A stretch of DNA of 64,000 bases from Eledone cirrhosa. Taxonomy: Eukaryota. The position numbers were made by a program, and so were the translations under genes. Numbering within the stretch: position 1 is the first letter of the stretch; each line of letters begins with the position of its first letter. The stretch is taken from the NCBI GenBank assembly GCA_964016885.1, contig OZ024743.1, positions 180,606,001-180,670,000 on the forward strand, in the 5' to 3' direction. Shown here one piece after another: positions 1 to 64,000 of this stretch. The notes beneath the pieces were generated by a model, which saw only the letters and a list, made by a program, of their open reading frames with translations, was not told the origin of the DNA and made no database searches.

Positions 1-192
1 AAAATGTACATCCACATATGTATACTGAAATACTAGTATGCATATGAATACACACACGTGTACATATGTAGATGTACCGAGTTTTCACTGGTCACTTTAC
101 TGTGAGTGTCCAGCTATTCTGTATGTAAACACACAGACAAACCGGTTTTTGAGGAAACACCTTTCCTCTATTCTCCAGAAAGCCAGACAAGG

Positions 193-237
193 AATATTGG
201 ACTAGTTTCGATGTTGTTACATCTCATCAGCAATATT
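193..237 (-). ncRNA. Type I hammerhead ribozyme (inverted copy)
   Basis: Reverse complement of 644-688. Confidence 0.85.
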
Positions 238-643
238 CACCTATCCTCCGGCCTTTCTAGAGAATCGTAAAAGCACATATCGTTATATGCTTTTTCTATG
301 AAAATTAGTAGTGGGCAGACTAATTTGCATAGAGCGTGAGTACGTACCGGTTCAACGGAGACGATAAAATGTACACGTGTGTGTATTCATATGCATACTA
401 GTATTTCAGTATACATATGTGGATGTACATTTTTAACTTAATTGTTTAAGCGTCAGTCATACAAAAGTGAGTTACAAACGAAGCGAGGTTTAATTTCGTT
501 TCGTTATTTGTTTTTATCGTCTCCGTTGAACCGGTACGTACTCACGCTCTATACAAATTAGTCTGCCCACTACTAATTTTCATAGAAAAAGCATATAACG
601 AAATGTGCTTTTACGATTCTCTAGAAAGGCCGGAAGATAGGTA

Positions 644-688
644 AATATTGCTGATGAGATGTAACAACATCGAAACTAGTCCAATATT
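644..688 (+). ncRNA. Type I hammerhead ribozyme
   Basis: aatattg-CTGATGA-gatgt-aaca-acatc-GAAAC-ta-GTC-caatatt: intact core, 7-bp stem I, 5-bp stem II. Confidence 0.9.
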
Positions 689-1196
689 CCTTGTCTGGCT
701 TTCTGGAGAATAGAGGAAAGGTGTTTCCTCAAAAACCAGTATGACTCTAAAAACCGGTTTGTCTGTGTGTTTACATACAGAATAGCTGGACACTCACAGT
801 AAAGTGACCAGTGAAAAACTCGGTACATCTACATATGTACACGTGTGTGTATTCATATGCATACTAGTATTTCAGTATACATATGTGGATGTACATTTTT
901 AACTTAATTATATATACATACATATACATATATATATATATACATACACATACATATACATATATATATATATACATATACATACATATATATATACATA
1001 TACATACATATATTTGAAAATTGACCGGTTAATACATTTACATACATCTATAATATATTATTATATATTTGAAACCACGTGTTTTCGAACTTGTGAGTAC
1101 ATTTTCCTTTAACTACAAATTATTATTATATACTTTCGTCTTTTCATTAACTTAATTAATTTCAAATAACCAGAATATACATATATATATATATTC

Positions 1197-1431
1197 TGCA
1201 GATGTGCAACGAAAGATTTATGTAAACTATATATATATGTGTTTGTCTATATTGTATCTGTATTATTTTTGACCGCCGGTCAGTCAATGGCAACATTGAG
1301 GACCGAGTAAGCTAGATCGCAGATATATATATATAAAAGACAGCGAGAAGCGAAAACCAACCAAACAGTGAGTGTGTTCTGTTATTAATTCTGGCAATAT
1401 TACGCAAATATGACCCTCCCCAAATATAACA
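1197..1431 (+). repeat. 5'-truncated copy of the family G unit (46.0 kb)
   Basis: Near-identical to about 46069-46306; begins inside HHR stem II (tgcagatgtgcaacGAAA). Confidence 0.8.
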
Positions 1432-1583
1432 ACATATATATATATATATACTCATATTTATATATATACTCTTCTCACTCACACACAAGAAAAACAAAAA
1501 ACAAAAATAAATCAAAAATAAATTTAAAAAAAAAAATATATATATTGAAATACTTAACTAAAACACACACACTCAAAACTAGA

Positions 1584-1892
1584 ATGGCTAACCAGCAAAA
1601 ATCCAAACAGAACTGGTCTGATAATGAAATCGACATTCTAATAAACACATGGCATTGCCTTACCCAAACAGAAGATATAGATGCTTCATCTCTGAACGAC
1701 ATTGCTAAACGTACGGTTCAATTTTTGAAAACTCGATCTGAACAACAGATTCAAAATAAATTAAAGCAAATCGAAATTGCTTTTAAATTAATCAATAAAC
1801 ATTTGGATAAACTACGGTGTTTTTTCTTCGAATGCTGTCCAGCAGCAGCAACAACAACAACAGCAGCTACAACGGCAACAACAACAACAGCT

Positions 1893-1924
<32 letters not shown>

Positions 1925-2678
1925 GACAACAGTGTGAACCACTCCTTGATTCATCAACAATGGCCGATCTACTAAATGAAACTATTGACCCCCCAGTAGC
2001 CTCTGTCTCACAGCATGAAACGCCACATCCTTTCTCTGGCCCAGCAGTCCAATCATCACCACTGCCAACATCTCTGCCTACTACTACTACTCCTACTACA
2101 ACATTTTTGTCTACTGCTATGTCAAGGAATTTACCTTCTAATACCAGAACAAGAACTCTCCCTCCCACAGTCCACAAAGGTCGTCAAATCCTACCCAAAC
2201 CATCATCTACACCTCTCACAACACACACACCCACCCACTCGAAACCCCATCATTTGCCGCTACTCTCTACGCTATAGAATATGTACGGATAGTGGCTGCA
2301 AATTCACCCATTTACCTAGGACAAAACGATCTATCCCCACAAACAGCCACCACCATAATACATACTCTAATTTAACACCAACACAACCACCAATAACTCA
2401 AACAAGGAATCCACAAATCTGCCGCTTTTCCCTGCGAGACAGATTGTGTTTAGACCGGGATTGTCCCTTTACCCATCTCCCGGGGACCCGTCGGACAAAT
2501 GAAAATAAAATTAAAAATAAAAACAAAAACAAAAACCATAACCTACATAAAAATAACCACTACCACAGTCACCAACAGTCTTCTAAACAGGAAACTTCTT
2601 CCTCTTTTTTAGCCATAATGAATCTGGCAAAAGAACTGGAAAAAAACATTCGAGCTATCACCCAGCACCACCCTCTGA
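1584..2678 (+). pseudogene. LINE ORF1, frameshifted: Myb/SANT-like N-terminus, poly-Q, two CCCH zinc fingers
   Basis: NWSDNEIDILINTW...RSEQQIQNKLKQI; CAG/CAA run in frame with the 1960 ORF; CRYSLRYRICTDSGCKFTH and CRFSLRDRLCLDRDCPFTH; two frame changes needed. Confidence 0.7.
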
Positions 2679-5468
2679 ATGAAAAATTTCAAAGCCATCC
2701 GTGCTGATCGCGCTGGCAGAAGAAAGGGCGGAACTGCCATTTATGTCCATAATTCTTTCTCAACAGAAGCTATGAACATATTCACTAATGGATACTGTGA
2801 GGCAGTCACTGTATTCAGTCAAACCAACAACCTATTAGTAGTTGGGCTCTATAGGCCACCCCAAACGCCTGTACCATGCTTCAAGGAATGCCTCAACAGC
2901 ATAAAGTGTTTCATCCAAGAGTGTCACCCTGACAACATCTTAATGATGGGGGACTTCAACCTCCCCGGAGTTGACTGGTCCACAAACAGCCTGCCACCAG
3001 GTTCTTCTGCCTCAACCTCTGACAGGGAAGCTGTGGAATCGCTTCTTGACTTCATGGATGATTTCTTCCTATCCCAACTGGTGCTCGAACCAACGAGGTG
3101 CCACAAAAACGTCCTAGACTTAATTTTCAGCAATCACACTGACAATATCCACAATATTGCAGTGGAGAAAACTATACTCTCTGATCATGACATGGTTCTC
3201 TGTGATCTGAGATTCCACCGTCCAATATACAAACCCAATGTCATCTCTCCTGTCCATCCGTTTGACGCTATGGATTTCCACAATGCAAACTGGGAAGCGA
3301 TCAGTCATGATCTTGCACATGTCGACTGGTCCTTCACGCACACTCATACACCCACTAACATCAAAAAGTCCTGGCAGACATTTGTGGACACTGTTACAAA
3401 CATATGTGCTAAACACACCCCATTAAGAACTATAAACAAATCTAAGAGCAGAATCCCTAGAAATAGAAAAACGCTCATCAGAAAAATTAAGAGAACGAAC
3501 AAAAAAATCAACAAGCTGAAATACTGTCAGCAGCAACACATCAACTTGACTGCCATTTCATCACTAGAGATTAAAAAACATAACCTCCAAAACAACATAA
3601 TGTCCCTCATCAACAATCAGAGATGAGCTGAAGAGGCCTGGGCCATTGAGAAGATCAAACTCAATCCCAAAGTGTTCTTTTCATTTGCAAAAAAACACAA
3701 AATCACTGGCTCTACTGTTGGCCCTCTAATTGATGAAAATGGCACTCTTCAAGACAATGCTAAAACCATGGGTGAGATACTGCAGAAACAATACTGCTCT
3801 GTTTTCAGCAATCCTGATATGGCCGATCTGGGCTGTATCGGCGATGTTACTCCCCATTACACCTTATCGGACATAACGTTTGGCGCCCCTGATGTCTTGG
3901 CGGCAATAAAGGAAATCAAGCATAATTCAGCAGTAGGTTCCGATAGGTTCCCTGCTTGTGTCTTGAAGGCGTGTCAACACCAACTTGCATCTCCTCTTGC
4001 CAATCTGTGGCGGAACTCACTGGATGCTGGATATGTGCCAGAAAACCTTCTATCCCAGTCTGTTGTCCCAGTTTTCAAAAAGGGAAACAAATCCCTTGCC
4101 GTGAATTACCGTCCAATCTCACTCACCTCTCATATCATTAAGGTATTTGAGAGAGTGGTGAGATCGCGAATGACCCACTTCCTTGAGAGTAACAATATGC
4201 TGAACTCCAACCAGCATGGATTCCGTAATGGAAGGGATTGCCTGACGCAGCTACTGCATCACTTTGATGACATTTTGAGAGCCTTGGGAGAGGGTTCCAA
4301 CACTGATGTTATCTACCTTGATTTCAGCAAGGCCTTTGACAGGGTTGATCATAACATTCTACTGAGAAAGCTATCCAATATTGGTGTCACTGGAAAGCTG
4401 CTGCAGTGGATCAAGAGCTTCCTGTCAAACAGAACCCAACATGTTGTAGTTGAGGGAGTCAAATCCAGCCCAGCCAAAGTCAGTAGTGGGGTCCCACAGG
4501 GCACTGTGTTGGGCCCACTTCTCTTCATCATCTATATTAATGACATCACTGACATCATCAAACACAGCAACATTAAAATTTTCGCTGATGATTCCAAGCT
4601 CCAAAAGGTCGTCAATGGCGTGGATGACCAGATAAGCCTTCAGTCAGACCTACTGGCTGTTTCCCAATGGGCGGAAAAGAACAACATGTTACTGAACGAA
4701 GACAAATTCGAACTGATCCACTTTGGAAAAGAAGATGCTCTGAAACTCCCGTACTCCCTTCCCTCCGGGGAAACTCTCGTGGCATCTAACAACATCAGAG
4801 ACTTGGGAGTAACCGTGGACAGCAACATAAGCTGGACCACGCATATAAGCAGCAAAGTTGACATGGCCCGCAGAATGTGTTCCTGGATCCTCAGAACCTT
4901 CCAGTCGAGAGATTCCCGCACCATTATCCTTCTCTTCTCTACTTTCGCCCGACCACACCTTGAATACTGTTGTCCACTGTGGTCTCCCCACACTAAACAA
5001 AGTATCATGAAACTTGAAACTCCTCAAAGGGCAATCACGAAAAAGATAGATGGCATGTCAGACCTTGACTACTGGGGTCGATTAGAAAACCTGAAACTTT
5101 ACTCACTCCAACGTCGCCGTGAGCGTTATATTATCTGCATGATGTGGAAAATGTTCCATCATCACTGCCCAAATGATGTTGGCATCGCCTTCAAGATACA
5201 CCCAAGGCTTGGGCCCCGTGCTATCCGTCCCATTCAAAAATCTAAATCGCAACTCATAACAACAATACGGCACAAATATTTCACCTCAATCGGCCCTGCT
5301 CTCTTCAACATCACACCAGGACACGTCAAAACAGAAACTGACCACACAAAATTCAAGAAGTCTTTGGACAAATTCCTCCAAGTAATCCCGGACAAACCAC
5401 CCACACCCGGATATGTCTCCGCAAACAGTAATTCTCTTCTCGAATGGGCCATGGTGCCCAAATCCTGA
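2679..5468 (+). pseudogene. LINE ORF2 (APE endonuclease + reverse transcriptase) with an in-frame TGA at 3624-3626
   Basis: RADR..RKGG, YRPP, MGDFN, LDLIF, SDH (APE); [32 protein letters not shown] (RT). Confidence 0.93.
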
Positions 5469-5553
5469 ATTGAAAGACTTCGCCAGGTGGTGCTATTAAG
5501 TTAGACATGGCCTGGGCCAATACTGGCCAAAACATTTCAAAGTTATTCAAAGT

Positions 5554-5611
5554 TATATATATGTACATACATATATATATATATGTATGTACATATATAT
5601 ATATGTACATA

Positions 5612-5642
<31 letters not shown>

Positions 5643-5726
5643 GTACATATATATATATATATGTACATATATATATATACATGTACATATATATATATAC
5701 ATGTACATATATATATATATATGTAC

Positions 5727-5757
<31 letters not shown>

Positions 5758-5802
5758 CATATATATACATGTACATATATATATGTACATATATATATAT
5801 AT
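5554..5802. repeat. (TA)n microsatellite with TGTACA interruptions
   Basis: Direct reading. Confidence 0.95.
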
Positions 5803-6424
5803 AATATGAAATACGTCCTTTCACGCACAAGGCGCCAAGGTACGCATGTATTGTTCAACCAAGTGCCAGTGTGGTTCAATGGCGGGTTAATAAATTAACG
5901 CGCCAGAACAAATATAAACAAGGTTTAGTAAATAATGAAAAAGTTTCAAAATAAATTTTAAAAAATTGACATTACCTACTATAGTTACCTTTACCGATCG
6001 GGATTCGAAACCGATCGGTAAAGGTAACTATAGTAGGTAAAGTCAATTTTTTAAAATTTATTTTGAAACTTTTTCATTATTTACTAAACCTTGTTTATAT
6101 TTGTTCTGGCTCGTTAATTTATTAACCCGCCATTGAACCACACTGGCACTTGGTTGAACAATACATGCGTACCTTGGCGCCTTGTGCGTGAAAGGACGTA
6201 TTTCATATTACTACTACCCCCACAAACGTTGAGAACAAACCGGGTCATTCCGACTGCTGCTGATAACAGCGGTGGCTAGTTTGACCTACCTCCTTTTGCC
6301 TCTATCTTTACTACGGCCCTTGATAAACCTGTTCTACATCATCCACTCTCATCCCAGGAACAGTCTTTGATAGCGCTAGTTTGTGATTTAAATTCAGGAA
6401 TTTTATATTCTTTGAATGAAAAGA

Positions 6425-6508
6425 ACCTTCTGACGAGAATCTCTCTTTGCAACGAAGGCCGTATGGCCTACGTTTTATTTTTGGGATTCGAAACCGATCG
6501 GTAAAGGT
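6425..6508 (+). ncRNA. Type I HHR with extended stem II
   Basis: acctt-CTGACGA-gaatctc...gggattc-GAAAC-cgatcg-GTA-aaggt. Confidence 0.8.
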
Positions 6509-6907
6509 AACTATAGTAGGTAAAGTCAATTTTTTAAAATTTATTTTGAAACTTTTTCATTATTTACTAAACCTTGTTTATATTTGTTCTGGCTCGTTAA
6601 TTTATTAACCCGCCATTGAACCACACTGGCACTTGGTTGAACAATACATGCGTACCTTGGCGCCTTGTGCGTGAAAGGACGTATTTCATATTACTACTAC
6701 CTCCACAAACGTTGAGAACAAACCGGGTCATTCCGACTGCTGCTGATAACAGCGGTGGCTAGTTTGACCTACCTCCTTTTGCCTCTATCTTTACTACGGC
6801 CCTTGATAAACCTGTTCTACATCATCCACTCTCATCCCAGGAACAGTCTTTGATAGCGCTAGTTTGTGATTTAAATTCAGGAATTTTATATTCTTTGAAT
6901 GAAAAGA

Positions 6908-6991
6908 ACCTTCTGACGAGAATCTCTCTTTGCAACGAAGGCCGTATGGCCTACGTTTTATTTTTGGGATTCGAAACCGATCGGTAAAGGT
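6908..6991 (+). ncRNA. Type I HHR with extended stem II (copy 2)
   Basis: Same motif as 6425-6508. Confidence 0.8.
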
Positions 6992-7390
6992 AACTATAGT
7001 AGGTAAAGTCAATTTTTTAAAATTTATTTTGAAACTTTTTCATTATTTACTAAACCTTGTTTATATTTGTTCTGGCTCGTTAATTTATTAACCCGCCATT
7101 GAACCACACTGGCACTTGGTTGAACAATACATGCGTACCTTGGCGCCTTGTGCGTGAAAGGACGTATTTCATATTACTACTACCTCCACAAACGTTGAGA
7201 ACAAACCGGGTCATTCCGACTGCTGCTGATAACAGCGGTGGCTAGTTTGACCTACCTCCTTTTGCCTCTATCTTTACTACGGCCCTTGATAAACCTGTTC
7301 TACATCATCCACTCTCATCCCAGGAACAGTCTTTGATAGCGCTAGTTTGTGATTTAAATTCAGGAATTTTATATTCTTTGAATGAAAAGG

Positions 7391-7474
7391 ACCTTCTGAC
7401 GAGAATCTCTCTTTGCAACGAAGGCCGTATGGCCTACGTTTTATTTTTGGGATTCGAAACCGATCGGTAAAGGT
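7391..7474 (+). ncRNA. Type I HHR with extended stem II (copy 3)
   Basis: Same motif as 6425-6508. Confidence 0.8.
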
Positions 7475-7542
7475 AACTATAGTAGGTAAAGTCAATTTTT
7501 TAAAATTTATTTTGAAACTTTTTCATTATTTACTAAACCTTG

Positions 7543-7543
<1 letters not shown>

Positions 7544-7604
<61 letters not shown>

Positions 7605-7669
7605 TATATGTACATATATATATATATATAAAAATATATATATATATATATGTACATATATATATCTAC

Positions 7670-7704
<35 letters not shown>

Positions 7705-7733
7705 CATATATATACATATATATGTACATATAT

Positions 7734-7765
<32 letters not shown>

Positions 7766-7783
7766 GTACATATATATATCTAC

Positions 7784-7835
<52 letters not shown>

Positions 7836-7983
7836 GTACATTTATATATATATATGTACATATATATATATGTACATATATATATATATATATGTACATA
7901 CATATATATGTACATATATATATATGTACATATATATATATAAATATATATATATATATGTACATATATATATCTACATATAT

Positions 7984-8037
<54 letters not shown>

Positions 8038-8243
8038 GTACATATATATATATATATATGTACATATATATATATACGTACATATATATATATATGTACA
8101 TATATATATATATATATGTACATATATATATATACGTACATATATATATATATATGTACATATATATATATATATGTGTACATATATATATATATATGTA
8201 CATATATATATATATATGTACATATATATATATATATATATAC

Positions 8244-8284
<41 letters not shown>

Positions 8285-8394
8285 TATATATATATATATG
8301 TACATATATTTATATACATATATGTACATATATATATATATATATGGACATACATATATATACATATATATGTACATACATATATATATAGATA

Positions 8395-8466
<72 letters not shown>

Positions 8467-8486
8467 TACACATATATATATATATA

Positions 8487-8522
<36 letters not shown>

Positions 8523-8548
8523 TATATGTACATACATATATATATATG

Positions 8549-8594
<46 letters not shown>

Positions 8595-8632
8595 TACATA
8601 TATATATATATATGTACATATATATATATATA

Positions 8633-8687
<55 letters not shown>
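7544..8687. repeat. (TA)n microsatellite with TGTACA interruptions
   Basis: Direct reading. Confidence 0.95.
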
Positions 8688-8688
<1 letters not shown>

Positions 8689-9402
8689 ACTTAACTTTGA
8701 ATAACTTTGAAATGTTTTGGCCAGTATTGGCCCAGGCCATATCTAACTTAATAGCACCATCTGGCGAAGTCTTTCAATTCAGGATTTGGGCACCGTGGCC
8801 CATTCGAGAAAAGAATTACTGTTTGCGGAGACATATCCGGGTGTGGGTGGTTTGTCCGGGATTACTTTGAGGAATTTGTCCAAAGACATCTTGAATTTTG
8901 TGTGGTCAGTTTCTGTTTTGACGTGTCCTGGTGTGATGTTGAAGAGAGCAGGGCCGATTGAGGTGAAATAATTGTGCCGTATTGTTGTTATGAGTTGCGA
9001 TTTAGATTTTTGTATGGGACGGATAGCACGGGGCCCAAGCCTTGGGTGTATCTTGAAGGCGATGCCAACATCATTTGGGCAGTGATGATGGAACTTTTTC
9101 CACATCATGCAGATAATATAACGCTAACGGCGACGTTGAAGTAAGTAAAGTTTCAGCTTTTCTAGTCGACCCCAGTAGTCAAGGTCTGACATTCCATCTA
9201 TCTTTTTCGTGATTGCCCTTTGAGGAGCTTCAAGTTTCATGATACTTTGTTTCGTGTGGGGAGACCACAGTGGACAACAGTATTCAAGGTGTGGTCGGGC
9301 AAAAGTAGAGAAGAGAAGGATAATGGTGTGGGAATCTCTCGACTGGAAGGTTCTGAGGATCCAGGAACACATTCTGCGGGCCATGTCAACTTTGCTGCTT
9401 AT
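8688..9402 (-). mobile_element. 5'-truncated LINE family 1 copy (RT C-terminus and 3' tail)
   Basis: Near-identical to about 4845-5553; both ends abut (TA)n. Confidence 0.93.
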
Positions 9403-10742
<1,340 letters not shown>

Positions 10743-10856
10743 TGACACCAGTTCCTCAGTGAACTAACAACCCAACAAGGAACTGGGCATATCAGAGTAT
10801 TGACAATATTATACACCTAAACAACATATGTACATGTCTATACCATACTAATTCAA

Positions 10857-10911
10857 ACTGCCTGAAGAGGTCACAGCCAAAGATGGCTGTCACTGAAATA
10901 TATATAGCAGT
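10857..10911 (+). ncRNA. Type I HHR in a short insert of about 215 bp (10743-10960)
   Basis: actgc-CTGAAGA-ggtcacagcc-aaagat-ggctgtcact-GAAAT-atat-ATA-gcagt followed by AATAAA; homologue at 36834-36889. Confidence 0.7.
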
Positions 10912-10963
10912 AATAAACGAAGCTAAATTTTAATCATTTGACTTTTATTTAACTTTATTGTAC

Positions 10964-10995
<32 letters not shown>

Positions 10996-11088
10996 GTACA
11001 TATATATATATATCTACATATATATATATCTACATATATATATATATATATATATGTACATATATATATATATATATATATGTAGATA

Positions 11089-11123
<35 letters not shown>

Positions 11124-11321
11124 GTACATATATATATATATATGTAGATATATATATATATATATCTACATATATATATATATATATATCTACATATATA
11201 TATATATATATATATGTAGATATATATATATATATCTACATATATATATATATATATATCTACATATATATATATCTACATTTATATATATCTACATATA
11301 TATATATATATACATATATAT

Positions 11322-11735
11322 ATAAACACGCTTTAGCAAATAATGAAAAAGTTTCAAAATAAATTTTAAAAAATTAACTTTACCTACTATAGTTATCTTT
11401 ACCGATCGGTTTCGAATCCCAAAAATAAACGGGGGCCTTACGGCCTTCGTTGCAAAGAGAGATTCTCGTCAGAAGCTTCTTTTCGTTCGAAGAATATAAA
11501 ATTCTTGAATTTAAATTACGAACTAGCGCTATTCAAAACTGTTCCGGAGATGAGGGTGAAATGAGGTGGAATCAATTTTGTCAAGGGCCGAAGTAAAGAT
11601 AGAGGCAGAAGGAGGTAGGTCAAACTAGCAGCGGCCATCACTAGCAGCAGTCAGGACGAGCAAGTTTGCACTCGAGAGGAGTTTAGTAAAAATAGGATAT
11701 GTATTCCTTCACGTACAGGCGCAAAGAGACATATG

Positions 11736-11737
<2 letters not shown>
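11322..11737 (-). mobile_element. Diverged single copy of the family B unit, with HHR at 11395-11477
   Basis: Colinear with the 483-bp unit; HHR region strongly conserved, flanks diverged. Confidence 0.85.
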
Positions 11738-11780
<43 letters not shown>

Positions 11781-11849
11781 TATATTTTATATATATATTA
11801 TATATATATATATATATGTACATATATATATATATATTATATATATATA

Positions 11850-11957
<108 letters not shown>

Positions 11958-12258
11958 CATATATATATACATATATGTATATATATATATACATATATAT
12001 GTTCATATGTATATATATATACATACATATATATGTACATATATATATATATACATATATGTAGATAAATCTACCAAGAGTTTACGGTAGTGTCCAATCC
12101 GTATGAAGAACTCAATGTATTCCGGATATCATGGAAAGAAGAGATGTAATGAAAAATCACTTTCGGTGAAAGATAAACGGTATACAGAGTCAAGATAAAA
12201 TATTAAACAAATAATGAATAAACAATGAGACAGTTCCTTATATTAAACAAAAAAAGTT

Positions 12259-12408
12259 CATTATTTAACGATCGTTTTTAGGATATATATGTGTTAGAAT
12301 TGGCATGCATATTCAACAGATCTATGTACAAAATTATACAAAATTATACAAACTATCAAGATTAAATATACATACCAACACATATATACGCCGTCTTCAG
12401 AAATAATG
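12259..12408 (-). ncRNA. HHR with 115-nt stem II domain; core GAAA changed to AAAA (12278), probably inactive
   Basis: Same as 19427-19576 except for the core substitution. Confidence 0.6.
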
Positions 12409-13034
12409 AAGTATATTTATTGATAATAACAACAATTCAAAATTTCAGGTCCGTTTGGGAACAAAATTGACCAATGAAAACACAAAAGGTTAAATGCAGT
12501 TCGGTGTGTGTATATACATGTAAAACCCTTACACATATTTTACAAAAATGTATGCATAATTTGTATACGCATACTAAAAGGATGGATGCAAATACAAAAT
12601 TTCAAGGTTAATGTCTCTGTAAGTTTATAATGCACAGATAAGATGCGTATAGACACACAAATATGAAATAAGTATATAAATATATTTTCATACTCACACA
12701 TATCCGTACAATCACACATACACGCGCGTATATGCATAAATATACACATAACCACGAACATACAAACACACACACACCCCCACTCACATTTATATATGTG
12801 GATATAAAATCATAAGCACATGGATATTAATTCACTCACATAAACACTGGCACACACATTTAGATCAAGATACAGAAATTAGGTGGGGGGGGGAGAGGTC
12901 AGTATTCAACGGTCTGGGCAGACTGCTTAATATAGATGTATCTATAAACTAAGAAAGTAAAAAATAATAAATAATAAATAAACATTAAAGAGGAAAGAAT
13001 AGAAAAAGAAAAAAGAAAAAAGAAATATATCAAG

Positions 13035-13084
<50 letters not shown>

Positions 13085-13230
13085 CACACACACACACACA
13101 TACATATATATACACATATACAAACACATACATACATATACACACATCCACACTAAGAACATACATACACACACATATATAAACATATACATATACACAC
13201 ATACATACATATACACACATACATATAAAT

Positions 13231-13295
<65 letters not shown>

Positions 13296-13612
13296 CATAC
13301 ACACATACATACACATATAATCACACATACTATATAGACACACATATATATACACACACATACACGCACATATACATACACTTACATACTTATATACATA
13401 CAGATACACACATACATAGCTATATATACACACAAATATATACAGACATACATACATACATACAGACAAATACTTACGCATCTATATATCGGTATATACA
13501 TACAAACACCACTACACTATCACACAACTCAGACATACAAAGAAAAAGGTATATACCTATACACACATACATATACAAATAGAAAAACATATAGATATAT
13601 ATATATATATAT

Positions 13613-13657
<45 letters not shown>

Positions 13658-13866
13658 CATATACACATACACACACATACATACACATACATACATGTAC
13701 ACACACATAGAAATATATACGCATACACACATACACACATACATATAAAGTCATACACACACATACACCTACACGAACATACACATACACATATATAAAG
13801 ATATATATACACTCACACACACACACATACACACACACACATATATATAAAAAATAAATAATAAAG

Positions 13867-13923
<57 letters not shown>

Positions 13924-14264
13924 CATACATATACATACACACATACATAGACATACATGTACATACATACACATACATAGATACATACACACACATACAT
14001 ACATATATATATACACACATAGACATATACATACATACACACACAACTTACATACACACATATATATTCATACATAGAATTAGATATATAATCATACATA
14101 CTTATGCACTTACATATACTCATATATACAAATACATACGCATCCATATATGCGTATATACATAGAAACACCACTACAACCTCACCCAACTCAGACATAC
14201 AAATAAAAATAAAAAGGCATATGCATATACATATATACACGCATTAATAGAGATATATATACAC

Positions 14265-14298
<34 letters not shown>

Positions 14299-14539
14299 AT
14301 TCATATATATATATACATACCCACACACACATACCACCATAAATACACATACAAACACCCACATATACATATATATACACACATATATATATATATACAC
14401 ACACATAAAAAACAGACATGCACATATATATTTTTTTACACATATATATACACATATTATATACATATACACACCCTCACATATACACACATACACATAA
14501 GTTATATTATAATAATAAATAATATATATATATATATAT

Positions 14540-14598
<59 letters not shown>

Positions 14599-14632
14599 TA
14601 CGAATATAGACATATATACACACATAGACACC

Positions 14633-14664
<32 letters not shown>

Positions 14665-14871
14665 TACATATACACAGACACATATACACACTCACATATA
14701 TATGTGTGTGCACACACACATATATACACATACACACATATACACATAAACACATATATGTGTATACATGTACACGCACACATATATCCACATAGATATG
14801 AAGATAGACATATAAATAGAGAGACATACATATATATACAACCACACATACACACACATACATACACACAC

Positions 14872-14966
<95 letters not shown>

Positions 14967-15004
14967 CACACATACACATACACACACATATATACATAGA
15001 CACC

Positions 15005-15036
<32 letters not shown>

Positions 15037-15235
15037 TACATATACACAGACACATATACCCACACACATATATATGTGTGTGCACACACACATATATACA
15101 CATACACACATATACACATAAACACATATATGTGTATACATGCACACGCACACATATATCCACATAGATATGAAGATAGACATATAAATAGAGAGACATA
15201 CATATATATACAACCACACATACACACACATACAT

Positions 15236-15312
<77 letters not shown>

Positions 15313-16637
15313 CACACATACACATACACACACATATACACATGCATATATACACATATACACATACATACATACACACATATATACACACACAATCTTA
15401 CATTCATATTTGCATGCGCATATATGTATTTTTATATTCAGATATAAATACCCAAACATATATACACCTACCTACATATATATTCATACATACACGCTTA
15501 CAAACACAGATGATAATAGTATGGGGGAAAGGGGGGGGGTTGGAGAAGGGGATTATAGTAAATATATGTTTCAAGAAACATAGAATATTATCCGTATCTG
15601 GATCCAATGTATGTTTTTACATAGTTTCAGTGTTAGGAAATACAATAAACAAGAAATAAGGCAAAATTTATGCATTTCAAAATAAACAAGTATACCATTA
15701 ATTATATGTTAACTAAACTAAAGATAGTTAACATATTGATTTCTAAGGTGTAAATTAGTTAGGTTTATAATATTTGAAGCAGAATTTTGAAGTTAAATAG
15801 TAGTAGAGTATTAATTATAGTATAACTAAATTAAAGTTAATAACGTTATGGTATCAATATTAGGAAATGAATTTAGTAATAGGGAAAAAACAAATAAAGT
15901 ATTACATCGGTAGTAGAATATAAATTATAGGTTAACTAAATTAAAAATTATATATTTATTTCTATAGTATATGTTAATTAGGTATATAATAAATAAAACA
16001 GATATTGTATTTTATCAATAGCAGAATATAATTATATGCAAATAGAAATCAAAATTAATACATATACATATACATATACATACACATACATATATACATA
16101 TATATACACATATACATATACATATATACACATATACACACACACACACATACACATACACATATACATATACATATTTTTTTCAAAAAATTGCATAGAA
16201 TATATTAACTAGGTATATATCCAAAACACATCCCATTCTATGATTACATGACATTCTGCAATTCGTCTGTATAAGGATACTAATTTTAAGCAAATTAAAT
16301 TAAATTTTTAGGTTGATTAAAATTAAAACCAAATTATAAATATATTTCTAAAATGTATATTAATTAGGTCTATAATACTAAAAATTATTACTCTGTCATT
16401 GGATACACGATATTATTTTGTTATATTTTATCTGTAAAAGAATTATAATAAAAGGTTTAAATAAATTAAAATTAATCTATAAATTAAATTACTAAGTATA
16501 TATTAGTAATATTTAAAGGTTTTTCACAATTTATGATTACATAATATTTTATATTCTCATCTGTAATAAAATTTTAATTAAATTAAATTTATAGGTTAAC
16601 CAACATTTAAATTAAATTAATTTCTAAAATAATGTTA

Positions 16638-19096
16638 TTAATTAGGTTTATAATATTTAAATGTTTTTTTTAGTTTATGATTACACGATATAATTAATTC
16701 CTGTCGTTTATTTAATAAGATATCCTTAGATTTCATTATTTCGAATAGTTCTTGGGAACATAATCTACATTCATTTCTATTATTTTGATAAGGGGTGGCT
16801 CTTTTGAGCACACTCCAGGTCAAATCATATTCTATATTCTTATTTTTATAACTATTGATTTTTTCTGCTAGAGATGTTGTATTAGCCAGTGCGGCATTTT
16901 TAAAACTATGCTTGTGGGTATTAAACCTTGTCTTAAAATTGTTAGAGGTAGCTCCTATATATGAGCAAATAGAATCTTTAGTTTTAACATTACATTTATA
17001 GACTATGTTGTTAACAAGACAATTCCCTTTTAATGGGCAGTTTGCTTTGTTTCTACAGTTACATCCTTTCGTTAATTCTGTATTTGAGGAGATATTATGG
17101 TTAATTTGATGTACTGGTGGTATACTTATGGTTTTCTTACATTTATATGCATTATAGGCACTTATATTTTGTTTTATGTTATTTGTTGTAGAGTATGAGA
17201 ATTTAACTGTAGACCTATTTAAGATTTGATGGTATTTGTGGTTTGGCGGGAAGTTTTTCTCTAGGATATAAAAAAAATTTTTTAGCAATATTATCCTTAA
17301 TTTGTAAATTAAATGGAGCATTATACCAGGTAACCCGTCTATTACGGTTTCTATGTTGTTTATTATTTTTATTATTTTTATAGGTTGTATCGTGATTTTT
17401 ACTAGGAGGATTAATGTTAATGATCTCACCACAACCATTTTTAGTTATATTTGTAGATTTAGGTGTTTTATCCTTTTTATTAGGAGTTTTATTATTAATA
17501 TTTATTAGAGTTGTATGATGAGTAGTTTTTTGAGAGTTACTATACTTTATATTAGAAGATTTGGTATTTTGGGGTATAGTGTGGGTGGCATTTAGGTGTG
17601 TACTTTTCATTTGGTGTTTGTTGGTAATATTAGGTTGTATGCTTTCAGTATTTTTAGTGGAAGGTATATATTCTAATCTATTTTTGTGGCCACTTCTATC
17701 TAGAGCTTCGTTATAGAAGGTCGCATTTTTATCAAATACATCTTGGTTAGAAGAAAGGTTAGAAATTCTAAGTGATATATTATATGCAAGGTTTTTAAGG
17801 ATAGATTTAGGGTGATTAGATTGTGAGTGTATGTAATGTAAGTTTTGGTTAGGTTTATGGTAAGGTTGGTAGATACCCGTAGCTAAATCTAAAGTTATAT
17901 CTAGGAAATTTACTACTTGTTTTTTCAAAAGTAATATTAAGATTATAATAGTCTTTAAGGAAAGTTCTAATATGTTTTTTGTTTTTTTCAATTTCTGAAA
18001 GGCTAAGGTTGTTAGAAAGAAGAAGACAGTCATCACGATATAAACCACCTTTGAGGTGGGGAAAAGAGGCATTTATGTTGAAAAGGAGAAAGAGGCCCAC
18101 AAGATCAGTAATTTGGGCGGAATCGCTTGAACCCATAGTAATATCAAATAGATTACTATATGTGTTTCTGGTCCAGTATTCATTCTGAAATTCAATAAGT
18201 GTTAGTCTAGCATGTGTAATAATATTAATGTCATCCAAAGTTAAGTTAGATCTATTTTTAGCAAATATCAATGCTTTGTTCAGGAGTATAGGTGATATAG
18301 AAGAATAGTAATTATCTATATCAAATTGTAGAAATGAAGCAGAAGATTTACACCTAATATTTTTAAACCAGTTAATTACCTGGGAGGTGTTTTCCCAGAG
18401 TGGTAAAATAACGTGTTTTCTTATTTGTGGGATGACTCTATCTAAAATTTTTTTGCTAATTATTCCAATATCTGATTTGGAGGGACATATAAGTCTAATA
18501 GAAGGATTTGAGTTAAAGTTTGATTTGTGATCCTTCAGGTTGAAGTGTGGTCTTTTCAATGCCAAAGGTTCAGTTCTATCTTCAATGTTTAGTTTTTTTA
18601 CTATGTTGTGTGTTTTGTTGTTGATGTTGGTGAGTGACGCATTATTAGATTTTTTATAATTTTTTCTGAGTTCTTTATATATGAACTCGTTATAATGTTC
18701 AATATCCATATGATACAAGTTACCAGTTTTGTCCGAGTGGACATGGATTTTTTTAGACTTTTTTAGGTCCAATAGGGTAGAATCAAGGTCCTTTTGAAAG
18801 ACGGATTTATACTTTTTAAATTTGAGGTGTTTAATTAAATTAAAAAGGTCTTTCTCGAAGTCTTCAAGTAAAAAGTTGTGTGGTGGATTCTTGTAAGTAT
18901 TGAAATCATACATATATTTCCGATCTGCTTGTTTAGATTTTCTATCGAAGTGGTAGGCTCTCCATCTAACCCTTCTGATAAAATTATTAGTTTTCTGAAT
19001 CATAAGGAGTAAGAAGTCATCCTTAGAAGGTATTGGTATGTTTTTTAAGGAGGTTCCTAAATATTGTTTTTCCATTGTGATATGGGTGATGGACAA
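16638..19096 (-). pseudogene. PLE RT-GIY-YIG ORF with two frameshifts (about 17920 and about 17275, both in homopolymer runs)
   Basis: SLKNIPIP, RLICPSKSDIG, FDIDNYYSSI, FDITMGS.DSA, GLYRDD, FLDITL, WYNAPF, CNC..CP..CL, IVYKC...YIG...FKTR..H. Confidence 0.9.
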
Positions 19097-19426
19097 TTGA
19101 AAGAGCTCAACTAAATGTATATGGGTTTATAAAATCATACATATATATGTATATACATAAATATAAAATTAATACACACATACAGTACAAAAATACGAAT
19201 ATTTCCGTGAAAATAGGAGCAAAATTATGTAGATAAATCTACCAAGAGTTTACGGTAGTGTCCAATCCGTATGAAGAACTCAATGTATTCCGGATATCAT
19301 GGAAAGAAGAGATGTAATGAAAAATCACTTTCGGTGAAAGATAAACGGTATACAGAGTCAAGATAAAATATTAAACAAATAATGAATAAACAATGAGACA
19401 GTTCCTTATATTAAACAAAAAAAGTT

Positions 19427-19576
19427 CATTATTTAACGATCGTTTCTAGGATATATATGTGTTAGAATTGGCATGCATATTCAACAGATCTATGTACAAA
19501 ATTATACAAAATTATACAAACTATCAAGATTAAATATACATACCAACACATATATACGCCGTCTTCAGAAATAATG
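19427..19576 (-). ncRNA. Type I HHR with 115-nt stem II domain
   Basis: cattattt-CTGAAGA-cggcg-tatatatgtgttgg...ctaacacatatata-tccta-GAAAC-gatc-GTT-aaataatg; perfect 8-bp stem I. Confidence 0.72.
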
Positions 19577-20204
19577 AAGTATATTTATTGATAATAACAA
19601 CAATTCAAAATTTCAGGTCCGTTTGGGAACAAAATTGACCAATGAAAACACAAAAGGTTAAATGCAGTTCGGTGTGTGTATATACATGTAAAACCCTTAC
19701 ACATATTTTACAAAAATGTATGCATAATTTGTATACGCATACTAAAAGGATGGATGCAAATACAAAATTTCAAGGTTAATGTCTCTGTAAGTTTATAATG
19801 CACAGATAAGATGCGTATAGACACACAAATATGAAATAAGTATATAAATATATTTTCATACTCACACATATCCGTACAATCACACATACACGCGCGTATA
19901 TGCATAAATATACACATAACCACGAACATACAAACACACACACACCCCCACTCACATTTATATATGTGGATATAAAATCATAAGCACATGGATATTAATT
20001 CACTCACATAAACACTGGCACACACATTTAGATCAAGATACAGAAATTAGGTGGGAGGGGGGGAGAGGTCAGTATTCAACGGTCTGGGCAGACTGCTTAA
20101 TATAGATGTATCTATAAACTAAGAAAGTAAAAAATAATAAATAATAAATAAACATTAAAGAGGAAAGAATAGAAAAAGAAAAAAGAAAAAAGAAATATAT
20201 CAAG

Positions 20205-20250
<46 letters not shown>

Positions 20251-20396
20251 CACACACACACACACATACATATATATACACATATACAAACACATACATA
20301 CATATACACACATCCACACTAAGAACATACATACACACACATATATAAACATATACATATACACACATACATACATATACACACATACATATAAAT

Positions 20397-20459
<63 letters not shown>

Positions 20460-20776
20460 CATACACACATACATACACATATAATCACACATACTATATA
20501 GACACACATATATATACACACACATACACGCACATATACATACACTTACATACTTATATACATACAGATACACACATACATAGCTATATATACACACAAA
20601 TATATACAGACATACATACATACATACAGACAAATACTTACGCATCTATATATCGGTATATACATACAAACACCACTACACTATCACACAACTCAGACAT
20701 ACAAAGAAAAAGGTATATACCTATACACACATACATATACAAATAGAAAAACATATAGATATATATATATATATAT

Positions 20777-20823
<47 letters not shown>

Positions 20824-20956
20824 CATATACACATACACACACATACACATACATACACATACATACATGTACACACACATAGAAATATATACATATATAT
20901 ATATATGTACATATATATATATATGTACATATATATATATAAATATATGTATGTAC

Positions 20957-20987
<31 letters not shown>

Positions 20988-21007
20988 GTACATATTATAT
21001 TATGTAC

Positions 21008-21038
<31 letters not shown>

Positions 21039-21124
21039 GTACACACATAGAAATATATACATATATATATATATGTACATATATATATATATGTACATAT
21101 ATATATATAAATATATGTATGTAC

Positions 21125-21155
<31 letters not shown>

Positions 21156-21202
21156 GTACATATATATATATATTATATATATATATGTACATATATATAT
21201 CA

Positions 21203-21771
21203 ATTTTACGTCTTTTATATTATTGTTCTGCACCCTCCTGCATTGAACCACCTAGGTACTATGACATAACCTGTGTATTTGCTGGCATGGACGTGCATCT
21301 GTGCGCCTATGTTAGTTGATATATTAAATTATCTATATTTATCTCCAAATCACTGATTTGTCGAGCAAACCTGCCAAAACCACTTCAAAATTTTTTTTGG
21401 GGTGTTAGTAGGCGTCAGTCATCTTACCATCCCATTCCTTCTAACTAGCCTCTATGTCACGTGATTGATTCTTTAGAATCGGCCATTTGACTGGAAGCAG
21501 TGAGAATTTCAGTACATAGAATCCAGTCCTCGCCTAGCTGTTCTTTCAACCGAATTATTATTTTTATATGAGCCGCCAGTGTCCGCGAATTGCCTGGAGG
21601 CTCAGCTGAGAATAGACTCCCTGATGACGCAATGAATTCTCGACAGTTGGATTATGTAACTGTCTTTATCCCATTGCAGAAACTAATTAGTTGGAGTGAA
21701 AATTTAAGTAAGTAAGTAAAAAATTTTTTTAAAAATTTTTTTAAAAAATATTTTCTTATTTTACGTCTTTT
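21203..21771 (+). mobile_element. 555-bp non-coding monomer (family C) with a short terminal direct repeat and an HHR
   Basis: attttacgtctttt at 21203 and 21758; flanked by (TA)n. Confidence 0.75.
21616..21697 (+). ncRNA. Type I HHR with branched stem II
   Basis: actcc-CTGATGA-c-gcaatg..[gacagtt/aactgtc hairpin]..cattgc-a-GAAAC-taatta-GTT-ggagt. Confidence 0.82.
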
Positions 21772-23065
<1,294 letters not shown>

Positions 23066-23067
<2 letters not shown>

Positions 23068-23795
23068 GAAGAGAGAAGAAACATTTAGATATAATTAGTA
23101 ATAAAATGTATCATACCTAAACTGCTCCTAGATTCCTCGACTACGTAGTTTCGTGGCATAAACTAAAACAATACATCATAATGATATAGAGTCCTTGCGA
23201 GGTCTGCCGACTTATCAAGAGGATACCTCATTTTACTAGTCTCAAGAACGCGTCTACACGACGTGAGAAAGAATCCCAAAAGGCGGAGGGGGAGATAGTC
23301 ACGCGATATAACGGTCGAGAAACAGAGCTAAGCCTCTTATAACCTCGAAGAAAATACCACGGAGGCGGAGGGGGTAATTATATCGAAGCCGTAGAAGAGG
23401 TGGTGAAGGAGGCGAGAAGTATGAGTAATGGAAGCTTTCCAGCAGTCCCCACACTTCAATGATTGCTCGACCAGAGGGAGTTATTAACAATATATTTAGA
23501 AACACACAGATACATGCGGACACACACATATACATGAATGCATCCGCACCCAACCGTGAGTTAAGGGTGCCAACTTCACCGATGTTGCTCAATGAATGAC
23601 TGGGACAGACCAATACGGTTGAACTAGACTGAACCAGTATCTGATACTGGTTCATTCTAGTTCAACCGGATTGGTCTGTCCCAGTCATTCATTGAGCAAC
23701 ATCGGTGAAGTTAGCACCCTTAACTCACGGTTGGGTGCGGATGCATTCCTGTATATGTGTGTGTCCGCATGTATCTGTGTGTTTCTAAATATATT
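23066..23795 (-). mobile_element. Non-coding unit (family D) with a fold-back palindrome of about 310 bp (23487-23795) and a variant HHR
   Basis: Arms about 23487-23628 and 23656-23795; centre tgaaccagtatc-t-gatactggttca; (TA)n flanks. Confidence 0.75.
23133..23223 (-). ncRNA. Type I HHR, U3-A8 core variant with extended stem II
   Basis: tcctc-TTGATAA-gtcggca...tgccac-GAAAC-tacgta-GTC-gagga. Confidence 0.72.
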
Positions 23796-25068
<1,273 letters not shown>

Positions 25069-25071
<3 letters not shown>

Positions 25072-25517
25072 GAGGAGGTTATAGTTCACTTGAAGCATTG
25101 TGTAATGAGGTATAAACGTTTGAATATGTGTAATAAAGCCAAAACAATGCAAAACATAGAAAACAGAATGTAATTGTAAAAGATATTGTTGACAATTCGT
25201 CCTTTACCTTAATTTGATATAAATGTCCTTAATTTTCGAGATAATATCTATTCTTCGGAGGGAAATAAAGGTCTCAAACGAGCATTCTAAATATCTTGCC
25301 GTGATTTCCTGTCAGCATGGCTTGGCAAGATATTTAGAAGGCTGGTTTGAGACCTTTATTTCCCTCCGAAGAAGAGATATTATCTCGAAAATTAAGAACA
25401 TTTAAATAAATTTAAGGTAAAGGATGAATTGTCAACAATATCTTTTACAATGACATTCTGTTGTCTATGTCCATACCTGCATTGTTTTGGCTTTATTACA
25501 CATATTCAAACGTTTAT
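25069..25517. repeat. Diverged fold-back unit (family E) with a degenerate HHR-like motif in each arm (25226-25264 minus, 25361-25398 plus)
   Basis: Arms about 25110-25300 and 25324-25517; cct-CCGAAGA-a-gagat-att-atctc-GAAAATTA. Confidence 0.6.
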
Positions 25518-25535
25518 ATATATATATAATATATA

Positions 25536-25580
<45 letters not shown>

Positions 25581-25703
25581 TGTACATATATATATATATA
25601 TAATATATATGTACATATATATATATATATATATATAATATATATGTACATATATATATATATATATAATATATATGTACATATATATATATATATATAT
25701 ATA

Positions 25704-25753
<50 letters not shown>

Positions 25754-25788
25754 TGTACATATATATATATATATATATATAATATATA

Positions 25789-25829
<41 letters not shown>

Positions 25830-25964
25830 TGTACATATATATATATATATATAATATATATGTACATATATATATATATATAATATATATGTACATATAT
25901 ATATATATATATATATAAAATATATATGTACATATATATATATATATATATAATATATATGTAC

Positions 25965-25996
<32 letters not shown>

Positions 25997-25998
25997 TG

Positions 25999-26029
<31 letters not shown>

Positions 26030-26109
26030 ATATAATATATATGTACATATATATATATATATATATAATATATATGTACATATATATATATATATATATA
26101 TAATATATA

Positions 26110-26160
<51 letters not shown>

Positions 26161-26198
26161 TGTACATATATATATATATATATATAATATATATGTAC

Positions 26199-26230
<32 letters not shown>

Positions 26231-26265
26231 TGTACATATATATATATATATATATATAATATATA

Positions 26266-26316
<51 letters not shown>

Positions 26317-26321
26317 TGTAC

Positions 26322-26364
<43 letters not shown>

Positions 26365-26384
26365 TATGTACATATATATATATG
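25518..26384. repeat. (TA)n with higher-order ATAATATATATGTAC motif
   Basis: Direct reading. Confidence 0.9.
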
Positions 26385-26416
26385 TGAGAAAAACCACAGA
26401 CCCTCCATCTCAACTC

Positions 26417-26456
26417 TCCTTTTGAAAAGCAGAAGAACTGCGAAACCGGTAAAGGA
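26417..26456 (+). ncRNA. Minimal type I HHR, U3-A8 variant, in a 200-bp pseudo-LTR fragment (26385-26589) related to the Neptune element
   Basis: tcctt-TTGAAAA-gcag-aagaa-ctgc-GAAAC-cg-GTA-aagga then AATAAA; upstream resembles 55741-55760. Confidence 0.75.
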
Positions 26457-26581
26457 ACCAAATAAATATATTTTTTAAAAAAATAAGTCTTCAGTTGCAT
26501 TTTCGATTTCATCTCTTTTTCTTTATACTCTCACTCGTGTAGGACACCTCGGTTATTTTTCATTTTGTAAAAAAAACTCAC

Positions 26582-26650
<69 letters not shown>

Positions 26651-26660
26651 ATATATATGT

Positions 26661-26706
<46 letters not shown>

Positions 26707-26711
26707 TGTAC

Positions 26712-26743
<32 letters not shown>

Positions 26744-26778
26744 TGTACATATATATATATATATATATATAATATATA

Positions 26779-26863
<85 letters not shown>

Positions 26864-26936
26864 ATATATATGTACATATATATATATATATATATATAAT
26901 ATATATGTACATATATATATATATATATAATATATA

Positions 26937-27003
<67 letters not shown>

Positions 27004-27006
27004 TGT

Positions 27007-27049
<43 letters not shown>

Positions 27050-27453
27050 CATATATATATGAACGAATCCATTCTCAGAAAAAAAAATGTCTGTAAGCAC
27101 TTAAGATAAAACACCATCTAAAGATATTATTAAGTATAACATATCTGGCGGATTAAGAAATCTGACTGCATATGAAGATTTAGATTTGTGATTTTCTCTA
27201 TTACTTTTTGGATTTAGGGCATACGGTATTGCCTGCCATTTAATAACATTCGAAACGTTATATCTAAATTCGTTTATGTTGTAAAAATAATTATGATGGC
27301 ATATTCTTACGACGGTATCTGAGTAAACCCAAGCAGTTATTATAAAGACATTTGGCACCGCTTCACGCAATTATTTATGAAGAAATTATCGGTTGCATTT
27401 TCACCTTTTAGCCACAGACACAGACACAAACAGAGACATAGATACAGACACAT

Positions 27454-27505
<52 letters not shown>

Positions 27506-27666
27506 GTATATCTATTAAATTGCGTGTTGGTGTGCATGTATATATATATATATATATATACATGCACACCAACACGAAATTTAATAGATATACATATACA
27601 TATATATATATATATATATATACATTGAGATATATGTATATGGATACTAATGCGCATGGGTGTGCA

Positions 27667-27711
<45 letters not shown>

Positions 27712-28091
27712 CAAATATATCTGTGTGTGTATGTGTGTATCTGAACATATGTGTGAATGCGTACGTTTATATATGTAGTTTCTAAGTACTAACTCAGGAG
27801 GCTCATGTCTAGGAGATAATGCATATAATTAAAATTTTGATTCTTACTATGGAGTTATGTAGATGGATTTTGATGTACTAGTGATTAGTTGGATTGGATT
27901 GGATGGAAAATAGCATCTAATGCATTCCGATATACCGGAAGTAAATATGGGTAACAGAATATAACAATCATATTTACTATTAGGATATATACATCAACCG
28001 AGGAAATATAGATATACATAGACGGATGGATACTGAGAGATATATAGATATAATTACAGATATATCAATATATCGCATATATATCCAGAGG

Positions 28092-28290
28092 CTAAACTCC
28101 GCCAGTTGCAGACTGTGCATGAACATGAGATATTTTTTTCCACAACGTTCGATCTCCAGCAGTAGAGTTTAAAGAGCAAAGGTCAAGTACAGTCCCTAAG
28201 TTGACTTTGTCAATCCATCGTTTTGGCTGCCGGCTTCTGCTTCTCTTACCAGCCGACTTTCCTTCTGGGAATATATACACACTTTTTATT
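28092..28290 (-). mobile_element. RTE-type LINE 3' fragment
   Basis: EGK..GKRSRSRQPKRWID...DRTLWK, typical of the RTE ORF C-terminus. Confidence 0.6.
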
Positions 28291-28784
28291 TTTCAAGCGT
28301 AGGTCTAAGGAAATATACAATATTATACACACACACACACACACACGTGTTTGTGTGTGTGTATAATATTGGATATTTATATATATATTATATATATATA
28401 TACATATATAGGGGCGGCGGGGGGGGGGGGGGGGGGGGCACATTTGCTCTGTTTAATTCTGATTAGTTTAGCGCTTTACACTCTGACAAATGGTCAGAAA
28501 ACTTCGATATGCGTTAAACATCACATCTACATAAATTGTAGCCCATATCCAAATAGATGTGTGTTTTGGTAGTTTGGAGAAAAAAAATGTAATTATTACC
28601 CGACCCCCACTTCACCAGTTACACCACCCCTGTATATATATATAATTTTCAAAAACATTATGCTCTGTAATCTTTTCTAAAGGGTTAATATATCGACCTT
28701 CTTCGCATTTGGTAATAAACTGGTATTTACCCAATTTATTCATCTCCTATATACACACATATATATATTTACACATATACAAGT

Positions 28785-29005
28785 AAATATTAGCGAGAAT
28801 CGAATTTCAGCTCAGGAATAACGAAAAACACTTCCGAGTTGTGTGGCAAGCGCTCGATAATTCATATGAATTAGAGCTTACAACTTACGTTAAAGGCCAA
28901 ACACACTGAGATGGTGGTTAAACTAATCATCCGCACAGCGAAAAATCGACCGCCTAATTCGGGTCAAACAGATATACACATATATATATATATATATACA
29001 CACAC

Positions 29006-29053
<48 letters not shown>

Positions 29054-29480
29054 TTAAGGATACTATTTATGGTTATGTATATACTAAAACTTTTTATAGT
29101 TATATATATTTTAAACCCTAAACAGTGAAAGACAGTAATTTATTACTACCTTATTACCAATAAGATAAATAGCTCAATGTAATAACATCAGTTGTTCTAC
29201 AGAGCAGTTATATAGAAATCACATGAATCAAAGTTCTGTTCAAACCATTTATTAGCTTACAATTGTTTCGTATATATATATATGTATATATGATAATATT
29301 AATAAATGGAAACTATATTTATAAAACCATATTTATATTTCAAGAGTACCAAAACTTTGGTACGCTCTCATCAGATAAAATACAAAATTTATTTTATAAA
29401 TATTGACATATCCAGGAAGGAGGTCTTAACGGTTCTTTTCTTGTACCTATTTATGCAGTTACATACAGATTTTAGTGTAC
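28785..29480 (-). repeat. Dispersed repeat (homologue at about 55995-56290) with HHR-like motif at 29331-29379, interrupted by TA-rich sequence
   Basis: Shared blocks agcgagaatcg, tggcaagcgctc, tcatcagataaaata, aaatattgacata. Confidence 0.55.
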
Positions 29481-29603
29481 CCTAAAATATTGTAAATTTA
29501 TTTATTTATTTTATTTTATTATCATATCGTGTTTATATTCGTGTGTTTTTATGTGTGGACCTGTGTGTGGGTATATGTACGTGTGTGTGTGTAGATGCGT
29601 ATG

Positions 29604-29646
<43 letters not shown>

Positions 29647-30184
29647 GTGGGTAGGTGCTGTGGTGTGTGTATGGGCATGGGTGCGTGTGTGCATGAGCTT
29701 ATACGCGCCTGTATGTGCAGACATGTGCATGTATATACATATGTGGCGGAATGTGGGTGTATGTGTGTATATGTATATGTATATGTGTGTCTATATATGA
29801 ATATATATGTATATATGTCTATCTATGTATGTGTGAGTATGTATGTATAGCCACGTATGAGTAGGTGTGTCTGTGGGTGAGTAAGTGTGCGTATATATAT
29901 GTGTGTGTGTGTATGTATATATATATGAATATGTGTGTGGGTGCAAGTGCATGCATATGTGGGCCTCTATGTGTGTGTATGTGTATTTGTGCATACAAGT
30001 ATGTGTTTATGTGCATCTCATAGGAATGCGTGCGGATGATTATACATGGACTATGTATGCTTTTTATTATTACTATTATTCTTGTTGTATTACTTTATCA
30101 CATATCCTTTGTATGTATCCGTATATGTATGTATGAGTCTGTGTACATGTGTGTGTGTGTATGTGTGTGTATATATATATATAT

Positions 30185-30620
30185 CTATCGTACTCTCTTG
30201 TACTCGTTCTCTCACTATTTATCACAAACTCCCCCGCTATATCTTTTACAAGAATGTCTCAACAGCCACCTCTATATATTTAACAATAGTTATCTCTCCC
30301 GACCCCCTTATATCTACATGCATTGAAATCTACCCATTTCTATATCTTCTACACGACGCTCTCTATCTATGTCAATTACCACCAAACTCTCCCAATTTCT
30401 ATATTTACTACACGGAACTCTCTTCCAATAAGCCTGTTTATATCAACTGACACCAAAATCTCACCCTCATTATATTTACTACACGGAATTCTCTTCCAGT
30501 ACCCCTCTCTATATCAATTAACACCAAACTCTCCATCTCTCTATATCTTCTACACGTTACTCTATTCCAATACCCCTCTCTATATCTATATGTAACTCTC
30601 CCATCTATCTCTACATAACA
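30185..30620. repeat. Degenerate minisatellite with units of about 40 bp (ctctatatc..tacacg)
   Basis: Recurrent ctctatatc / tacacg / ccaaactctcc motifs. Confidence 0.55.
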
Positions 30621-30877
30621 TGCATATAAATTGTAACGCATATACAAATAGATGTGTGCTTTGGTAGTTTGGGGAGAAAATATAATTATTGAGGAGACCG
30701 TGCCCCCACCCTTCAGTTCCACCGCTCATGATATATATATATATACACTGATATACATACACACACATATATATATAGATATATATATATATATATATGT
30801 GGTTGACGGCTGAGAGAAAGGAATACTCAATACCGAAGTAGAGTTTTAATATTTATTTTCTTAAGACTGAATAGTAA

Positions 30878-30928
30878 GTCTTGTTACTCTGGGGTTTCGC
30901 CTGTTTATCACAGGGTCATCAGACAAGA
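30878..30928 (-). ncRNA. Type I HHR
   Basis: tcttgt-CTGATGA-ccctgt-gataa-acaggc-GAAAC-cccaga-GTA-acaaga; AATAAA downstream. Confidence 0.82.
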
Positions 30929-31374
30929 TCTCTTCTGTCATGACCTGTATCGATATACGGCGTTTCAAGGGCATGTTTTTAACCCAGCGGAGTCCCTCTG
31001 CTCTCCAGGTTTGAATACTGCAGATTTCTTCCCGAGAACGATAGAAAGAGTAAGAGAATGGACTTGAGAAATAGATATAGAGGAATAATTGACCAAAAAA
31101 CTAGGCTGGTATATTTTATTTTATCGAACTTGAATGGATGAAAGGCGAGATTGATCTCTGAGAGCAGAGGGCCGAAACTAATACTGCAAATCATTATATC
31201 TGAAGTTATATCGACTCTGCCAGTTCACAGCCCTTTTGATATAGATATAAACTTAAAATGTTCACACCCTACCCGTGTCTAAATATCTGGCTAAGCCATT
31301 AATTAAGATATCAATATGACTAAATCTATAACAATTTATTTTAATACTGTTCTATATTTTTGAGACGAAGAATT

Positions 31375-32597
31375 ATTTACATTATATATATTGGACGGAT
31401 AGGTGTCCTCATCTTGTTTTGTTGTTAACACAACGTTTCGGCTGATGTACTCTCCAGCCTTCATCAGGAGTCCTAGTGATGTTATTATTAACGTTTGTTC
31501 AGGTCACTGCCTAGAATTGAACTCGGAATCTTGACGTTAGTAGCAGGCTTTTTAACCACTTTTTTTTTCTCGTGAATGGAAAAAGAAAAATACAATCAGC
31601 TAGCATTCCTTAATGTATTAATAACACGCACTGAGTATGGGCTCAAGACATCCGCAAGCCAACCTTCACTGGACGATACCTCAACTACAATTCCCACGAT
31701 CCAGACAGTGTAAAGAGAGGGATGGTTCAGTGTCTAAAACATCGAGCAAAGAATATAAGTAGCGACCCTGATACACACCACTAAGAAATGATCAAGCTAA
31801 GTAACAATTTGTTAAGCAACAACTATCCAAAAAACATACTATCCACTCCAATTAGGAAGGGGAGAGAGGATGAAACCCAAAAATTGACCACAGTCTGTCT
31901 ACCCTATGTAAAAGGCCTCTCGGAAAAGATATGCGGTCCATATGACATCAGGACAGTATTCAAGAGTAATAAAACACTTCGCAAATATCTCCTTCGAGAA
32001 GAACCACTAATAGAAGAGAATATGACCAAACACTGCATGTACTCCATCCCATGCAGTTGTGGTAGGTTATACAAAGGCGAAACAGGCCGCCCCCTCAAAA
32101 TAAGGGTAGAAGAACATCGTAAAGCTGTGACACGAGGAGAGATTGATAAACAGAGTATAGTTGATCATGTATGGAAAAAAGGGAAACCACCTTCCCCTGT
32201 TGGATGAAGGTAAAATAATAGACAGAGAACACCACTGGAAAATACGAAAACTAAAAGAGGCAGCACATATGCTAGGACACAATAACCTCCTAAGCAGACC
32301 TAGTGCAGATATGAGTAGTATATGGGAACAGGTATTGTGGAAGGATAGAAAAATATCAGTTTATAAGCCCTAAAAAGTAAAAAAAATAAAAATTCACGAG
32401 AGAAAAAAAGTGGTTAAAAAGCGGGCTACTAACCTCAATATTCCGAGTACAATTCTAAGCAGGGATCTGAACAAACGTTAATAATAACATCACTAGGACT
32501 CCTGGTGAAGGCTGGAGAGTACATCAGCCGAAACGTTATGTTAACAACAAAACAAGATGAGAACACCTATCCGTCCAATATATATATAATGTAATTT
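31375..32597 (+). mobile_element. 5'-truncated Penelope/Poseidon-type PLE with inverted pseudo-LTR (about 31375-31576 vs about 32394-32597)
   Basis: RT thumb (TGRYLNYNSH), LPYVKGLSEKI, GIY-YIG-like CMYSIPCSCGRLYKGETGRPLKIRVEEH, RKLKEA; disrupted frames. Confidence 0.88.
31428..31471 (-). ncRNA. Minimal PLE HHR (the plus-strand copy at 32498-32541 has CTGGTGA)
   Basis: CTGATGA-aggctg-gagagtacat-cagcc-GAAACGTT. Confidence 0.72.
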
Positions 32598-32774
32598 ATT
32601 TTAAGTTGATACATGGCTAATTATTATAGAAAAACTAGATAATCGATTGAATCGACACCAGTGCGTTAATAGTACATAATCGATTAATAGTGCATTTTTA
32701 TCGATTCTCATCAGGTTAAACGGTAAATTCGACTGGTTGCCATATAGAAACAAGAATTATAAGTAATATTGGTT

Positions 32775-32975
32775 TCTGATTTGGGCACAAGGACAAGAAG
32801 TTTTGAGGGGAGGGGAAAGTCGACTAAATCGACTCCAGTGCATTACTGGTACTTTATTTTATCGACCCTGTAAGGATAAAAGGCAAAGCTAACCTCAGCG
32901 GGATTTGATCTCAGAACGTAAAGGGACGTAACTGTGCTGCAAAGCATGGCGTCCGACCCTCTACGGATACTGCCA
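32775..32975 (-). mobile_element. tRNA-derived SINE (resembles octopus SINEs with a Meta/MESC-type core)
   Basis: Reverse complement of 34392-34570. Confidence 0.8.
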
Positions 32976-33816
32976 ATAATAATGGTGTCTATTTTAATCG
33001 CTTTATTTGGGAGTAGCGGAATAAATCGACATCATTAATTTGTTCTGATAACGCAGCCGTCGTGATTTGTGATGAAGAATTGGTCAAAAAACCACCTCGC
33101 CTCAAGCAAGTCGGGCGTGATACCTTTTCTACAAACCTTTTCTCTATGTTTCTAATTAGCTCTCTCTCTCTCTCTCTCTAAACTAGCTTTTTCTATCGTT
33201 ATCTTACTAAACTTTATCGATTTTTTTCAGGAGGAACCATTATATGTTGTAGACGATAGCCTCTATCAACACCCGTTTAACAAGTTGACTAATCCGGCTT
33301 TTGCAAGCTTTCTATGCCGTGAATAATGTAATATGTTGAAATGGGGTAATGTTTCTCGTTTTTTTTTAAATTGGCAAACTCAACTCCACTGTACTAAATA
33401 TCCTCCCCTGGGTTATATAGTGCTTTATGCTCAAGATTGTTATGCTGTATCTTTCAACTAATATCCCCCCTCTCTATATCTATCTCTCTACAATATATAT
33501 ATACAAATGTATCTTTCTCTCTCCTGAATATTATGGGGGAGGGGTTGTATCCTTGAGGACATACCCTGGCACAGCCATTCACACGATTCGACCGACTTTT
33601 GTTACGAGCTGCATGAACTTGGTAAAACCTTTTATTTGGTTATTTCGGTCGTGTCTGTTGGTCTTGATTTTGTTGTGAAGGTTGCGCTCGTAGCAAACGT
33701 CATCTGTTGTTTGTCATTATAGTAGTAGCCGTAGCAGTAGCGTTCCCGTTGTAGTTCCACTACCCATTGTACTCGCAATGACGACTCCTGTCCCAGTGTT
33801 ACTTGATATACTGGTA

Positions 33817-34133
33817 AGGGCCAGATTTAATGGGAGCGCCAATGGGGCAGTTGTCCCGGGTGCTCTGAATTGGCGTGACCCACCAGCGCCGTAGCAATAT
33901 ATTTGTGCCCTCAGCTGGGTTTTTAGTTTTAGGACGGTTAAATCTTTTTAATTTAATGCCTGTATGTAAAACTTTTTAATTCCAAAACTTTTTAATTCCA
34001 ATTACTTGCGCCAAGGAAACTTTGATATGTAAAATTAGTGGGGTGCTATGTATTCTAATAGTTTGTGTATGAGCCCAGCCCCCCTCCCCCCCCAAAAAAA
34101 AATCTGAAGTTTACCGGGCCCAAATCCAGCGCT
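33817..34133. mobile_element. Possible degenerate MITE
   Basis: Imperfect terminal inverted repeats agggccagattt ... aaatccagcgct. Confidence 0.3.
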
Positions 34134-34391
34134 AGTACTGGTGGTGTTCGTCGCAGAGATGGTGTCTGAATGTTTGGTGGGGATTATAGTAGTGGATTTA
34201 CTGTTTTCGATTTTGTTTTTCATTGTTGAGGTATTTTTTGTTGTTTTAGATGTTATGTTCTGCGGACACCATGGAAATATTTATTTGTCTTCATTTTTTG
34301 TTTCTTTCTAAAAATTAGTGACCCTCTTTAAAAAATAAAGTCCAGAATTTATTAACAAGAGTTTAACGTATTAATATTATAAACTAAAACT

Positions 34392-34570
34392 GGCGGTGAA
34401 TTGGCAGTATCGGTGGAGGGTTGGACGCTATGCTTTACAGCATAGAGTTACGTCCCTTTACGATCTGAGTTCAAATCCTGCCGAGGTTAACTATGCCTTT
34501 CATCCTTACGGGGTCGATAAAATAATGTACCAGTAATACACTGGGTAATTGCTGGCCTTGTGCCAAAAGT
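34392..34570 (+). mobile_element. tRNA-derived SINE
   Basis: A-box-like tggcagtatcgg; B box gagttcaaatcc (34467-34478); core gcctttcatccttacggggtcgataaaat..gtaccag. Confidence 0.82.
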
Positions 34571-34664
34571 ATAAACAATATTATAGTCTAAAACTAAAAA
34601 CGCATACAAAGTCAAGGTAAACACTTGTGATGCAAACAAAAACAACAACAATAATAATAATGAT

Positions 34665-34879
34665 TTCTACTATAGGCACAAGGCCAGTAATTTTGGGGGG
34701 AGGAGAAAATCGATTAGATCGATCCCTGTGCGTTACTGGTACTATATTTTATAGACCCCATAAGGATGAAAGTCAAAGCTAACCTCGGCAGCATTTGAAC
34801 TCAGAATGTAAAGGGCCGTAATTCTATGCCACAAAGCATGTTTTTCGACCTTCTAACGATACTTCCAATCCACTGCCCT
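34665..34879 (-). mobile_element. tRNA-derived SINE, tail-to-tail with the previous copy
   Basis: Same family in reverse orientation. Confidence 0.8.
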
Positions 34880-36578
34880 CTAATTATTAACACGAACATT
34901 TGCTCCACGCTCGCTTTTGGATGAAGAATTATTCCTATTCAGAAAATTCTGCCAAACTCACTTTACTACATTAGATGTGGTATGTTTAATATTTGTTTAG
35001 GTCTGATGATGTTATCAAAGAGAAAACTGATACTATATTTGCTGCTATACGTTTGACATTACAAATTGTTAATATTCCTTTCTGAGGTATTGTTGGAAAT
35101 GTTTGCCTCAATGCTGCTGATATCATTTAAAAATACATTTTCTTCTTGTTGTATATTCACATTTTGCTCTATGGTAAATGTGTTCCCTTTTATATATGTT
35201 GTTTTTAACTTTCTCCCCTGGTTACATTCTGTTTTTTTCTAGCAGTTGAATTTAAACTGAGTAACATTATGTACAAGATTTTAAAAATGAAAAAAAAAAG
35301 TTTCTTCCCTTAGAGATTTGTAGAATGTTTCCATGGAGAAAATATGTTAAGAGACAAGATAGAGTAATAGATTAAGACCAGAAAGAAGAGGAGGCACAGA
35401 GGAGAACAAATACTCACAGAATGTGTGACGAAAGAAGTTTGACAATTTAACCAATAATTATATAGAGTGAAAAGTGAAAATCTATGGTGCGTGTGTTTTC
35501 TTATTGGCCATACGGACAACATGACTAGCCCGAATAAAGAAAATGTTTACTTACGTTTTAGACTTGGTAAAACCCAAATTTGGTGAGGCAAAATATCACA
35601 TATCTATCCACTACAAACACTAATATTATATAAATAGGCAAATAATGAAATATATTTAAGGGACATGTTAATCGATTATATGACATTCATTTCAAGATAT
35701 TCATTTTTCTTGTCAAGGAATGATGAAAATTAAATTCGACTGTGGCATGAAATGAATTAAGTAATTAGAAACTGTCTAAAGAAAGAATTGCTAGGCAGAT
35801 GTTACGAACAAAGCCAACTTGTAGGTGACTTCGGGATAAACCCCAAGCAAAATGGTTGGATAGCATCCACAAGCTTGGCTGGTCTCGCTTGGAGATCCAG
35901 CTTCGGATCAGTTGGAGACGGTTGCTTCTGACAGGACCCACTAGAAGGAGTGTTTGAGGACTCTGCCCCCACGACCTTCTCAGAAATATATAGAAGAAAT
36001 TAGCATAAATCGCTATGTGTAGCCTTCTACACAGTAACTTAGTCCAACGTCTTTTATATAAAAAAAACCCATCTCATCATACTCAAGTTCTGTATAAATC
36101 AATATATAAAAGACTTATTGAAATAATAAAAATGTATCATTTTACATAATCATATAAGTTTATTTAACCATCGATCACCGGCAATGAAGTCTATTTCTAC
36201 AATTCAATAATATACTAGAAATTCACGGTGAAAATGATTAAAAAAAACATTTTTTCCTATATTATATTGAATCGTATAATTTCATCAGAAGCCAATCGAC
36301 ACCATATTTTCTAATTAAAGATTTCAGACAGACGCATTCTGTGAAAAAGCAATATTGACCTTTTATTAAGACAGTATCGAGAAGACTAAACTTAGCGTGT
36401 TTCATTACACTATGACTTGACAACTTTTAGCTTCGATTTATATATTTGTATTTCCTATATAACCTTTCTTTTGGTAGATTCTTCGATAGTCTACATGTAA
36501 TTTATGCCACTTTTCACTTTTATCTTTTTCAAATATAGGAAACTATATACATATATATATTATTATATACATATATAC

Positions 36579-36623
<45 letters not shown>

Positions 36624-36833
36624 GGTTTCAGTTGGAGGTAACCACAGTAAGTAAGGTAACATCATGTATAATATAGAAATGGTTTCTACAGGACTAGAAC
36701 TGTTTCATTCAAAAGAAATTTTCAGGAGATCCTGATTTCTTTAGAAACCATTTCTATATTAAACATGGTATATATATATATATATATAGTGACGAAACAT
36801 AAGTCAATTGCATGAATTCCTAATCCTTTATTT

Positions 36834-36889
36834 ACTGCTATATATATTTCGATGATAGCCATTGAATGGCTATGACCTCATCAGGCAGT
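36834..36889 (-). ncRNA. Type I HHR (same family as 10857)
   Basis: actgc-CTGATGA-ggtcatagcc-attcaat-ggctatcatc-GAAAT-atat-ATA-gcagt then AATAAA. Confidence 0.75.
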
Positions 36890-36977
36890 TAGTCAGTTCT
36901 TAGATATGCCAGATCTGTGTTTATAGTGTTGATGGTATCAGAGCCTTGGGACATATGCATTTGTCATTCTTTTTATC

Positions 36978-37033
<56 letters not shown>

Positions 37034-37286
37034 GATAAAAAGAATGACAAATGCATATACAGTTAGTTTAGTCCTTATTCAGAAGATAGATATATAAGAA
37101 GATAGAGAGAGAGAAAAGTTAATTTGAAGAAAATTGAAAGTAATCAACAGAGTATAGTGTATAAAATATATGGAAAATTACACTGCTGATGGCTGATATC
37201 TCTTACAGTACGAGTCAGTATTAATTCTGTTATATGTATCTCCAATATTCAAAAATATATGTGTGTGTGTAAGTACATACACACAC

Positions 37287-37319
<33 letters not shown>

Positions 37320-37381
37320 TGTATGTATGTATGTATGTATGTATGTATGTATGTATGTATGTATATGTATATGTATGTATG

Positions 37382-37524
<143 letters not shown>

Positions 37525-37545
37525 ATATATATATATATATATATG

Positions 37546-37825
37546 TTAGGTCAGGTCACCAGTTGGTGCTACTGGTAACATGTATCCCAGTACAACCTGT
37601 CTCATGGTCGGGTTGTTGGCGACTAAACTGGCAACCCCACCAAGGTTTCTTGGTGAGGAGGGTGACTTTGGTCATCCTGCAGGACTAAAAACAAAACCTG
37701 TCAAAGGGCAAAGGAGCTCTTAAGAGTCAATGGCCATCCAAAATCACCGGGAGAGATGACCCCTTAGCCTTTGTCAAGGCAGAATTCTAGGAGAAGGAAA
37801 ACTCTGATATAACACCTGCAACCCT
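37546..37825 (+). mobile_element. Probable RTE-clade LINE 5' UTR fragment
   Basis: ctaggagaaggaaaactctga and taaactggcaacccc motifs, recalled from RTE 5' UTRs; starts in (TA)n. Confidence 0.45.
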
Positions 37826-38172
37826 GATGGTATCCAATGATGTTGACTTGTTCTTCTTTTTGGTAAATATCATCTTGGTTAAGAGAGTGGGACTGGCTTT
37901 GTGCAGTGCCTTTGCTCACTATAAAAGCTTCACGGCACAGGCATTGCTTTATATCTGGAGATCTCTCTGCACTTGTCCTCAGATGGTACCATGGGCCCAG
38001 CACTATGTGTCAATAATTGTCACAAGTGTAGTGTTTGTACCAGAGTTTTCAAGTTGCTGGCTGGACTAAAAAGTCACACTCGTTCAGCGCTTCGGTAGGG
38101 GTTCTCCTACATGGATATAAAGTAGTGGCCGTACTCGAAAACGAGTTGGCAGCCACCATATATATATGTATG

Positions 38173-38291
<119 letters not shown>

Positions 38292-38310
38292 ATATATATA
38301 TATATATATG

Positions 38311-38414
<104 letters not shown>

Positions 38415-38416
38415 AT

Positions 38417-40788
<2,372 letters not shown>

Positions 40789-43326
40789 ATAACTTTGAAT
40801 AACTTTGAAATGTTTTGGCCAGTATTGGCCCAGGCCATGTCTAACTTAATAGCACCACCTGGCGAAGTCTTTCAATTCAGGATTTGGTCACCATGGCCCA
40901 TTCGAGAAGAGAATTACTGTTTGCGGTAACATATCCGGGTGTGGGTGGTTTGTCCGGGATTACTTGGAGGAATTTGTCCAAAGACTTCTTGAATTTTGTG
41001 TGGTCAGTTTCTGTTTTGACGTGTCCTGGTGTGATGTTGAAGAGAGCAGGGCCGATTGAGGTGAAATAATTGTGCCGTATTGTTGTTATGAGTTGCGATT
41101 TAGATTTTTGAATGGGACGGATAGCACGGGGCCCAAGCCTTGGGTGTATCTTGAAGGCGATGCCAACATCATTTGGGCAGTGATGATGGAACATTTTCCA
41201 CATCATGCAGATAATATAACGCTCACGGCGACGTTGGAGTGAGTAAAGTTTCAGGTTTTCTAATCGACCCCAGTAGTCAAGGTCTGACATGCCATCTATC
41301 TTTTTCGTGATTGCCCTTTGAGGAGCTTCAAGTTTCATGATACTTTGTTTCGTGTGGGGAGACCACAGTGGACAACAGTATTCAAGGTGTGGTCGGGCGA
41401 AAGTAGAGAAGAGAAGGATAATGGTGCGGGAATCTCTCGACTGGAAGGTTCTGAGGATCCAGGAACACATTCTGCGGGCCATGTCAACTTTGCTGCTTAT
41501 ATGCGTGGTCCAGCTTATGTTGCTGTCCACGGTTACTCCCAAGTCTCTGATGTTGTTAGATGCCACGAGAGTTTCCCCGGAGGGAAGGGAGTACGGGAGT
41601 TTCAGAGCATCCTCTTTTCCAAAGTGGATCAGTTCGAATTTGTCTTCGTTCAGTAACATGTTGTTCTTTTCTGCCCATTGAGTAACAGCCAGTAGGTCTG
41701 ACTGAAGGCTTATCCGGTCATCCACGCCATTGATGACCTTTTGGAGCTTGGAATCATCAGCGAAAATTTTAATGTTGCTGTGTTTGATGATGTCAGTGAT
41801 GTCATTAATATAGATGATGAAGAGAAGTTGGCCCAACACAGTGCCTTGTGGGACCCCACTACTGACTTTGGCTGGGCTTGATTTGACTCCCTCAACTACA
41901 ACATGTTCGGTTCTGTTTGACAGGAAGCTCTTGATCCACTGCAGCAGCTTTCCAGTGACACCAATATTGGACAGCTTTCGCAGTAGAATGTTATGATCAA
42001 CCCTGTCAAAGGCCTTGCTGAAATCAAGGTAGATAACATCAGTGTTGGAACCCTCTCCCAAGGCTCCAAAATGTCATCAAAGTGATGCAGTAGCTGCGTC
42101 AGGCAATCCCTTCCATTACGGAATCCATGCTGGTTGGAGTTCAGCATATTGTTACTCTCAAGGAAGTGGGTCATTCGCGATCTCACCACTCGCTCAAATA
42201 CCTTAATGATATGAGAGGTGAGTGAGATTGGACGGTAATTCACGGCAAGGGATTTGTTTCCCTTTTTGAAAACTGGGACAACAGACTGGGATAGAAGGTT
42301 TTCTGGCACATATCCAGCAACCAGTGAGTTCCGCCACAGATTGGCAAGAGGAGATGCAAGTTGGTGTTGACACGCCTTCAAGACACAAGCAGGGAACCTA
42401 TCGGGACCTACTGCTGAATTATGCTTGATTTCCTTTATTGCCGCCAAGACATCAGGTGCGCCAAACGTTATGTCCGATAAGGTGTAATGGGGAGTAACAT
42501 CGCCGATACAGCCCAGATCGGCCAAATCAGGATTGCTGAAAACAGAGCAGTATTGTTTCTGCAGTATCTCACCCATGGTTTTAGCATTGTCTTGAAGAGT
42601 GCCATTTTCATCAATTAGAGGGCCAACAGTAGAGCCAGTGATTTTGTGTTTTTTTGCAAATGAAAAGAACACTTTGGGATTGAGTTTGATCTTCTCAATG
42701 GCCCAGGCCTCTTCAGCTCTTCTCTGATTGTTGATGAGGGACATTATGTTGTTTTGGAGGTTATGTTTTTTAATCTCTAGTGATGAAATGGCAGTCAAGT
42801 TGATGTGTTGCTGCTGACAGTATTTCAGCTTGTTGATTTTTTTGTTCGTTCTCTTAATTTTTCTGATGAGCGTTTTTCTATTTCTAGGGATTCTGCTCTT
42901 AGATTTGTTTATAGTTCTTAATGGGGTGTGTTTAGCACATATGTTTGTAACAGTGTCCACAAATGTCTGCCAGGACTTTTTGATGTTAGTGGGTGTATGA
43001 GTGTGCGTGAAGGACCAGTCGACATGTGCAAGATCATGACTGATCGCTTCCCAGTTTGCATTGTGGAAATCCATAGCGTCAAACGGATGGACAGGAGAGA
43101 TGACATTGGGTTTGTATATTGGACGGTGGAATCTCAGATCACAGAGAACCATGTCATGATCAGAGAGTAGAGTTTTCTCCACTGCAATATTGTGGATATT
43201 GTCAGTGTGATTGCTGAAAATTAAGTCTAGGACGTTTTTGTGGCACCTGGTTGGTTCGAGCACCAGTTGGGATAGGAAGAAATCATCCATGAAGTCAAGA
43301 AGCGATTCCACAGCTTCCCTGTCAGG
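40789..43326 (-). mobile_element. 5'-truncated LINE family 1 copy (ORF2 with a 1-bp frameshift near 42066)
   Basis: Near-identical to about 3019-5553; both ends lie in (TA)n. Confidence 0.94.
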
Positions 43327-44296
<970 letters not shown>

Positions 44297-45625
44297 ATGG
44301 AAAAATTTGAACAGGAACAAAACAGAGAGGCAGTACAACAAATGTTTATTAATTTCACGCTCTGGAGAGTGGTATGGTGGTGGGGAACGACGTTTCGGGC
44401 ATAAGCCCTTCCTCAGGTGAGAAGTGTGTGGTAACAGAGTTCAAAGGATGTGTAGGGGAGTGGTGGAGAGACATATAGCGAAAGGAAACGGTGCGAATGA
44501 AATTAAAAATAAAAATAAAAATAAAGCATGATCAAAATACAAGGAATGAAATAAAATTAAATATAAAAGCATGATCAAAATAAACTGAAATTAAAAAGGG
44601 GGTAAAACAGGTGGTGGAAGGGTGTGGGGGGGTGTAGGGGGTGGGGGTGGAGTGGGGAGAGGGAGACAGGGTGTCCGAGCGGGGAGGGCTGAAGGTGGTG
44701 TGTGTGTGTAGGTGTACGTGTGTGTGTGTGTGTGTGTGTATGTGAAAGTAAGGGTTGGGGGAAGAACGGGGTTGCATGTTCAGGAAGAGGTGTCGGGGGG
44801 ATGGGGTTGTAGTTCGGAGTGTCTGTGCGTGTGTGGATAGAATGGGTGGGGGGAGAGGAATCAGGAGGCTGAGGGTGTAAATATGTGGTGGAAAGCACGT
44901 GTGTCTGGGGTTTAAGCGTGTTGTGGGTGTAGGTGGCGTGTGGAGAAAAACATTTTGTGGGGTGTGTGTGGGTGAGTTATATAGGTGATTCCGTAAGAAG
45001 ATGGTTGAAAAGTTAGGAAAATCCTATGACATTTAGTGGATTCCGTGGTGGTCAATTTCCACATACGAGTATTCCATGAAGAGATGGTCGGAAGAGGAGA
45101 GATGTGAGGTGCGCGCGCAACAGGAAGTGGTCAAGCAGTGGGAGTGTTGTGTGTCTGTTTGTGCTGGGAGGTGGTCAGAGGGCATAGCAGCAGTCGGTGG
45201 AATGGTAAATGGGTGAGGATGGGTAAGTGTGAAAGTTGGAGTGAGGAGGGTGTGTGTGTGTATTAGTAGAGGTGTTAGTGGGATGAGTGAGTGTGGAGAG
45301 AGGGTGTGGGTGGAGCGGGGAGAGAAGGGTGTATGTAGTTCTATGGAGGGAGGGTGGTGTACTGGTGTATGTGTAGTTTGATGAAGGGGGTGTTAGTGGG
45401 TGTTAGTATACGGGAGGTGGGGAAGGGTTGAATGCAGGTGTAAGTGGGGGTTAGTGGTGGTAGGGTGTGTAGAGTTGGTGGTGTACGAGGGTGTGCATGG
45501 GGTTGGGGGTTGTTAGTGATGTTAGTTGCGTGTGGGGTGGGTGGTGTAAGTGGGTGCGTGTGTTCGTGTGCTTGAGGTCAGGGGGTGTTAGTGAGGTTAG
45601 TTGCGGGATGGTGGGATGGAGGTGT
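44297..45625 (-). mobile_element. Strand-skewed (G/T-rich on plus) non-coding segment, probably a PLE 3' region, with a minimal HHR at 44386-44419
   Basis: Minus strand CTGAGGA-agggc-ttat-gccc-GAAACGTC, AATAAA about 35 nt downstream; (TA)n flanks. Confidence 0.55.
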
Positions 45626-45634
45626 ATATGTATA

Positions 45635-45670
<36 letters not shown>

Positions 45671-45676
<6 letters not shown>

Positions 45677-46363
45677 ATATTTGGGGAGGGTCATATTTGC
45701 GTAATATTGCCAGAATTAATAACAGAACACACTCACTGTTTGGTTGGTTTTCGCTTCTCGCTGTCTTTTATATATATATATCTGCGATCTAACTTACTCG
45801 GTCCTCAATGTTGCCATTGACTGACCGGCGGTCAAAAATAATACAGATACAATATAGACAAACACATATATATATAGTTTACATAAATCTTTCGTTGCAC
45901 ATCTGCAACATCGTCAGTGGTGTTATATTCATTGTTCCTCCTGTTGTGTTGTATGTCTACGCCATTTTTTTTGTTCAGTCTGTCAAGACTGTTCAGACTG
46001 AACAAAAAAAATGGCGTAGACATACAACACAACAGGAGGAACAATGAATATAACACCACTGACGATGTTGCAGATGTGCAACGAAAGATTTATGTAAACT
46101 ATATATATATATGTGTTTGTCTATATTGTATCTGTATTATTTTTGACCGCCGGTCAGTCAATGGCAACATTGAGGACCGAGTAAGTTAGATCGCAGATAT
46201 ATATATATAAAAGACAGCGAGAAGCGAAAACCAACCAAACAGTGAGTGTGTTCTGTTATTAATTCTGGCAATATTACGCAAATATGACCCTCCCCAAATA
46301 TAACAATATCTGTTTCGACACACGATTTCATATAAAGAACCTCGCAAAACTAATTCATCGCCG

Positions 46364-46364
<1 letters not shown>
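45671..46364 (+). mobile_element. Fold-back non-coding unit (family G) with HHR-like motifs at 46055-46095 (+) and 45881-45922 (-)
   Basis: Arms about 45671-45982 and 45995-46308; CTGACGA-t-gttgca-gatg-tgcaac-GAAA-gattta; stem I weak. Confidence 0.72.
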
Positions 46365-46437
<73 letters not shown>

Positions 46438-46525
46438 GTATATATATATATATGTATGTATATGTATATATATATATATATGTATGTATATATATATATA
46501 TATATGATGTATATGTATATATATG

Positions 46526-46620
<95 letters not shown>

Positions 46621-46675
46621 GTATGTATATATATATATATGTATGTATATGTATATATATATATATTTTTTTTTT

Positions 46676-46890
46676 TTCACCGTATTTTAAACTAACGAAA
46701 TTTCTAGCCTGATAGTGGGGTTTATAACCCTCGGAGAAATGGAAAAAGATGAGTGTTGCCGTACAGGTTATAAACCCCACTATCAGGCTAGAAATTTCTT
46801 TAGTCTAAAATACGGTGAAAGCTTATAATTTCAAACTCGCGCACCGCTTCAAAAACATACTTACAAATTTACGTTTATAATTTGCTTGTT
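46676..46890. repeat. Hairpin element (inverted arms of about 54 bp) plus a tail of about 70 bp; second copy at 62272-62500
   Basis: tttcaccgtatttt..tttctagcctgatagtggggtttataacc / ggttataaaccccactatcaggctagaaa..aaaatacggtgaaa. Confidence 0.8.
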
Positions 46891-46910
46891 TATATATATA
46901 TATGTGTATG

Positions 46911-46963
<53 letters not shown>

Positions 46964-46968
46964 CTATG

Positions 46969-47001
<33 letters not shown>

Positions 47002-47030
47002 ATGTATATATATATATATATATATGTATG

Positions 47031-47077
<47 letters not shown>

Positions 47078-47102
47078 ATGTATATATATATATATATGTA
47101 TG

Positions 47103-47146
<44 letters not shown>

Positions 47147-47154
47147 TGTATATG

Positions 47155-47221
<67 letters not shown>

Positions 47222-47359
47222 GTACATATATATGTATGTATATGTATATATATATATATATGTATGTATATGTATATATATATATATATATGTATATGTA
47301 TATATATATGTATGTATATGTATATATATATATATATGTATGTATATGTAAATATATAT

Positions 47360-47393
<34 letters not shown>

Positions 47394-47426
47394 ATATGTA
47401 TATGTATATATATATATGTATGTATA

Positions 47427-47458
<32 letters not shown>

Positions 47459-47465
47459 CATATAC

Positions 47466-47550
<85 letters not shown>

Positions 47551-47587
47551 CATATATATATATATACATATATATATATTTATATAC

Positions 47588-47718
<131 letters not shown>

Positions 47719-47730
47719 CATATATATATA

Positions 47731-50284
47731 TGGAATAACGTCAATAGAACAGAGACAGACGGAATCCCTGCTGGCCCTCACACACAGGCTGTTCATGGAG
47801 CAAGCAATACTCCTCCCAACAAGAGGCGAAAATGTCCTGGACCTCTGTTTTACAAACAACGAAGTGCTCATCCACAATTTGAGGGTGACACCAACAATTC
47901 TCTCGGATCATAACTTAGTAGAGCTAATGATATGTGGTCCAAGAGAACCAACAGAGACAAAACCACCAAGAAGCTCCGGGACGCTATCCAACCTTAACTT
48001 CTACAAGGCTAACTGGAAAAAGATTAAGAGTGAAATCCGGAAGCAAACATGGAGTGAAAACACCGCCACATAAGACACTAACACACAATTTCAACACTTC
48101 ATGACAACGATACACACTGTGTGCAAAAAGTTTGTCCCGGAGAAAGAGGCAAACAGACACAAAAATCTTATTCCCAGAGATAGGAAAATCCTTATGAGAC
48201 GTAGAACTAAACTCTCAAACCAGTTGAATAGTCAACAAAACAAAAACAAGAAGGAATCCTATTTGAAACGTGCACTACTTGACACCGAGATTGCACTCAA
48301 ACTTTCACATGAGAATGAGAGGGCAAAGAAAGAGAACAGGGCCATAGAAAACATTAAAACAAACCCTAAGGCCTTCTTTAAATTTGCAAAAGAAACTGCC
48401 TCAGTACACTGCAAGATTGGGCCACTCTTCCACACGGACGGTTCATTAACCGAAAACCCCCAAGAGATATGTGAAATACTGAACGAACAGTACAAAAGTG
48501 TCTTCACATGTCCACTGAGGCACATGCAAATAACGAAGCCAGAGGAGTTCTTTGATGCCACAACACTACATCAAGAAATGGCAACCATCAACCACATGGA
48601 CATAACGGAGGAGGATGTGGTGTACGCCATAGATGAAATTAGAACAGACTCGGCTGCTGGACCTGATGGATTCCCAGCAGTTCTCTTAAAAATATGTAAG
48701 CGGGCCTTAGCAACTCCACTGAAGATGCTCTTCAGAAGCTCTTTGGCTAGCGGTGTACTACCCAGGGAGCTGAAAGAAGGCACAACATGCCCTATCCATA
48801 AAGGAGGTAGTAGAACGGAGGCCAAGAACTATAGGACAGTCTCTCTGACGTCGCATATCAGTAAGGTCATGGAGCGAGTCGTCAGAAATAAACTAATCAC
48901 TTTCCTCGAAGAAAATGACCGCGTGACTAGCACGCAACATGGCTTCCGCCCAGGAAGAAGCTGCCTTACACAGCTGCTACATCACTACGACTGGGTACTG
49001 AGACAACTACTAGACAGCTCACATGTGAACGTGATATATCTTGACTTTGCGAAGGCCTTTGACAAGGTCGATCACAGAATGATATGTCACAAACTACACT
49101 GACTCGGCATAACTGGATAAGTAGGTGAGTGGCTGCATGGCTTCCTAAGGGACAGAAGCCAGGTAGTCACAGCAAATGGGGCCCTCTCCAGGGAAACACC
49201 GATAACAAGTGGGATGCCCAAGGGGACAGTCCTGGGACCACTACTGTTTTTGGTGGCTCTCTCGAACATGCCCTCTGTGGTGCATGCAACAACAACCCTC
49301 ACTAACTATGCTGATGATACTAAGGTAGCACAGGCAATCAAAAACCCGGCTGACGCTGCCCTTTTACAGCAGGATCTGGATGCCATATACAGATGGGCGG
49401 AAGAAAACAACATACAGTTTAATGCTGGCAAATTCCAAGCCCTACAATACAAACCTGCAAACACAACTATAGTGGAACACAGCTACACAGGACCACGAGG
49501 GACCGATATCCCCGTGTCAAAATCGATACGAGACCTGGGCATAGACATGAGCGATGATGCATCTTTTTCTTCACACATCATGAAAGTGGCGACAACGTGC
49601 AGACGACTCGCTGGCTGGATCTTGAGGACTTTCCGGACAAGAGATCGAGACACCATGTTGACACTGTGGAGGACTTTTGTCCTAAGCCGCCTGGACTACT
49701 GCTCCCAGTTGTGGTCACCCCATAGTGTCAAACTAACCACGGAGATTGAGGCTAACCAGCGAAGCTACACCAAGAGGATTGCCAAGATGAGGGAGGCAAG
49801 CTACTGGGAGAGGCTGAAGGAACTGAACCTCTACTCCTTGGAGCGAAGACGGGAGAGATACGCAGTGATCTATATGTGGAAAATCCTGGAGGGACTAGCA
49901 CCAAACTTTGGCATTGGGAGCTGGACCAACCGTCGAACAGGACGTCACTGTGTGATGCGAAAGGTCCCGTCTTCCACATCTAGAATAAGGAGCAGGTATT
50001 GCAATAGCCTGGGATTCAAGGGCCCTCAACTCTTCAACAGGCTGCCGAGGCATCTGAGAGACTTGCATGACGTGGAGGTGGATGTCTTTAAGAAACATCT
50101 CGACACCTTGTTATCCAGGATCCCGGATGAGCCCACAGCAAGACACGAAGGAAACCTAAGGGCAGCAGCAACAAACTCCCTCTTACACCAGTGGCCAACC
50201 TATACAGGCTGGAGATCAAATGTGTAGCAACAAGGGCGGTGCCCCAGCATGGCCTCAGCCGGATGGCTGAAACAGGTAAAAGAG
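47731..50284 (+). mobile_element. 5'-truncated APE-RT LINE (family 2, related to family 1) with several in-frame stops
   Basis: [42 protein letters not shown]; both ends lie in (TA)n. Confidence 0.92.
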
Positions 50285-50365
<81 letters not shown>

Positions 50366-50366
50366 A

Positions 50367-50545
<179 letters not shown>

Positions 50546-50601
50546 GTATATATATATACATATATATATATACATATATATATATATGTATATATATATA
50601 C

Positions 50602-50708
<107 letters not shown>

Positions 50709-50723
50709 TAAATATATATATAC

Positions 50724-50820
<97 letters not shown>

Positions 50821-51535
50821 ATTAATACAATAACAGAGATAGTTTAAAGCTAATCTCTGACTGGTAACCATCTCACTCAACAAACATTAGGTTATATTTT
50901 AATATAAACCCAATTTAAGGGTTTGGGGAGCTAACAATATGTATTATGTGGAAAAGCCAGTTGTATTATTTTATGAGATATAATTAAAGTTAAAATATAT
51001 CTCTCTTTCCAAACAATTGTTTCATTATAAGTTTTCTACAAATTCGGAGAATATTTCCAGTTTATGTAGAAGCCTAATATACATTCATGTAAGAATATAT
51101 TTAGGTGGGCGCTTATAAATCATCAGTGGAAGCCCATTAAACTTTGATATAAGAAAAACATTTCTTACCACGGTTAAAAATCGTGTACGTTAAGTTGCTC
51201 CTACCCGCATCGAAAAACCGGCAAATTTGAAATTCCAGCAGTTTTTGACTGAAGAAGTGTTACAGCGTCACTAAGCGGGAAGGGGAGACAACTACGATCC
51301 ACGAAAGGAGGGAAAAAAAATAATATACACGCGGGTTAATCAGTTTATTCGAAAACATTATCAATCCAATGTGTTAAGAACTCAATTGAAATTAAAAAAA
51401 TAAATATATGCGTGTATAAATTACACACGCATATAGATATTTTCTTAGACTAAAATCAGAGGTTGTACCTGAATGAGAAACCGCATCTCGTAACCGTAGT
51501 AAATACGGAAAGTTATGCTTTAAACGGCAAATGGG

Positions 51536-51637
<102 letters not shown>

Positions 51638-51775
51638 CATATATATATATATACATTTATATATACATCTCGGTTATTTTTCATTTTGTAAAAAAAACCT
51701 CACTTTCTAACATATATATATATATATATACATATATATATGCATATATATATACATATATATACATATATATAC

Positions 51776-51842
<67 letters not shown>

Positions 51843-51845
51843 TAC

Positions 51846-51909
<64 letters not shown>

Positions 51910-51914
<5 letters not shown>

Positions 51915-52290
51915 TAAACGGAATAGAAAATGCTGACAAATTGTTCACAGTTGAAAAATGGTTTAATTAGGAATAAAAGAGTATTAGTGATTGTATGGGT
52001 TAGTATTCGGTTGTGGTTTTAAGTTTTTAAGTTTTTACCGGTTGCGCATTTCTAAATGCTTTTCAAAAATAATTTTGAGATAGAGTGTCCGTGCTGTTTG
52101 CTCTGATCTGATTAGTTTTGGGAATTCTACCTGTTTTTATGTTAAAAAATTGGCTCCAGCGTTATTTTTGTGTTGCAAAAATGCTTGTGGTCAAAACAAT
52201 TTTGATTGGTCGGTAGAGGTCATGTGGATAAAAAATTGGTTTTGCGCCAAGATTGAGAAATGACTCTTTCACAACAAATATGTGTGTGTG

Positions 52291-52332
<42 letters not shown>

Positions 52333-52393
52333 GTAAGGTATTCGATGCTGCGACAATAGCCAGCAGCGATGTGTGTCAAATGGCTATTAAGAT

Positions 52394-52439
<46 letters not shown>

Positions 52440-55364
52440 AGCAGAGTCATTCGAAGGTCAAAGGATATTTTTCAGCTTTTGTCTTATACGGAGAAGTGCG
52501 TGTGTGTGTGTGTGTGTATAAGTCTCTTTGTATGTTGATGTACGCGTGTGTTTGTGTATATATGTGTGTGGGGGGGGGGGCCAGTATTTTTTTCCCCCTA
52601 GTAAAATGGTGTACATTATTCGATTTTTTCAGTAAAATCGGTTCTCTTAATAGAACATCAAAAATCTTAACAATAAAAGGTGTGAAATGATATTCACTAT
52701 ATATATACACACACACACCGACCCCACTACGTCCTAACTACTATGAAATGAAGGAAAACATCACAGACTTCTGTAGAAAGTTACGACTTAGTGAACAACT
52801 ATTCGACCAGTACAATGAGGATGAATCATTAGCCAGAAATAGAAGCAATTACACCCCTTCAAAAGGTAGAAATAAAATCCTGGACGAATTCTGTGAACAC
52901 ATCACAAACTTCCCTTACCAACACTTGCACAGACAAAAACACAAGCCAAACCTCAACAAGAAAGAATGGGAAGAATTAAATAGATTAAAAACCGACAGAA
53001 CCATTACAATTAAAGAGGCTGATAAAGGGAGTACAGTAGTCCTAATGGAGACAGAATTCTATATCAACTTAGCGCTCTCCACTCTGGAAAACGAAACATA
53101 CTACGAAAAGGCTGAACACTACAATCAACAGAAAATTATGAGAAACCTAAAAACTCTAATCAACCAATACAAAGAAGGACTCACTAACAAGGAATTCAGC
53201 TTCATCGCAGACTTCACAAGTAAATCCAGCCTTTTCTACGGTATCCCTAAAGTACATAAAAGCGAATCAATCAGTAAGGCATGCAAGGAAGCCACAGACA
53301 TAGTCATCAATGTCCCCTCACCCAATGATCTCAAATTAAGACCTATAATAGCAGGCCCCGCTTGCGAAACGCACCGTCTTAGCAACTTCATTGATACCCT
53401 TCTCAAACCCTTCCTCAAGCACATCAAAAGCTATATAAGGGACGACCTAGATATGCTCAATCACCTCCCTAATATGCCACTTTCTGAACAAACCCTACTA
53501 GTGACGTTCGATGTAGTCAACCTATACTCCAACATCCCCCACAACCTAGGAATAGAAGCTATCCAATTCTGGCTGGATAATTTCCACAATGAACTCCCAC
53601 AACGCATCAAAAAAGAATTCGTGATAGAGGGACTCAAATTTATCTTGGAGAACAATTACTTCGTTTTCAATAACAAACCCTACAGGCAGAAATCTGGGAC
53701 CGCTATGGGAACGAAAACAGCCCCTACTTATGCCAACCTAGTCATGGGATACCTGGAAATCACCCTCTACACTAAAGTCCTAAACAAATTTGGAAACACC
53801 CTCCACTTACACATTGAAAGGAACTGGAAGCGATATCTAGATGACTGCTTCATCCTTTGGCACGAAAACATCGAAAAACTTAAAGAATTTCACACCCTTA
53901 TAAATGGGCTCAACACAAATATTAACTTCACGATGGAATACAGCCATCAACAACTCCCCTTCCTCGACATCCTCATTAAGATCCATAACAAAAAAATAGA
54001 AACAGACATATACTACAAGCCCACAGACTCCAAGCAATACCTCTCCTTCAACTCTTGCCACCCTAGACACGTTAAAATTAATATTCCCTACAACTTAGCC
54101 AAGAGAATCTGTACTATAGTCTCCAATAAAAACATCTGCTACTTACGGCTACAAGAACTAAAGGACACACTCATAGGCAGGGACTACCCTGCATCACTAA
54201 TTGACAATGGAATCCAACGTGCCCTAAAACTCAGTACCCAGGACCTTAGACACCCTAAAGTAAATCAACCAAAACTAAAAGCTCTTCCATACATCTCCAC
54301 ACACAACCCCCTCAACAATGAGGCCTTTGACACCATCCTCCAGAACATCCCTGTATTGAAAAAGGACCATAGAATGAACCAAATTCTACGAACACACGAT
54401 ATCATAAAGAGCAAAAGACAATCCAAGTCAATCAAAAACATCTTAACACATGCCAAAGTACTGCCAACCACAACAACGAAACCCACAGTAAAAAAATGCG
54501 ATAGACCCAACTGTGGCATTTGCATCAACCTAATAGAGGGTTCGGAATTCTATTTCAAAGATGGACAACGTTTTATAGTAAAACACAATTTCACATGTGC
54601 ATCGGAAAATCTAATATATGTATTAACTTGTTCAGGTTGTCGAGAACAATACATAGGCCAGACCAAAAACAGCCTCCGCCAACGCATGACTGTCCATAGA
54701 TCCCAAATTAAAATACGGGAATACAGGAAAATACCACTGAGTGAACACATTGATACCTGTGCCGCCCAAAATCATCCCAACTTCAGAATCTTTCCCCTCT
54801 ACAAATTTAAAGATAATGCCACCCACACCCAGCGCATCAGCAAGGAATCTTACTTCATTAACAAATACGGACCCCGTCTAAACACTTCTCCCTAAGACGA
54901 ACCCACAACATACACACGTCAACATACATACCTACATCAGCACACATCTCTACCCACATATAAACACAATGACACACGTAAACACACATGCTCTATGGTG
55001 CAATACAAAAAAATATATGTGCATATATATGTATGTATATATGTATATATGTATATATATGTGTGTAGTGAATATATGTGTGTGTGTGTGTATATATAGT
55101 GAATATCATTTCACACCTTTTATTGTTAAGATTTTTGATGTTCTATTAAGAGAACCGATTTTACTGAAAAAATCGAATAATGTACACCATTTTACCAGGG
55201 GGAAAAATACTGGTCCCCCCCCCCCCCCCACACACACACATATATACACAAACACACGCGTACATCAACATACAAAGAGACTTATACACACACACACACA
55301 CACGCACTTCTCCGTATAAGACAAAAGCTGAAAAATATCCTTTGAGCTTCGAATGACTCTGCTG

Positions 55365-55439
<75 letters not shown>

Positions 55440-55500
55440 ATCTTAATAGCCATTTGACACACATCGCTGCTGGCTATTGTCGCAGCATCGAATACCTTAC

Positions 55501-55542
<42 letters not shown>

Positions 55543-55925
55543 CACACACACATATTTGTTGTGAAAGAGTCATTTCTCAATCTTGGCGCAAAACCAATTT
55601 TTTATCCACATGACCTCTACCGACCAATCAAAATTGTTTTGACCACAAGCATTTTTGCAACACAAAAATAACGCTGGAGCCAATTTTTTAACATAAAAAC
55701 AGGTAGAATTCCCAAAACTAATCAGATCAGAGCAAACAGCACGGACACTCTATCTCAAAATTATTTTTGAAAAGCATTTAGAAATGCGCAACCGGTAAAA
55801 ACTTAAAAACTTAAAACCACAACCGAATACTAACCCATACAATCACTAATACTCTTTTATTCCTAATTAAACCATTTTTCAACTGTGAACAATTTGTCAG
55901 CATTTTCTATTCCGTTTACCAATAT
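51910..55925 (+). mobile_element. Neptune-type PLE with inverted pseudo-LTR (about 51910-52717 is the reverse complement of about 55078-55925)
   Basis: RT + Cys-rich linker + GIY-YIG; typical PLE 5' inversion; variant HHR at 55764-55801 and 52035-52072. Confidence 0.92.
52748..54895 (+). CDS. PLE reverse transcriptase / GIY-YIG endonuclease, 715 aa, uninterrupted but probably slightly 5'-truncated
   Basis: IKEADKG, FYGIPKVHK, LRPIIAG, FDVVNLYSNI, GTAMG, WKRYLDD, LPFLD, CDRPNCGIC, LIYVLTCSGC..QYIGQT...RMTVH. Confidence 0.92.
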   Translation: MKENITDFCRKLRLSEQLFDQYNEDESLARNRSNYTPSKGRNKILDEFCEHITNFPYQHLHRQKHKPNLNKKEWEELNRLKTDRTITIKEADKGSTVVLMETEFYINLALSTLENETYYEKAEHYNQQKIMRNLKTLINQYKEGLTNKEFSFIADFTSKSSLFYGIPKVHKSESISKACKEATDIVINVPSPNDLKLRPIIAGPACETHRLSNFIDTLLKPFLKHIKSYIRDDLDMLNHLPNMPLSEQTLLVTFDVVNLYSNIPHNLGIEAIQFWLDNFHNELPQRIKKEFVIEGLKFILENNYFVFNNKPYRQKSGTAMGTKTAPTYANLVMGYLEITLYTKVLNKFGNTLHLHIERNWKRYLDDCFILWHENIEKLKEFHTLINGLNTNINFTMEYSHQQLPFLDILIKIHNKKIETDIYYKPTDSKQYLSFNSCHPRHVKINIPYNLAKRICTIVSNKNICYLRLQELKDTLIGRDYPASLIDNGIQRALKLSTQDLRHPKVNQPKLKALPYISTHNPLNNEAFDTILQNIPVLKKDHRMNQILRTHDIIKSKRQSKSIKNILTHAKVLPTTTTKPTVKKCDRPNCGICINLIEGSEFYFKDGQRFIVKHNFTCASENLIYVLTCSGCREQYIGQTKNSLRQRMTVHRSQIKIREYRKIPLSEHIDTCAAQNHPNFRIFPLYKFKDNATHTQRISKESYFINKYGPRLNTSP

Positions 55926-55957
55926 ATAATAACTTGTGTGTTACACCTCTATTCTTT

Positions 55958-55991
<34 letters not shown>

Positions 55992-56366
55992 AATATAAAT
56001 ACAGCGAGAATCGCATTTGTGCGGGTAGAAAAAGCGAAACGAAACGCAAAATCAGAGTTATGGTGGCAAGCGCTCCATAGTTAAAAAACCAGAGCTAAAC
56101 ATATATGTTAAACATTATAGATATTTCAAGGGCCACCAAGGCAAACTATGGTGCGCTTTCATCAGATAAAATATAATAGAGGTTAGTTTTATAAATAAAT
56201 ATTGACATACCCTGAGAAAATGCAACCATTCTGGTTGAAATCTCCTGGATAAATATAGTTTCCATTTGTTAATATATTGTATATTTACTCCATTAATTTG
56301 TTGAGTGCTTTATATCAGTTATAAAAATATTTTGCTTCTTGTATCCCAACAAAGTAAATATAACCT

Positions 56367-56491
<125 letters not shown>

Positions 56492-56943
56492 GAATTCACA
56501 AGAATCAAAGCTATGTTCAAAGCATTTATTCACTTACAATTGTTTCATCCAAAACTAGGCTTGGTGTCTTCGGAACATTTTTCAATGTTTGTACACATAA
56601 TTCACCTCCTTTCCAACGCAAGAGACTTACAGATACATATGTATATATTGATGTACAGTGGAGTGACATATATAATATTATATTATTACTGTATAGCAAT
56701 TCAAAATCAAAATTAAAATTAAAACAAAATTAAAACAAAATTAGAATACATTCAGCAGTTAACATAGATAATGCAAGAGGATCATTTGTTAGTCAGGTGT
56801 AGTAGCTAGTGTATGCGTTAGTTACACGTGGGGCATGCACGTGTGTCTCATTTATATATGATTATTGTGTGGCAGGGTGTTACATGTAATACAAGCACTT
56901 TAAGCAGGTAAGTAAGAGTATTACGGAGGTTGTAGTGGTAAGG

Positions 56944-57476
<533 letters not shown>

Positions 57477-57489
57477 ATGTATATATATG

Positions 57490-57520
<31 letters not shown>

Positions 57521-57521
57521 A

Positions 57522-57668
<147 letters not shown>

Positions 57669-57694
57669 CTATATGTATATATATATATATATAT

Positions 57695-60600
57695 AGAGAA
57701 AAGATGAATATAAAATGAAAGTGCTTTTTTTTAAAAGGAATTTATTAGGTATTGACATATGTTTCTGTAACAGACGGAATACCTATGTATCGCTGCTTGC
57801 TAATCATATAATGTTAGCAAGTATTCGATAGCAAATGTATAATCAGTTGTCACTTCTTCAGAGATTTTGGATAAATTGGATAAAATCAGAAAAATTGAAG
57901 TATTTATATTAGTAATAGAGGAAGAAGAGAGGGGATAGTATATGACAGATGGTAATTCAATTTACTGCTAATCAAGTATATAAAGGGTTTCTAATGAGAA
58001 TACCATGAGTAAATGGTTCATTTTATCTAAATAAGAATTTTTTGGGAGTGCCAATTTTAATCTCTACTTGACCAATTGGACAGTGGACAGGGCTGGTTAT
58101 TTGGTGTAGTAGTATTAATTATAAAGTGTCAATTGGGGAAGGGGGAGATTTCGATTGCTACTGAATAACATCAATGCTAGTAGCCAGCTGGTATATGCAT
58201 TAGGGAATTGAATTAAGAAATCAGAAATCTCATTTTATCTATAGCAGTTTATATTAAATGGTAAATAATAGAAGAGGTGATAGAATTAAGACTAATAGAG
58301 AATGTTAATATCTATTTTGACAATCAAACGGAGATAGAGACAGGCGTTCAATCCTGGTAGTATTTATAATATGAAAATGTAGATTTTAAGCGATGGGTAC
58401 AGTATAACGATCGCTCTATTCTGTTATTTAATAAAATGTTTTTGGATTTCATAATACAAAATAATTCCACATTACATAATATACAAAATTCCTGTCCGTG
58501 GGTATATGGGGGGGGGGGGGGCATCCGCTTTTATATCCCATTTTAGGTGAAATTGTTGGTTATTTTCACGCAGCTGCCAAACCTTGTCTCCGAGTGTTGT
58601 TACATAACGCTGGTTTTCATGTTTTATCGAGTAACGATGTCTAATTCAGCATACGCCTCTAAAATAGAAAGGCACCAATTGGATATGTCGTTAAAAAACA
58701 TACCTATTCAGGCAAAAAGGGAATATATTCTAGGTATGATACGAAGGACCAATGATTTTATTCGACGAATCAGATGGAAAACATTCTATTTTGACAAAAG
58801 CCGTATAAACCAAACATCGGATCTTAACAAGGATAAATTTGGATTTAAATCTTACTAAAACCCACCCTCAAACCCACTTTTGGATGCATTTGAACAAGAC
58901 CTAATGGATATGATCATGGAGATCAAATTTACAAAACGGAAAAACAATAAACTACAGAATGACATCACGGCACTGCTCAATAATCTAAAAAACGCCAATG
59001 GAATTATTGTTAGAGCAGACAAAACATCAAACGTATAAACCATGGATGTGGACACTTACAATAACTTCATCCGTAAGGAATTGCATAAAAAATACAAGAA
59101 AACTAATGAAGCTACACTTAAAAACATCAACAACTCGGCATGTGAAATTGTTAAAAAACTTTGTATTGACGATAGAACGCAACCCTTAACACCAGCTATA
59201 CCATCCTTCAACCTGAAGGACCACAAGGTAAACTTCGATACTAACCCTAAGACTAGACTTATATGCCCCTCTAAATCTGATATAGGCAAAATTAGCAAAT
59301 ATATACTAGACAGAATTATCCCCCAAGTTAAGGTTAAAGTAGAAATTAAACTATGGGGTAACACTCATGAAGCAATAAGATGGTTTAATAACATTACTGA
59401 TAAGAAAAAAATCAAAATTTATTCAGTTTGATATTGATGAATATTATTCCTCAATTTCACCTGATACTCTACATGAAGCTCTTTCGTTCGCTAAGGCTAA
59501 TTCCGACCTTACGGATGCTGAAATTAAAATTATTATGGAAGCGAGGAAAACTATAGTTAAATTCGATGATAGCTACTGGGTTCGCAAAGATAGACCTTCT
59601 AATTTTGATATTACTATGGGTTCTAATGATTCGGCGGAAGTAACAGATCTTGTGGGAATTTATATCACCCACAGACTACAAGGAAAATTCAAGGATCTCC
59701 ACGGTGGAATCTACCGTGATGATGCGCTCCTATTAGTTAAGCATATGAATAACCAGAATTTAGAAAGGATGCGTAAAAATATCAGAAAGCTTTTTAAGGA
59801 ACTAGGATTAAATATTACATTTGAATATAACCTCAAAGAGGTCAATTTCCTTGATGTTACTTTGAATCTCAATACAGATACAATTAAACCGTTCCATAAA
59901 CTAAATGAGAACCTTAAATATGTAAATACGAGTTCTAACCATCCACTCTCTATAATTAAATCCATCCCTAGAAATGTTTCTCTTAGAATCTCCCGCCTGT
60001 CGTCCAACCAACAAACCTTCAAAGAACATGCCGAATATTATGATGATGCACTTAGGAAAGCCGGACACCTAGATAATATAGAGAATATAGTCGAAGATCA
60101 CCAAAACACACAAAATAAATCCCATAGGAGTTGAAATAGCACAGAATCACCACCATACATACACTACCGCAATAGACACAATAATAGTCGTACACCACCA
60201 AACAGAAGGCGATGTAAAGAGTATATTTGGTACAACCCGGTCTATAACAACTCTATTGAAACCAATCTACCCTCACAATTCTTCCGATTAGTTAAAAAAC
60301 ACTTTCCAACATCACATAAATATAATAAAATCTTAAACCCTAACACTATTCGACTTTCATATTCAACCGCCCCTAATATTGAACAACATATAAAAAAGCT
60401 TAACGCAAAACGGTTGTATAAACGCCTTCCAACACATAACAATACACGTAAAACATTAGCTATAACATCACAAAACAACAAACAACATCCTGTCCTACCT
60501 AAGCAACCTCATCAACCCATCCATGACAATACAACAACGCAAAATTATAATTGCAACTGTGTCCAACCAGGAATATGTCCGTTGAACAATCAGTGTCTTG

Positions 60601-61655
60601 AACGCAACATTGTATACAAATGTACTATCGAATCGGATAGACAGAAGTGGTACAATGTGGGATCTACAGCCACCTCCTTCAAATCACGCCTTTATAGACA
60701 TCGTTACTCGATAAAACATGAAAACCAGCGTTATGTAACAACACTCACAGACAAGGCTTGGCAGCTGCGTGAAAATAACCAACAATTTCACCTAAAATGG
60801 GATATAATAGCGGATGCCCCCCCCCCCCCCCCCCCCCCCCCCCATATACCCACGGACAGGAATTTTGTATATTATGTAATGTGGAATTATTTTGTATTAT
60901 GAAATCCAAAAACATTTTATTAAATAACAGAATAGGGCGATCGTTATACTGTAACCATCGCTTAAAATCTACATTTTCATATTATAAATACTACCAGGAT
61001 TGAACGCCTGTTTCTATCTCCGTTTGATTGTCAAAATAGATATTAACATTCTCTATTAGTCTTAATTCTATCACCTCTTCTATTATTTACCATTTAATAT
61101 AAACTGCTATAGATAAAATGAGATTTCTGATTTCTTAATTCAATTCCCTAATGCATATACCAGCTGGCTACTAGCATTGATGTTATTCAGTAGCAATCGA
61201 AATCTCCCCCTTCCCCAATTGACACTTTATAATTAATACTACTACACCAAATAACCAGCCCTGTCCACTGTCCAATTGGTCAAGTAGAGATTAAAATTGG
61301 CACTCCCAAAAAATTCTTATTTAGATAAAATGAACCATTTACTCATGGTATTCTCATTAGAAACCCTTTATATACTTGATTAGCAGTAAATTGAATTACC
61401 ATCTGTCATATACTATCCCCTCTCTTCTTCCTCTATTACTAATATAAATACTTCAATTTTTCTGATTTTATCCAATTTATCCAAAATCTCTGAAGAAGTG
61501 ACAACTGATTATACATTTGCTATCGAATACTTGCTAACATTATATGATTACGCCAGCAACGGTACATAGGTATTCGGTCTGTTACAGAAACATATGTCAA
61601 TACGTAATAAATTCCTTTTAAAAAAAAGCACTTTCATTTTATATTCATCCTTTCT
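57695..61655 (+). mobile_element. Second Naiad-type PLE with inverted arm (about 57695-58643 is the reverse complement of about 60693-61655)
   Basis: Inverted arm plus RT/GIY-YIG pseudogene; HHR-like motif with a 90-nt stem II at 61490-61598 and 57754-57861. Confidence 0.9.
58644..61003 (+). pseudogene. PLE RT-GIY-YIG ORF with stops and frameshifts
   Basis: SLKNIPI, RLICPSKSDIG, FDITMGSNDSAEV, GIYRDD, FLDVTL, WYNP, CNC..CP..CL, IVYKC. Confidence 0.9.
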
Positions 61656-61758
61656 ACATTTTCTCCGGAATATAATTTATACTCGTTGAGCAAACCTACA
61701 CGTACGCTGTTCATCTCTAACGTAACGATATATTATCACTACATTATTGATAACCTGA

Positions 61759-61906
<148 letters not shown>

Positions 61907-62018
61907 ATGTATATATATATGTATGTATATGTATATATATATGTATGTATATGTATAAATATATATATATATATGTATGTATATGTATATATATATATAT
62001 GTATATATATATATGTAT

Positions 62019-62106
<88 letters not shown>

Positions 62107-62128
62107 TATATGTATATATATATGTATG

Positions 62129-62217
<89 letters not shown>

Positions 62218-62271
62218 GTATGTATATATATATATATGTATGTATATGTATATATATATATATTTTTTTTT

Positions 62272-62500
62272 TTCACCGTATTTTAAACTAACGAAATTTC
62301 TAGCCTGATAGTGGGGTTTATAACCCTCGGAGAAATGGAAAAAGATGAGTGTTGCCGTACAGGTTATAAACCCCACTATCAGGCTAGAAATTTCTTTAGT
62401 CTAAAATACGGTGAAAGCTTATAATTTCTAATTTCTAATTTCAAACTCGCGCACCGCTTCAAAAACATACTTACAAATTTACGTTTATAATTTGCTTGTT
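62272..62500. repeat. Second copy of the 46676 hairpin element
   Basis: Identical apart from extra taatttc repeats. Confidence 0.8.
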
Positions 62501-62520
62501 TATATATATATATGTGTATG

Positions 62521-62670
<150 letters not shown>

Positions 62671-62722
62671 TGTATATGTATATATATATATATATGTATG
62701 TATATGTATATATATATATATA

Positions 62723-62829
<107 letters not shown>

Positions 62830-62863
62830 ATGTATATATATATATATGTATGTATATATATAT

Positions 62864-63052
<189 letters not shown>

Positions 63053-63060
63053 TGTATATG

Positions 63061-63091
<31 letters not shown>

Positions 63092-63107
63092 ATATATATA
63101 TATATAT

Positions 63108-64000
63108 AAATTGAAACAAAATGAAAACGAAATTTCATTTCTCACACTTAGTATGGCACTTACTTAAATGTAAGTATGCATGTATACGTACATACATATA
63201 TGTATACAGACGTACAGTAGCACGCACATATATATATACATATATATATACATATGCATACAGGTACACATACATATATGCACGTATCAGTTTAGCGGCG
63301 CTTATTATAACGTCGCTTTGTTCGTTTGTAAACAAACTGAACAGCCTGAATTTATGCCATACGGTGTTAAGGCAACCACGTCACCTTTTTGTTCAACACT
63401 GACACAGGAACGATGTACTGAAATTTCGTTTTCATTTTGTTTCAATTTATCTTTTTCGGTAAGCCTGACCGATTTAACTCACTCAATATGCAAATTAGGC
63501 TGCTCAGCCGTTAATTTTCATAAGGAAAGTATATACTTTCGAACGTTCAACTATCTGGCAGATGGGTAAACGGTGCTGATGATAGCTAACAAGCTTGAAA
63601 CTAGTACATCGTTCCTGTGTCAGTGTTGAACAAAAAGGTGACGTGGTTGCCTTAACACCGTATGGCATAAATTCAGGCTGTTCAGTTTGTTTACAAACGA
63701 ACAAAGCGACGTTATAATAAGCGCCGCTAAACTGATACGTGCATATATGTATGTGTACCTGTATGCATATGTATATATATATGTATATATATATATGTGC
63801 GTGCTACTGTACGTCTGTATACATATATGTATGTACGTATACATGCATACTTACATTTAAGTAAGTGCCATACTAAGAGTGAGAAATAAAATTTCGTTTT
63901 CATTTTGTTTCAATTTATCGTTTTCGGTATGCCTGACCGATTTAACTCACTCAATATGCAAATTAGGCTGCTCAGCCGTTAATTTTCATAAGGAAAGTAT
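63108..64000 (+). mobile_element. HHR-bearing non-coding unit (468-bp period, distant relative of family A) with 5' inverted arm; cut by the window end
   Basis: 63108-63419 is the reverse complement of about 63603-63916; 63421-63532 repeats at 63889-64000. Confidence 0.85.
63569..63613 (+). ncRNA. Type I HHR
   Basis: aacggtg-CTGATGA-tagct-aaca-agctt-GAAAC-ta-GTA-catcgtt. Confidence 0.9.

Follow-up and report, generated by a model that had tools for sequence, protein, structure and literature searches.

Non-LTR retrozymes, and the RNA circles as which metazoan retrozymes accumulate, have already been described (PMC7229834), and it has been proposed that they originated from the terminal repeats of Penelope-like elements (bioRxiv 10.64898/2026.07.22.740005). 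Penelope-type insertions show a distinctive pattern composed of a partial tandem, an inverted truncated copy, and a "tail" at one end (PMC8557442, PMC3846280). In vitro, this tail is delimited by two internal start sites, cutting and extension take place on both target strands, and dimer formation is predicted; for the Poseidon element used in that work, hammerhead cleavage was dispensable (PMC11167929). Cleavage of metazoan type I hammerheads as dimers has also been described (PMC4209133), but only one of nine Xenopus retrozyme dimers was cleaved in vitro (bioRxiv 2026.07.22.740005). The parts of these papers drawn on here raise three questions, namely, whether circles serve as integration templates, which enzyme mobilizes retrozymes, and how the Penelope tail and inverted arm are made.

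The locus described here lies in a 64,000-nucleotide stretch of the Eledone cirrhosa genome (contig OZ024743.1, positions 180,606,001 to 180,670,000; hereafter, the window), the features of which are listed in Table 1. Tandem Repeats Finder identified a tandem at 6000-7549 with a period of 483 bp, 3.2 copies, and 99% matches. We call the family of this array R1 and number its unit so that u1 is window position 6003, 6486, 6969, or 7452; in this numbering, start site A is u94-102 and start site B is u205-214. The flanks are (TA)n on either side, where any target site duplication is masked, and the locus has no terminal direct repeat except the tandem itself. An earlier note on this DNA had described a head-to-tail array of ~3.2 483-bp units in (TA)n. 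The period, copy number, and (TA)n setting stand, but positions 5802-6001 turned out to be an inverted arm outside the tandem, which carries two substitutions not found in the other copies. The note's count of one hammerhead per unit agrees with the three complete type I copies (cores at 6430, 6913, and 7396 on the plus strand), so that at least two consecutive units hold a complete motif; to these must be added a 3' half at 6000-6025, and the inverted arm contains no complete hammerhead. The absence of an ORF was borne out, as the longest ATG frames over four joined unit rounds are 13 aa (plus strand) and 44 aa (minus strand). Being noncoding, the R1 repeat lacks the reverse transcriptase (RT) plus GIY-YIG frame of an autonomous Penelope-like element. 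The window also contains a LINE with endonuclease-like and RT frames that ends in (TA)n (2679-5555, plus; 8688-9395, minus; 40790-43330, minus), and the array is flanked by the 3' end of this LINE and by an inverted 3' fragment.

Table 1. Features of the R1 locus and of related elements in the window
Feature	Position	Strand	Remarks
Left (TA)n-type target	5554..5801	.	Doubles as the 3' tail of a LINE
Inverted arm B	5802..6001	-	u9-208; outer end is start site B and abuts (TA)n; without a complete hammerhead
Head-to-head arm junction	6000..6001	.	2-nt overlap; adjoins palindromic stem III
Arm A	6000..7549	+	3.2 tandem 483-bp units; outer end is start site A (u98); last 6 bases common with (TA)n
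"Tail" between start sites A and B, first internal copy	6101..6208	+	108 nt
Tail-opening hairpin	6103-6138	+	Common to three families
Hammerhead 1 (type I)	6425..6508	+	Stem I 5' strand 6425-6429; core 6430-6436; predicted GUA cut after 6503
Stems of hammerhead 1	6437-6489; 6493-6502	+	53-nt stem II with inner hairpin (6437-6489); GAAA; palindromic stem III (6493-6502)
Hammerhead 2 (type I)	6908..6991	+	Predicted cut after 6986
Hammerhead 3 (type I)	7391..7474	+	Predicted cut after 7469
Predicted 483-nt monomer between two cut sites	6504..6986	+	Fold z of -2.25; 3/100 shuffles fold equally well
Right (TA)n-type target	7550..8688	.	
Older R1 copy	11320..11740	-	Under one unit; ends at site A into (TA)n; 77-100% identity by region
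Sister retrozyme R3	21200..21770	+	Core at ~21621; long stem II; palindromic stem III; ends at own site A
PLE-D, candidate parent and mobilizer	57690..61764	+	Hydra-clade Penelope-like element, broken copy
PLE-D ends	~57690; 61764	+	Inverted arm at own site A (~57690); main arm at own site B (61764)
PLE-D hammerhead-like core	61490-61571		Stem II of ~89 nt; palindromic stem III; weak stem I

R1 copies are dispersed and mobile. A search of the 3.0-Gb genome returned 1,634 R1 candidates, the best 40 of which were scored and are all ~99% identical. Exact patterns recovered 264 site A ends and 421 site A read-throughs genome-wide, as well as 83 overlapping matches to site B ends of the youngest subfamily, which represent ~43 places. 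Hundreds of insertions elsewhere thus share common end rules, as expected from the earlier suggestion of a mobile repeat rather than a tandem confined to this locus. R1 is very probably a non-LTR retrozyme, a known class, and the array in the window is a young insertion of it. We analyzed 83 loci, comprising the 40 best (a set skewed toward long arrays), 14 picked by a B end, 23 picked for having an A end, and an additional 6 arrays. Two side matches in L039 and one in L052, which belong to other families, were excluded prior to counting, as were a 26-nt piece in L120 and 7 loci that duplicated earlier ones; the analysis of 134 arm ends was done without L096. Two sister families, R2 and R3, have the same layout as R1, with a long-stem-II hammerhead followed by an AT-rich stretch, site A, a hairpin, and site B. 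The tail hairpin pattern has 12,543 matches in the genome, compared with 0 for a reversed control, and R2 and R3 make up most of the first 100 motif matches listed. Copies of R2 or R3 often adjoin R1 within one (TA)n tract (window 21200-21770; L039, L040, L044, and L052). Short type I hammerheads of other families are found at window positions 10745-10965 (plus), 36839-36884 (minus), 200-240 (minus), and 645-690 (plus), and the two at 200-690 together form an inverted insertion with two arms.

The ends of R1 insertions obey a strict rule. An A end is combined with a B end in 53 of the 54 two-armed insertions; A+A and B+B do not occur, and the exception has a B end together with an end against unrelated DNA. 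The rule held for 29/29 two-armed insertions in an unselected set, and 68/69 arms from 40 loci not picked by their ends terminate at A or B. The circular permutation of array ends that the earlier note had envisaged does not occur, since the outer ends lie at two fixed unit positions, 108 to 113 nt apart, and only the inner ends vary. Most primed ends (125/135) run directly into a TA repeat by pattern match, the remaining 10 being AT-rich variants, and the junctions between arms have either a 0- to 8-nt overlap or 1 to 9 additional bases. Microhomology alone does not set the start site, as a control position that is equally TA-like (u405) has 0 ends genome-wide. Classical twin priming on one linear strand was likewise rejected, as an arm stops at the start site of the other in 6/53 insertions, which is the level expected by chance. 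An inverted 5'-truncated arm together with a tail at one end only was found in 53/54 two-armed insertions; this end pattern is the Penelope tail signature, and R1 integration is of the Penelope type.

The R1 hammerhead is predicted to be self-cutting, with a core and stems that are intact and covary. At the Rfam gathering score, the array had no match; at low stringency, no hammerhead family was returned, and the only matches were hairpin-type (microRNA-type) ones centered on the inversion junction, which we rejected as an identity because they represent the inversion hairpin. In 12 representatives of three sister families, 15/17 hammerhead pairs vary on both sides, in line with the earlier proposal that the RNA structure is under selection, and 92% of cells pair, compared with 30 to 50% in slid controls. 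The covariation score was 0.79 (0.28 when shuffled), although these figures do not amount to a probability, as the rows are mutually related and the structure was taken from R1. Of 384 matches (overlapping loci included), 379 have a stem III that forms a perfect 10-nt palindrome, and this stem occurs in four versions, the central bases of which differ too. This conservation fits the described cleavage of type I hammerheads as dimers (PMC4209133), and R1 may be cut in the same way. When two hammerheads were co-folded, the best structure paired via the insert hairpin rather than through a stem III duplex, so the case for dimer cleavage is built on the conservation of the palindrome and on that report. 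The stem II insert folds as a hairpin in 8/8 inserts from different subfamilies (z of -2.4 to -8.0), while its sequence and loop are free; across the 83 loci, inherited variants are as frequent per base in the insert (13 in 38 nt) as in the body (61 in 216 nt). The GNRA loop that the earlier note pointed out in this insert is not conserved, and it is the hairpin fold that persists. The note had also held that the older copy at ~11320-11740 preserves the hammerhead and its insert better than the flanks. Identity in this copy is indeed 92-100% for the hammerhead strands and 89% for the insert, compared with 77% for the body, but the flank at u24-98 is preserved to the same degree (95%), and one of the stem I pairs is disrupted.

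Each insertion essentially carries one haplotype. Among multicopy variants, 185/192 are fixed in their own array and 94/97 are present in both arms. For private variants, which occur at one locus only, the corresponding counts are 14/16 and 4/4; the u155 variant of the window, for example, is present in 4/4 copies here and in 0/73 other loci covering the site. Mismatches per site amount to 0.0015 within arms, rise slightly to 0.0022 when the two arms are compared, and reach 0.0073 when loci are compared, and the first 40 arrays comprise 21 haplotypes. A variant that appears in every unit and in both arms requires a bottleneck of one unit, which a circle supplies in each round. The haplotypes thus favor rolling-circle copying of a monomer, and we consider it reasonably probable that R1 is copied from a single 483-nt circular RNA. 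Both arms cross the start site of the other in 24/53 insertions. Inner ends are enriched about threefold at u9-35 (27, compared with 8.9 expected, in an interval picked after looking), while 213/240 arm passes read on through the cut site; occasional cutting or pausing would both fit.

The strongest rival keeps the element and the enzyme but makes the template an uncut multimer transcribed from a source array that was already homogeneous, with cutting being rare and circles being by-products. Uncut RNA is the main template of the Poseidon element in vitro (PMC11167929), and the frequent read-through of the cut site would agree with this; the exact cut site junctions described below fit equally well. 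A homogeneous source array would also yield homogeneous daughters. In addition, our census covers only part of the family, as 83 loci were analyzed compared with at least 264 site A ends in one assembly, and a source array with a "private" variant may be unsampled; of the four private variants seen in two arms, that of L089 could reflect a single physical position of which two copies were made. Single-unit variants recur at another locus in 10/95 cases, a count for which no chance expectation was computed. The dispensability of cleavage for Poseidon and the low share of Xenopus dimers that cleaved likewise count against the circle. This rival must nevertheless explain how new variants reach all units and both arms, as the fixed private variants have done, and how 21 haplotypes came to exist among 40 arrays; if the arms copy separate stretches, it would also need linear RNA of up to 9.2 units. 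We regard it as a serious but rather unlikely alternative to the circle.

Alternatively, a cut linear monomer could be the template if the enzyme jumps from its 5' end to its 3' end, which would produce tandems without a covalent circle. This would account for one haplotype per insertion and for the enrichment of inner ends near the cut site, where 4 fall at u17-20 compared with 1.3 expected. End-to-end template jumps, however, usually add or lose bases. Cut site passes are exact in 213/217 cases, with 0 indels among the 217, which argues against such jumping and makes it improbable. About as improbable, or slightly more so, is that short insertions were expanded in place by unequal crossover, with the inverted arm arising through fold-back self-priming (compare the antisense self-priming in PMC3846280). 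Local amplification has been proposed (bioRxiv 10.64898/2026.07.22.740005). Of the 192 multicopy variants, 7 are not fixed; two arrays, L043 and L118, have a variant in only 2 units, which fits local duplication, and both inner ends lie no more than 10 nt apart at 7 junctions, compared with 3.1 expected (P of 0.03). However, most single-unit variants have not spread inside arrays (109 singletons), and in-place expansion does not predict the strict A+B rule. Moreover, neither arm is contained in the other in 10/53 insertions, so these arms are not copies of each other and fold-back is excluded for them. Finally, local duplication or an assembly artifact, to which the long (TA)n around the locus and the two substitutions specific to the inverted arm might point, is barely credible here and is refuted for the family by hundreds of dispersed insertions that obey the same end rules.

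A candidate relative and mobilizer of R1, PLE-D, is present in the window. It carries RWK, a CxCx5C linker, and DKT (the last read by eye from the DNA), targets (TA)n, and is placed in the Hydra clade by motifs rather than by a tree, using the motif definitions of PMC8557442. The PLE-D family has 2,347 candidates with a median identity of 98.5%, and 781-aa open frames are found in 13 of the 150 matches listed. Its unit is cyclic (~3.1 kb), with a 3' end that continues into the beginning of the ORF. Sites A and B of PLE-D are 110 nt apart, compared with 108 nt in R1, with both ends in (TA)n, and the A+B rule holds for 12/12 two-armed copies in which both ends are seen. The cut-to-A distance is 58 nt, compared with 80 nt in R1, and the hammerhead-like core of PLE-D could be degenerate or differently wired. 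Alignment to PLE-D in register across A and B gave z values of 3.4 for R1, 2.4 for R2, and 1.8 for R3, compared with under 1 for a PLE-C control. This similarity is weak, AT-rich, and found after looking, and an unrelated pair reached a z of 3.3 in an earlier control; thus, the alignment by itself is weak, and the spacing and end rule weigh more. A short motif just past B is common to R1, R2, R3, and PLE-D, with a chance of 0.00025 in shuffles (the motif having been picked afterward). Searching for a partner with a short-stem-II version of the R1 hammerhead gave 4 matches, all of which are relatives or rearranged copies, and no coding link was visible in 36 stretches around the tail motif.

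The genome has at least two active Penelope-like families besides PLE-D. PLE-C (window 52691-54895, plus strand, with flanks to ~56370 and an inverted arm from ~51910) encodes a 734-aa RT plus GIY-YIG frame; its family is very active, with 20,017 candidates and many 784-aa frames, and has its ends in (TA)n, where they seem to fall at two sites ~35 nt apart. No canonical hammerhead was seen in its 3' region. Despite its activity, PLE-C was rejected as the partner, as it has no sequence in common with the retrozyme. PLE-A, a second, frameshifted Hydra-type element (window 16638-19126, minus strand), was rejected because it has no similarity to the retrozyme ends. A further young Hydra-type family (L045:1125-1526 and L220-L249) has many 758-aa frames and a long, microsatellite-filled 3' region.

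Taking the circle as the preferred template, we think it fairly probable that R1 was pasted into (TA)n by a Penelope-like RT and endonuclease, likely from the 483-nt circle, and that the mobilizing enzyme probably belongs to the Hydra clade. An array would first be transcribed, and tandem hammerheads, probably paired via palindromic stem III, would excise one unit, which would then be ligated into a circle. Cleavage of both (TA)n strands by a dimeric enzyme would leave two DNA ends, which would prime at A and B of one RNA. Each cDNA would circle the template for 0.1 to 8.8 turns, and the two cDNA ends would be joined head to head by end joining at short microhomologies. A more specific version is tentative and, in our estimate, has less than an even chance; according to it, a Hydra-clade Penelope-like dimer primes one 483-nt circle at two fixed sites with a spacing of ~108 nt, each of which serves one of the DNA ends left by a double-strand cut in (TA)n, and rolls around the circle from both sites, and retrozymes are ORF-less descendants of the clade's cyclic unit. 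If true, this would provide genomic evidence for circular RNA as an integration template, account in a single step for both the Penelope tail and the head-to-head inversion, and identify an enzyme-RNA pair that could be reconstituted. Insertion of a retrozyme by a Penelope-like enzyme from a small RNA circle, which appears likely here, is a long-proposed route, and the class itself is known; what is added is the haplotype test and a partner candidate. Among the titles and abstract openings of a limited literature collection, we found no haplotype test of the circle, A+B rule, or Hydra partner, although Hydra tails and hammerheads may be listed in the supplements of PMC8557442. The interest of R1 lies in the indirect support that its haplotypes lend to a monomer template and in an enzyme candidate that can be tested. 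The youth of the family, the single haplotype of each insertion, the strictness of the two-site rule, and the candidate intact partner make all three questions raised in the cited papers testable in vitro.

The known systems close to R1 include the metazoan non-LTR retrozymes, which, in the portions of the two reports used here (Cervera and de la Pena 2020, PMC7229834; Li, Clavereau and Pollet 2026, bioRxiv 10.64898/2026.07.22.740005), are likewise noncoding tandems with one type I hammerhead per unit, dispersed, low in GC, and found alongside Penelope-like elements. The 483-bp unit falls inside the 51- to 972-bp range given for retrozymes (bioRxiv 10.64898/2026.07.22.740005). Unlike those retrozymes as presented there, R1 has a stem II of 53 nt that contains an inner hairpin and a palindromic stem III of 4 bp, and strict A+B two-armed insertions with one haplotype each are a feature of R1 that the same portions do not describe. 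Circles have been demonstrated for coral, mussel, and axolotl retrozymes (PMC7229834), whereas the R1 circle is inferred from genome sequence. With the endonuclease-containing Penelope-like elements of the Hydra clade (Craig et al. 2021, PMC8557442), R1 shares partial tandems adjoined by an inverted copy that is truncated at its 5' end, a one-ended tail, (TA)n, and a near-end hammerhead, but it differs from them in lacking RT and GIY-YIG coding. Its tail of ~108 nt exceeds the 30 to 40 nt reported as typical (PMC8557442), and that of the Hydra-type PLE-D in the window is also long. Another close system is Poseidon PAc of Anolis, studied in vitro (Frangieh et al. 2024, PMC11167929), in which, as in R1, two internal starts downstream of the hammerhead set the tail, cutting and extension involve both strands of the target, and the target is AT-rich. 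In that study, the start sites show no strand preference, whereas in R1 each site is used once per informative insertion; and while that study favors an uncut multimer as the template, the R1 haplotypes favor a monomer.
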